Assembly: GCF_988242995.1 (NCBI RefSeq) | Contig: NZ_OZ547043.1 | Strand: one strand, 5' to 3' | Length of the DNA stretch: 64,000 nt | Part shown: positions 1-64,000 of the stretch, piece after piece | How positions within the stretch are numbered: the stretch's first letter is position 1 | How the letters are laid out: each line of letters opens with the position of its first letter | Program-made: the position numbers and the translations under genes | The notes under the pieces: model-generated | What the model saw: only the letters and a program-made list of their open reading frames with translations | What the model was told of the DNA's origin: nothing | Databases searched by the model: none

Positions 1-10188: not shown

Positions 10189-13100
10189 TTACACCTTTTC
10201 CACATTCACAAGGAAGGACTTAAACTCCGGCGTCTGCGTGTTCGCATCACCAACGAATGGCGTTAACGTATTGGCAATAAAGCCTTTTTTCGCAACACCT
10301 TCATAGCCCCAGTGAATCGGAATACCGATGGTATCGATATCTTTGCCGTTCGCTTTCAGCGTGCGAATACGTTTGGTCACCACCGCTTTGGCTTTGATAT
10401 AGCCACGGTTGGAGGAGACTTTCACTGTATCGCCCTGGGCAATGCCAAGTTTATTCGCCAGCGACTCACCGATTTCCACAAACTGCTCTGGTTGCAAAAT
10501 CGCGTTCAACAGCGCGTGTTTGGTCCAGTAGTGGAAGTGCTCGGTCAGACGATAGGTGGTTCCGACATACGGGAACTTATCGGCTTTACCCAATGCTTCG
10601 GCGTCGTCTTTAAAGATACGTGCAGCCGGGTTCGAGATAACGTTTGGATGCAGCGGGTTAGTTCCCAGCGGCGTTTCAAACGGCTCGTAGTGTTCCGGGA
10701 ACGGACCTTCCGCCATCTTATCGAGGGCAAACAGACGCCCCATGCCTTCCTGCTGCATGATAAACGGCCCGACGCCACTGCCCGGAGGCGCTGCGCTGTA
10801 GTCCGGAATATCCCAGCCGGTCCACTTAGTGCCGTCCCATTTCAGCAACTGACGCTTCGGATCCCACGGGTTACCCTGCGGATCTGCGGAGGCGCGGTTA
10901 TACAGAATGCGGCGGTTAAGCGGCCATGCCCATGCCCAGCCCTGCGTGTTACCGAGGCCAGACGGATCGGCGTTATCACGACGCGCCATCTGGTTGCCTT
11001 CCGGCGTCCAGCTACCGGCGAAAATCCAGCAGCCACAGGAGGTTGTACCGTCATCGCGCAGTTGAGCGAACGAGCTAAGTTGTTGGCCTTTCTTGACGAT
11101 AACCGCACCGGTTGCCGGATCGGTAATATCGGCCAGCGCCTTACCGTTGCTCTCCATCGCCACTTCTTCCGACTTCGGCTCATGCGGAATGGCGTAGTTC
11201 CAGGTCATGTTCAGCACCTGATCCGGGTTTGCGCCACCCTGTTCGGCATACATCTTGCGCAAGCGCAGGAAGATACCGGAGAGGATCTCGCCGTCAGTCA
11301 GCGCAATCCCAGGGGCGTCCGCACCTTTCCAGTGCCACTGCAACCAGCGACCTGAGTTAACGATTGAACCGTTCTCTTCCGCGAAGCAGGTCGATGGCAG
11401 ACGGAACACTTCGGTCTGGATCTTCGACGAGTCAACTTCGTTCAGCTCACCGTGGTTCTGCCAGAAGTTAGAGGTTTCAGTGTTCAGCGGGTCGATGGTG
11501 ACGAGGAACTTCAGTTTCGACAGACAACCGATCACTTTGTTTTTGTTCGGGAATGAGGCAACAGGGTTAAAGCCCTGGCAGATATAGCCATTGACCTTGC
11601 CTTCTTTCATCATCTCGAAGTATTGCAGGACGTCGTAGCCTTTATCCCACTTCGGCAACCAGTCAAAGCCCCAGCTATTTTCCGCCGTCGCTTTATCACC
11701 AAAGAAGGCCTTCATCATAGAGACGAAGAATTTCGGGTAGTTGCCCCAGTAGTTTACCTGGCCTTCCAGCAGCGGTTTTGGTGTGTTGGCGGTAAGGTAG
11801 GTTTGCAGATCGGTCTGCTTCTCGCTTGGCAGCGTCATGTAACCTGGCAGGCTCTGCGACAGCAGCCCCAGGTCCGTCAGCCCCTGAATATTGGAGTGAC
11901 CGCGCAGGGCGTTAACGCCGCCGCCGGCCATCCCCATATTGCCGAGCAGCAGCTGGATCATCGCCATCGTACGAATGTTTTGCGCACCAACGGAGTGCTG
12001 CGTCCAGCCTAGGGCATACAGGAACGAGGCAGTTTTATCGTGAGCACTGGTTTCGGCGATGTATTCGCAGACTTTCAGGAACGCGTCTTTTGGCGTACCA
12101 CAGATGTTTTCAACCACATCTGGCGTGTAGCGGGAAACGTGCTGTTTCAGCAAGTTCCACACGCAGCGCGGATGTTGCAGCGTGGTATCGCGTTTGGCGA
12201 AGCCGTTTTCGTCCAGTTCATAAGTCCAGGAGGATTTATCGTACTTGCGTTTTTCCGCGTCGTAGCCGGTGAACAGGCCATCTTCAAAGCCGTAATCCTC
12301 ACGCACGATCAGGCTGGCGTTGGTATAGGCTTCGGTGTATTCGCGGTTGAATTTTTCATTGTTCAGCAGGTACAGCAATACGCCTGACAGGAAAGCAATG
12401 TCAGTACCGGAACGAATAGGGGCATAGTAGTCAGCCACCGCAGCCGTACGCGTAAAGCGAGGATCGATCACAATCAGCTTCGCGCCATTGTGAATTTTGG
12501 CTTCCATCGCCCAGCGGAACCCGACCGGGTGAGCTTCAGCGGCGTTACCGCCCATCACCACGACGAGGTTGGCGTTCTTGATGTCGACCCAGTGGTTGGT
12601 CATCGCACCGCGACCAAATGTTGGAGCAAGACTTGCTACCGTTGGTCCGTGTCAGACACGCGCCTGGTTGTCGACCGCGAGCATACCCAGCGCGCGGGAG
12701 AATTTTTGCGTTAAATAGCCGGTTTCGTTACTCGACGCGGAAGCACACAGCATCCCGGTGGAGAGCCAGCGGTTAACGGTCACGCCTTCGGCGTTTTGCG
12801 CAATGTAGTTAGCATCGCGGTCTTCTTTCATCAGTTTGGCGATGCGATCAAACGCCTCTTCCCAACTGATTTGCTGCCATTTATCAGAACCTGGCGCACG
12901 GTATTCCGGAAACTTCAGACGGCTTTCGGAGTGGATGAAATCCACCAGGCCAGCGCCTTTCGGACAAAGTGCACCGCGGTTGACCGGGTGATCCGGATCG
13001 CCTTCGATATGGAAGATAGATGCTTTGGCGTTTTTTGCTCCGTCACCGAGGCTGTACATCAACAGCCCACAGCCTACGGAACAATAGGTGCAGGTATTAC

Positions 13101-13239
13101 GGGTTTCGCGGGTGCGCAGCAGTTTATACTGCCGGGTTTCCGCGAGTGCTACGCTGGGTGCAAAACCCAGTGCCGCTGCCGTGGTGCCTGCCATACCGCC
13201 AGCGCAGATCTTAAAGAACTGCCTTCTGCTGACCTGCAT
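10189..13239 (-). CDS. fdoG: formate dehydrogenase-O major subunit, selenocysteine-containing molybdoenzyme; one CDS read through an in-frame UGA
   Basis: ORFs 12652..13239 and 10189..12603 are in the same frame, separated only by TGA at complement 12652..12654 (context ..ARV-U-HGPTVASLAPTFGRG..); N-terminal twin-arginine signal RRQFFK. Confidence 0.95.
12608..12654 (-). other. selenocysteine recoding site: UGA (complement 12652..12654) plus putative SECIS hairpin just 3' of it
   Basis: in-frame TGA in fdoG; downstream mRNA GGACCAACGGUAGCAAGUCUUGCUCCAACAUUUGGUC can form a stem-loop; by analogy with fdhF/fdnG. Confidence 0.7.
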
Positions 13240-13432
13240 GGATTGCTCCTTGTTTCGACATTGTCACGTCCCATTTACATTCGCTTGCTGCGTGTGCAGG
13301 GAGTGGGAGTTATTTTTCTTTGCGGAAGGGGCCGCAAAGGTCCAGAATTGGCTCAATTTCCCTCCATCCAGGAAGGGTTTGTAACAGAATACCATAATGT
13401 TGGTGTGTGTGTTCTTATCTGGTTAAGAGAAA
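13240..13432. promoter_or_regulatory. divergent promoter region between fdoG and fdhD
   Basis: 193-bp intergenic region between divergently transcribed genes; individual sites not resolved. Confidence 0.5.
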
Positions 13433-14266
13433 GTGAAAAAAACACAGCAAAAAGAAATCGAAAATGTGACAAGTGTCACAGGTGTTCGTCAAATTGAGTT
13501 ATGGCGGCGTGATGATTTACAACACCCACGGTTAGATGAGGTGGCGGAAGAGGTTCCCGTTGCGCTGGTCTACAACGGCATTTCGCATGTGGTGATGATG
13601 GCGTCGCCCAAAGACCTTGAGTACTTTGCGCTCGGTTTTTCGCTTTCCGAGGGGATAATAGAAAGTCCGCGCGATATCTTCGGCATGGATGTCGTTCCTT
13701 CCTGTAATGGTCTTGAAGTGCAAATTGAGCTTTCCAGCCGCCGCTTTATGGGGTTGAAGGAGCGCCGCCGGGCGCTGGCGGGACGTACGGGCTGTGGCGT
13801 ATGCGGCGTGGAGCAACTTAATGACATCGGAAAACCGGTGCAGCCGCTACCGTTCACCCAGACGTTTGATCTCAACAAACTGGATGATGCATTACGTCAT
13901 CTCAACGATTTTCAGCCAGTGGGGCAACTGACTGGTTGTACTCACGCCGCTGTCTGGATGTTGCCATCTGGCGAACTGGTCGGCGGGCATGAAGACGTGG
14001 GTCGCCATGTGGCGCTGGACAAACTGTTAGGCCGCCGGTCACAAGAAGGGGAAAGCTGGCAGCAAGGTGCGGTACTGGTTTCCAGTCGTGCCAGTTATGA
14101 AATGGTGCAAAAGTCGGCGATGTGCGGCGTAGAGATTTTGTTTGCGGTGTCTGCCGCGACCACGCTTGCTGTAGAAGTGGCTGAACGCTGTAATTTGACG
14201 CTGGTGGGCTTTTGTAAACCGGGTCGGGCAACGGTTTATACCCATCCGCAGCGTTTGAGCAATTAA
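13433..14266 (+). CDS. fdhD: sulfurtransferase FdhD (formate dehydrogenase accessory protein)
   Basis: 277-aa ORF divergent from the fdo operon, as in K-12. Confidence 0.95.
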
Positions 14267-14273
14267 TTAAAAT

Positions 14274-14312
14274 AAGTCCTGCGATATATATTAAATTGCA
14301 GGACTTATTCAT
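14274..14312. terminator. rho-independent terminator after fdhD
   Basis: AAGTCCTGC ... GCAGGACTT inverted repeat followed by a T-rich run. Confidence 0.6.
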
Positions 14313-14315
14313 TTC

Positions 14316-14996
14316 GTGAATTTTATTATTTTATTTATAAACAAAACGCGTGTAGTGGTGTTAACGCCTGCGCTGCAACCTATTGATGGCGTGGCGGTAA
14401 GTTATATTGATACTGCCGTGGCGTTGGGTAATACCATTAACGAAATGGATAAATATTACACCCAGGAAAATTATAAAGACGATGCGTTTGCGAAAGGGAA
14501 AACGCTGCACCAGACATTCTTAAAAAATATTGAAGCCTTTGAACCTGTAGCAGAATCTTATCATGCGGCGATTCAGGAAATTAACGATAAGCGCCAGCTT
14601 GCGGAACTGAAAAATATTGAACAAAGAGAAGGGAAAACATTCCACTACTACTCTCTGGCAGTCATGATTTCAGCGAAACAAATTAATAACCTGATTTCGC
14701 AAGAGAAGTTTGATGTTGATGCGGCAATGAAGAAAGTCTCTGAACTGGAAACGCTGGTGGCGCAGGCCAAAGAAGCGGATAAAGGCGGTATGAATTTCTC
14801 GTTCATTAATTCGGCAGACCAGTATCAACTCGAGGCTAAAAAATATGTTCGCCGCATCAGAGATAAAGTCCTGTACTCTGACTGGGATAAAGAGCAACTT
14901 CAGGACGCAAACACAAGCTGGATGGTCGACGACTCATTTCCGCGAGCGTTACGCGAGTACAACGAAATGGTCGATGACTATAATAGCCTGCGTTAA
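14316..14996 (+). CDS. yiiG: YiiG-family protein (DUF3829); possibly 5'-shortened compared with the ~351-aa K-12 form as I remember it
   Basis: 226-aa ORF with a GTG start right after the fdhD terminator; in-frame stop at 14292..14294 rules out an upstream extension. Confidence 0.7.
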   Translation: MNFIILFINKTRVVVLTPALQPIDGVAVSYIDTAVALGNTINEMDKYYTQENYKDDAFAKGKTLHQTFLKNIEAFEPVAESYHAAIQEINDKRQLAELKNIEQREGKTFHYYSLAVMISAKQINNLISQEKFDVDAAMKKVSELETLVAQAKEADKGGMNFSFINSADQYQLEAKKYVRRIRDKVLYSDWDKEQLQDANTSWMVDDSFPRALREYNEMVDDYNSLR

Positions 14997-15023
14997 ATGT
15001 TTTTGATTTTGGTGATAAATGCA

Positions 15024-15048
15024 GTGTCGGATGCGGCGCATCCGACAC
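15024..15048. repeat. REP-like palindrome between yiiG and frvR
   Basis: GTGTCGGATGCGGCGCATCCGACAC perfect palindrome with the CGGATGCGGCG core. Confidence 0.45.
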
Positions 15049-15051
15049 AGT

Positions 15052-16800
15052 TCACCCCTTGTGAAGTAACTCCATAAATGCCTCATATCCTGTTAACCCG
15101 GCAATAACCTCTGCCGGATGCTGACACAATACGCTTGCCAGATAGCTAAATATTTTTAGCTCATGACGCGCATCGGCGGCGGCACAGGCGATCAGTACAT
15201 GGTTAACGACTTCGTTATTCACCTCAACCGGTTGGGCGAGGGTAATAAAAAATCCACGAAAACGTCGCTCCTGTTCGCTCCAGCAATGGGGGATGGCGAG
15301 GCGATTAACAATCAGGTTTTCACCTTCGCCTTCGCGGGCGATGATCCGTTGTACTTCATCGGCGGTAATGTGGTGTTGCGTTACTGATTGCGCACATATT
15401 TGCCGGGTAATATGTTGCCAGCTTTCACCGCGTACATTCGAATAATGAAAACTTCCGGGGGCAGAGAAAAAACGCTCCGGCTGCTGGCGAATAAATGCCG
15501 TCGCCAGAAAATGTTTTATTTGTTCGATACCGGCAGCCGTAATGATATTTTTTACGGTGATGTAATTATTTACCGCGTCATCCAGTAAATAATGGCTGTT
15601 GTTAATGATCAATAACGGCTCAATTTCTTCGCGAATGGCAACCAGTTCGCTTACGCTGCGGGCAATAATCACCCGACAATTCAGGACGTCGCGCTCAATG
15701 GCGAGCTGATTAATGGTGGCAATCGCGTTCTGATCAGATAGCAAAATGATCGGCTGGCGTTCGTTTTGATGCCGTTCCAGCGCACAGGCAAAATACAAAC
15801 CGATCAGATCGCTGTCGAAAAGGGGAATATCGAGTTGTTCACGCAGTAGCGTAATAAAGTGCAGACTCATATCAAAGGCCGCAGGCCAGGCGGCTTTCAG
15901 GTTATTCATGCTGCTTTGGCGGTGCTCACCAATCCACACCGGCGCGGCAAGGCAACGTAATAAATGCCCGGTAATATTCTCAACCAGTTGCGTATCAATA
16001 ATATTCAATGACGCAATGCCCGGCACCCTTTGCAGCAATGCCAGCACATTATCGACACAAATAACCTGCGCCTGTTGATGCTGTTTTTCTATCAACCCCG
16101 TCAACGTTCTTACAGCGTTATCACCAAGAAACAGGCCGCTATATTCAACGATCTGTTTTATCTCGCTACCGGGATATTGCGGCCACTCATCGGTCAGTTG
16201 ATTACGCAGGGCGTAAATCGCCAGAATCAGGCTGGAGAGATAATCACCCTGCATCAGCGGCCAGCGGTGTTGGTTGTCGCAGACCGTGGATAATTGCTGA
16301 AGGTTGTCTCGTGTTACGCCCGCCAGAGGAATTAAAAACGGATCTTTGCGCAGCAAGTTCGCCAGCAATATAACGCGTTTCTCTTCTGTCTCATCAATGA
16401 AATGGCCCAAACCGGGGCGACTGGCCAGGCAGCAAGTACGTTCATAACGCTGTTTCAGGCGGGGCAGACGCTCTGCTACCCACGTTTCTGGCAAATTAAG
16501 CGCCGAGGCGAGTTGCGCACGGGGAGTAAAGGTATTCAGTAATAATAGCGCCAGCAGCCGATCGTCGTTATCGTGCTTTTGCAGCAACTGAAAAAAGCTG
16601 CGGCGTTCGAAGATTTCCAACTGATAGCCCGCGTTACCACTGGCGGAAATGCGGGCTTTGCCGTTAAGGGTAAAGTTGAGATAGTCAATATCACGCAGGA
16701 TGGTCCTGCCTGAAACGCCAGTCTGTTGCGCCAGCTCGCCAGGCGTGCGCGGCTGTTGCTCAAGGAGATCGACAATCTTTAACTGGCGTTCGTTTAGCAT
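15052..16800 (-). CDS. frvR: frv operon transcriptional regulator
   Basis: 582-aa ORF; N-terminal HTH; conserved position. Confidence 0.9.
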   Translation of the reverse strand: MLNERQLKIVDLLEQQPRTPGELAQQTGVSGRTILRDIDYLNFTLNGKARISASGNAGYQLEIFERRSFFQLLQKHDNDDRLLALLLLNTFTPRAQLASALNLPETWVAERLPRLKQRYERTCCLASRPGLGHFIDETEEKRVILLANLLRKDPFLIPLAGVTRDNLQQLSTVCDNQHRWPLMQGDYLSSLILAIYALRNQLTDEWPQYPGSEIKQIVEYSGLFLGDNAVRTLTGLIEKQHQQAQVICVDNVLALLQRVPGIASLNIIDTQLVENITGHLLRCLAAPVWIGEHRQSSMNNLKAAWPAAFDMSLHFITLLREQLDIPLFDSDLIGLYFACALERHQNERQPIILLSDQNAIATINQLAIERDVLNCRVIIARSVSELVAIREEIEPLLIINNSHYLLDDAVNNYITVKNIITAAGIEQIKHFLATAFIRQQPERFFSAPGSFHYSNVRGESWQHITRQICAQSVTQHHITADEVQRIIAREGEGENLIVNRLAIPHCWSEQERRFRGFFITLAQPVEVNNEVVNHVLIACAAADARHELKIFSYLASVLCQHPAEVIAGLTGYEAFMELLHKG

Positions 16801-17870
16801 TAATCCACCTGACGGAACTGGCTAAACGCGTTGACTTTCTCTGCGGTTAAGGTGGTCAGAAAATCCCGTATCAACGTGAGCAGAGCATCGTAATCGGCTG
16901 TTGAAATCATGCCGCTGTTGGCGTGCAGATAACGAGTTGGCAAACACAGCGCGACAACCGGACGCCCGCCGCCCATCACGTTGTAGCGCCCGCCATCCGT
17001 CGCACCGGTTTTCATAGTGGAAAATTGCAGCGGTAAATCATTCTGCGTGGCACAGCTTTTTAACGCTGCTACCAGTTTCTGGTTGGGGAAGTAGCGCTTG
17101 TCAAACAGCATCAGCCCCGGCCCGTTGCCCAGTTTCAGCGGGTATTTAATGTTATCAATGCCTGGAACATCGCCCGCGACAGCGGTATCCAGCACGATCA
17201 CCACATCCGGTTTAATGTGTTCAGCCGAGGTTTGCGCCCCGCGTAGCCCAACTTCTTCTTCCACACTGCCAACGCCATACAGCGTAATTTCGGGGTTATT
17301 CACCGTCTGCAATAGCTCAGCCATCATTGCGCAGCCGATGCGATTATCCAGCGCCTTGCCGACCACTTTATCTTCGCCCCAGCAGGCAAAATTGGCTTCC
17401 GGGCTAATAAAATTGCCAATTTCCACGCCGCGTTTTTCCACCTCTTCGCGACTGTACGCGCCAATATCAATGAACATCTCATCAAATGACAGCGGTTGTT
17501 GCTTTTGCTTTTCGGTTAACGCATGAGGCGCGACGGAACCAATCACACCAGGGATTTTAAATCCCTTGTGTGTGCGTATGGTTACCCGGTGGTTGAGCAT
17601 CGACTGATTCCACCAGCCGCCAATGGTGGTAAAGCGCAGAAAACCGCTCTCGTCGATATGGGTGACCATAAAGCCGACTTCATCCATATGCCCGACAACG
17701 GCAACTTTTGGACCTTTATTCCCCTTGCGGGCAACAAAGCTGCCCAGACCATCAAAGGTGATTTCATTTACGCAAGGTTCCAGCGTGTTTATCAGGATGT
17801 CGCGAACTTCCTGTTCATCGCCGCTGACGGCGCTGGCTTCGCACAACTGTTGCAGTAACTCAATGTTCAT
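16800..17870 (-). CDS. frvX: M42-family aminopeptidase/cellulase-like protein FrvX
   Basis: ORF 16800..17876; internal start MNIELLQQL gives ~356 aa. Confidence 0.9.
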   Translation of the reverse strand: MNIELLQQLCEASAVSGDEQEVRDILINTLEPCVNEITFDGLGSFVARKGNKGPKVAVVGHMDEVGFMVTHIDESGFLRFTTIGGWWNQSMLNHRVTIRTHKGFKIPGVIGSVAPHALTEKQKQQPLSFDEMFIDIGAYSREEVEKRGVEIGNFISPEANFACWGEDKVVGKALDNRIGCAMMAELLQTVNNPEITLYGVGSVEEEVGLRGAQTSAEHIKPDVVIVLDTAVAGDVPGIDNIKYPLKLGNGPGLMLFDKRYFPNQKLVAALKSCATQNDLPLQFSTMKTGATDGGRYNVMGGGRPVVALCLPTRYLHANSGMISTADYDALLTLIRDFLTTLTAEKVNAFSQFRQVD

Positions 17871-19311
17871 GGACAAGCTCCTGTTGCGCAGCTTTGGCTT
17901 TGCGGCGTAACCATAATCCTTTCAGGACGATAATGAATGAAATGTTCAGCGCGAGGCCAATCGCCAGCACCAGATAAAACGAACCTACCGGCGACATCAG
18001 GCCGATCAGCGGGTCAAAGATACCTAAACCTGGCGCCAGACGTTTGATTCCGAAAGCGATCACCAGCACGCCAGTAATGCCGCCCGCCAGCGTATTGGCG
18101 GTAATCATTGGCAGTGGTGCCGCCAGAGCGTAAGGAATAGCCGGTTCGGTCGCGACTGTGGCACCGACCACAATGGCGCTACTGGCGGCTTCTTTTTCCT
18201 GTTGAGTAAACAGCTTGGGCGCAATGAACGTCGCAAGACCCGCCGCGACAGGCGGCATCAGCGCGACAACGCCGACGATGGCGTACCAGTCGTAAATGTG
18301 TTTTTCCAGCAGTGAGAAGCAGAAGAACCAGGCGGTTTTATTGATAGGGCCGCCCATATCGAACGCCAGCATTGCACCGACCAGAAACGCCGCCGCAAAC
18401 TTCATTGACGGAGGAATGGTGTTCAGGAAGTGCAGCAACCCGCCCATGAGGTCGGACATCACCGGTCCGATAACGTAGTAAGTCAGTACGCCAAAAACCA
18501 GCAGAGTAACGAACGGGATCAGCATGGAACCGAGCAGCGGTTGTAATGCTTTGCCAAGGCGCACTTTACGGAACCAGAAGACGAAATAGCCAATCGCCAG
18601 CCCAAGCACCACCGCACCGAGGAAGCCCGCGCCAGACTGGGTGCCGAGCAGGGCTTTGTCGTTCGCCAGATAGCAAACCAGAAACGCCGGAGCGAAAGCG
18701 GGTTTATCGGCAATCGACGAGGCAATATAAGCGCCCATGATGGGGATCATAAAGGTGAAGCCGAGATAACCGATGGATTCAACCACCCAGGTAAACGACG
18801 GCGCGCCTTTCGACATATCGGTATACGGCAAACCGAACTGCACCAGCATGTTGGCAAGCGCCACCAGAATACCGCCACCGATGACAAACGGCAGCGCCGC
18901 AGAGACGCCCGCCATCAGGTGGCTCATTACGCTGCCACTTTGCACTTCCTGTTTGCCGAGCTTCACGCCGCTATCTGCGGCAAAAAATTGTGAGTTTGTC
19001 GGTAATTCACTGAAAATATGGTCGATATTTTTCAGCGCCTGGGAGATGGCAATCTCATAAACCTTTTTCCCGGCAAATCGCGCGCGATCATCACCGCTCA
19101 GGCCACGCCCGGTAGCGAGAATCACGTAATCGGCAGCGGCAATCTCTTCGCTGGATAAGCGGTTTTCGATGCCGCTTGATCCTTGAGTTTCAACTTTAAT
19201 GGTATGACCGAGAGAACGGGCTTTCTGTTCCAGGGCTTCCGCCACCATGTAGGTGTGAGCGATCCCGGCGGGGCAGTTGGTGATCGCGACAATACGTAAG
19301 GATGACTCCAT
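17860..19311 (-). CDS. frvB: PTS fructose-like EIIBC component
   Basis: ORF 17860..19317; N-terminal IIB domain (CPAGIAHTYM) followed by a polytopic IIC domain. Confidence 0.9.
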   Translation of the reverse strand: MESSLRIVAITNCPAGIAHTYMVAEALEQKARSLGHTIKVETQGSSGIENRLSSEEIAAADYVILATGRGLSGDDRARFAGKKVYEIAISQALKNIDHIFSELPTNSQFFAADSGVKLGKQEVQSGSVMSHLMAGVSAALPFVIGGGILVALANMLVQFGLPYTDMSKGAPSFTWVVESIGYLGFTFMIPIMGAYIASSIADKPAFAPAFLVCYLANDKALLGTQSGAGFLGAVVLGLAIGYFVFWFRKVRLGKALQPLLGSMLIPFVTLLVFGVLTYYVIGPVMSDLMGGLLHFLNTIPPSMKFAAAFLVGAMLAFDMGGPINKTAWFFCFSLLEKHIYDWYAIVGVVALMPPVAAGLATFIAPKLFTQQEKEAASSAIVVGATVATEPAIPYALAAPLPMITANTLAGGITGVLVIAFGIKRLAPGLGIFDPLIGLMSPVGSFYLVLAIGLALNISFIIVLKGLWLRRKAKAAQQELVHEH

Positions 19312-19321
19312 CGCCACGTCC

Positions 19322-19768
19322 TTATGAGCTGAGGGTTTGATTTAACAAAGCAAGCACCTGGTCGGCGTCGCCCTGTCGCAGTTGGTTGATAAAATCCTGG
19401 TGGATAATTTTGCGACACAGTGTGCCGATGATTTTGACCTGATCCTCTTCGCCACTTTGCGGCACGCCGAGGCAGATCCAGCAATTGACGTCTTCGCCGT
19501 CGCTGGCTTTCCAGTCAATGGCCTGCGCTTTGCGGGCGAATAACACGAACGGTTGTTTAACGCAGGCGCTTTTACCGTGCGGCACGGCGATGCCGGAACC
19601 AAAACCGGTGGAGTGCATTTTTTCGCGCAGCAGCAGAGTTTGCAGGAACTGGTGTGAGTCGGTGATAAAACCGTTTTGTAACGCCATTGTCGCCAACTGC
19701 TTCAGAACGGAATAAGTGCCATTGCCCTGAATATTCAGGTCAATACAGCTTGCAGTAAGTGCTGCCAT
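19322..19768 (-). CDS. frvA: PTS fructose-like EIIA component
   Basis: ORF 19322..19897; the internal Met (MAALTAS...) gives 148 aa; EIIA(Fru)-like. Confidence 0.9.
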   Translation of the reverse strand: MAALTASCIDLNIQGNGTYSVLKQLATMALQNGFITDSHQFLQTLLLREKMHSTGFGSGIAVPHGKSACVKQPFVLFARKAQAIDWKASDGEDVNCWICLGVPQSGEEDQVKIIGTLCRKIIHQDFINQLRQGDADQVLALLNQTLSS

Positions 19769-20244
19769 TATTGGATTCCATGAAAAAATATTATAGTTAA
19801 TTGTAACGGCGGGGCGGTTTTGTGATGAGCGCGGATATGTCGTGAAGTCGTGACAATATAAGGCAGAGTGAAGGATAAATTTTGCGGTGTAAGGCACATA
19901 TTGATGGGCAAAATAAATGCAGTGAATAAAAAATCATTATTTAATGATGTTGTGAATGTTTAACTGCCGCACATGTTTTGCAGCAAGGTTATTTATATTT
20001 GTGGCTTATGAGTCAGCGTGAATTATATCTAATATTTTTTACGATATTTAGTTAAAAACGGCACTATTGTTATATTCCTCACGTTCCAGGAAATCAGCGG
20101 ATTTACTCATATTATGCAGCGGGATACTATCCATCGGCCTGCTGAAGTTGGATTAAAAATTCGAAAGTGCACACCTTATATTTCTCTATATACGTATTCC
20201 TTTTGGAAAGCGTAGGGTCTCTTTTATTTCAGGGAACGTAAATA

Positions 20245-21639
20245 ATGAAAAAATCGACATTATCTTTAGTCATCGGTTTATTATTGGCATGTAGTACCGG
20301 AATGGCAAAAACACAGCATTTAACGCTGGAACAACGCATGGCATTGCTGGAAGAACGCCTGGAAGCGGCAGAAATGCGGGCAGCAAAAGCAGAGGGGCAG
20401 GTTAAACAGCTTCAGACACAACAAGCCGCCGAGATCCGCGAAATTAAAACCGCACAGGGCAACACGCCGGTAAACGGTCAATCAACGACGGAGTCAGAGA
20501 AGAAAAACGCCACCTCGCCTAATCTCCTGCTTTCAGGGTATGGCGATTTAAAAATCTACGGCGACGTAGAATTTAATATGGATGCAGAAAGTAATCATGG
20601 CCTGCTGGCAATGACCAACGCTGATGTGAATAGCGATCCCACTAATGAACAGTGGAATCTCAATGGTCGTATTCTGTTAGGTTTTGATGGTATGCGAAAA
20701 CTGGATAATGGTTATTTCGCCGGGTTCTCCGCACAACCGCTGGGGGATATGCACGGTTCAGTGAATATTGATGACGCGGTATTCTTCTTTGGGAAAGAGA
20801 ATGACTGGAAGGTCAAAGTCGGTCGTTTCGAAGCCTATGATATGTTCCCGCTGAATCAGGATACCTTTGTTGAACATTCCGGTAATACTGCGAACGATCT
20901 TTATGACGATGGCAGCGGTTATATCTATATGATGAAAGAGGGCCGCGGGCGCTCTAACGCTGGCGGTAATTTCCTCGTCAGCAAGCAACTCGATAACTGG
21001 TATTTTGAATTAAACACGTTACTTGAAGACGGAACATCTTTATATAATGACAGTAATTATCATGGACGCGATATGGAGCAGCAGAAAAATGTTGCTTATC
21101 TGCGTCCAGTAATTGCCTGGTCGCCGACGGAAGAATTCACCGTTTCCGCAGCGATGGAAGCGAACGTGGTAAATAATGCTTATGGTTATACCGATAGCAA
21201 GGGTAATTTTGTCGATCAGTCCGATCGTACCGGCTATGGTATGAGCATGACCTGGAATGGCCTGAAAACGGATCCGGAAAATGGCGTCGTGGTTAATCTT
21301 AATACCGCCTATTTAGATGCTAATAATGAGAAAGATTTCACTGCCGGGATTAACGCGCTGTGGAAACGTTTCGAGCTGGGTTATATCTACGCGCACAATA
21401 AGATTGATGAATTCAGCGGTGTAGTTTGTGATAACGACTGCTGGATTGATGATGAAGGGACGTACACCATTCACACCATTCATGCGTCTTATCAGTTCGC
21501 TAATGTGATGGATATGGAGAACTTTAATATTTACCTCGGGACGTATTACTCCATTCTGGATAGCGACGGTGATAAAAAACACGGTGATGATACTGATGAC
21601 CGTTACGGGGCACGCGTTCGCTTTAAATACTTCTTCTGA
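20245..21639 (+). CDS. putative outer-membrane beta-barrel porin with N-terminal coiled-coil; strain-specific, not in K-12 at this locus
   Basis: 464-aa ORF; signal peptide MKKSTLSLVIGLLLACSTGMA; coiled-coil LEQRMALLEERLEAAEMRAAKAEGQVKQLQ; alternating amphipathic segments; C-terminus RFKYFF typical of OM beta-barrels; SD AGGGAA upstream; AT-rich 5' flank. Confidence 0.75.
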   Translation: MKKSTLSLVIGLLLACSTGMAKTQHLTLEQRMALLEERLEAAEMRAAKAEGQVKQLQTQQAAEIREIKTAQGNTPVNGQSTTESEKKNATSPNLLLSGYGDLKIYGDVEFNMDAESNHGLLAMTNADVNSDPTNEQWNLNGRILLGFDGMRKLDNGYFAGFSAQPLGDMHGSVNIDDAVFFFGKENDWKVKVGRFEAYDMFPLNQDTFVEHSGNTANDLYDDGSGYIYMMKEGRGRSNAGGNFLVSKQLDNWYFELNTLLEDGTSLYNDSNYHGRDMEQQKNVAYLRPVIAWSPTEEFTVSAAMEANVVNNAYGYTDSKGNFVDQSDRTGYGMSMTWNGLKTDPENGVVVNLNTAYLDANNEKDFTAGINALWKRFELGYIYAHNKIDEFSGVVCDNDCWIDDEGTYTIHTIHASYQFANVMDMENFNIYLGTYYSILDSDGDKKHGDDTDDRYGARVRFKYFF

Positions 21640-21647
21640 TGAAGGCG

Positions 21648-21676
21648 CGGTGCTGGATATTTTCCGGCACCGCAAC
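21648..21676. terminator. putative bidirectional terminator between the convergent porin gene and rhaM
   Basis: GCGGTGC TGGATATTTTCC GGCACCGC inverted repeat. Confidence 0.45.
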
Positions 21677-21679
21677 TCA

Positions 21680-21994
21680 TTAAGGCAGGTAAAACACGTC
21701 TTGCAGCTCGCTACTGACTGGGCTGTTATCCGGGTTAGCTGGCATAACGTCGGTCATATATTTCCACCAACGTTGGCAAACATCAGTACTGGCTACCGCA
21801 TTCCACCGTTCTTCAGATTCAATCTCTACTGTGGCAAATAGCAGATTACGCGCTTTGTCGAGGTAAATGGCGTAGTTATGCGCACCGTGAGATTTCAACA
21901 CTGCTTCCAGTTCCGGCCAGATGGGATTATGCCGATGCTGATACTCTTCGTGGGCGTCGGGGTTAACCTGCATGACAAAGGCTTTGCGGATCAT
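21680..21994 (-). CDS. rhaM: L-rhamnose mutarotase
   Basis: 104-aa [37 protein letters not shown]; conserved position beside rhaD. Confidence 0.95.
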
Positions 21995-22003
21995 GTTTGC
22001 TCC

Positions 22004-22828
22004 TTACAGCGCCAGCGCACTGGCGAGTGGTGTAACGCCGAAACGCTGGCCGAGCGCTATCAGCTCTTCACGGCTGATGGTCTGTTTCATGCCGCCCATC
22101 GAATAAACCTTCACTAATACTTGTGCTGATTTTTCTGCGGTGTCGATTAAACCGAATGTTTCATCCAGTGTCGGACCGCTGCCGAAGACGCCGTGGAAGG
22201 GCCACAACACCAGCGAATGTTTTTGCATTTCCTGTGCGGTCGCCTGGCCGATTTCGTCCGTGCCGGGCACCATCCACGGCAAAATGCCGACGCCATCCGG
22301 GAACACTACCAGACATTCGGTGCTGCCTTCCCACAGTTGGCGAGTGAAGACCGCGGTGTCGTTTTCCAGTACGTAGGTAAGGGCGATCAGGTTGGTGGCA
22401 TGGCAGTGCATGATCACCCGATCTTTACCGTTGGTGGCTTTAATGCGTTCGCAATGAGAGAGGAAGTGCGCCGGAAGTTCAGAGGTTGGAACGGCTTCGT
22501 GAGTTAGCCCCCAGAGAATGTGGTAGCCCGCGCCGTCGCTGTCGACTTTTACGACGCCTAAGTTAGCCGCAGGATCAAGCTGGACGTTGCGGAAGAATTT
22601 GCCGGAGCCGGTGACAATAAACGGTGTATTTGCCAGTAAAGGCATGGGCTGGCTGAGCGGGATATAGCGCGGTTGTGCATGAAAGTTGTCGTGATAAGGC
22701 GCGATATCGGCGTCATCCAGGCGTAGCGTCAGGTTGCCGCCGTTGCGCTCGTCCCAGCCTTTCAGCCAGGCGTCGGTGGTGGCTTTAATCATTCCCTGGA
22801 CAAACCAGGACTGAGTAATGTTTTGCAT
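22004..22828 (-). CDS. rhaD: rhamnulose-1-phosphate aldolase
   Basis: ORF 22004..22918; the internal Met [25 protein letters not shown] gives 274 aa. Confidence 0.95.
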
Positions 22829-22852
22829 GTTCTGTGTTCCTGTAAATTCGGT

Positions 22853-22907
22853 GTTGTCGGATGCACGATCTGTCGGCCGAATAAGGCGCTCGCGCCGCAT
22901 CCGGCAG
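22853..22907. repeat. REP element in the rhaA-rhaD intergenic region
   Basis: TGTCGGATGCACGATCTGTCGGCCGAATAAGGCGCTCGCGCCGCATCCGGCA resembles the REP consensus. Confidence 0.6.
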
Positions 22908-22910
22908 TGT

Positions 22911-25923
<3,013 letters not shown>

Positions 25924-26760
25924 ATGACCGTATTACATAGTGTGGATTTTTTTCCGTCTGGTAACGCGTCCGTGGCGATAGAATCCCGGCTCCCGCAGGC
26001 GGATTTTCCTGAACATCATCATGATTTTCATGAAATTGTGATTGTCGAACATGGCACGGGTATTCATGTGTTTAATGGGCAGCCCTATACCATCACCGGT
26101 GGGACGGTCTGTTTCGTACGCGATCATGATCGGCATCTGTATGAACATACCGATAATCTGTGTCTGACCAATGTGCTGTATCGCTCGCCGGATCGATTTC
26201 AGTTTCTCGCCGGGCTGAATCAGTTGCTGCCACAAGAGCTGGATGGGCAGTATCCGTCTCACTGGCGCGTTAACCACAGCGTATTGCAGCAGGTGCGACA
26301 GCTGGTTGCACAGATGGAACAGCAGGAAGGGGAAAATGATTTACCCTCGACCGCCAGTCGCGAGATCTTGTTTATGCAATTACTGCTCTTGCTGCGTAAA
26401 AGCAGTTTGCAGGAGAACCTGGAAAACAGCGCATCACGTCTCAACTTGCTTCTGGCCTGGCTGGAGGACCATTTTGCCGATGAGGTGAATTGGGATGCCG
26501 TGGCGGATCAATTTTCTCTTTCACTGCGTACGCTACATCGGCAGCTTAAGCAGAAAACGGGACTGACGCCTCAGCGTTACCTGAACCGCCTGCGACTGAT
26601 GAAAGCCCGACATCTGCTACGCCACAGCGAGGCCAGCGTTACTGACATCGCCTATCGCTGCGGATTCAGCGACAGTAACCACTTTTCGACGCTTTTTCGC
26701 CGAGAGTTTAATTGGTCACCGCGTGATATTCGTCAGGGACGGGATGGTTTTCTGCAATAA
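25924..26760 (+). CDS. rhaS: AraC-family activator RhaS
   Basis: 278-aa ORF with C-terminal AraC-type HTH. Confidence 0.95.
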
Positions 26761-26833
26761 CGCGAATATTCTCAACGTATTTGTCCGCCATATTGCGAAT
26801 AATCAACTTCGTTCTCTGGCCGAGGTAGCCACG

Positions 26834-27682
26834 GTGGCGCATCAGTTAAAACTTCTCAAAGATGATTTTTTTGCCAGCGACCAGCAGGCAGTCGCTGTGG
26901 CTGACCGTTATCCGCAAGATGTCTTTGCCGAACATACACATGATTTTTGTGAGCTGGTAATTGTCTGGCGCGGTAATGGTCTGCATGTACTCAACGATCG
27001 CCCTTATCGCATTACCCGTGGCGATCTCTTTTACATTCATGCTGACGATAAACACTCCTACGCTTCCGTTAACGATCTGGTTTTGCAGAATATTATTTAT
27101 TGCCCGGAGCGGCTGAAGCTGAATCTTGACTGGCAGGGGGCGATTCCGGGATTTAGTGCCAGCGCAGGGCAGCCACACTGGCGCTTAGGTAGCGTGGGGA
27201 TGGCGCAGGCGCGGCAGGTTATCGGTCAGCTTGAGCATGAAAGTAGTCAGCATGTGCCGTTTGCTAACGAAATGGCTGAGTTGCTGTTCGGGCAGTTGGT
27301 GATGTTGCTGAATCGCCATCGTTACACCAGTGATTCGTTGCCGCCAACATCCAGCGAAACGTTGCTGGATAAGCTGATTACCCGGCTGGCGGCCAGCCTG
27401 AAAAGTCCCTTTGCGCTGGATAAATTTTGTGATGAGGCATCGTGCAGTGAGCGCGTTTTGCGTCAGCAATTTCGCCAGCAGACTGGAATGACCATCAATC
27501 AATATCTGCGGCAGGTCAGAGTGTGTCATGCGCAATATCTTCTCCAGCATAGCCGCCTGTTAATCAGTGATATTTCAACCGAATGTGGCTTTGAAGATAG
27601 TAACTATTTTTCGGTGGTGTTTACCCGGGAAACCGGGATGACGCCCAGCCAGTGGCGTCATCTCAATTCGCAGAAAGATTAA
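26834..27682 (+). CDS. rhaR: AraC-family activator RhaR
   Basis: ORF 26723..27682; the in-frame GTG at 26834 gives (M)[15 protein letters not shown] and 282 aa. Confidence 0.85.
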
Positions 27683-28713
27683 TTCGCCATGCCCATGCCG
27701 ACGATGTTGGCGGCGACAATAATCACCACACAACCGAGGCTCAACACCGTTACCGGACGGCGACCTGCATTGTTCCACTCTTTCAGCACCAGCCCGACGA
27801 TACCGCCGCACAATACATAGAAGCTCATATGCAGCATCCAGCTGATGTAGTCATACTGCGCCGGAATACGCGCGTGGCCCCAGGCATAGAAAAAGAATTG
27901 CAGATACCACATCAACCCGCCCAGTGCTGAGAGTAACACATTGTGAATGATCAGCGGTTTTGCCAGCGAGAAGTCGGCTTTTAGCGACAAATCCTTCACT
28001 TTTGCCAGACGAATAAAACAGAAACCGAGGTTAATGATCGCGCCGCCGCCCATGATGACAACATAGCTTGGCAGAGCAACATACAGTGGATCGACGCCCA
28101 GTGCGGCAGCGGCTTCATGCATCGGTTTTGCGGCGTTCATCGCAAAGGACATTCCGGCAGAGAAAATGCCGCACATCACCGCCAGCACCAGCCCTTTTTT
28201 CAGGTTGAACTCTTCGGCTTTAATGCCCATCTTGCGCTCTTTTAACTGCCCGGCGCGAGTCACAATCCCTACGCCAATCAGCGCCACCAGAACGCCGAGC
28301 AACGTCATGCGTCCGCCTTCGGTATTAATCAGAACATCGAAATTGCCGTTGATAATTGGCGTCATCAGCGTACCGACAATCAACGTAATGCCAATGGCGA
28401 TGCCAATTCCCATCGACATGCCGAGATAACGCATGGTCAGGCCGTAGTTGATATTACCGATCCCCCACATAGCGCCGAACAGAAAAACAGGCAGCAGCGT
28501 AGAGAGACTAAACGAGCTGTAATACGCCCAGAAATTCGGTAGTAACAGGGCGCTGATGGCCCACGGCAGAATAATCCACGAAACAATCCCACCAACTGAC
28601 CACATGGTTTCCCATGACCATTTTTTTACTTTTTTGAACGGAGCGTAAAAACAGGCTGCACTGGCCGCGCCGATCAAATGCCAAAATATCCCCATCGTAA
28701 TCGCGTTACTCAT
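27679..28713 (-). CDS. rhaT: L-rhamnose-proton symporter
   Basis: 344-aa polytopic membrane ORF. Confidence 0.95.
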
Positions 28714-28899
28714 CTTCTTATCCTCATCATTTTTCGTCGCGTCACATCTCCGACGAGATGAGTGTAAAAATCGTGCTGTCGATTAACCTTTCGCCTGTTG
28801 CCGCCGTTGTCGATTTACTGGCAATCACGGCATTAAGTGGGTGATTTGCTTCACATCTCGGGCATTTTCCTGCAAAACCATACCCTTACGAAAAGTACG

Positions 28900-28945
28900 G
28901 CATTGATAATCATTTTCAATATCATTTAATTAACTATAATGAACC
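28900..28945 (+). promoter_or_regulatory. sodA promoter with an AT-rich Fur-box-like element
   Basis: GATAATCATTTTCAATATCATTTAATTAACTATAAT upstream of sodA; sodA is a known Fur/ArcA/SoxS target. Confidence 0.5.
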
Positions 28946-28997
28946 AACTGCTTACGCGGCATTAACAATCGGCCGCCCGACAACACTGGAGATGAAT

Positions 28998-29618
28998 ATG
29001 AGCTATACCCTGCCATCCCTGCCGTATGCTTACGATGCCCTGGAACCGCACTTCGATAAGCAGACCATGGAAATCCACCACACCAAACACCATCAGACCT
29101 ATGTCAACAACGCCAACGCGGCGCTGGAAAGCCTGCCAGAATTTGCCAACCTGCCGGTTGAAGAGCTGATCACCAAACTGGACCAGCTGCCAGCAGACAA
29201 GAAAACCGTACTGCGCAACAACGCTGGCGGTCACGCTAACCACAGCCTGTTCTGGAAAGGTCTGAAAAAAGGCACCACCTTACAGGGTGACCTGAAAGCG
29301 GCTATCGAACGTGACTTCGGCTCCGTTGATAACTTCAAAGCAGAATTTGAGAAAGCGGCAGCTTCCCGCTTTGGTTCCGGCTGGGCATGGCTGGTGCTGA
29401 AAGGCGATAAACTGGCGGTGGTTTCTACTGCTAACCAGGATTCCCCGCTGATGGGTGAAGCTATTTCTGGCGCTTCCGGCTTCCCGATTCTGGGCCTGGA
29501 TGTGTGGGAACATGCTTACTACCTGAAATTCCAGAACCGCCGTCCGGACTACATCAAAGAGTTCTGGAACGTGGTGAACTGGGACGAAGCAGCGGCACGT
29601 TTCGCGGCGAAAAAATAA
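28998..29618 (+). CDS. sodA: manganese superoxide dismutase
   Basis: ORF 28992..29618; start [32 protein letters not shown] gives 206 aa. Confidence 0.95.
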
Positions 29619-29738
29619 TCATTTGCCGCCTGCTGCAATGAGGCGTTAACGCCGCATATCAGCGTAAAAAATGAACCATCGCCAACGGCGGTGGTTTTTT
29701 TGTGATCAATTTCAAAATAAAAACAATGATCCGATAAA

Positions 29739-29760
29739 AATAAAACAGCGTTTCAATCGA
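29739..29760. promoter_or_regulatory. putative KdgR operator upstream of kdgT
   Basis: AAAACAGCGTTTCAAT matches the KdgR core AAACAnnGTTTCA. Confidence 0.5.
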
Positions 29761-29877
29761 TGTGGTTTTGATCACTTTTATTGATTAAATGAATGTCTAT
29801 CTTCGTTTCCATCAACACTGATGCTCCATTGAGGAATTACGCATCAGCCCTTAAAAATATGCCGACAGGTGATGGAA

Positions 29878-30861
29878 ATGCAGATAAAACGCTCGATTGA
29901 GAAAATCCCGGGGGGGATGATGCTCGTCCCGCTATTCCTTGGCGCACTGTGCCACACCTTCTCGCCGGAGGCGGGGAAATATTTTGGATCATTCACCAAC
30001 GGGATGATTACCGGTACGGTGCCCATTCTGGCGGTGTGGTTTTTTTGCATGGGGGCGTCAATAAAATTAAGCGCGACGGGAACGGTACTGCGTAAATCCG
30101 GTACGCTGGTGGTAACTAAAATTGCCGTCGCGTGGGTGGTTGCGGCAATTGCCTCGCGCATTATTCCGGAACATGGTGTTGAAGTGGGATTCTTTGCTGG
30201 ACTTTCAACGCTGGCGCTGGTGGCGGCGATGGATATGACCAACGGCGGACTTTACGCTTCCATCATGCAGCAGTACGGCACAAAAGAAGAAGCTGGGGCA
30301 TTTGTGTTGATGTCATTGGAGTCCGGGCCGCTCATGACGATGATTATTCTGGGCACTGCCGGGATTGCCTCGTTTGAACCGCATGTTTTCGTCGGCGCAG
30401 TATTACCGTTCCTGGTGGGCTTTGCCCTTGGGAACCTTGACCCTGAATTACGAGAATTTTTCAGCAAAGCGGTGCAGACGCTGATTCCATTCTTTGCCTT
30501 CGCGCTGGGCAATACCATTGATTTGACGGTAATTGCCCAGACAGGTTTGCTGGGGATCCTGTTGGGTGTGGCAGTAATTATCGTGACCGGTATTCCGTTG
30601 ATTATCGCCGATAAATTGATTGGCGGTGGCGATGGCACTGCCGGAATTGCCGCTTCCAGTTCCGCAGGGGCCGCGGTAGCGACACCTGTGCTGATTGCTG
30701 AAATGGTGCCTGCGTTTAAACCGATGGCTCCGGCAGCAACTTCGCTGGTAGCGACGGCGGTCATTGTGACTTCGATTCTGGTGCCAATTCTTACCTCTAT
30801 CTGGTCACGTAAAGTCAAAGCCAGAGCGGCGAAAATCGAAATTTTAGGTACGGTGAAATAA
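29878..30861 (+). CDS. kdgT: 2-keto-3-deoxygluconate permease
   Basis: ORF 29869..30861; start [20 protein letters not shown] gives 327 aa. Confidence 0.95.
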
Positions 30862-31009
30862 ACCTGCTTCCTTAATCCCCACAGCCGGATGAACTAACGT
30901 TCGTCCGGTTTGCTATTGAGTTCTTGCCTGGATACTTACCGCGAAAACAGCACGCCTGACATAAAATAAATATGGTCTAATGGGGAAATTTCTCGTGGAG
31001 AGGGAACAG

Positions 31010-31684
31010 ATGCGATATCCGGTTGATGTATACACAGGCAAGATTCAGGCTTATCCCGAAGGCAAACCCAGCGCAATTGCCAAAATCCAGGTTGATGGTG
31101 AGTTGATGCTGACGGAGCTGGGGCTGGAAGGTGACGAGCAGGCGGAGAAGAAGGTTCACGGCGGGCCAGACAGAGCGCTGTGTCATTATCCTCGTGAGCA
31201 TTATCTCTACTGGGCGCGGGAATTTCCGGAACAGGCGGAGTTGTTTGTTGCGCCTGCGTTTGGCGAAAATCTCTCAACCGACGGTCTGACGGAAAGTAAT
31301 GTTTATATGGGCGATATTTTCCGCTGGGGAGAGGCATTAATTCAGGTCAGCCAGCCACGCTCACCTTGCTATAAACTCAATTACCATTTTGATATCAGCG
31401 ATATAGCGCAGTTGATGCAAAACACGGGTAAAGTTGGGTGGTTGTATAGCGTGATTGCGCCAGGGTTGGTATCTGCTGATGCGCCACTGGAGTTGGTTTC
31501 CCGTGTCAGTGATGTGACCGTGCAGGAGGCTGCCGCCATCGCATGGCATATGCCGTTTGATGACGAGCAGTATCACCGTTTACTCTCCGCCGCCGGGTTA
31601 TCGAAAAGCTGGACGCGGACGATGCAAAAGCGCCGACTGAGCGGCAAGATCGAAGATTTTTCCCGCCGGTTGTGGGGAAAATAA
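31010..31684 (+). CDS. yiiM: MOSC-domain protein YiiM (6-N-hydroxylaminopurine resistance)
   Basis: ORF 30980..31684; the internal Met MRYPVDVYTGKIQAYPEGK gives 224 aa. Confidence 0.9.
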   Translation: MRYPVDVYTGKIQAYPEGKPSAIAKIQVDGELMLTELGLEGDEQAEKKVHGGPDRALCHYPREHYLYWAREFPEQAELFVAPAFGENLSTDGLTESNVYMGDIFRWGEALIQVSQPRSPCYKLNYHFDISDIAQLMQNTGKVGWLYSVIAPGLVSADAPLELVSRVSDVTVQEAAAIAWHMPFDDEQYHRLLSAAGLSKSWTRTMQKRRLSGKIEDFSRRLWGK

Positions 31685-31734
31685 GGCTGTCTTAATACGA
31701 AATCTGGCATGGTTTCCGGTGAGAGCAGTGCCGT

Positions 31735-31935
31735 TTGCATTGTGCTGAGTTTTTCCCTCACCCTAACCCTCTCCCCAGAGGGGCGAGGGGACTGTCCGGA
31801 GCGGTGCTCAGCTCCGTTGCTGAACAGGGCTACGTTTTTCCCCCTCGCCCTTTCAGGGAGAGGGCCGGGGTGAGGGTATCAGTTCGCACAGTGCTGACCT
31901 GTTGCCTTCACCCCGAAGGGGACGGCCCTGCGCCG
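31735..31935. repeat. cluster of GC-rich imperfect palindromic intergenic repeats (boxC-like)
   Basis: CCCTCACCCTAACCCTCTCCCCAGAGGGGCGAGGGGAC and CCCCCTCGCCCTTTCAGGGAGAGGGCCGGGGTGAGGG in inverted orientation between yiiM and cpxA. Confidence 0.5.
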
Positions 31936-31938
31936 AGT

Positions 31939-33312
31939 TTAACTCCGCTTATACAGCGGCAACCAAATCACCAGCCGTAAACCGCCCAGCGGGCTGTCTT
32001 CCGCTTTAACCCAGCCACGATGCTGCTGAATGGCGGTTTCAACAATCGCCAGCCCCAAACCTGTACCGCCAGATTCACGATCGCGTGCTTCATCGGTACG
32101 ATAGAACGGACGGAAAATCTGTTCGCGATCTTCCGGGCTAACGCCAGGACCATCGTCGTCCACCGTAATGGTGATACCGTCTTTATCTACCGCAAAGCCC
32201 ACTTCAATCTTCGTATGGGAATAACGCAGGGCATTACGAACAATGTTTTCCAGCGCACTCTCCAGGGCGTTCGGGTTGCCGTACAGCGGCCACGGCCCAG
32301 GCGGGAAGTTAACCGTCAACGACTTGCCCATTTGCTCGGCTTCGAACGCCGCGTTATCCAGCACTTCGCCCCACAACTGGTTAGCTTTCAATGTCTCGCT
32401 TACCAGCGCGTTTTTCTGCTGATTACGTGACATCACCAACAGATCGTTAATCATGCTGTCCAGACGTTGCGCTTCGGTTTCAATACGCTCCAGTTCCTTG
32501 CTTTCACCGCTACGACGGCGCAGTAACGCCGTACCCAGTTGCAGACGCGTCAGCGGGGTGCGCAGCTCGTGAGAGATATCAGAAAGTAGACGCTGCTGAG
32601 AGGTCATCATGCGCTCCAGCGCGGTGACCATCTGGTTAAAACTGGCACCGGCGGCAAGGAATTCCTGTGGCCCCGCTTCCAGTTCCGGGTGCTGACGTAA
32701 GTTTCCCTGGGCAACTTCATCGGCAGCGTTTTTCAGCTTACGCGCCGGTTTTGCCAGACTCCAGGCCAACCACAACAGCAGCGGCGTACTGACCAACATG
32801 GTGACAATCAGCAGTAATAGCGGGCGGTCAAACAGTAAGTTAATGAAATCGGATTGAGAACTGCTGGCCGGACGAATCAGATAAAGTTGGTAATTATCTT
32901 CGCCATCACGCACTGAGAACGGACCGACCAGTTCCACGCGGCCATACTTTTTCTTCTGCGGATGATCGGCGTTATCGGCCTGACCAATAAAGTTACGAAT
33001 GATCTGCATTTCGCTGCGTTCAGCGCCGATCACGCGGCCCTCGGTGGTCACCAATAACAAACGCTGTCCTGGCGGTGCCCACTTATCAATCGCCCGGAAC
33101 AGACGCCGCCACCACATTAAATCGTTGGGCGGATCGTTCGCCAGCTCCGCTTCGACATGCTGCTCAATCATCAGACCCTGACGCTGTTCGCTATCCAGAA
33201 GCTCGGTCATCTGGCGTGAATCGAGCTTGGGTAACATCAAAACCAACATCAACACCAGCGCCAGCGTCAGCCAGAAGATGGCGAAGATGCGCGCGGTTAA
33301 GCTGCCTATCAT
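31939..33312 (-). CDS. cpxA: envelope-stress sensor histidine kinase CpxA
   Basis: 457-aa ORF with H-box (SHELRTPLTR) and ATP-binding motifs. Confidence 0.95.
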   Translation of the reverse strand: MIGSLTARIFAIFWLTLALVLMLVLMLPKLDSRQMTELLDSEQRQGLMIEQHVEAELANDPPNDLMWWRRLFRAIDKWAPPGQRLLLVTTEGRVIGAERSEMQIIRNFIGQADNADHPQKKKYGRVELVGPFSVRDGEDNYQLYLIRPASSSQSDFINLLFDRPLLLLIVTMLVSTPLLLWLAWSLAKPARKLKNAADEVAQGNLRQHPELEAGPQEFLAAGASFNQMVTALERMMTSQQRLLSDISHELRTPLTRLQLGTALLRRRSGESKELERIETEAQRLDSMINDLLVMSRNQQKNALVSETLKANQLWGEVLDNAAFEAEQMGKSLTVNFPPGPWPLYGNPNALESALENIVRNALRYSHTKIEVGFAVDKDGITITVDDDGPGVSPEDREQIFRPFYRTDEARDRESGGTGLGLAIVETAIQQHRGWVKAEDSPLGGLRLVIWLPLYKRS

Positions 33313-34007
33313 GAAGCAGAAACCATCAGATAGCCGCGACCACGCAAGGTTTTAAACCACGGGTGACCATCTTTACGATCCGGCAGTTTACGACGCAGGT
33401 TGGAAATGTGCATATCAATAGCGCGGTCGAAAGGCGTCAGGCGTTTGCCCAGCACTTCCTGGCTTAAATGTTCACGGGAAACTACCTGACCCAGATGCTG
33501 TGCCAGCAAATAGAGCAGGGTAAACTCAGTACCGGTTAACTCCAGCGTTTGCCCGTCGAAGCTGGCTTCCTGACGGCCTGGATTTAGCACTAAGGCATCA
33601 ACTTCCAGTGTCGGTGAACCGTTGTCGTTGTTTTGCTGTTGCTCGCTCCAGTGCGAACGGCGCAGGATCGCGCGAATACGTGCCACCAGCTCACGATCAT
33701 TAAACGGTTTCGGGAGATAGTCATCTGCGCCCAGCTCAAGGCCGAGAACGCGATCAAGTTCACTGCCGCGCGCCGTCAACATAATGACAGGCGTCTGGTG
33801 TGTCTGGCGAAGTGCTTTTAATGTGTCGATACCATTTTTCTTCGGCATCATTACATCAAGCAAAAGTAAATCAATGCTGTCGTCCAGAAGATCAAGCGCC
33901 TGTTCCCCATCGTGGGCAACAATCACGTTGAAGCCTTCCATCTCGAGCAGCTCCTTTAATAGGGAAGTCAGCTCTCGGTCATCATCAACTAACAGGATTT
34001 TATTCAT
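33309..34007 (-). CDS. cpxR: response regulator CpxR
   Basis: 232-aa OmpR-family ORF MNKILLVDDDRELTSLL. Confidence 0.95.
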   Translation of the reverse strand: MNKILLVDDDRELTSLLKELLEMEGFNVIVAHDGEQALDLLDDSIDLLLLDVMMPKKNGIDTLKALRQTHQTPVIMLTARGSELDRVLGLELGADDYLPKPFNDRELVARIRAILRRSHWSEQQQNNDNGSPTLEVDALVLNPGRQEASFDGQTLELTGTEFTLLYLLAQHLGQVVSREHLSQEVLGKRLTPFDRAIDMHISNLRRKLPDRKDGHPWFKTLRGRGYLMVSAS

Positions 34008-34063
34008 TGTTTAAATACCTCCGAGGCAGAAATTACGTCATCAGACGTCGCTAATCCATGACT

Positions 34064-34078
34064 TTACGTTGTTTTACA
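34064..34078. promoter_or_regulatory. CpxR box in the cpxR-cpxP divergent promoter
   Basis: TTTACgttgtTTTAC is the reverse complement of the tandem GTAAA(N5)GTAAA motif. Confidence 0.55.
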
Positions 34079-34156
34079 CCCCCTGACGCATGTTTGCAGC
34101 CTGAATCGTAAACTCTCTATCGTTGAATCGCGACAGAAAGATTTTGGGAGCAAATG

Positions 34157-34657
34157 ATGCGCATAGTTACCGCTGCCGTCATGGCCTCAACGCTGGCAGT
34201 CAGTTCATTAAGCCACGCTGCTGAAGTCGGTTCAGGCGATAACTGGCATCCGGGTGAAGAACTTACGCAGCGCAGTACGCAGAGCCATATGTTCGACGGC
34301 ATAAGTTTAACCGAACATCAGCGTCAGCAGATGCGAGATCTTATGCAACAGGCCCGGCACGAACAGCCTCCTGTTAATGTTAGCGAACTGGAGACAATGC
34401 ATCGCCTTGTCACCGCAGAAAATTTTGATGAAAACGCTGTGCGCGCACAGGCAGAAAAAATGGCGAATGAGCAAATTGCTCGTCAGGTTGAGATGGCAAA
34501 AGTCCGCAACCAAATGTATCGCCTGTTAACGCCGGAGCAGCAAGCGGTTTTAAATGAGAAACATCAACAACGAATGGAGCAGTTGCGTGACGTGACGCAA
34601 TGGCAAAAAAGTTCATCGTTGAAGCTATTGAGTAGTAGCAACTCACGTTCCCAGTAG
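34157..34657 (+). CDS. cpxP: periplasmic Cpx pathway inhibitor/chaperone CpxP
   Basis: ORF 34154..34657; start [21 protein letters not shown] gives 166 aa. Confidence 0.95.
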
Positions 34658-34666
34658 TAAACCCTG

Positions 34667-34724
34667 TTTTCCTTGCCATAGACACCATCCCTGTCTTCCC
34701 CCACATGATGTGGGGGTTTTTTTT
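34667..34724 (+). ncRNA. cpxQ: possible CpxQ sRNA (derived from the cpxP 3' UTR) with a strong intrinsic terminator
   Basis: cpxP 3' UTR ends in the perfect hairpin CCCCCACATGATGTGGGGG plus T8; this hairpin could instead be the left-end hairpin of the adjacent IS200. Confidence 0.4.
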
Positions 34725-35405
34725 GTGCACAGAAAACCCCCAGCTAGGCTGGGGGTTCCGGAAAGCTTTCAGCTTTGAGCCAGTTATTAAAACCCCTTTT
34801 GATTTGTTAAAACACCTTGCGGTCTGGCAACTGCAAGTGTCAAACAAGAAATCAAAAGGGGGTCCCAATGGGGGACGAAAAGAGCTTAGCGCACACCCGC
34901 TGGAACTGTAAATATCACATAGTTTTTGCGCCGAAATACCGAAGACTGGCGTTTTACGGAGAGAAGCGTAGGGCGATAGGCAGTATTTTGAGAAAGCTGT
35001 GTGAGTGGAAAAGCGTACGGATTCTGGAAGCAGAGTGCTGCGCAGATCATATCCATATGCTTGTGGAAATCCCACCCAAAATGAGCGTATCCGGCTTTAT
35101 GGGATATCTGAAAGGGAAAAGCAGTCTGATGCTTTACGAGCAGTTTGGGGATTTGAAATTCAAATACAGAAACAGGGAGTTCTGGTGCCGAGGGTACTAT
35201 GTCGATACGGTGGGTAAGAACACGGCGAAGATACGTGACTACATAAAGCACCAGCTTGAAGAGGATAAAATGGGGGAGCAGTTATCGATTCCATATCCGG
35301 GCAGCCCGTTTACGGGCCGTAAGTAACGAAGTTGAATGCAAATGTCAGATCGTATGCGCCTGTTAGGGCGCGGCTGGTAACAGAGCCTTACAGGCGCATT
35401 TGAAA
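34700..35405 (+). mobile_element. IS200-like insertion sequence (IS200/IS605 family); boundaries approximate
   Basis: single ~152-aa Y1 transposase ORF flanked by structured ends (hairpins AAACCCCCAGCTAGGCTGGGGGTT on the left, TGCGCCTGT...ACAGGCGCA on the right); no terminal inverted repeats, as expected for IS200; intergenic region is about 0.7 kb longer than my recollection of K-12. Confidence 0.7.
34868..35326 (+). CDS. tnpA: IS200/IS605-family Y1 (HUH) transposase TnpA
   Basis: ORF 34817..35326; start MGDEKSLAHTRWNCKYHIVFAPKYRR; HUH motif HIHMLV; catalytic Tyr near the C-terminus. Confidence 0.85.
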   Translation: MGDEKSLAHTRWNCKYHIVFAPKYRRLAFYGEKRRAIGSILRKLCEWKSVRILEAECCADHIHMLVEIPPKMSVSGFMGYLKGKSSLMLYEQFGDLKFKYRNREFWCRGYYVDTVGKNTAKIRDYIKHQLEEDKMGEQLSIPYPGSPFTGRK

Positions 35406-35407
35406 AA

Positions 35408-35437
35408 CCTCCGGCTATGCCGGAGGATATTTATTTA
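35408..35437 (+). terminator. weak hairpin with an AT-rich tail upstream of fieF
   Basis: CCTCCGGCTATGCCGGAGG followed by ATATTTATTTA. Confidence 0.35.
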
Positions 35438-35517
35438 TCCTCAATTTGCCTGCTGCTTAATGCATTGCAGATGATTTGCTTCCGTTATACTAGCGTCAGT
35501 TGATAGCGGGAGTATTT

Positions 35518-36420
35518 ATGAATCAATCTTATGGACGGCTGGTCAGTCGGGCGGCGATTGCTGCAACGGCGATGGCTTCACTGCTATTGCTGATTAAAAT
35601 TTTTGCATGGTGGTATACCGGGTCGGTGAGTATTCTCGCCGCGCTGGTGGATTCGCTGGTGGATATCGGCGCGTCGTTGACGAATTTACTGGTGGTGCGA
35701 TATTCCCTGCAACCTGCCGACGATAATCACTCGTTTGGTCACGGTAAAGCTGAGTCCCTCGCGGCGCTGGCGCAAAGTATGTTTATCTCCGGTTCGGCAC
35801 TATTCCTCTTTTTGACGGGTATTCAACATCTGATATCTCCAACACCGATGACAGATCCAGGCGTCGGGGTAATCGTGACAATTGTGGCGCTAATTTGTAC
35901 GATTATCCTTGTCTCGTTTCAGCGGTGGGTGGTGCGCCGGACGCAAAGCCAGGCGGTGCGGGCTGATATGCTACATTACCAGTCTGATGTTATGATGAAC
36001 GGCGCAATTCTGCTGGCGCTGGGGTTGTCCTGGTATGGCTGGCATCGCGCCGATGCTCTGTTTGCATTGGGAATCGGCATCTATATTTTATATAGCGCGT
36101 TACGCATGGGATATGAGGCGGTACAGTCATTACTGGATCGCGCATTGCCTGATGAAGAACGGCAAGAAATTATTGATATCGTGACTTCCTGGCCGGGTGT
36201 TAGCGGCGCTCACGATCTTCGCACGCGGCAGTCAGGGCCGACCCGCTTTATTCAGATTCATTTGGAAATGGAAGACTCTCTGCCTTTGGTTCAGGCACAT
36301 ATGGTGGCGGATCAGGTAGAGCAGGCTATTTTACGGCGTTTTCCGGGATCGGATGTGATTATCCATCAGGACCCCTGTTCCGTCGTACCCAGGGAGGGTA
36401 AACGGTCTATGCTTTCATAA
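35518..36420 (+). CDS. fieF: cation diffusion facilitator (Zn/Fe efflux) FieF/YiiP
   Basis: ORF 35500..36420; start [24 protein letters not shown] gives 300 aa. Confidence 0.95.
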
Positions 36421-36600
36421 TCAGTATAAAAGAGAGCCAGACCCGCATTTTGTGTATAAAATACCGCCATTTGGCCTGACCTGAATCAATTCAGCAGGAA
36501 GTGATTGTTATACTATTTGCACATTCGTTGGATCACTTCGATGTGCAAGAAGACTTCCGGCAACAGATTTCATTTTGCATTCCAAAGTTCAGAGGTAGTC

Positions 36601-37563
36601 ATGATTAAGAAAATCGGTGTGTTGACAAGCGGCGGTGATGCGCCAGGCATGAACGCCGCAATTCGCGGGGTTGTTCGTTCTGCGCTGACAGAAGGTCTGG
36701 AAGTAATGGGCATTTATGACGGCTATCTGGGTCTGTATGAAGACCGTATGGTACAGCTAGACCGTTACAGCGTTTCTGACATGATCAACCGTGGCGGTAC
36801 GTTCCTCGGTTCTGCGCGTTTCCCGGAATTCCGCGACGAGAACATCCGCGCCGTGGCTATCGAAAACCTGAAAAAACGTGGTATCGACGCGCTGGTGGTT
36901 ATCGGCGGTGACGGTTCCTACATGGGTGCAATGCGTCTGACCGAAATGGGCTTCCCGTGCATCGGTCTGCCGGGCACTATCGACAACGACATCAAAGGCA
37001 CTGACTACACTATCGGTTTCTTCACTGCGCTGAGCACCGTTGTAGAAGCGATCGACCGTCTGCGTGACACCTCTTCTTCTCACCAGCGTATTTCCGTGGT
37101 GGAAGTGATGGGCCGTTATTGTGGCGATCTGACCCTGGCTGCGGCCATTGCCGGTGGCTGTGAATTCGTTGTAGTTCCGGAAGTTGAATTCAGCCGTGAA
37201 GACCTGGTAAACGAAATCAAAGCGGGTATCGCGAAAGGTAAAAAACACGCGATCGTGGCGATTACCGAACATATGTGTGATGTTGACGAACTGGCGCATT
37301 TCATCGAGAAAGAAACCGGTCGTGAAACCCGCGCAACTGTGCTGGGCCACATCCAGCGCGGTGGTTCTCCGGTGCCTTACGACCGTATTCTGGCTTCCCG
37401 TATGGGCGCTTACGCTATCGATCTGCTGCTGGCAGGTTACGGCGGTCGTTGCGTAGGTATCCAGAACGAACAGCTGGTTCACCACGACATCATCGACGCT
37501 ATCGAAAACATGAAGCGTCCGTTCAAAGGCGACTGGCTGGACTGCGCGAAAAAACTGTATTAA
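36601..37563 (+). CDS. pfkA: 6-phosphofructokinase I
   Basis: ORF 36505..37563; start [25 protein letters not shown] gives 320 aa. Confidence 0.95.
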
Positions 37564-37618
37564 TGATTTCGGAAAAAGGCAGATTCCTTTAGCCTGAAAC
37601 CGATGACAGAAGCAAAAA

Positions 37619-37718
37619 TGCCTGATGCGCTTCGCTTATCAGGCCTACATGAATTCTGCAATTTATTGAATTTGCAAACTTTTGTAGGCCGATAAGGCGT
37701 TCGCGCCGCATCCGGCAT
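37619..37718. repeat. paired REP elements (BIME) after pfkA
   Basis: GCCTGATGCGCTTCGCTTATCAGGCCTAC and GTAGGCCGATAAGGCGTTCGCGCCGCATCCGGCA in inverted orientation. Confidence 0.6.
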
Positions 37719-37744
37719 CGATAAAGCGCACTTTGTCAGCAATA

Positions 37745-37770
37745 TGAGGCGGATTTCTTCCGCCTTTTTA
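37745..37770 (+). terminator. putative rho-independent terminator after pfkA
   Basis: GAGGCGGATTTCTTCCGCCTTTTTAA. Confidence 0.45.
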
Positions 37771-37881
37771 ATCCCTCAACATATACCCGCAAGTTATAGC
37801 AAATCTTTTTTTATTCTTTAATGTTTTGTTAACCTTCTGGCACGCTTTGCTCATCACAACACAACATAAGAGAGTCGGGCG

Positions 37882-38871
37882 ATGAACAAGTGGGGCGTAG
37901 GGTTAACATTTTTGCTGGCGGCAACCAGCGTTATGGCAAAGGATATTCAGCTTCTTAACGTTTCATATGATCCAACGCGCGAATTGTACGAACAGTACAA
38001 CAAGGCATTCAGCGCCCACTGGAAACAGCAAACTGGCGATAACGTGGTGATTCGTCAGTCACACGGTGGTTCAGGCAAACAAGCGACGTCGGTAATCAAT
38101 GGTATTGAAGCTGATGTTGTCACTCTGGCTCTGGCCTATGACGTGGACGCGATTGCGGAACGCGGGCGGATTGATAAAGAGTGGATCAAACGTCTGCCGG
38201 ATAACTCCGCACCGTACACTTCCACCATTGTTTTCCTGGTGCGTAAGGGCAATCCGAAGCAGATCCATGACTGGAACGATCTGATTAAACCGGGTGTTTC
38301 GGTGATCACGCCTAATCCGAAAAGCTCTGGTGGCGCGCGCTGGAACTACCTGGCAGCCTGGGGCTACGCGCTGCATCACAACAACAACGATCAGGCAAAA
38401 GCACAGGATTTTGTTCGGGCACTGTATAAAAACGTCGAAGTTCTGGATTCTGGCGCGCGCGGCTCCACTAACACCTTTGTCGAGCGCGGAATTGGCGATG
38501 TACTGATTGCCTGGGAAAACGAAGCTCTGCTGGCAGCGAATGAGCTGGGGAAAGATAAATTCGAAATCGTTACGCCGAGTGAGTCTATCCTCGCAGAGCC
38601 AACCGTGTCGGTGGTCGATAAAGTGGTCGAGAAAAAAGGCACCAAAGAGGTGGCGGAAGCCTACCTGAAATATCTCTACTCGCCAGAAGGTCAGGAAATT
38701 GCCGCGAAAAACTACTACCGTCCGCGCGATGCTGAGGTGGCGAAAAAGTACGAAAATGCGTTTCCAAAGCTGAAGTTATTCACCATTGATGAAGAGTTCG
38801 GCGGCTGGACGAAAGCGCAAAAAGAGCATTTTGCTAACGGCGGTACGTTCGATCAGATCAGCAAACGCTGA
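37882..38871 (+). CDS. sbp: periplasmic sulfate-binding protein
   Basis: 329-aa ORF with signal peptide [19 protein letters not shown]. Confidence 0.95.
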
Positions 38872-38891
38872 TTTCCCCAGGATAATTATCA

Positions 38892-38925
38892 AACCCGGTG
38901 GTTTCTCGCGACCGGGTTTTTTATT
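38892..38925 (+). terminator. rho-independent terminator after sbp
   Basis: ACCCGGTGGTTTCTCGCGACCGGGTTTTTTATT. Confidence 0.55.
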
Positions 38926-38977
38926 TGTCACGATTTTGCGTTACCCTTGCATCTCTTTGAGGTACAGGGAAAAAAAG

Positions 38978-39733
38978 ATGAAAAAAGCGGGTCTTCTTTT
39001 TTTGGTGATGATAGTTATCGCCGTTGTGGCTGCCGGTATTGGTTACTGGAAATTAACCGGTGAAGAGTCGGATACACTACGTAAGATTGTCCTTGAGGAA
39101 TGTTTGCCCAATCAACAGCAAAATCAAAATCCTTCGCCATGTGCGGAAGTCAAACCCAATGCCGGATACGTGGTTTTAAAAGATCTTAATGGCCCACTGC
39201 AATATCTGTTGATGCCAACGTATCGTATTAACGGCACGGAAAGTCCTTTGTTGACCGATCCTTCAACGCCGAACTTCTTTTGGTTGGCCTGGCAGGCGCG
39301 TGATTTTATGAGCAAAAAATACGGCCAGCCGGTTCCCGATCGCGCGGTTTCTTTGGCGATCAACTCTCGCACCGGGCGTACGCAAAACCATTTTCATATT
39401 CATATCTCTTGTATTCGTCATGATGTGCGCGAACAGCTGGATAACAATCTGGCTAACATCAGCAGCCGCTGGTTGCCACTGCCAGGTGGTTTGCGTGGGC
39501 ATGAGTACCTGGCGCGTCGGGTAACGGAAAGCGAACTGGTACAACGCAGCCCATTTATGATGCTTGCAGAGGAAGTGCCTGAGGCGCGGGAACATATGGG
39601 AAGCTACGGGCTGGCGATGGTGCGGCAGAGTGATAATTCGTTTGTTTTGCTGGCGACACAACGAAATCTACTGACGCTGAACCGTGCTTCAGCCGAGGAA
39701 ATCCAGGATCATCAGTGTGAGATTTTGCGTTAA
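38978..39733 (+). CDS. cdh: CDP-diacylglycerol pyrophosphatase
   Basis: ORF 38786..39733; the internal Met [20 protein letters not shown] gives 251 aa; HxH motif HFHIHIS. Confidence 0.9.
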
Positions 39734-39787
39734 GGCGAGGAGTTAAGGAAAGTAAGTGCCGGATATGAAATCCGGCACCTGTCAGAC

Positions 39788-40555
39788 TTAAGCCTGTTTA
39801 GCCGCTTCTGCAGCTTTAACGATCACTGCGAAAGCGTCAGCTTTCAGAGAAGCACCGCCAACCAGCGCGCCGTCGATGTCTGGCTGAGCAAACAGTTCTG
39901 CAGCGTTAGACGCGTTTACAGAGCCGCCGTACTGGATGATCACTTGTTCAGCGATGTTAGCGTCAACTTTAGCGATGTGGTCACGGATGAATTTGTGAAC
40001 AGCCTGTGCCTGCGCCGGAGTTGCAGATTTGCCAGTACCGATTGCCCATACGGGTTCGTAAGCGATTACCGCACCTTCGAATGCTGCAGCACCCTGAGTT
40101 TTCAGTACCGCGTCGATCTGACGTGCGCAAACTTCTTCAGTTTTGCCCGCTTCGTTTTCAGCTTCGGTTTCACCGATGCACAGAACCGGAGTCAGACCCT
40201 GCTCTTTCAGCACCGCGAATTTTTTCGCGATCAGTTCGTCAGACTCTTTGTGGTAAGTACGACGTTCAGAGTGGCCGATGATGATGTACTGTGCGCCGAT
40301 GTCTTTCAGCATAGCAGCAGAGGTTTCACCGGTGAATGCGCCGGACAGGTTCAGGTCCACGTTTTGCGCACCCAGCATGATGTGGCTGCCTTCAGCTTCA
40401 CGCTTCGCCATATCGATGTACATTTCCGGTGGTGCGATTGCAACCGCACAGCCAGCAACACCTGCCAGCTCTTTACGCAGATTAGAAACCAGCTCGTGAA
40501 CCATGTGGCGGCTGCCGTTCAGTTTCCAGTTACCCATCACTAAAGGATGTCGCAT
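39788..40555 (-). CDS. tpiA: triosephosphate isomerase
   Basis: 255-aa [24 protein letters not shown] and [11 protein letters not shown] motifs. Confidence 0.95.
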
Positions 40556-40662
40556 TTTAATTCTCCACGCTTATAAGCGAATAAAGGAAGATGGCCGCCC
40601 CGCAGGGCAGCAGGTCTGTGAAACAGTATAGAGATTCATCGGCACAAAGGCTTTGCTTTTTG

Positions 40663-41262
40663 TCATTTATTCAAACCTTCAAGCGATTCAGATAGCGCCA
40701 GCTTAATCGGTTCAACAGCGAAGGTCAGCCCCTTTTCGCCGTTGTCCGCGACAACATAACGCAGTGCACCTTCTGTCTCGGTGTAATAACGTTTGTTTTT
40801 CCCCGCCGTTAGTAGCGACTGCAGTTTTTTCTGGCTTTGTGTTTTGGTCATTAATGGGGTGAGTGTGCGGATCACCGCTGCCATGTATTCCTGAGCTTTC
40901 GCTTTCGCGGCTTTTTGCTCTGGCCCCTGGATGGGTAGCCAGGTCATTTGAATGCTTTTGATTTTTAAGGTACCGCGCTCCAGCGCTGTAGAAGCATACA
41001 AGTTCTCATTAATTTTACTGGCAGCACGAGTGAGATTGGCTTTGTCGGGACTGCTGTCGATGGCACGAAATTCGTTCAGTGGCAGGCTGGGATTCTGGCT
41101 GTTAAAGTCTTCTCTAAACTGGCTGATGGAGAGATCGAAAGTAGGGGCTCCAGCCAGCAGATAAGGCGCGGTCGTTGCCGTATCTGGTGTTTGTGCATGC
41201 GCCGTTGTTGTAACGGTTAATGCAGAACATAAGAGAAAAAACAGCGTACACCCTGGCTTCAT
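40663..41262 (-). CDS. yiiQ: DUF1454 periplasmic protein YiiQ
   Basis: 199-aa ORF with signal peptide; conserved position. Confidence 0.9.
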   Translation of the reverse strand: MKPGCTLFFLLCSALTVTTTAHAQTPDTATTAPYLLAGAPTFDLSISQFREDFNSQNPSLPLNEFRAIDSSPDKANLTRAASKINENLYASTALERGTLKIKSIQMTWLPIQGPEQKAAKAKAQEYMAAVIRTLTPLMTKTQSQKKLQSLLTAGKNKRYYTETEGALRYVVADNGEKGLTFAVEPIKLALSESLEGLNK

Positions 41263-41362
41263 TGACAGTACCTTTTGTTATGACTGGCTCCGATTAAAAC
41301 GATATCTGTCGCCCTTGTCAAAAGGGTAGAATCCTGGAAAAGACAACCATCAAGGAACTTAC

Positions 41363-41803
41363 ATGACCATACAGCAATGGTTATTCTCATTTAAAGGGCG
41401 TATTGGACGCCGTGATTTCTGGATTTGGATAGGCCTGTGGTTCGCAGGCATGCTGGTGCTTTTCTCACTGGCGGGTAAAAATTTACTCGATATTCAGACT
41501 GCGGCGTTTTGCCTTGTGTGCTTGCTCTGGCCAACAGCGGCAGTAACCGTTAAGCGCTTGCATGATCGCGGGCGTTCCGGCGCATGGGCATTTCTGATGA
41601 TTGTGGCGTGGATGCTGCTGGCGGGTAACTGGGCGATTTTACCGGGTGTCTGGCAATGGGCGGTGGGGCGTTTTGTCCCGACGTTGATTCTGGTGATGAT
41701 GCTTATCGATCTTGGTGCGTTTGTTGGCACACAAGGCGAAAATAAATATGGTAAAGATACCGAGGATGTGAAGTATAAAGCCGACAATAAATCAAGTAAT
41801 TAA
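41363..41803 (+). CDS. yiiR: DUF805 inner membrane protein YiiR
   Basis: 146-aa ORF with hydrophobic segments. Confidence 0.9.
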   Translation: MTIQQWLFSFKGRIGRRDFWIWIGLWFAGMLVLFSLAGKNLLDIQTAAFCLVCLLWPTAAVTVKRLHDRGRSGAWAFLMIVAWMLLAGNWAILPGVWQWAVGRFVPTLILVMMLIDLGAFVGTQGENKYGKDTEDVKYKADNKSSN

Positions 41804-42014
41804 CCTTTAATATATCTCTTACTGCTATTTTTTTCCGGGATTGTTATTTCCACGATGCAAATGACAATACCCGGAAAATCCTTCTGAACTCTTCACCTTA
41901 AGCAATATCAAAAAAAATGGTAATCCATAAGATCATTACTTGTTTGTTCTTCCCTTAACGGCGCATTATTCTTAAGTCGTAATCGACAGAGAGGCGAATA
42001 TACAGAGGTGCCCT

Positions 42015-42314
42015 ATGAAAGATGTCGTAGATAAATGCAGTACTAAAGGATGTGCGATTGATATCGGTACGGTGATTGATAACGACAACTGTACCAGTAA
42101 GTTTTCGCGCTTTTTTGCCACCCGCGAAGAAGCAGAGTCCTTTATGACCAAACTGAAAGAGCTTGCCGCCGCTGCATCCTCTGCAGATGAAGGGGCCAGC
42201 GTGGCCTATAAGATTAAGGATCTGGAGGGGCAAGTTGAGCTTGATGCGGCCTTCACCTTCTCATGCCAGGCCGAGATGATTATTTTTGAGTTATCACTGC
42301 GTTCGTTAGCTTGA
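42015..42314 (+). CDS. yiiS: UPF0381 protein YiiS
   Basis: 99-aa ORF; conserved position. Confidence 0.9.
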
Positions 42315-42340
42315 TGGAGTTGCTTTAGAAGGAGTTAAAC

Positions 42341-42769
42341 ATGGCTTATAAACACATTGGCGTGGCAATTTCCGGGAATGAAGAAGATGCCTTACTGGTG
42401 AATAAAGCCCTGGAGCTCGCCAGACATAATGACGCTCACCTGACGTTAATTCATATTGATGATGGCTTAAGCGAGTTGTATCCGGGTATCTACTTCCCTG
42501 CAACAGAAGATATTCTTCAATTGTTGAAGAATAAGTCGGATAACAAGCTGTATAAACTGACGAAAAATATTCAATGGCCGAAGACAAAACTGCGTATTGA
42601 ACGCGGAGAAATGCCGGAAACACTGCTGGAAATTATGCAAAAAGAGCAGTGCGACCTCCTTGTCTGTGGTCATCACCACTCATTTATCAACCGTTTGATG
42701 CCGGCATATCGCGGGATGATCAATAAGTTGAGTGCGGATTTGCTCATCGTGCCGTTTATCGATAAGTAA
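42341..42769 (+). CDS. uspD: universal stress protein D
   Basis: 142-aa [30 protein letters not shown]. Confidence 0.95.
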
Positions 42770-42773
42770 CCGC

Positions 42774-43520
42774 TTACCAGTAATGCTCCGCTGTCATATG
42801 GCCCGGTCGGCGACGTAAATGTTTCGTCATCTGCCGGGTCTCTTTCAGTAACTGTTGCGTATCGCGCACCATCTGTGGATTGCCGCACAGCATCACATGG
42901 CTGGTTTCTTTATTCATCGGCAGGCCAACCGCGCTTTCCAGTTCACCACTTTCAATTAACGCCGGTATTCTCCCGGTGAGTGAGCCTGCAGCCGTTTCCC
43001 GACTGACCACCGTCTGAATGCGCAGTTTGCCTTCGTAGCGTTTTTCCAGTTCTTGCATCAGTGGCAAATAGCTTAAGTCGGCGGCATAACGTGCGGCGTG
43101 AACCAGGACCAGATTTTTGAAGCGCTCTAAATCTTTGCCCAGTTGCAGAATCGATAAATAAGGGCCAATCGCTGTACCGGTTGCCAGCATCCATAGCGTT
43201 TCGCAATCTGGTACTTCATCCAGCACAAAGAAGCCAGCTGCTTCGCTAACCACCTGCACTTCATCGCCCGGTTTCAGTGCCGCCAGTCGTGGGCTTAATT
43301 TGCCATCGGGGACGGTGACCAGGTAAAACTCCAGATCGGGATTATCGGGCGAGTTAACATAGGAGTAGGCGCGCTGGACGCGTTCGCCGTCGATTTCAAG
43401 GCCAAGCTTGGTGAATTGCCCGGCGGTAAACGGAAGCACGGGGGCGTGAACGGTGAGACTAAACAGGGCGTCGGTCCAGTTCTGCACTTTAGTGACTTTG
43501 CCTGTTACCCAATCAGCCAT
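42774..43520 (-). CDS. fpr: ferredoxin/flavodoxin-NADP+ reductase
   Basis: 248-aa ORF MADWVTGKVTKVQNWTDALFSL. Confidence 0.95.
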   Translation of the reverse strand: MADWVTGKVTKVQNWTDALFSLTVHAPVLPFTAGQFTKLGLEIDGERVQRAYSYVNSPDNPDLEFYLVTVPDGKLSPRLAALKPGDEVQVVSEAAGFFVLDEVPDCETLWMLATGTAIGPYLSILQLGKDLERFKNLVLVHAARYAADLSYLPLMQELEKRYEGKLRIQTVVSRETAAGSLTGRIPALIESGELESAVGLPMNKETSHVMLCGNPQMVRDTQQLLKETRQMTKHLRRRPGHMTAEHYW

Positions 43521-43616
43521 GTTTTTCTCCTGTTTTGATTGACTTGCCTTATCTTCGTTCTCCGAACAAAAAAATTCCAGTCCCGAAGGACTGGAAGGCT
43601 CAATCGATCAAATCAA

Positions 43617-44627
43617 TCAGAGGATGTGCACCTGCATTTCTGGGTCTTTGCGATCCAGATAGTGGATGGACTGAATGCGGCGAATAGTGCGTGACTTGCC
43701 GCGGATCAGCAGCGTTTCGGTAGTCGCGATATTGCCTTTGCGGCTAATGCCTTCCAGCAGATCGCCTTTGGTAATACCGGTGGCAGAGAAGATGACGTTA
43801 TCGCTGCGCGCCATATCGCCCAGACGCAATACTTTACCGGCTTCGATGCCCATCGCTTTGCAGCGTGCCAGCTCCTGCTCGCCAATGCGACGATTCTCTT
43901 CGTTGTCGCCTTTGACGTCATGACGCGCCAGCAGACGACCGTTCATGTCACCATCTAATGCGCGGATCACCGCCGCAGAAACCACGCCTTCCGGCGCGCC
44001 ACCAATACCGTACAGCACGTCAACTTCGCTGTCTGGCATACAGGTGAGAATTGAGGCCGCAACGTCGCCATCCGGAATAGCAAATACGCGTACGCCGAGT
44101 TGCTGCATTTCAGCGATAACGGCATCGTGGCGTGGTTTAGCCAGAATCGTTACCGTCAGTTCGCTCAACGGTTTGCCGAGCGCCGCCGCTACATTGCGCA
44201 GGTTATCCGCCAGCGGCAGGTTCAGATCAATGGTGCCTTTGGCTCCCGGTCCGACGATCAGCTTCTCCATATACATATCTGGCGCGTTGAGGAAACAGCC
44301 TTTATCGCCTACTGCCAGCACCGCCAGCGCGTTAGCCTGGCCCATCGCCGTCATGCGCGTGCCTTCAATCGGATCAACAGCAATATCTACCGCGTCGCCG
44401 CGACCAGTACCGACTTTTTCACCAATGTAGAGCATCGGTGCTTCGTCGATTTCACCTTCACCAATGACGATGGTGCCGTCAATGTTGACCTGGTTGAGCA
44501 TAATACGCATGGCGTTTACCGCTGCGCCGTCCGCGGTGTTTTTATCGCCGCGTCCTAACCATTTGTAGCCAGCCAGCGCCGCAGATTCGGTGACGCGGGA
44601 AAATTCGATGGCAAGTTCTCGTCTCAT
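43617..44627 (-). CDS. glpX: class II fructose-1,6-bisphosphatase
   Basis: ORF 43617..44756; the internal Met MRRELAIEFSRVTESAALAGY gives 336 aa. Confidence 0.95.
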   Translation of the reverse strand: MRRELAIEFSRVTESAALAGYKWLGRGDKNTADGAAVNAMRIMLNQVNIDGTIVIGEGEIDEAPMLYIGEKVGTGRGDAVDIAVDPIEGTRMTAMGQANALAVLAVGDKGCFLNAPDMYMEKLIVGPGAKGTIDLNLPLADNLRNVAAALGKPLSELTVTILAKPRHDAVIAEMQQLGVRVFAIPDGDVAASILTCMPDSEVDVLYGIGGAPEGVVSAAVIRALDGDMNGRLLARHDVKGDNEENRRIGEQELARCKAMGIEAGKVLRLGDMARSDNVIFSATGITKGDLLEGISRKGNIATTETLLIRGKSRTIRRIQSIHYLDRKDPEMQVHIL

Positions 44628-44692
44628 AGCAAACTCTAAGCAGTAAGGAATGGCGCGAAGTGTAGCACAGGGGAAGGGCGGGATTATTGATG

Positions 44693-44754
44693 TGTGCGGG
44701 GTTGCCCCCGCACGATTCAGGACTACCGGATGCGGCATAAACGCTTCATCCGGC
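44693..44754. repeat. hairpin plus REP-like element between glpK and glpX
   Basis: GTGCGGGGGTTGCCCCCGCAC palindrome and CCGGATGCGGCATAAACGCTTCATCCGGC. Confidence 0.45.
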
Positions 44755-44761
44755 ATTTACA

Positions 44762-47138
<2,377 letters not shown>

Positions 47139-47400
47139 AATCGGATCCTGAAGAGTTAATGTTTGTTGTATGCGTGAAAGTCACGGACCTCCACGATGCT
47201 TGTAGGCATGCTGTAAACTTATCGTTAACGAGCAAAAACGAGAAATATCGAACTTAAAATGTGTGTGCTTCGTCATAAAATGAGCGTTATCGCGCCATTT
47301 ATTCCATCTGATTGTACATGATGCATGTTTGTTAGATCATTCGCGCAACAAATTTATTAACATTTTCGATTGATGTGGATTATGTCACCAGGAGAAGGAT
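47139..47400 (-). promoter_or_regulatory. glpFKX promoter/operator region (GlpR and CRP sites expected)
   Basis: AT-rich region upstream of glpF with GlpR half-site-like AAATATCGAAC and GAGCGTTATCGCGC; site positions not resolved. Confidence 0.45.
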
Positions 47401-47514
47401 GAAAAGTGTGGCAAACCGTAATCTGCAAGGCGTGCCGCTGGACAGCGATGGCGCGGCTTCATACAATCGGAGCTAACTAAAGTGCGCTCGTATTTATTAA
47501 GGCGTCACCGGTAA

Positions 47515-47808
<294 letters not shown>

Positions 47809-47892
47809 TTACGCTTCATCTTCCGCGTAATTTCTTTACTGTGTAGGCCAACAGGTAACGCAGAAAAAAGGCACCTTGCGGTGCCTTTTCTA

Positions 47893-48378
47893 TCATTCAA
47901 TATCCAACGGATCTTCTGAAAGAATAATCCCGGTATTGTCGGCATAAAGATGGTCGCCGGAGAAGAAGGTGACACCGCCAAAATTGACGCGGACATCGCT
48001 TTCGCCAATGCCTTCGCCAGCAGCACCAACCGGAATTGCCGCCATCGCCTGGATGCCGATATCCAGCTCTTCCAGGTCATCTACCTGACGCACCGCGCCG
48101 TAAATGACCAGACCTTCCCATTCATTTTGTACTGCCAGACGCGCCAGTTCAGCATCGACCAGTGCGCGACGAACAGAACCACCGCCATCGACGACAAGAA
48201 CACGACCACGGCCATTCTGTTCGAGCAGATCGTACAGCAACCCGTTGTCCTCGAAACATTTTACCGTGATTATTTGTCCGCCAAACGACGCCCGTCCGCC
48301 AAAGTTGGAGAACAGCGGTTCCACGACGTTAACATCTTCTTGATAGATGTCACAAAGCTCGGAAGTATCGTATTTCAT
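47893..48378 (-). CDS. rraA: RNase E inhibitor RraA
   Basis: 161-aa [31 protein letters not shown]. Confidence 0.95.
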
Positions 48379-48470
48379 AGGCTTAACATTCAGTTGCTGC
48401 GAGAATTTTCAGTATATCGCGCTATGTAGGCTGTTGGCAAAATCATCAATTGTTAATTGATATTTGTCAG

Positions 48471-64000: not shown

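Follow-up and report, generated by a model that had tools for sequence, protein, structure and literature searches.

The DNA analysed here is a stretch of 64,000 nucleotides (hereafter the window) from contig NZ_OZ547043.1 of assembly GCF_988242995.1. It contains a formate dehydrogenase locus in which fdhD is divergent and fdoG, fdoH, fdoI and fdhE lie in that order on the opposite strand (Table 1). Escherichia coli K-12 MG1655 has the same arrangement, as does E. coli O158:H23 strain CFIAFB20140388, the closest genome (best match, 99.8%), whose FdoG protein is identical. The fdoG frame runs from 13239 to 10189 on the minus strand and comprises 3051 nt, or 1017 codons; in translation, its sole internal stop is a TGA at codon 196.

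Table 1. Genes and recoding features at the fdoG locus (positions in the window)
Feature	Position	Strand	Remarks
fdhE, formate dehydrogenase accessory protein	7716..8645	-	NF002925, 603.5 bits
fdoI, cytochrome b556 (gamma) subunit	8642..9277	-	NF007924, 453.3 bits
fdoH, iron-sulfur (beta) subunit	9274..10176	-	TIGR01582, 478.7 bits; named fdoH in the annotations of K-12 and the closest genome
fdoG, formate dehydrogenase-O catalytic (alpha) subunit	10189..13239	-	1016 residues plus stop, Sec at codon 196
71-nt block identical between the window fdoG and K-12 fdnG	12587..12657	-	Longest identical run; the next is 36 nt
SECIS element, Rfam SECIS_3 (RF01989)	12599..12657	-	Begins at the Val195 codon, includes the hairpin and ends 10 nt after it
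Complete SECIS stem-loop	12609..12651	-	Supported by folding 46 and 50 nt downstream of the UGA, by the Rfam structure and by pair counts in homologues
Apical hairpin GG-U-AGCAA-GUC-UUGCU-CC, predicted to bind SelB	12623..12640	-	Register as in the K-12 fdhF SECIS
UGA codon 196, almost certainly decoded as selenocysteine	12652..12654	-	Also codon 196 in K-12 fdoG and fdnG
fdhD, accessory sulfurtransferase	13433..14266	+	TIGR00129, 338.8 bits; divergent from fdoG

The list of open reading frames divides the gene into two minus-strand entries, 12652..13239 (195 aa) and 10189..12603 (804 aa). The difference between 12652 and 10189 is divisible by 3, and the two entries therefore share one frame. 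The list starts the second at its first ATG (12603, Met213), the frame being open already from 12651, right after the TGA. The original prediction, that two ORFs of the same minus-strand frame are parted by nothing but a TGA and that naive ORF calling splits the gene, is borne out by these entries and by the 1017-codon translation. On the minus strand, the letters around the stop are GCG CGT GTC TGA CAC GGA CCA ACG GTA GCA AGT CTT GCT CCA ACA TTT GGT CGC GGT GCG ATG ACC. The peptide at the TGA is AVDNQARV*HGPTVASLAPTFGRGAMT, and the region of FdoG around selenocysteine (Sec) 196 is ARV-U-HGPTVASLAPTFGR. Both K-12 fdoG and K-12 fdnG carry a TGA at codon 196 in an identical peptide context. In PDB 1KQF chain A (FdnG), to which the window protein aligns end to end (1899.7 bits), the TGA codon falls on X (Sec196), which agrees with the earlier reading of this peptide as the active-site context of molybdopterin formate dehydrogenases.

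The gene is orthologous to K-12 fdoG (b3894) and not to K-12 fdnG (b1474). It shares 3014 of 3051 nt (98.8%) and 1015 of 1017 aa with the former, compared with 2290 of 3048 nt (75%) and 782 of 1016 aa (77%) with the latter. The window gene and K-12 fdoG have the same length, the same UGA codon number and the same flanking genes, and they show no nucleotide difference at gene positions 560-680, around the UGA. They differ by 37 scattered nucleotide changes, and two residues are altered (S689K and L766Q), both far from the UGA. K-12 fdnG is a paralogue with its UGA at the same codon, but it belongs to the yddG-fdnGHI locus and is accompanied by another gamma subunit. The gamma subunit is what separates Fdh-O from Fdh-N. 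The fdoI product scores far higher with the NCBIfam cytochrome b556 subunit model NF007924 (Table 1) than with the Fdh-N gamma model NF007558 (243.6 bits), and RefSeq gives fdoI the same product name as NF007924. RefSeq usually labels the fdoG CDS "fdnG".

The protein profiles also run across the stop. The NCBIfam model for the formate dehydrogenase alpha subunit, TIGR01553, aligns its positions 1-194 with the N-terminal piece (271 bits) and its positions 196-1009 with the C-terminal piece (1277.7 bits); the gap between the two is a single position, which the UGA fills. The Pfam domains of the fdoG product are Molybdop_Fe4S4, Molybdopterin and Molydop_binding, and the UGA interrupts a single Pfam molybdopterin domain (profile positions 1-67 upstream and 97-300 downstream). 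Residues 4-10, as read from the translation, form the motif SRRQFFK, which we take to be a twin-arginine (Tat) signal.

A SECIS-like stem-loop had been proposed 3' of the UGA, and the Rfam model SECIS_3 matches there at full length. The match covers 59 nt (model positions 1-59 of 59) and, at 84.3 bits, exceeds the gathering score of 63; its E-value is 1.3e-19 when 6 kb are searched and 1.4e-18 for the whole 64-kb window. The hairpin is real, beyond chance. The SECIS_2 (fdhF-type) model was tried as well and rejected, since it gives 28.1 bits, far under its gathering score of 70. The interval originally proposed, 12608-12654, takes in the UGA and the entire stem-loop.

SelB recognition resides in a 17-nt apical hairpin (nt 15-31) located 11 nt from the UGA, with U17, G23 and U24 (PMC8659212). 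Numbered from the U of the UGA, the bulged U at 12638 is U17, and the loop G, U and C at 12632, 12631 and 12630 are G23, U24 and C25. When the 46 nt after the UGA are folded, 15-16 pair with 31-32 and 18-22 pair with 26-30, with U17 bulged and G23-U24-C25 in the loop. The fold of the window sequence also forms a lower stem, in which 12649-12642 pair with 12617-12609; the Rfam register starts at 12651. Imposed on the window sequence, the Rfam register of the lower stem would contain two non-standard pairs, A8-C48 and A12-G44, and it was not adopted. The register shifted by one base, obtained by folding, fits enteric sequences better, whereas that of Rfam fits Pseudomonas-type sequences. Folding the 40 nt after the UGA, the check that had been suggested, gives the apical hairpin alone (-6.0 kcal/mol); the lower stem requires 46-50 nt.

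The stability of the 66-nt fold (-19.3 kcal/mol) is not distinguishable from that of dinucleotide shuffles (z = -0.6). In the minimum-energy fold of these 66 nt, a small alternative hairpin, CGUGU/ACACG, replaces the bottom of the Rfam lower stem. Since folding energy does not set the element apart from shuffled sequences, the case for it rests on the match of the covariance model and sequence, on the register and on covariation.

The experimentally dissected model element is the SECIS of E. coli fdhF, which is SECIS_2-like in the Rfam classification. In fdhF and in the window fdoG alike, the UGA is directly followed by the hairpin, and the bulged U17 and the loop G23-U24-C25 stand at equal distance from the UGA. 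The UGA of K-12 fdhF is at codon 140 in the peptide ARV-U-HGPSVA, so that the context ARV-U-HGP is common to both genes. The alignment with the Sec contexts of fdnG and fdhF, which had been put forward as a check, thus gives the same codon number in fdnG and the same immediate peptide context in fdhF. The two elements differ in their stem sequences and in the loop, which is GGUC closed by A-U in fdhF and GUC closed by A-U in fdoG. The product of fdhF is the cytoplasmic 715-residue Fdh-H.

Covariation was examined in homologues collected with a degenerate DNA pattern for V-U-H-G-P-T-V-A-S-L-A-P, with third positions left free and one genome taken per species. The scan returned at least 120 loci from many Proteobacteria, and the matches listed contain 55 distinct 62-mers, whose encoded peptides differ only by T/S and F/Y exchanges. 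In a gap-free alignment of these 55 sequences from the matches listed, pairing in the apical helix is complete (100% of cells). At pair 21-33, 34 sequences have GC, 15 have AU and 6 have GU; at pair 24-30, the counts are 29 for AU, 21 for CG and 5 for GC. Neither pair has an unpaired cell among these 55. All four columns of these pairs fall at third codon positions, in codons for Val, Ala, Leu and Ala, where the changes are synonymous. Double changes occur in these two apical pairs and in the lower-stem pair 15-42, in a total of 50 cells in the same set from the matches listed. In 500 shuffles, neither the observed covariation score nor the observed percentage of paired cells was reached, and when the 3' partners are shifted by 1-3 columns, pairing drops from 90-93% to 24-53%; these figures come from sequences that are related to each other and from a pattern that left no freedom at the non-degenerate codon positions. 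Among the 55 listed sequences, the lower stem is 83-88% paired and occurs in two lineage-specific registers, with A12-U45 in enteric sequences, including that of the window, and C12-G44 in the Pseudomonas type. The serine codon in the loop is AGU in 55 of 55 listed sequences, although the pattern also admitted AGC and TCN.

Comparison of the window fdoG with the K-12 paralogue fdnG points to constraint on the RNA in addition to that on the protein. The 71-nt block that the window fdoG shares with K-12 fdnG starts 3 nt before the UGA. Across codons 190-216, 26 of 27 third positions are identical between the two genes, compared with 89 of 189 across codons 1-189. Among the scan matches listed, the exact 62-mer of the window is present in 42 of 120 loci, often in both paralogues of one genome. 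Its carriers include Photorhabdus, Citrobacter, Enterobacter, Providencia, Yersinia, Moellerella, Morganella and Pluralibacter, among others. In the 39 exact-62-mer loci with enough flanking sequence, third-position identity to the window is 0.59 upstream and 0.65 downstream; the identity of 1.0 in the 62-nt core follows from the way the loci were selected, and the flank values alone are informative. Throughout Enterobacterales, the 62 nt of the element are frozen in fdo-type and fdn-type paralogues alike.

From the sequences compared, the conservation of the 62-nt block in enterics seems to go beyond what the U17, G23 and U24 contacts and base pairing would need. It seems excessive because in other Proteobacteria these sites are free to vary, with compensation. 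One conceivable explanation, which we consider rather unlikely, is that an additional and so far undescribed constraint acts in enterics, such as one on the lower stem, one on the sequence that follows the hairpin, or co-adaptation with enteric SelB, or else that gene conversion between fdnG and fdoG has been recurrent.

The TGA at 12654..12652 is almost certainly the Sec196 codon of fdoG, read under direction of the SECIS element to yield one 1016-residue selenoprotein. In the proposed mechanism, the mRNA directly 3' of the UGA would fold into the bacterial SECIS hairpin, whose apical part, with its bulged U17 and its loop G23-U24, would be bound by the elongation factor SelB carrying GTP and Sec-tRNA(Sec). 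Kept by the hairpin at a constant distance from the UGA, this complex would let the approaching ribosome insert Sec without termination. Sec would thus be delivered to the ribosomal A site at the UGA in competition with release factor 2. The product would be a single 1016-residue, Tat-exported molybdo-selenoprotein with Sec as the active-site residue, serving as catalytic subunit of the respiratory Fdh-O. For SelB binding and actual Sec insertion, we infer from the literature on the identical K-12 sequences that both probably take place here.

The required genes are a species-wide property. Among 5426 complete E. coli genomes, selA-selB are present in 5425, selC in 5424 and selD in 5425. The 64-kb window itself contains no tRNA gene, and no sel gene was met in its annotated parts. 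Fdh-O has been described as a selenium-dependent molybdo-selenoprotein, and Fdh-N/O activity is gone in a selC mutant (PMC3160892). The only selenopolypeptide genes of E. coli are fdnG, fdoG and fdhF (PMC4009273).

Three other readings of the locus deserve consideration. It might be argued that this strain carries a true nonsense mutation at the TGA and that its fdoG is a pseudogene. The two pieces of fdoG that a naive ORF caller yields, as well as a hairpin folding energy that is unremarkable by itself, would be in keeping with this. However, the TGA is also codon 196 of the K-12 reference genes fdoG and fdnG, and a segment of 141 nt surrounding it shows 99% identity or more in 5419 of 5433 matching records, which come from 5425 of 5426 complete E. 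coli genomes. Conservation of the TGA across E. coli genomes excludes a strain-specific nonsense mutation. Moreover, the 820 codons downstream of the TGA are intact and account for the 1277.7 bits of the TIGR01553 match given above, RefSeq annotates a single unflagged 3051-nt CDS, and the window FdoG shows no differences from the protein of the closest genome. The stop is thus present in functional orthologues, and neither a disruption of the downstream frame nor relaxed constraint was seen there. We regard inactivation of the gene as hardly conceivable, in line with the earlier statement that this is the known Sec codon of FdoG and not a pseudogene.

The UGA might mostly terminate translation, or a near-cognate tRNA might read through it without selenium, Sec insertion being minor. 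UGA read-through is indeed very inefficient, at 1-3% of that of common amino acids (PMC8659212), so that termination does compete. But the UGA and a full SECIS are kept across at least 120 loci from many Proteobacteria, which shows selection for recoding, and the loss of Fdh-N/O activity in the selC mutant (PMC3160892) speaks against this alternative as well. In K-12, the functional product has been reported to be full-length FdoG containing selenium. This alternative bears on yield and does not offer another mechanism, and it is exceedingly improbable as an account of the codon. The remaining question is one of name. In most E. coli RefSeq records the gene goes under fdnG, the gene of the nitrate-inducible Fdh-N; the matching CDS is named "fdnG: formate dehydrogenase-N subunit alpha" by PGAP, and TIGR01553, the best NCBIfam model, bears the Fdh-N name. 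Against this stand the nucleotide identities to the two K-12 genes given above, the window neighbours fdhD, fdoH, fdoI and fdhE, where K-12 fdnG lies instead between yddG and fdnH, and the gamma subunit, which at 453 bits for the cytochrome b556 model and 244 bits for the Fdh-N gamma model is of the Fdh-O kind. There is scarcely any chance that the gene is fdnG. The RefSeq name of the window CDS is a naming artefact: it is the name of a generic model and says nothing about the locus.

The feature described here, the standard Sec codon of fdoG with its recoding hairpin in an unbroken gene, is already known. It had been presented from the start as not novel, and fdoG is indeed an established selenoprotein gene (PMC3160892, PMC4009273). 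Its value lies in annotation. A caller unaware of Sec gives ORFs of 195 aa and 804 aa, or a pseudogene, whereas recognition of the UGA together with the SECIS element restores one selenoprotein of 1016 residues. Every detail that could be tested in the reading made without database searches proved right, and in a scan of genomes the fdoG case makes a clean positive control.

The gene at window 10189-13239 (-) is the orthologue of K-12 (MG1655) fdoG, encoding the formate dehydrogenase-O alpha subunit, and the genes that follow it are labelled fdoH and fdoI. Nevertheless, in the E. coli genomes among the RefSeq matches listed (H1-H23), PGAP gives the fdo-locus gene for this subunit the name 'fdnG: formate dehydrogenase-N subunit alpha'. 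The mislabelling is a systematic artefact of the generic model TIGR01553, from which the name is inherited. The encoded protein differs from that of K-12 at two residues, S689K and L766Q (codons 689 and 766), and is identical to that of E. coli O158:H23 strain CFIAFB20140388, the closest genome.

Downstream, 12 nt lie between fdoG and fdoH, and the 4-nt overlaps (ATGA) of fdoH with fdoI (window 9274-9277) and of fdoI with fdhE (8642-8645), all on the minus strand, suggest from the gene arrangement that each of these two pairs is translationally coupled. Upstream, the Rfam model FdoG1_thermometer (RF02778) matches window 13210-13408 (-), a region that runs from the 5' leader of fdoG through its ribosome-binding site to codon 10, with a score of 32 bits (E = 3.9e-05), below the gathering score of 50. 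Because good alignment is limited to the 3' third of the model, this match may reflect homology of the leader and start codon rather than a conserved thermometer. Other Rfam matches in the window, included only if above their own gathering scores, are collected below.

Further RNA elements in the window matched by Rfam models
Element	Position	Strand	Score (bits)
STnc490 Hfq-binding sRNA	34735-34858	+	146
ES036/CssrF sRNA	37641-37682	-	48
ClpQY promoter element	51333-51390	-	64
L31 ribosomal-protein leader	56002-56054	+	60

Around the fdo locus, the window differs from K-12 as follows. Between fdhD and frvR, 470 bp are absent (window ~14355-14362), so that yiiG has lost its start and initial third; the leftover ORF (14316-14996) matches the C-terminal ~210 residues, and the same remnant is annotated as a partial pseudogene in the closest genome. 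About 600 bp including yiiF are missing between yiiE and fdhE (7627-7653). Finally, an insertion of ~2 kb lies between fabY and yiiE (~4839-6885). The closest genome is collinear with window 3-7782 at 98.7% identity, and its copy of the insertion holds a truncated hypothetical gene and a transposase gene.

The lower stem of the SECIS hairpin (window 12609-12651, -) occurs in two lineage-specific registers (columns 7-16 and 41-49 of A1, the alignment of the 55 distinct 62-mers from the 120 listed loci): Pseudomonas-type sequences pair C12-G44, the Rfam register, and enteric sequences pair A12-U45, shifted by one. In the minimum-energy fold of 66 nt, a small hairpin, CGUGU/ACACG, replaces the bottom of the SECIS stem, and its loop contains the U and G of the UGA.

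The 71-nt SECIS block (window 12587-12657, -) is the same in fdoG and its paralogue fdnG at every synonymous site. The exact 62-mer of the window is present in 42 of the 120 loci among the matches listed, from many Enterobacterales genera, and in the 39 of these with enough flank the third positions on either side are only ~60-65% identical to those of the window. In Proteobacteria outside the enterics, the same synonymous sites vary, with compensation. The identity of the enteric block may be due to stronger selection in enterics or to gene conversion between the two paralogues.

Follow-up and report, generated by a model that had tools for sequence, protein, structure and literature searches.

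The yiiG gene of the 64-kb window (the whole stretch of DNA that was analysed, 64,000 nucleotides) is, with a probability of about 0.93, a 5'-truncated pseudogene that resulted from a 478-bp deletion between two short direct repeats. The product of the intact gene is an uncharacterised lipoprotein of 351 residues that consists of a signal peptide ending in the lipobox LTGC, a Pro/Ala-rich linker, and a DUF3829 domain. The deletion has precise boundaries, takes away DNA upstream of the gene together with the beginning of its coding sequence, is widespread in the E. coli population, and is accompanied by further decay of the gene in other carriers. The allele is real, common, and ordinary, and it is already annotated as a pseudogene.

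In K-12 MG1655, yiiG is annotated between fdhD and frvR as a CDS of 1056 bp (351 aa), and the window exhibits the same synteny, with fdhD upstream and a convergent frvR downstream. The initial annotation of this DNA had put K-12 YiiG at about 351 residues and conceded that an equal length in both strains would dismiss the case for a truncation; the length it gave agrees with the annotated one, and this objection thus falls. The 213 codons retained in the window display ~95% protein identity with K-12 yiiG and match DUF3829. Alignment of the window with K-12 reports a single clean gap of 478 bp, which spans codons 1-138 along with the 56-64 bp that precede them, and a 5' deletion, put forward earlier as one possible cause of the shortening, is indeed its cause. 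In K-12, two copies of the 8-mer GTGGCGTT are located at L001 1756-1763 and 2234-2241, exactly 478 bp apart, and this is the sole non-AT-rich 8-mer that occurs twice in the 640-bp K-12 segment. The left copy begins 64 bp 5' of the K-12 ATG and the right copy begins at codon 139; when the repeat is extended (GTG..GTGGCGTT), 11 of 13 positions match, the core of 8 bp being perfect. In silico excision of one repeat copy and of the interval from K-12 yields the window sequence, bar point substitutions. The intact allele hence possesses the direct repeat at both ends of the lost segment, and the junction retains one copy, as found in microhomology deletions. In the window this remaining copy reads GTGGTGTT, with a private C>T as compared with GTGGCGTT. 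The alignments show neither a mobile element nor an IS remnant nor filler DNA at the junction, and when the rest of the 64-kb window was searched for traces of the lost 5' segment, a check for remnants that the initial annotation had proposed, none was found (blastn and tblastn, best E 0.22, at chance level).

The scar resembles those of deletions between short direct repeats (microhomology-mediated or slipped-strand), with an 8-bp repeat bracketing the lost segment and one copy left, and the mechanism in the present case is deduced from the scar alone. If we assume that it followed the same route, an ancestor would have lost the 478 bp between the two GTGGCGTT copies in one event, probably by slippage at replication or by microhomology-mediated illegitimate recombination, since a repeat-bracketed scar with a single copy is the signature of such processes. 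The deletion allele would then have persisted and spread by homologous exchange, with separate further decay in some lineages.

The junction is the same in all 13 carriers examined. It has been considered whether the short form is an artefact of assembly or sequencing, or whether it is the ancestral form, the K-12 5' extension being a gain; both possibilities are refuted and retain a negligible probability, with nothing in their favour besides the length difference. An artefact is contradicted by the identical junction in independently finished genomes. Regarding an ancestral short form, it is contradicted by the match of the long form to the entire Pfam profile, a profile compiled from a diverse range of species, and by the short form having no start codon, RBS, or signal peptide of its own. 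Moreover, a very divergent yiiG allele (dS ~0.6 vs K-12) is full length too and has the same architecture. Since the long form fills the Pfam profile and the divergent allele is also full length, comparison of the sequences identifies the long form as the ancestral one, and the polarity is not in doubt on these grounds.

This divergent full-length allele (84-88% at the nucleotide level) is found in 147 complete genomes. The two such genomes examined (ST131 strain 2822, NZ_CP103742.1, L014:1372-5515, and L011) harbour a two-gene cassette between fdhD and yiiG. One gene encodes a 610-residue GHKL/HSP90-like ATPase (Pfam HATPase_c_3 and HSP90; weak PADLOC TmtA hits), while the other encodes a protein of 767 residues that returns a sub-threshold TPR match alone. 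This cassette could represent a small island that is defence-like or was imported.

Table 1. Features of the yiiG locus in the window.
Feature	Coordinates	Strand	Basis
fdhD CDS, 277 aa, intact, upstream neighbour	13433..14266	+	ORF list; same relative position in K-12 and in the O158:H23 annotation
fdhD terminator-like hairpin, 15-bp stem, 9-nt loop, then T-rich tail	14271..14309	+	RNA fold
In-frame TAA within the hairpin loop, closing the ORF frame upstream	14292..14294	+	Sequence reading
226-codon ORF, GTG start, 226 aa, N-terminus MNFIILFINKTRVVVL	14316..14996	+	ORF list
GTG and 12 codons (MNFIILFINKTRV), non-native, from fdhD-yiiG intergenic DNA	14316..14354	+	K-12 alignment
Deletion junction, one repeat copy left (GTGGTGTT here, GTGGCGTT in other carriers)	14355..14362	+	
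yiiG remnant, K-12 codons 139-351 and stop codon, frame intact	14355..14996	+	DUF3829; translation comparison
GC-rich perfect hairpin, 11-bp stem, between the convergent yiiG remnant and frvR	15024..15048	.	RNA fold
frvR, 582 aa, intact, convergent downstream neighbour	15052..16800	-	ORF list; relatives' annotation

The features of the locus are gathered in Table 1. The initial annotation had described an ORF of 226 residues that starts with GTG right after the fdhD terminator hairpin and is unable to extend upstream, and both points hold: the hairpin ends 7 nt before the GTG, and the TAA in its loop belongs to the ORF frame (both coordinates, 14292 and 14316, are multiples of 3). RNA folding assigns this hairpin a dG of -19.9 kcal/mol (z -4.67, none of 200 shuffles being equally stable), and alignment indicates that it is kept in K-12, O157, and all deletion carriers, i.e. 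next to intact and deleted alleles. The GTG is located 49 nt 3' of the fdhD stop codon, in the same orientation as fdhD. Codons 1-13 of the ORF align to K-12 L001 ~1717-1755, 5' of the K-12 ATG at 1820; the N-terminus of the ORF stems from a chance reading of what used to be intergenic DNA and is no shortened version of the native one. The earlier estimate of about 125 missing codons matches the net difference of 125, but not the number of native codons missing, which is 138, with 13 non-native codons added.

The only SD-like sequence close to the GTG is AGGA (14300-14303), 12 nt upstream and paired in the 3' arm of the hairpin; being buried in the stem, it leaves GTG 14316 devoid of an accessible SD. 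The native SD (AAGG, 8 nt 5' of the ATG) is inside the deleted DNA. In the proposed course of events, a GTG belonging to the T-rich tail of the fdhD terminator would by chance have fallen in frame with the surviving 213 codons, thereby generating a 226-codon ORF that would possess neither a usable RBS, nor a promoter of its own, nor an export signal. For want of these three elements the ORF is most likely not expressed, and if it were expressed, its product, a piece of a lipoprotein that normally faces the periplasm, would stay in the cytoplasm. Transcription could still reach the remnant by reading through the fdhD terminator.

On the 3' side, the hairpin separating the convergent genes (dG -26.8 kcal/mol, z -4.08, from RNA folding of 14990-15060) is conserved in K-12 and is likely a bidirectional terminator shared by the yiiG remnant and frvR, which has been retained. 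Within the yiiG-frvR spacer, positions 15003-15008 of the window form a 6-bp insertion as compared with K-12, O157, and KOr024; it is common to the other aligned deletion carriers that retain frvR, and the divergent full-length allele has a similar 6-bp insert. Upstream of fdhD, on the minus strand, the ORF lister cuts fdoG/fdnG (10189-13239) in two at an in-frame TGA (12652-12654). The annotation of relatives spans this TGA with a single CDS of 3051 bp, and we take it to be the selenocysteine codon for which formate dehydrogenase O is well known.

K-12 YiiG opens with the lipoprotein signal peptide MKRNLLSSAIIVAIMSLGLTGC, followed by DD, with the lipobox LTGC at residues 19-22 and a Pro/Ala-rich linker after the signal peptide. 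Lipoprotein sorting obeys the established +2 rule, and the Asp at +2 predicts from sequence that intact YiiG would be retained in the inner membrane. The window ORF, in contrast, starts with MNFIILFINKTRVVVL, contains zero cysteines, and has neither a lipoprotein signal peptide nor a lipobox nor the linker; the initial annotation had remarked that this N-terminus does not look like a signal peptide, and the signal peptide and LTGC of K-12 are found in the deleted part. Searches of the NCBIfam profiles report a sub-threshold lipoprotein match for K-12 YiiG and no match for the remnant. Pfam analysis of the window ORF reports a strong hit with DUF3829 (E 5.5e-73, 246.5 bits for a cut-off of 26.8), which covers profile positions 65-285 out of 285 in total, as compared with 2-285 for K-12 YiiG. 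The domain is hence incomplete, the first ~64 of the 285 positions, about 22% of the conserved domain, being lost. A sequence search of the PDB with K-12 YiiG returns no solved relative.

The window is thus devoid of the proximal upstream region, the ATG, the signal peptide and lipobox, the Pro/Ala linker, and DUF3829 positions 1-64, all of which K-12 yiiG has. Regarding regulatory DNA, a resistance screen reported C>A mutations in the yiiG promoter at MG1655 positions 4080334 and 4080339 (PMC11742677). These positions correspond to -28 and -23 from the yiiG ATG, are both C in K-12, and are both within the deletion. The statement that the promoter is lost is based on these published positions, not on a consensus promoter scan: a simple promoter and terminator scan returned nothing relevant in the window or in K-12, and because it likewise missed the known K-12 promoter region, it is unusable as evidence for promoter loss. 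The same scan, with a loop limit of 8 nt, missed the fdhD hairpin, whose T run is also interrupted. A MarA ChIP-seq site, gcgcgttatgctgac, has been reported inside yiiG in ETEC (PMC5684230). This site is found at K-12 L001 2108-2122, within the 478-bp deletion; it is absent from the window, and the deletion carriers lack it since it lies in the deleted segment.

In RefSeq, PGAP labels the remnant as a pseudogene ('incomplete; partial in the middle of a contig; missing N-terminus') in 13 of the 13 carriers fetched, and the pseudogene starts in relatives are placed 39-40 nt past the position homologous to the window GTG. As compared with its orthologues, the gene has lost the native start codon and the N-terminal coding sequence. 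Secondary lesions, of three different kinds, are observed in 7 of the 13 carriers examined: a frameshift that brings a stop at codon 63 of the remnant (UTI89 and 95-3322), an internal deletion that keeps the frame (Nissle and 372_BP0083), and a +1 frameshift near the 3' end of the remnant (TUM14771, 755, and MS 69-1). The frame remains intact over 212 codons in the window and in six of the other carriers examined. The initial annotation had suggested that the product might be non-secreted or non-functional, and this suggestion finds support, as far as sequence can tell, in the loss of the signal peptide, the lipobox, and part of DUF3829 and in the PGAP pseudogene call.

Pairwise dN/dS values are 0.13-0.39 for the frame-intact carriers, only about twice the 0.11-0.15 of intact E. 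coli alleles, with only 1-13 substitutions per class and with mosaicism; the direction of this difference would fit a relaxed constraint, but the counts are too small to demonstrate it. The remnant is mosaic with intact alleles and near-identical in protein to the full-length allele of ST2747. Recombination may keep refreshing the remnant from intact alleles, thereby blurring the dN/dS test.

These data also bear on the possibility that the remnant still works as a shorter gene, whose transcript would come from fdhD read-through and whose translation would begin at GTG 14316 or at an ATG further inside; the product would be a C-terminal DUF3829 fragment located in the cytoplasm, with its old role or a new one. 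Its 226 codons are open in the window, the frame is intact in O158:H23, Br_167, MLI121, 98198, and NY1601, the dN/dS of carriers is below 1, and the ORF follows fdhD closely and is co-oriented with it. However, recent common ancestry, or recombination with intact alleles, accounts for the low dN/dS, and the GTG, in the tail of a stable hairpin, has no accessible RBS. The signal peptide, the lipobox, and nearly a quarter of the conserved domain are gone, additional disruptive lesions have accumulated in more than half of the carriers examined, and the remnant is never a CDS in PGAP. A functional short gene is therefore very improbable, and we infer that the truncated yiiG has no remaining function.

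The initial annotation had proposed a shortening in this strain; it is real here, but it is not strain-specific. The deleted segment is present in 3,916 of the 5,426 complete E. coli genomes, so that it is absent from ~1,510 (28%), a carrier number that derives from the absence of this segment and not from a query for the junction. An 85-bp query spanning the junction is covered to at least 80% in 1,603 genomes, which is a slight over-count, as the search tool fuses the half-matches on either side of the 478 bp in certain intact genomes (e.g. H74). Two types of carriers are distinguished. In the first, referred to as B2-type (UTI89, Nissle 1917, ST131, and relatives), the 5' junction is identical to that of the window, and the remnant carries in addition a frameshift or an in-frame internal deletion. 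In B2-type genomes the final ~9 yiiG codons and all of frvRXBA are missing too (corresponding to window ~14977 onward), whereas the native 3' end and frvR are both present in the window. The B2-type remnant (e.g. L003:3376-3800, L006, L007, L012) abuts sequence that lies 5' of a gene for a carbohydrate porin; in the window-type relatives examined, this gene is located beyond frvA. The B2-type 3' end is detected in 1,165 of the 5,426 genomes with a 90-bp query centred on its junction; this query replaced an earlier one of 221 bp, which was non-discriminating, being mostly also present downstream of frvA in other strains. The second type, to which the window belongs, combines the 5' deletion with the native 3' end, and it is separated from the B2-type by its retained frvR. 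It amounts by subtraction to ~350 genomes (~6%), in agreement with an even-step sampling of the window matches, in which ranks 1 to ~280 match in a single piece with full coverage.

Over 12 kb of the window (9000-21000), none of the 5,426 complete E. coli genomes reaches 99% identity, and the source of the window would seem to be a lineage with sparse sampling. The best match over this segment is O158:H23 CFIAFB20140388 (98.6%), followed by a group at ~98.0-98.2% in which strains with intact and deleted yiiG are mixed. The O158:H23 strain carries the same allele as the window (KQ220_RS21300), with the same junction, the same frvR neighbour, and 99.8% identity over 1,051 bp; the window remnant differs from it by the private C>T at the junction and by two amino-acid changes, also private, while synonymous differences are absent. 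The second-closest genome over the 12 kb, ST2747 (98.2%), possesses an intact yiiG, and intact and deleted alleles hence segregate among similar backgrounds. The yiiG locus is unusually polymorphic, with dS values of 0.07-0.18 between E. coli yiiG alleles. This distribution points to the deletion being an old polymorphism moved by recombination. A single origin followed by spread through homologous recombination is expected, since B2-type carriers and carriers that keep frvRXBA share one junction while ST2747 is intact.

A literature search for yiiG as a whole word returned nothing on the function of the gene or on the 478-bp deletion, and the product is termed there an 'uncharacterized lipoprotein'. 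Two experimental-evolution studies nevertheless report mutations in the family. In the high-throughput resistance screen of E. coli already cited, the yiiG start codon was changed from ATG to ATT in 27 samples, covering all drug and strain conditions, and this start loss and the two promoter mutations were classed as 'Multi-drug' (PMC11742677). Experimental evolution of Stenotrophomonas maltophilia in the presence of ciprofloxacin, tobramycin, or SXT repeatedly produced frameshifts in a gene of the YiiG family (PMC11047544).

It might accordingly be asked whether the loss of yiiG was selected instead of being a neutral decay, the null state conferring for instance a low-level multi-drug tolerance. 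The mutations arising under antibiotics in both species are compatible with this idea, as is the sharing of one junction by ~1,500 genomes of differing backgrounds. However, the start-loss variant of the E. coli screen is present in every condition, which also fits a pre-existing variant, the C>A changes at -28 and -23 could increase rather than decrease expression, and the literature that was searched describes no defined yiiG deletion with a resistance phenotype. A selected loss is therefore unlikely. It is just as doubtful that such selection explains the ~28% frequency and the dominance of the deletion in B2 ExPEC lineages, since inheritance within a large and over-sampled B2 clade, which contributes 1,165 of the ~1,510 carriers, explains the frequency equally well. 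If the loss were nevertheless adaptive, being deprived of YiiG, a predicted inner-membrane lipoprotein, would bring a small benefit in multi-drug tolerance or under envelope stress.

Taken alone, the truncated yiiG carries little weight, as one more decayed gene of unknown function that the standard annotation pipeline already flags in hundreds of genomes. For a clean annotation, no protein should be called from the 226-codon ORF. The allele can also serve as a lineage marker, with one junction and three secondary states (the window type, B2 with the frameshift, and B2 with the internal deletion). Lastly, its carriers constitute a natural knockout series for yiiG, a gene that the two experimental-evolution studies tentatively tie to antibiotic selection.

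Follow-up and report, generated by a model that had tools for sequence, protein, structure and literature searches.

A probable orphan chromosomal orthologue of the raffinose glycoporin RafY beside rhaM in Escherichia coli

RafY, the subject of Ulmke et al. 1997 and Andersen et al. 1998, is reportedly the glycoporin of the raffinose plasmid pRSD2 and reportedly conducts about 2.9 nS in 1 M KCl. PMC4827864 cites Andersen et al. 1998 for RafY as a general diffusion pore, and for the RafY family (TCDB 1.B.15) 16 strands are predicted by the TCDB authors. The RafY-family protein GlyP is an alternative porin in Klebsiella pneumoniae and alters fitness in porin-deficient, carbapenem-resistant strains of that species (bioRxiv 10.64898/2026.03.29.715108), lactulose induces a RafY homologue of Salmonella (PMC13304739), and the copy in E. 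coli O157:H7 was named rafY2 (PMC4809568). In the literature searched we found no experiments on the chromosomal porin copy and no papers linking a glycoporin to rhaM. Here we describe such a porin gene in a 64,000-nucleotide stretch of contig NZ_OZ547043.1 (RefSeq assembly GCF_988242995.1; hereafter the window). We consider it highly probable that the gene is an orphan chromosomal orthologue of RafY, ancestral at its site, which would form a wide pore made with the aid of CRP. About half of E. coli genomes carry it under an existing and correct annotation, as a member of a described family; what we add is its apparent loss from K-12, the raffinose genes as its likely lost partners, and a conserved, probably CRP-dependent promoter.

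The original prediction of an open reading frame between frvA and rhaM proves right: the porin gene ('rafY2'; 20245..21639, plus strand) is a 464-aa ORF that matches Pfam Porin_8. Its left neighbor frvA (PTS IIA; 19322..19768, minus strand; annotated likewise in the nearest genome) is divergent, and its right neighbor, annotated as rhaM (L-rhamnose mutarotase; 21680..21994, minus strand), is convergent. The divergent intergenic region (19769..20244), which carries the predicted porin promoter, is AT-rich as had been noted, with 35.7% GC vs. 51.3% for the window; the porin gene has 45% GC and its neighbors 50–56%. Between the convergent stop codons of porin and rhaM lies a GC-rich hairpin (21647..21673) identified by folding energy: the 49 nt at 21637–21685 fold with a dG of −27.9 kcal/mol (z −7.3 against shuffles), and there is no T-run. 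Elsewhere in the window, the ORF at 4774–6588 gave zero matches in Pfam, NCBIfam, PDB, and PHROG searches and a poor AlphaFold2 model (pLDDT 37.6).

Family membership is well defined. Porin_8 (PF16966) matches residues 104–464 over the whole model (1–372/372; E 2.2e-154, 514 bits), and 44/44 aligned relatives match it too. RafY, one of the families that the original prediction listed for checking, is therefore the answer, while two others drop out: LamB (PF02264; TCDB 1.B.3) yields zero matches even at E ≤ 10, and OprB (PF04966) is neither an HMM match nor the closest fold. PDB sequences of LamB or ScrY likewise give zero matches at E ≤ 10, and the 18-stranded barrel of those proteins is not what the model predicts. 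Identity to plasmid RafY, encoded in a rafR-rafA-rafB-rafD-rafY cluster, is 78% over 450 aa and unevenly spread, reaching 87–92% for residues ~150–464 and 52–60% over the first ~120 residues, so the coil and first strands may behave differently. The features of the RafY family, namely an outer-membrane beta-barrel, a signal peptide, and a C-terminal aromatic/Phe beta-signal, are all present. Linkage to raffinose genes, found for the orthologues of Klebsiella sp. B345 and two Enterobacter genomes and missing for the window gene, is a contextual feature of the family and not a sequence-defining one. The family is further marked by large pores for general diffusion that reportedly admit raffinose, stachyose, and maltodextrins and complement lamB/scrY. 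Other searches with the porin returned only noise matches on the coiled coil (NCBIfam), nothing (PHROGs), or no Porin_1 or Porin_4 match (Pfam). A phmmer search of the PDB sequences likewise turned up no relatives, which suggests that the RafY family is without a solved structure.

The predicted architecture follows the same pattern and upholds the earlier description of an outer-membrane carbohydrate porin whose N-terminal part forms a coiled coil in the periplasm. A cleavable signal peptide (residues 1–21; 20245..20307, plus strand), also part of that description, was read heuristically from MKK, a hydrophobic core, and STGMA/KT (slash, predicted cleavage), giving a computed mature form of 443 aa, 50.0 kDa, and pI 4.6. 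This A-x-A-type site is kept in relatives (TGFA/KT, SAVA/KN, AAWA/QT), and, judging by the primer, the clone of the K. pneumoniae homologue begins at the corresponding mature N-terminus. We rejected a lipoprotein: LLLAC16 fits the PROSITE lipobox, but Cys16 is limited to E. coli chromosomal alleles, and relatives in other genera instead have LLLVAN...A/K with an ordinary signal-peptidase-I site. The coiled coil spans residues 25–71 in ~7 heptads (20317..20457, plus strand); AlphaFold2 places a helix at residues 28–71 with block-mean pLDDT of 81–88 for residues 31–70, and a/d positions are hydrophobic or small in 79% of cases in one register vs. ≤43% in the other six. Resemblance to the coil of ScrY, also proposed originally, is plausible at the family level: Sugarporin_N (PF11471) matches residues 27–52 of the window protein weakly (E 0.08), and of the 44 relatives 5 match at E ≤ 0.001, the best at 5.9e-7, and 15 at E ≤ 0.1. 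A flexible, low-complexity linker follows (residues 72–97; 20458..20535, plus strand), with pLDDT < 50 for residues 74–97 and with length and sequence that differ between homologues. The remainder (residues 98–464; 20536..21636, plus strand) is predicted, in a monomeric AlphaFold2 model, to be a 16-stranded beta-barrel with a conserved long inward loop (~195–240), a CxxxC loop (C395, C399), and the beta-signal ...RVRFKYFF.

The gene is absent from K-12; its presence there in synteny had been named as evidence against the original prediction. In MG1655, frvA and rhaM are adjacent, as had been stated, across a spacer of 300 bp only. The blastn alignment of the window to K-12 stops at 19903 and restarts at 21679, close to the earlier 19898–21680, and 1778 bp of the window (19901..21678) are replaced by an unrelated AT-rich 167 bp. 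Local alignment of this filler to the 1778-bp segment covers 13 nt only, and a search for its source found no similarity in 60-odd other loci compared. The label "strain-specific" does not fit: 2544/5426 complete E. coli genomes (47%) have the porin beside rhaM, annotated "carbohydrate porin", and 2826/5426 have the empty K-12 allele. Carriers come from lineages that are not related to one another, with BL21, O157:H7, and strain uk_P46212 among them. The porin ORF is intact in 4/4 E. coli alleles compared, and dN/dS among alleles is 0.04–0.06 (dS up to 0.18), so the gene is maintained. The sole IS1 at the junction, in strain HS30-1, mediates a porin truncation and is linked to deletion and not insertion; in the window, no mobility genes or repeats flank the porin.

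Comparison across genera suggests that the porin has long occupied this site. It adjoins rhaM in at least five genera besides Escherichia, with examples in Citrobacter, C. rodentium, Kluyvera, Klebsiella, Pseudocitrobacter, and Superficieibacter, and its divergence parallels that of the neighboring rha genes (Citrobacter vs. window: porin 84%, rhaM 88.5%, rhaB 84%; Klebsiella vs. window: porin 74.7%, rhaM 75.0%). K-12 therefore appears to have lost the porin, which was apparently not gained elsewhere; the junction comparison proposed with the original prediction thus points to loss and away from the insertion that it had assumed. In Klebsiella sp. B345 and the two Enterobacter genomes, rafR-rafA-rafB lie directly beside the orthologue, and the E. 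coli copy therefore appears to be an orphan rafY whose lost partners are the raffinose genes. Remnants of rafR/A/B/D and of the HTH-cupin gene known from Citrobacter were sought in the 600 bp upstream (tblastn, E ≤ 10), and none was found, nor any raf gene or remnant anywhere in the window, where the sole RafR-like match (24% identity) is cytR.

Putative promoter elements and a translation signal upstream of the gene are also conserved. These include a CRP-like site, TGTTA-TATTCC-TCACG (20068..20083), a −35-like hexamer TTTACT (20102..20107) at a fixed 18-nt distance from it, a −10-like hexamer TACTAT (20125..20130) after a 17-nt spacer, and a ribosome-binding site AGGGAA (20231..20236) 8 nt before the ATG, all on the plus strand. 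Both CRP-like half-sites are invariant across all 17 orthologous loci compared, which represent 8 genera, with only the 6-nt spacer varying; TTTAC is kept in 15/17 loci; and in an anchored, ungapped comparison 16/17 loci, all except Klebsiella B345, have TAnnnN at the −10 offset. The ribosome-binding block TTTAT(T/C)T(C/A)(A/T)(A/G)GG(A/G)(A/G) precedes the ATG in all genera and in plasmid rafY, upstream of which the CRP-type promoter is absent. A start predicted near 20137 would center the CRP-like site at about −61.5, a spacing that fits a class I CRP-dependent promoter, and we consider the conserved promoter probably CRP-dependent. The site has two mismatches to consensus, one of them at a key G, and two-mismatch matches in the window are at chance level (25 found vs. 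25.5 expected), so another regulator could bind it. An alternative identity for the conserved 17-mer, an operator for the LacI-type RafR, was rejected since it is absent from the rafR-rafA promoters of the plasmid, Klebsiella, and Enterobacter loci. A generic promoter scan gave a weak site at 20153–20182, of below-chance frequency, and we prefer the elements conserved across genera.

Together, these observations suggest the following model, in which the most likely function, by analogy with RafY, is that of a catabolite-controlled wide oligosaccharide pore. The porin would be an ancestral occupant of the frv/rha junction in Enterobacteriaceae, with rafR-rafA-rafB adjoining in some genera; Escherichia and Citrobacter would have retained it alone, and some half of E. 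coli strains, K-12 among them, would have swapped it for 167 bp of unrelated DNA. Transcription would most likely start near 20137 from a weak promoter with cAMP-CRP bound at about −61.5, so the pore would be made under carbon limitation. The precursor would be exported by Sec, with probable cleavage after Ala21, and BAM would put the 16-stranded barrel, probably trimeric like its structural neighbors, into the outer membrane via the C-terminal ...FKYFF signal, leaving the ~47-residue coiled coil to hang into the periplasm from its flexible linker. Through this wide channel, presumed like RafY to have no binding site, di- to heptasaccharides (raffinose, stachyose, sucrose, and maltodextrins) could cross the outer membrane, as could other solutes too large for OmpF/OmpC.

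The original prediction had instead proposed a substrate-specific channel tied to frv or rha, a link that we consider unlikely given the report of RafY as a general diffusion pore and the raffinose genes that accompany the porin elsewhere. A channel feeding the cryptic Frv PTS would parallel ScrY with the sucrose PTS and BglH with the beta-glucoside PTS, porin-PTS partnerships that are established for scr and bgl, and frvA and the porin do diverge from one common spacer in the window and in two Enterobacter genomes. However, frv is kept without the porin in the K-12 allele (2826 genomes), frv is missing from the ~7 kb that were read on the upstream side of the porin in Citrobacter and Klebsiella, and the characterized family member reportedly has no sugar-binding site; we give this reading little probability. 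In Kluyvera genomosp. 1 and strain RIT691, moreover, azlCD and an HTH-cupin gene stand between frv and the porin, so the E. coli adjacency looks like a by-product of deletion. It is more improbable still that the gene belongs to the rhamnose regulon and encodes a porin for, say, oligosaccharides that contain rhamnose. Adjacency to rhaM is kept in at least six genera, but the two genes converge, a stable hairpin separates them, and they are therefore not co-transcribed, other cassettes intervene in K. grimontii and a Pseudocitrobacter MAG, and companion genes, where found, are raf and not rha. K-12 also grows on rhamnose without the porin.

Two further alternatives concern the origin and state of the gene. 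One holds that it is a silent relic of a lost raf operon, unexpressed or useless and heading for deletion as in K-12; no companion genes occur in E. coli, half of the genomes have lost the porin, IS1 has truncated it in HS30-1, and its AT-rich upstream DNA could, by inference, be silenced by H-NS. Against this stand the low dN/dS at appreciable dS, the intact ORFs, the conserved ribosome-binding site, and promoter elements at fixed spacing across genera, and we regard a relic as distinctly improbable. The other, a strain-specific island gene recently acquired by horizontal insertion, would account for the absence from K-12, the lower GC than in neighboring genes, and a close paralogue on conjugative plasmids. 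Yet the gene occurs in unrelated lineages and nearly half of genomes, keeps its position in other genera, where it has diverged as much as the core genes around it, lacks flanking mobility genes or repeats in the window, and is only 78% identical to the plasmid copy, while the HS30-1 IS1 goes with a deletion; of the readings considered here, recent insertion is the one that we find hardest to credit.

An orphan RafY-type wide porin would have consequences beyond this locus. The gene has escaped the classical E. coli literature because K-12 is without it, although BL21, O157:H7, and about half of the strains sequenced produce the porin or are able to, and pores of the RafY family are reportedly wider than OmpF/OmpC. 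Practical questions include scavenging of gut oligosaccharides and the susceptibility of carriers to antibiotics, phages, and colicins. More speculatively, and with a good deal more doubt than confidence, we propose that a CRP-controlled wide porin in half of E. coli is a conditional "third class" of general porin that widens the oligosaccharide limit under carbon limitation and, upon loss of OmpF/OmpC, offers a GlyP-like entry for nutrients and possibly antibiotics, its presence or absence being a trade-off. If so, the long-lived presence/absence polymorphism and deep allelic divergence at the indel would reflect nutrient access vs. exposure to phages, colicins, and drugs.

Known porins differ in how closely they resemble the window protein. 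Classical 16-stranded trimeric porins (OprP 2o4v, Omp-Pst1 4d64, Omp32 1e54, OmpU, and PorB) are 8–14% identical and have no coiled coil, and the barrel domain here is longer (about 365 aa). DcaP of Acinetobacter baumannii (PDB 6eus), at 12% identity, belongs to a different family and prefers dicarboxylates and sulbactam, not sugars. The sucrose porin ScrY is a member of the LamB family (PF02264) and has a Sugarporin_N-type periplasmic coiled-coil N-terminal extension, to which the coil of the window protein may correspond; it reportedly overlaps RafY in function on sucrose and raffinose. RafY itself is the closest counterpart, with a full-length PF16966 match, 464 aa, 78% identity, the same order of signal peptide, coil, linker, and barrel, the CxxxC loop, and the ...FKYFF end. 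Unlike plasmid rafY, the window gene lies on the chromosome with no rafRABD genes beside it and is preceded by a conserved CRP-type promoter of its own, and its product diverges in the N-terminal ~120 residues. GlyP shares the RafY-family barrel but lies in a GlyR-repressed LacI-permease-hydrolase-porin operon, whereas genes for a repressor, a permease, or a hydrolase do not adjoin the window porin; paralogues whose immediate upstream genes encode a LacY-like permease and a GH32 protein are only 52–58% identical to the window protein. By analogy, GlyP nonetheless offers a plausible model for the role of the window porin, that of a reserve pore for scavenging nutrients, with an expression level that becomes important once the major porins are gone.

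The porin gene, an ORF of 464 codons on the plus strand (20245–21639), lies between frvA (19322–19768, minus strand) and rhaM (21680–21994, minus strand) and, as originally predicted, is absent from K-12, where the frvA–rhaM spacer of MG1655 is just 300 bp. Alignment of the window to K-12 stops at 19903 and restarts at 21679, so the interval first proposed for the feature (19898–21680) corresponds to the indel boundaries. The AT-rich upstream region is likewise present, with 35.7% GC in the 476-bp spacer, 45.2% in the gene and 51.3% in the window. Between the convergent porin and rhaM genes is a GC-rich hairpin stem at 21647–21673 (surrounding 49 nt, dG −27.9 kcal/mol, z −7.3). In place of the 1778-bp porin segment (19901–21678), K-12 has an unrelated AT-rich sequence of 167 bp (4957–5123 of the K-12 locus, L004), and this filler has no match in the porin segment or in the 60-odd other loci compared. 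The K-12 state is a replacement, not a clean deletion.

Strain specificity, also proposed at first, does not survive a genome survey. At least 80% of the porin segment is present in 2544/5426 complete E. coli genomes, always adjoining rhaM and with its gene annotated "carbohydrate porin"; carriers include BL21, O157:H7, and strain uk_P46212. The filler occurs in 2826/5426 genomes and falls into two classes (at least 99% identity to the K-12 version in 2137 genomes, 80–90% in 657), and the two alleles together account for 99% of complete E. coli genomes. The chromosomal porin is neither strain-specific nor inserted. A comparative study of O157:H7 had already named this copy rafY2 and noted that it lacks accompanying rafRABD (PMC4809568). 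A 2026 plasmid study found a complete rafABD operon in only 23/45 rafY-positive E. coli isolates (PMC12987596).

The porin is a known, routinely annotated member of the RafY family. Its single strong Pfam match is Porin_8 "porin-like glycoporin RafY" (PF16966, E = 2.2e-154), model positions 1–372 of 372 covering residues 104–464. Among the candidate families named beforehand (OprB, LamB, ScrY, and RafY), RafY is thereby confirmed, and LamB and OprB, like the classical porin families, give no Pfam match; no relative was found in NCBIfam or the PDB sequence set. The porin is 78% identical to the one encoded at the end of an E. coli plasmid sugar cluster (rafR, alpha-galactosidase, permease, invertase, porin), namely the classical rafY-containing raf operon, and 196 plasmids carry similar copies, mostly at ~78% identity. 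Similarity between the porin gene (20245–21639) and plasmid rafY (7925–9319 of the plasmid locus L003) forms a mosaic, with 87–92% amino acid identity over residues ~150–464 and just 52–60% over the first ~120; over residues about 240–330, plasmid RafY is closer to the porin than the Citrobacter orthologue is. This mosaic suggests that plasmid and chromosomal copies may have recombined in the past.

An AlphaFold2 model of the porin from 44 family members (mean pLDDT 81.5, pTM 0.73) contains an N-terminal signal-peptide helix, a single long helix (residues 28–71), a disordered stretch (74–97), and sixteen main beta-strands (100–463), in agreement with the predicted outer-membrane barrel and N-terminal coiled coil. 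The helix has a clean pattern across seven heptads, with 79% of a/d positions hydrophobic or small in the best register vs. at most 43% in the other six. A long loop at ~195–240 bears the residues most conserved in the family (G193, D206, Y228, R236, and the motif YIYMMKEGRGRS). Structural neighbors of the model are Omp-Pst1 (23.6), Omp32 (23.4), V. cholerae OmpT (23.3), PorB (22.9), DcaP (22.8), and V. harveyi chitoporin (22.7), with OprB (19.3), ScrY (18.2), and LamB (18.1) ranking lower. The barrel claim is therefore right, though the barrel is not an 18-stranded one like that of maltoporins. Sugarporin_N matches the porin at an E of only 0.08 and, among the 44 relatives, matches 5 at E ≤ 0.001 and 15 at E ≤ 0.1; judged from these matches, the coiled coil does appear to be related to the ScrY-type extension, and the general idea of a sugar porin in the outer membrane bearing a ScrY-like coil was right.

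The expected cleavable signal peptide can be read by eye (MKK, a hydrophobic core, and STGMA/KT), relatives keep an A-x-A-type cleavage site at the same place, and the predicted mature protein has 443 aa, 50.0 kDa, and pI 4.6. E. coli chromosomal alleles carry Cys16 (20290–20292) in the context LLLAC16S, a match to the lipobox pattern of PROSITE, and orthologues in other genera have LLLVAN at this position. A lipoprotein reading was rejected because the lipobox-like LLAC with Cys16 is confined to E. coli chromosomal alleles. Given the signal-peptidase-I site just after it, the lipobox probably has no bearing on processing, but dual processing of the precursor may occur.

Within a spacer otherwise unalignable across genera, the 16-mer TGTTA-N6-TCACG stands 161–239 nt before the start codon in 17/17 orthologous loci from eight genera, its half-sites invariant and its variation limited to the central six bases. 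It is followed at exactly 18 nt downstream by TTTAC(N) in 15/17 loci and, 17 nt further on, by TAnnnN in nearly all 17. In the window, the predicted CRP-like site occupies 20068–20083 and the predicted promoter elements are TTTACT (20102–20107) and TACTAT (20125–20130). The 16-mer appears to be built like a CRP site (TGTGA-N6-TCACA), and a predicted start near 20137 would put its center at about −61.5, a class I geometry. The conserved T of TGTTA takes the place of a base important in CRP contact, and two-mismatch CRP matches such as this one are at chance level in the window (25 found vs. 25.5 expected). Neither plasmid rafY nor the distant paralogues have the motif upstream; because raf promoter regions lack it, it is not a RafR operator. 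We consider CRP control of the porin an even bet. Elsewhere, a perfect CRP-consensus palindrome, TGTGACAAGTGTCACA, lies at 13465–13480, by alignment just inside the 5′ end of K-12 fdhD, and a perfect CRP palindrome, TGTGATTACTCTCACA, lies at 62343–62358, between genes for a 376-aa protein whose N terminus weakly resembles an IS1-type zinc ribbon (61155–62285, minus strand) and a 517-aa secreted 5′-nucleotidase/UshA-like metallophosphatase (62418–63971, plus strand). Here, at 61193–64000, there is no K-12 alignment beyond metL, which K-12 follows with metF.

Other differences from K-12 include a ~2-kb segment absent from it (4839–6885), within which lies an ORF (4774–6588, plus strand) whose 604–617-aa product, restricted to Escherichia/Shigella, bears the annotation "hypothetical protein" in some 1060 genomes of E. 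coli. It has no match in Pfam, NCBIfam, PDB, or PHROG, and its AlphaFold2 model is unusable (pLDDT 37.6). Its CKSAKDRT (residues 499–506) is a CX5R(S/T) phosphatase-type motif, similar to the active-site sequence CKSGKDRTG in the SopB/IpgD effectors. A ~700-bp insertion between cpxP/cpxQ and fieF (34724–35430) carries an IS200/IS605-family transposase ORF (34817–35326, plus strand; NF033573, E = 2e-42). Two K-12 segments are missing, at ~14355–14362 and ~7627–7653: one, of about 470 bp, includes the 5′ end of yiiG, annotated as a truncated pseudogene in the nearest genome, and the other, of about 600 bp, surrounds yiiF. The block from frvR to rhaD (14355–22906) is 94–95% identical to K-12, BL21, and O157:H7, its only close match being an O158:H23 strain (98–99%), and the window outside it is 97–99% identical to K-12.

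A recent horizontal insertion is contradicted by the frequency of the gene in E. coli, its synteny, and its divergence. Orthologues of 70–84% identity, recovered by exact-protein look-up and by a single scan of species-representative genomes, stand tail-to-tail with rhaM in Citrobacter (several species, C. rodentium among them), Kluyvera, Pseudocitrobacter, Superficieibacter, and Klebsiella. Porin divergence tracks that of neighboring core genes: identity is 84% for the porin, 88.5% for RhaM, and 84% for RhaB against Citrobacter; 82.5% and 86.5% for porin and RhaM against Kluyvera; and 74.7% and 75.0% against Klebsiella. In Kluyvera genomosp. 1 the genes run frvXBA, azlC, HTH-cupin regulator, porin, rhaM, an arrangement suggesting that E. 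coli may have lost the azl/regulator pair, bringing frvA beside the porin. Together, these comparisons are far better explained by vertical descent with later loss in K-12 than by insertion. Identity between BL21 (porin-positive) and K-12 (porin-negative) drops from 99.7% on the left side of the indel to 95.9% on the right, a contrast that points to a putative recombination breakpoint at the indel; porin and filler alleles thus appear to be spread by homologous recombination. In E. coli HS30-1 (L002, 3288–4077), IS1A abuts a 75-bp 3′ porin remnant, and frv and yiiG are gone between fdhD and IS1A, apparently an independent IS-mediated loss distinct from the K-12 allele. In E. coli E69 (L024, CP089930.1, 1–6000), selB, yiaY, and aldB precede the porin in place of frv, so a rearrangement breakpoint lies directly upstream of the porin promoter region. 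The reading of a decaying relic conflicts with the strong purifying selection on the gene and with its conserved predicted promoter: every allele compared is intact, dN/dS is 0.04–0.06 among E. coli alleles (dS 0.06–0.18) and 0.03–0.09 against other genera, and the gene is maintained by selection.

Nothing was found tying the porin to frv or rha, a link that had been suggested from their proximity. That it serves as partner of the Frv PTS is unlikely, as the frv operon and porin do not consistently co-occur and seem to have become neighbors secondarily in E. coli; membership of the rhamnose regulon is also unlikely, the porin and rhaM being convergent and separated by other cassettes in some genera. 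Raffinose genes would instead have been the lost partners. The orthologue at the rhaM junction of Klebsiella sp. B345 has directly upstream a LacI-type regulator, GH36 alpha-galactosidase, and LacY-type permease, 65–78% identical to RafR/A/B of the Enterobacter locus ENT03. In two Enterobacter genomes the raf trio sits just downstream of the orthologue; upstream of it, as in E. coli, the frv genes (frvRXBA) run divergently. The porin is an orphan in E. coli and Citrobacter, and no raf remnant is present upstream of it in the window.

The sequence analysis establishes the porin's family, predicted fold, order of domains, selective maintenance, and genomic history, and we hold the family and history assigned to it with considerable confidence. 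RafY reportedly (Ulmke et al. 1997, summarized in PMC4809568 and PMC12987596) passes stachyose and maltodextrins up to maltoheptaose across the outer membrane. It is described as a general diffusion pore that is not sugar-specific (Andersen et al. 1998, cited in PMC4827864), lactulose induces a Salmonella RafY homologue (PMC13304739), and GlyP of K. pneumoniae, a RafY-family member, benefits the nutrition of porin-deficient strains when de-repressed (bioRxiv 10.64898/2026.03.29.715108). From these reports, we propose that the porin would be a wide pore for oligosaccharides, without sugar specificity, made under catabolite de-repression and probably forming trimers whose coils join in the periplasm; by analogy, such channel behavior is somewhat favored. 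Family members also recur beside sugar genes: in Buttiauxella the porin is last in an ABC-transporter/GH13/GH130 cluster, and in Cedecea, Pseudescherichia, Serratia, and Erwinia members of 50–63% identity come after genes for a permease and a GH32 hydrolase. The RafY family is thus the usual outer-membrane component of oligosaccharide-utilization cassettes, and the permease–GH32–porin layout of these last four genera is that of the K. pneumoniae operon glyR-permease-hydrolase-glyP (bioRxiv 10.64898/2026.03.29.715108).

Follow-up and report, generated by a model that had tools for sequence, protein, structure and literature searches.

The question raised by this locus is what the GC-rich DNA between the convergent genes yiiM and cpxA is and what, if anything, it does there. 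In the window (the whole stretch of DNA analysed here, 64 kb in length), yiiM occupies positions 30980–31684 of the plus strand, with its stop codon at 31682–31684, and cpxA occupies 31939–33312 of the minus strand, with its stop codon at 31939–31941, which leaves a 3'-to-3' gap of 254 bp. The first-pass annotation described 31735–31935 as a cluster of GC-rich blocks in inverted orientation, similar to the BoxC/RSA class of enterobacterial intergenic repeats, and such blocks are indeed present at these positions between the two genes. The GC content is 63% in 31735–31935 and 66% in the repeat core (31755–31877), as opposed to 51% in the whole window. The core is enclosed in an extended imperfect palindrome (31737–31895), and a degenerate third unit reaches position ~31928. 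The overlap with the 3' end of cpxA that was also suggested does not exist: the interval stops at 31935 and the repeat-derived bases at ~31928, short of the cpxA stop codon.

The core contains six 9-mer blocks, which start at 31755 (CCCTCACCC), 31767 (CCCTCTCCC), 31781 (GGGCGAGGG), 31842 (CCCTCGCCC), 31856 (GGGAGAGGG) and 31868 (GGGTGAGGG). Apart from a stray GGGCGAGGG at 15234, these blocks are found in the 64-kb window only in the yiiM-cpxA gap. The 21-nt pattern CCCTCACCCNNNCCCTCTCCC has two matches in the window, located on opposite strands, for a chance expectation of ~0.02, and two matches were seen in none of 100 shuffled sequences.

The family to which these blocks point has been described under several names: BoxC in the 1990s, PIT elements in 2000–2002 (Hoyne and Maher), TMECO in 2015 (Holder et al., PMC4666352) and HPG1/HPG2 in 2016 (Kaplan et al., PMC5100583; see also PMC2267715). 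The TMECO motif has the form CCCTCNCCC-N3-6-GGGNGAGGG-N3-GGGNGAGGG, where the second loop is TTA in type A and CCG in type B, and paired TMECO sites are composed of one A and one B unit on opposite strands (PMC4666352). A search of the whole window with the strict motif, written as a regular expression, gave exactly two matches, at 31842–31876 on the plus strand and at 31755–31789 on the minus strand. The second loop is TTA in unit 1 and CCG in unit 2, and the units lie on opposite strands, in line with the published A+B pairing rule. The third unit (31904–31928) does not match the strict motif. Unit 2 is identical in all 36 positions to TMECO no. 10 of MG1655, located in the ygfF-gcvP gap, and unit 1 matches MG1655 TMECO nos. 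9, 16, 19 and 22 in 35 of 36 positions, the difference being in the last base. The G-rich run of unit 1, read on the minus strand, is exactly the HPG1 consensus GGGAGAGGGTTAGGGTGAGGG, and that of unit 2, read on the plus strand, is exactly the HPG2 consensus GGGAGAGGGCCGGGGTGAGGG; in HPG1 and HPG2 this run sits after a C-rich block (PMC5100583). At the level of sequence, each unit could form seven G.G:C triads, one T.A:T triad and one mismatched A.A:G triad, which corresponds to the "mm" type.

Both intact units fit the published motif and one of them is identical to a K-12 copy, so the assignment to a BoxC-class enterobacterial intergenic repeat holds. Judged by its motif, the yiiM-cpxA array belongs to BoxC, a known family, and is not new in kind. 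It shares with the elements described as BoxC, PIT, TMECO and HPG the three-block motif, the TTA and CCG loops, the "mm" G in the C-rich block, the intergenic location and the inverted arrangement of an A and a B unit. The gap and its repeats contain the following features.

31685–31754, plus strand: leader of the gap, specific to this allele, repeated nowhere else and found once per genome by blastn
31725–31743: weak terminator-like hairpin inside the leader, followed by GAGTTTTT (terminator scan)
31755–31789, minus strand: BoxC/TMECO unit 1, type A-mm (TTA second loop), regular-expression match to the published motif
31790–31841, no strand assigned: inner spacer of 52 bp with its own small hairpin, in which GGAGC (31798–31802) pairs with GCTCC (31811–31815)
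31842–31877, plus strand: BoxC/TMECO unit 2, type B-mm (CCG second loop), regular-expression match
31878–31903, no strand assigned: outer spacer of 26 bp between unit 2 and the remnant unit, aligning with the spacer of the ygfF-gcvP pair
~31904–31928, minus strand: degenerate remnant of a third BoxC unit resembling type A, from which ~19 internal bp are missing (alignment)
31737–31895, no strand assigned: whole imperfect palindrome of ~160 bp, made of the A and B units with conserved flanks (RNA and DNA folds)

Unit 1 reads CCCTCGCCC-CTCTG-GGGAGAGGG-TTA-GGGTGAGGG on the minus strand, and unit 2 reads CCCTCGCCC-TTTCA-GGGAGAGGG-CCG-GGGTGAGGG-T on the plus strand. The edges of the inner spacer are formed by a conserved tail of the A unit, GACTGTCCGGAGC, and a conserved T-rich lead of the B unit, GTTTTTCC. 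The third unit, in the plus-strand reading, is reduced to CCTTCACCCC-GA-AGGGGACGGCCC and retains a small CCCC/GGGG hairpin. Its alignment with the intact ygfF-gcvP unit of another strain shows a gap of 19 columns, and a direct repeat (D1) together with an inverted repeat (I1) tie it to units 1 and 2. The third unit is a deletion derivative and probably the trace of a slippage-type event; partial deletion at paired TMECO sites, as in this unit, has been reported (PMC4666352).

The whole array reads as a mosaic in which BoxC units are combined with spacers of two kinds, a construction similar to that of BIMEs. The three-unit array with both spacer types (A-52 bp-B and B-26 bp-A) distinguishes this locus from the other BoxC loci, where the A-52 bp-B spacer occurs at rhaD-rhaA and lldD-trmL, and the B-26 bp-A spacer at ygfF-gcvP. 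The array is also set apart by its absence from K-12 and by its occurrence as a rare allele (3% of complete genomes) in place of REP/BIME.

RSA, the other name in the initial class assignment, is a family separate from BoxC and occurs also in Salmonella. Its consensus, associated with Bachellier and Hofnung, is said to be ~152 bp long. TMECO has been reported absent from Salmonella (PMC4666352), an argument against equating the BoxC doublet with RSA. The MG1655 record has no RSA feature at the BoxC loci inspected. Nor are the units REP sequences: in strain 1296KP, a carrier of the same allele with a gap of 255 bp, REP (PU) consensus sequences such as GCCGGATGCGGCGTAAACGCCTTATCCGGCCTAC had no match in this gap, whereas the same scan gave two or three REP-like matches per REP allele.

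The array is not labelled in existing records. There is no repeat feature at the BoxC loci in the records inspected, including the MG1655 reference (two loci), and in the accessible part of the supplement to PMC4666352 (63 TMECO loci, with genes named for MG1655 loci only) cpxA, yiiM and rhaD are not mentioned. PGAP placed no annotation of any kind under the match in the RefSeq genomes listed, and a scan of the gap revealed no promoter-like sites. A scan against Rfam at a permissive E-value returned no family, the top match being mir-1275 with 22.8 bits for a threshold of 71; such matches are chance microRNA or generic long-hairpin similarity, far below the threshold.

The distribution of the family was established with blastn, using the 128-bp doublet against 5426 complete E. 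coli genomes. BoxC is present in 5407 of them; the number of places ranges from 1 to 27 per genome (median 16), and of the 78,248 places in total only 35 are plasmid-borne. There are 16 BoxC places in strain VCSW5, whose sequence shows 100% identity to the window, so the sequence is anything but unique in its genome. The interval is non-coding, multi-copy repeat DNA.

The expectation that such elements vary in copy number between strains is borne out for the family as a whole but not for this locus, where the variation consists in all-or-none replacement of the gap. The BoxC allele is found at yiiM-cpxA in 160 of the 5426 genomes and is absent from 97% of E. coli; these 160 are exactly the genomes that contain the leader (31685–31754), each in a single copy. 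REP/BIME fills the gap in most of the remaining 5265 genomes with matching flanks, as judged from ~36 sampled rows and four alleles that were read. The latter, from K-12 C600, an ST131 strain, 2014C-3051 and JJ1887, are REP/BIME sequences of 104–170 bp that cannot be aligned with the allele of the window. BoxC and REP alleles differ from the first bases beyond the yiiM stop codon and come together again ~13 bp short of the stop codon of cpxA. Target-site duplications were found neither at these allele boundaries nor in the comparison of filled and empty rhaD-rhaA sites. No sharp imported patch is visible either, sliding identity to K-12 and to another carrier being 97–98% around the gap, which is ordinary divergence. 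In 155 records the doublet is at least 99% identical over its length, and since all 160 carriers keep the array essentially intact, it is not visibly unstable at yiiM-cpxA. This rare allele is a tidy case of repeat turnover in a 3' gap.

The intergenic BoxC copies inspected are those at yiiM-cpxA, rhaD-rhaA, ygfF-gcvP, pstA-pstB and lldD-trmL. The rhaD-rhaA gap, located 9 kb from yiiM-cpxA, is empty of BoxC both in the window and in the carrier 1296KP. In many other E. coli it contains an A-spacer-B doublet that is 91–92% identical to the present one, the spacer included, over a 126-bp match. The gap is 82 bp long in the window (22829–22910) and contains a single REP, as compared to 241 bp with the BoxC doublet in other E. 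coli; in K-12 it is 450 bp long, with a fourfold tandem BIME array and no BoxC. Filled and empty rhaD-rhaA sites differ by ~160 bp, approximately the size of the palindrome, with few flanking bases replaced. The rhaD-rhaA gap is another hotspot of repeat turnover besides that at yiiM-cpxA. A recent "local jump" from rhaD-rhaA to yiiM-cpxA was considered and rejected, as the two copies differ by ~8% and the rha site of K-12 is also empty of BoxC. In its B-spacer-A half, the array is similar to the ygfF-gcvP pair (TMECO nos. 10 and 11 of MG1655), and the doublet of MG1655 at lldD-trmL has the inner spacer edges, but not the centre, in common with the array of the window.

Other differences from K-12 were seen in the window. 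An insertion of ~700 bp (34726–35430), absent from K-12 C600 and 1296KP, lies directly after the terminator of cpxP, the 3' end of which is the source of the CpxQ small RNA. The open reading frame within it (34817–35326, plus strand) matches the IS200-like Y1 transposase family PF01797 (E 1e-36), and the flanks of the insertion overlap by 7 bp in uninterrupted genomes. The segment at ~20000–21700, between frvA and rhaM, has no counterpart in K-12 C600, and 1296KP has an annotated carbohydrate porin gene there. The frv-rha region (14–24 kb) is the part of the window most divergent from K-12, with 92–96% identity.

For a comparison with other species, the yiiM locus was taken from 80 species-level genomes and the gap was extracted where cpxA follows. 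A REP-type gap is found in the four other Escherichia-named genomes returned, in Citrobacter, in Salmonella and in some Enterobacter. Since REP occupies the gap in all four of the former, the BoxC allele is probably derived in Escherichia. BoxC doublets take up the gap almost completely in E. hormaechei, E. cloacae, E. soli and Enterobacter sp. RIT418, leaving 1–5 nt free next to each stop codon; the doublet of a Leclercia MAG has a longer spacer, and that of Huaxiibacter is degenerate. BoxC seems to have occupied this gap repeatedly or over a long period. A gap of only 31–40 bp, with one hairpin, separates the two genes in Trabulsiella, Raoultella terrigena, Phytobacter and others, and U-runs and terminator grade were established for the three that were closely scanned or read, Trabulsiella guamensis, T. 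odontotermitis and a Proteobacteria MAG. No canonical terminator was found in the REP- or BoxC-filled gaps scanned.

Several of the extracted gaps deserve a description of their own. The stem CCCTCTC(C)...G(G)AGAGGG, found in the short gaps L044, L045 and L072 (Trabulsiella) and L085 (Enterobacteriaceae MAG), is the Watson-Crick core of a BoxC unit. A T-run follows the stem in L044 and L045, the latter being scored as a terminator in either direction. Such stems may have originated from BoxC units that decayed and took on a terminator role, or they may represent the type of hairpin from which BoxC arose or which it targets. In L055 (Enterobacteriaceae bacterium RIT714, 1893–2238) and L071 (1902–2080), BoxC units at the ends enclose tandem arrays of a different repeat of ~40 bp, e.g., GAAAAGACCGTTCGGATCCGTCTTCTCCCC, and the yiiM-cpxA gap is expanded to 344 bp and 177 bp, respectively. 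At a much larger phylogenetic distance, the chromids of Azospirillum brasilense and A. argentinense, which are listed among plasmids, contain several matches per replicon to unit 1, 42–49 bp long and 90–95% identical (for example, NZ_CP032340.1, 989256–989300). Such likeness is striking for a non-coding repeat common to Alpha- and Gammaproteobacteria and fits the wide distribution described in PMC4666352, where Enterobacter asburiae LF7a is listed with 143 copies.

The secondary structure predicted for the gap is stable on both strands. Folded as RNA, the gap has an energy of -135 kcal/mol on the plus strand (z -6.3) and -124 kcal/mol on the minus strand (z -5.9), well beyond shuffled sequences. 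As DNA, the segment 31752–31880 folds with -41.6 and -41.0 kcal/mol (z -5.8 and -6.4). This stability resides in the pair of units: the two intact units are predicted to pair on either strand into a hairpin of ~125 nt, with pairing that extends outward to 31737–31895, whereas a single BoxC unit folds as DNA no better than shuffled sequence (z ~-1). The leader likewise folds about as well as shuffled sequence (z -0.2). The scan for Rho-independent terminators found no canonical one at the BoxC hairpins and weak sites only at 31717–31743, upstream of the repeats. Downstream of the long hairpin the sequence reads TATCAG on the plus strand and AAAAAC on the minus strand, and since there is no U-run on either strand, it is not a canonical Rho-independent terminator. 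The terminator role proposed at first does not agree with these features, nor with the earlier work on PIT elements, which was negative, according to the summary in PMC4666352, for promoter activity, for terminator activity and for an influence on polymerases in vivo.

The array is probably tolerated BoxC repeat DNA without a dedicated function, whose main effect would be to place an RNA hairpin at both 3' ends. It would persist because such repeats are tolerated where two convergent transcription units end. In each transcript that enters the gap, one unit would be G-rich and the other C-rich in the sense orientation, so that the long inter-unit hairpin should dominate; the two units would anneal into the GC-rich hairpin of ~125 nt. 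By analogy with REP hairpins, this structure would be an obstacle to 3' exonucleases and set a stable 3' end, and BIME/REP do yield stable RNA 3' ends in Term-seq data (PMC9023263). Stabilization of mRNA by BoxC is therefore regarded as plausible on this analogy, and a dedicated regulatory role as unlikely. In DNA, the quasi-palindrome may extrude hairpins or non-B forms on single strands in the course of replication, which would favour slippage deletions. The invariable pairing of a TTA-loop with a CCG-loop unit would leave a 3x3 internal loop, so that the palindrome is never perfect, and this is the proposed reason why doublets survive.

REP/BIME provide the model for the effect put forward here. 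Both kinds of element are short GC-rich palindromic intergenic repeats found in 3' regions, with alternating orientation and characteristic spacers; REP/BIME occupy the same gap in most E. coli, and REP hairpins stabilize upstream mRNA. However, their sequence is unrelated to that of BoxC, and REP has the cognate transposase RAYT, while none is known for BoxC. What speaks against functionless DNA is how extremely the three 9-nt blocks are conserved, with 90–95% matches even in Azospirillum; a partner that recognizes the sequence, or a copying mechanism, may lie behind this.

Other explanations have to be compared with that of a tolerated array. The doublet might be a functional bidirectional terminator or insulator that prevents a collision between yiiM and cpxRA transcription. 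It lies exactly between the convergent stop codons, its predicted hairpin is very stable, it is the only structure in the gap of several Enterobacter species, and the short-gap genera hold at this place a classical bidirectional terminator, sometimes with a BoxC-like stem (CCCTCTCC...GGAGAGGG). The position is that of bidirectional Rho-independent terminators, and the terminator stem CCCTCTC...GAGAGGG of Trabulsiella and of the Enterobacteriaceae MAG is the Watson-Crick core of BoxC, but the BoxC hairpins here have no U-run on either strand. With the negative outcome of the PIT/BoxC tests summarised in PMC4666352, and with about half of the K-12 copies lying between tandem genes or upstream of operons (PMC5100583), a terminator function is unlikely. 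The units might instead each act as a non-B DNA switch, in the form of a purine-motif triplex or of a G-quadruplex/hairpin/duplex, which regulates the neighbouring genes or generates variation. By their sequence, both units conform to the triad rules with one mismatched triad, and both carry a G3N3G3N3G3N3G3 run identical to HPG1/HPG2. In vitro, triplexes were observed by CD and NMR, with folding of the "mm" type (PMC4666352), as were G-quadruplex/hairpin structures by CD (PMC5100583), and variability was higher at TMECO loci than at control loci (PMC4666352). However, DMS footprinting in vivo did not support a triplex, addition of the complementary strand gave a duplex, and no functional class is apparent among the neighbouring genes (PMC4666352). 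At yiiM-cpxA the carriers of the allele keep the array intact and the hairpins of single units are comparable to shuffled sequence, and a switch of this type is considered very unlikely. The suggestion that the gap encodes a small protein can practically be dismissed: open reading frames of 54 aa (31709–31873) and 81 aa (31735–31980) exist mechanically, but they run through the repeat units, the longer one continues into the antisense strand of cpxA, no annotation is present in the genomes inspected, no promoter-like site was found, and the sequence is missing from 97% of E. coli.

The remaining explanation concerns the origin of the array rather than its effect. The A+B doublet of ~160 bp might be a non-autonomous mobile element, similar to REPINs or MITEs and copied in trans, in which case the yiiM-cpxA copy would be an insertion. 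The 52-bp spacer and part of the flanks recur at rhaD-rhaA with 91–92% identity, that site being empty in the window and in 1296KP, the difference between filled and empty sites is ~160 bp, and two inverted units in a hairpin constitute the architecture of a REPIN. Moreover, Enterobacter and its relatives fill the same gap with different spacers, suggesting independent arrivals. Two inverted units with a conserved spacer, a long hairpin and dispersal as a unit are features shared with REPINs and with MITEs such as ERIC/IRU, but BoxC differs from these in having no target-site duplication, no known cognate enzyme and no evidence of recent transposition. Neither locus has a clean boundary, and short flanking stretches are replaced at both. 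A cognate transposase is not known, PMC4666352 did not find members of the family on plasmids, phages or transposons, and just the 35 places noted above are plasmid-borne in the complete E. coli genomes. The 8% divergence of the two copies indicates an old relationship instead of a recent jump, and the flanks are ordinary, with no imported patch. A mobile doublet is thus improbable. A more specific form of this idea is that the ~160-bp A+B doublet is a REPIN-like copying unit, recognized in trans by an enzyme acting on hairpins (e.g., of the Y1/RAYT type) that prefers terminator hairpins in 3' gaps, and this proposal, too, is distinctly doubtful. If it were true, the doublet would have landed repeatedly at yiiM-cpxA, in separate events in a minority lineage of E. 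coli and in Enterobacter and its relatives, and the near-invariance of the 9-nt blocks across Proteobacteria would be explained as that of a protein recognition site.

With the array read as tolerated BoxC DNA, a stretch that carried no annotation can now be named as BoxC and is freed from a false overlap with cpxA. The gap that follows the cpxRA envelope-stress operon represents a clean natural experiment, in which the same position is occupied, depending on the lineage, by a BoxC array, by varied REP/BIME or by a plain terminator.

Follow-up and report, generated by a model that had tools for sequence, protein, structure and literature searches.

An IS200-group element directly behind the intact CpxQ terminator in the cpxP–fieF spacer, and its preference for hairpins followed by T tracts

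The spacer between cpxP and fieF in the 64,000-nucleotide stretch of DNA analysed here (contig NZ_OZ547043.1; the whole stretch is called the window below) is 860 bp long, compared with 148 bp in K-12 DH5alpha. What is the additional DNA, and has it left the end of the CpxQ sRNA, which lies in the cpxP 3'UTR, in place? The surroundings are otherwise ordinary: cpxA and cpxR on the minus strand are followed by cpxP, fieF, and pfkA on the plus strand, as in E. coli K-12, and the flanks are 99.2–99.6% identical to those of K-12. A three-way alignment with K-12 and the GN02461 genome showed that the extra DNA amounts to 712 bp, located behind the eighth T of the cpxP terminator and ahead of ATCCTCAATTTGCC. 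The sequence-only reading of the window, which had put the spacer at about 860 bp and the excess over K-12 at roughly 0.7 kb, was therefore accurate, and the alignment for which it called places the junctions at 34725 and 35436 with an ambiguity of 1–3 nt, since T's end the left flank and TTT ends the insert, allowing the boundary to slide. According to the published IS200 numbering, in which the left-end hairpin occupies nt 12–34 (PMC4513863), the element would be placed at 34724..35435. The base following ...TTTATT is variable among the IS1541 copies of Yersinia pestis, which suggests that the element proper ends with ...TTTATT. The coordinates used below are listed in Table 1; the start of cpxP given there is the RefSeq-annotated one, while the longest open reading frame begins at 34154.

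Table 1. Features of the cpxP–fieF region, in window coordinates.
Feature	Position	Strand	Details and basis
cpxP CDS	34157..34657	+	ORF list; annotated cpxP position in K-12 DH5alpha and GN02461
cpxP 3'UTR / CpxQ sRNA region	34658..34724	+	K-12 alignment, fold
Native cpxP/CpxQ intrinsic terminator	34698..34724	+	Hairpin 34698..34716, T8 34717..34724
IS200-group insertion sequence	34725..35436	+	712 bp; empty-site alignment, copies elsewhere
IS200 left-end perfect hairpin	34735..34757	+	AACCCCCAGC-TAG-GCTGGGGGTT; inverted repeat I7, fold
art200 (STnc490) antisense sRNA, expected position	34787..34876	-	Projected from PMC4513863 onto the tnpA start at 34868
tnpA 5'UTR stem-loop occluding the Shine–Dalgarno sequence (predicted)	34793..34861	+	Fold, inverted repeat I2, Rfam STnc490
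tnpA	34868..35326	+	152-aa Y1/HUH transposase; Pfam, NCBIfam
Right-end imperfect inverted repeat	35354..35399	+	14-nt arms; inverted repeat I4
Right-end hairpin and T-rich tail	35408..35436	+	CCTCCGGC-TAT-GCCGGAGG (35408..35426), then ATATTTATTT
Native fieF upstream region	35437..35517	+	81 bp, identical to K-12
fieF CDS	35518..36420	+	ORF list; annotation at the homologous position

The insert is a complete IS200-group element (IS200/IS605 family, tnpA only). The IS200-like element with a Y1/HUH transposase and structured ends that had been proposed downstream of cpxP was recovered in all its parts: the predicted protein matches Pfam Y1_Tnp (E = 8e-37, model positions 2–121 of 121) and the NCBIfam equivalog transpos_IS200 (144 bits, cutoff 55), both subterminal hairpins are present, and near-identical copies occur at other loci. 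Rfam STnc490 matches 34735..34858 with 146 bits, its model positions 1–23 being the left-end hairpin. Alignment of TnpA to the solved structures 2ec2, 2f4f, and 2a6m, which include IS608 TnpA, located the HUH motif at H61-I62-H63 and the catalytic tyrosine at Y125; HIH and YI..Q are conserved. Among the open reading frames inside the element, tnpA is the sole one with a family match and no tnpB was found; the other six-frame ORFs overlap tnpA, which is the one that the family scan covered.

Many E. coli genomes carry all 712 bp at 99.7% identity, each locus having flanks of its own, and among the matches listed at least 17 places in one genome carry near-identical copies; the presence of the same 712 bp at several unrelated sites indicates mobility. 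The window itself holds exactly one copy. It differs from the common E. coli variant only at nt 511–512 of the element (35235..35236, AG to GT), a dinucleotide change private to this copy that converts TnpA Gln123 to Arg (Q123R), two residues ahead of the catalytic Tyr125. No 100% identical copy was found in 5426 E. coli genomes.

The element has the anatomy described for Salmonella IS200, whose left-end hairpin (nt 12–34) is described as a bidirectional terminator, whose tnpA 5'UTR stem-loop sequestering the Shine–Dalgarno sequence spans nt 69–138, and whose 90-nt antisense sRNA art200 is complementary to the 5'UTR of tnpA plus its initial three codons (PMC4513863). The right-end hairpin is terminator-like on both strands (predicted fold of -20.5 kcal/mol, z = -3.95), and the ATATTTATTT tail that terminates the element is conserved in every copy examined. 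There are no terminal inverted repeats (the ends are GTGCAC... and ...TATTTATTT) and no target-site duplication. Read on the minus strand (35403..35474), the right-end hairpin also matches the Rfam Ysr202 model at the 3' end of the latter, with 28 bits against a far higher gathering score; the Yersinia sRNA Ysr202 may accordingly end in the right end of an IS1541 copy acting as its terminator. The exact 23-nt left-end hairpin was further encountered in metagenome-assembled genomes (MAGs) of Bacillota, Peptococcaceae, Mailhella/Desulfovibrio, Oxalobacter, Elusimicrobia, and Saccharibacteria, often at contig ends. These occurrences in distant lineages could be due to contamination in binning or to a single IS200 lineage having spread widely by horizontal transfer.

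The position of the left junction relative to CpxQ depends on which of two successive hairpins belongs to the host. In general, CpxQ is defined by its release through RNase E and by an accumulation that depends on Hfq. It is an sRNA of about 60 nt that covers nearly all of the cpxP 3'UTR (PMC9438474). The corresponding 67 nt in the window differ from K-12 by a C-to-A change of one loop base, A being the majority allele of the terminator loop in E. coli. The predicted fold (-17.4 kcal/mol) is identical in structure to that of K-12 with a complete U8 tail; thus, the region combines the conserved cpxP 3'UTR sequence with an intrinsic terminator carrying a U tract, as expected for CpxQ. The terminator hairpin, found by a terminator scan and as inverted repeat I8, is CCCCCACATGATGTGGGGG followed by T8, and K-12, which has no insertion sequence here, carries the CCCCCACATGATGTGGGGG-type hairpin and T8 with the one loop base different. 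Excision of 34725..35436 in silico yielded a 74-nt empty site with exact matches in 3742 of 5420 E. coli records, indicating that nothing was duplicated or lost at insertion. Since the hairpin and T8 are found in K-12 and in the empty-site genomes, the hairpin at 34698..34724 is, judged from these alignments, the native cpxP/CpxQ terminator and not the IS200 left end, which is the next hairpin (34735..34757). The sequence-only reading had left both assignments of the first hairpin open, and with them an insertion either right after CpxQ or in place of its terminator; the first member of each pair holds and the second falls, the terminator being present in the empty K-12 site. The junction creates a weak palindrome, GGGTTTTTTTTGTGCAC / GTGCACAGAAAACCCCC (inverted repeat I3), which displaces neither hairpin in the predicted minimum-energy fold, and the CpxQ terminator hairpin is retained in the modelled read-through RNA. 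For annotators, the practical consequence is that tandem hairpins should be expected at IS200 left junctions, the first belonging to the host gene.

A separate observation concerns the Rfam family Hrs1 (RF02628, 'Hfq-regulated sRNA 1'), which aligns over its full length to the minus strand at 34652..34724 with 44.5 bits against a gathering score of 56.4. Its consensus opens with A7 and then a hairpin, which is a terminator read backwards, and Hrs1 thus appears to be a homologue of CpxQ whose model was built on the wrong strand. On the strand of CpxQ itself, there was no match to an Rfam family.

The placement of the element behind a terminator proved to be the usual one. A scan for exact matches to the left-end hairpin, with one genome per species, returned at least 120 stretches; among the matches listed are Yersinia, Vibrio, Brenneria, Dickeya, Edwardsiella, and Pluralibacter, as well as MAGs assigned to Bacillota, Mailhella, Desulfovibrio, Oxalobacter, and Saccharibacteria. 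In nearly all matches listed, a GC-rich hairpin with a T-rich tail lies directly 5' of the 10-nt leader of the element, GTGCACAGAA or its variants. We folded the 45 nt upstream of the element in 125 unique left flanks drawn from the matches listed (Yersinia, Vibrio, and Brenneria, and MAGs of Bacillota, Mailhella, and Oxalobacter), applying a Mann–Whitney rank test and a threshold of -12 kcal/mol. The median fold was about -18 kcal/mol, and 94% of the flanks reached -12 kcal/mol or better, compared with 18% of random and 16% of T-rich control positions (p about 1e-62). This cut-off was used instead of a laxer minimum-free-energy criterion, which passed 34% of the T-rich controls; a detector restricted to perfect stems gave 77 of 120, an undercount. 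The predicted upstream fold ends at most 9 nt from the boundary, and positions -1, -2, and -5 are T in 112–123 of the 125 flanks, the exceptions at -1 coming from a leader one nucleotide longer.

The same arrangement, a hairpin and T tract followed by GTGCAC, was found at nine E. coli loci, namely after ybiJ, amtB, pckA, hrpA, nagD, ybiR, aroA, and cpxP and in the yhaH/yqjG spacer; at most of them the element is co-oriented with the upstream gene. In Y. pestis, some IS1541 copies stand in tandem, directly after the right-end hairpin and T-rich tail of another copy, and these head-to-tail junctions read ...TTTATT|GTGCCC or ...TTTATTT|GTGCCC, a wobble of 1 nt. As a general rule, the insertion point of IS200-type elements is directly 3' of a GC-rich hairpin and the T tract behind it, that is, of a structure with the form of an intrinsic terminator, and the cpxP–fieF site fits this preference of the element. 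The ends of 3'UTR-derived sRNAs are thus natural landing sites for such elements.

Terminator-like sequences have been reported to be over-represented upstream of IS200/IS605 elements (preprint 10.1101/2025.07.22.666184), so the association itself is not new. The preprint reads it as limiting transposase expression and thereby aiding persistence, and near-neutrality is to be expected of intergenic sites behind terminators; the pattern could accordingly be one of survivorship, with T-rich sites being hit widely and only harmless insertions persisting. We consider this improbable. T-rich control sites seldom follow strong hairpins (16% versus 94%), almost none of the 125 flanks lacks T at -1 or -2, copies sit in tandem at the right-end hairpin of another copy, and, as described below, one nucleotide position appears to have been hit twice independently. 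With placement exact to the nucleotide and orientation fixed, targeting is a better account than the persistence of harmless insertions. The intergenic bias may be strengthened by purifying selection, which cannot, however, account for placement to the nucleotide. We found no statement of the nucleotide-level target rule in the searchable literature, although older subscription literature may contain it; how the target is chosen is established for IS608 and ISDra2, while for IS200 itself no such account was found in the literature searched.

If insertion is targeted, the way in which the target is recognised can be outlined by analogy. In IS608, a short guide beside a hairpin pairs with the cleavage and the target sequence. 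By the same logic, the T tract of the target could find its pairing partner in GAAAA, directly 5' of the left-end hairpin, and TTTATT at the end of the element in GAAAAA 5' of the right-end hairpin, while the terminator, a hairpin with a T tail of 6–8 nt, resembles the right end of the element, a hairpin with a 10-nt T-rich tail. Both the pairing and the mimicry of the right end are drawn from IS608, and GAAAA is identical in every copy found, leaving no covariation to compare. Elements of the IS200/IS605 family move as single-stranded DNA and prefer the lagging-strand template (PMC5027513). The GC skew of the plus strand of the window is mostly positive. On the K-12 map, we take cpxP to lie clockwise of oriC on the forward strand, its sense strand being the lagging-strand template; from this position, the strand with the hairpin and T8 would be the lagging-strand template and would carry the top strand of the element, an assignment with which the positive skew agrees. 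There the terminator would fold as a DNA hairpin, and the Y1 transposase, handling single strands as in IS608, would act on it, one IS200-group copy being inserted at the 3' edge of the T8 of the cpxP/CpxQ terminator without target duplication. The element has the orientation of cpxP and fieF. We see about an even chance that IS200-group transposases choose their targets by structure in this manner, namely a hairpin and T tract on the lagging-strand template, read by GAAAA and mimicking the right end, with sRNA terminators as recurrent landing sites; if this is true, both the nucleotide-level rule and the structural mechanism would be new.

Insertions at the cpxP–fieF site are rare. Among 5426 complete E. 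coli genomes, only one, GN02461, carries an insert; the empty site is found in 5413 genomes. Metagenome contigs, scanned for an exact CpxQ-terminator/IS200 junction with T7 to T9 allowed, gave no match. The GN02461 insert is IS200C, which differs from the element in the window at 29 of 712 nt (about 4%), with the differences distributed over nt 53–667. It follows a T7 tract, while the element in the window follows T8, and both alleles occur as empty sites, T7 in 59 records. The flanks of the two insertions differ at 12 of 3157 positions, comparable to the distance between K-12 and the window. Because of the 4% divergence of the elements, the different T tracts, and a flank distance similar to that from K-12, we read the two insertions as probably independent events at the same nucleotide position. 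An IS200C copy in EC581, with an apparent partial CpxQ terminator upstream, was examined as a further candidate and rejected, since the terminator is actually that of aroA and the similarity is due to chance.

The alternative, that the window and GN02461 share one ancestral insertion and the 4% difference arose later by gene conversion, would remove the case for recurrent targeting at this site. The two elements do have the same position, orientation, and A-loop terminator allele, and genomes rich in IS200 copies could supply conversion donors. However, conversion would have to have replaced nearly the whole element to account for differences so widely spread, the flanks are about as far from each other as the window is from K-12, each T-tract length is also known as an empty site, and 5413 genomes have the empty site. 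Given the strong general preference for terminators, a second hit is in any case unsurprising. Shared ancestry thus appears quite improbable to us. The insertion in the window is an ordinary strain polymorphism, a known insertion sequence at a new but unremarkable position.

The same CpxQ segment is involved in another kind of insertion. In GPEC1054, a P2-like prophage (integrase, Cox, OgrK, and tail genes) lies between cpxP and fieF. A 47-nt core, GACACC...GGGGGTTTTTTTTATC, is common to both of its junctions and consists of the 3' half of CpxQ and 3 further nt. This core corresponds to 34681..34724 and the ATC at 35437..35439 in the window, where the element splits it 3 nt from the right edge. 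As part of a joint reading that we rate as evenly balanced, the 3' 47-nt segment of CpxQ would serve as the attachment core of a P2-like prophage. The 74-nt empty-site query was found in 6249 places against 5420 records, about 829 extra, and copies of the 47-nt core duplicated by prophages may be common in E. coli.

What the insertion means for its neighbours follows from what it left in place: the CpxQ sequence, the terminator hairpin with its U tract, and the 81 bp upstream of fieF are all intact. CpxQ is probably made and terminated as usual, at its own terminator, and on this evidence the suspected influence on how the CpxQ 3' end forms, or on read-through into fieF, is unlikely. Transcripts reading through from cpxP would meet first the left-end and then the right-end hairpin, and the element would be insulated by the left-end hairpin, the occluded ribosome-binding site, antisense art200, and the right-end hairpin with its T-rich tail. 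The sequence just 3' of the U tract has changed from ATCCTC to GTGCAC (6 or more nt), and sequence at such a position can modulate termination, the efficiency of which may be slightly altered here. fieF keeps its own upstream region, which presumably holds its promoter: TTGCAG-15 nt-TATACT is legible there as a candidate, and a consensus scan of the region found no sigma-70 promoter. Altogether, we infer that the insertion is close to neutral; it matters little for the locus and is best treated as a neutral strain marker.

One could instead suppose a selected regulatory effect, be it stronger insulation of fieF from Cpx-induced read-through from cpxP, IS200 RNAs acting in trans (art200 or fragments of the tnpA 5'UTR), or the splitting of a prophage attachment site. 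The element does add two terminator-like hairpins between cpxP and fieF and splits the core common to both prophage junctions, and RNAs derived from the IS200 5'UTR are reported to regulate Salmonella genes (PMC5435999). Yet insulating hairpins and IS200 RNAs belong to every IS200 copy, and the insertion is nearly absent from the population (5426 genomes yielded no identical case and a single independent one, the metagenome scan nothing), which gives no sign of selection; we regard an effect of this kind as very doubtful. Finally, the idea that IS200 destroyed or replaced the CpxQ terminator, with the hairpin at 34698..34724 being the left end of the element and CpxQ ending at a structure borne by it, has practically nothing left to recommend it, since the likeness of the two hairpins (CCCCCA...GGGGG, 18 nt apart) and a weak minus-strand pseudo-hit to STnc490 that covers both and is spurious (E = 0.059) face a refutation by the empty-site alignment, in which K-12 and thousands of genomes without the element have the same hairpin and T8, while other copies start at GTGCAC after unrelated hairpins and the Rfam model of the IS200 left end begins at 34735.

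The explanation that we consider highly probable as a whole is therefore a single insertion of an IS200-group element after an intact CpxQ terminator, directed by the target preference of the element and nearly neutral in effect. Its closest relative is an unnamed E. coli IS200 variant (TnpA WP_000502112.1) with the same length of 712 bp, the same ends and hairpins, and a 152-aa TnpA; it is 99.7% identical and occupies at least seven other loci, differs at nt 511–512 (Q123R here), and is not seen at the cpxP–fieF location in 5426 genomes. IS200C shares the length, ends, hairpins, and 152-aa TnpA at about 96% identity. Salmonella IS200 has the same left-end terminator hairpin, stem-loop sequestering the Shine–Dalgarno sequence, art200/STnc490 region, and single tnpA, but is 707 bp long rather than 712 bp (PMC4513863). 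Yersinia IS1541 has the same architecture, an identical left-end hairpin, and about 86.5% identity, and is likewise placed after a hairpin and T tract; it differs in its length of 710 bp, its GTGCCC leader, and a far higher copy number in Yersinia.

More distant parallels are IS608 and ISDra2, which also have a Y1/HUH TnpA, subterminal hairpins, no target duplication, and insertion 3' of a short target, together with the link to the lagging-strand template proposed here for the element in the window. IS608 targets TTAC and ISDra2 targets TTGAT, and we know of no requirement for a target hairpin in either. In contrast, the target of the element in the window is a T tract after a hairpin, its left-end hairpin lies 10 nt from the boundary, and it has no tnpB. 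Group IIC introns, which are mobile and insert just downstream of intrinsic terminator stem-loops, offer an analogy only, since they are retroelements with a ribozyme and a reverse transcriptase whose mechanism is unrelated to that of IS200.
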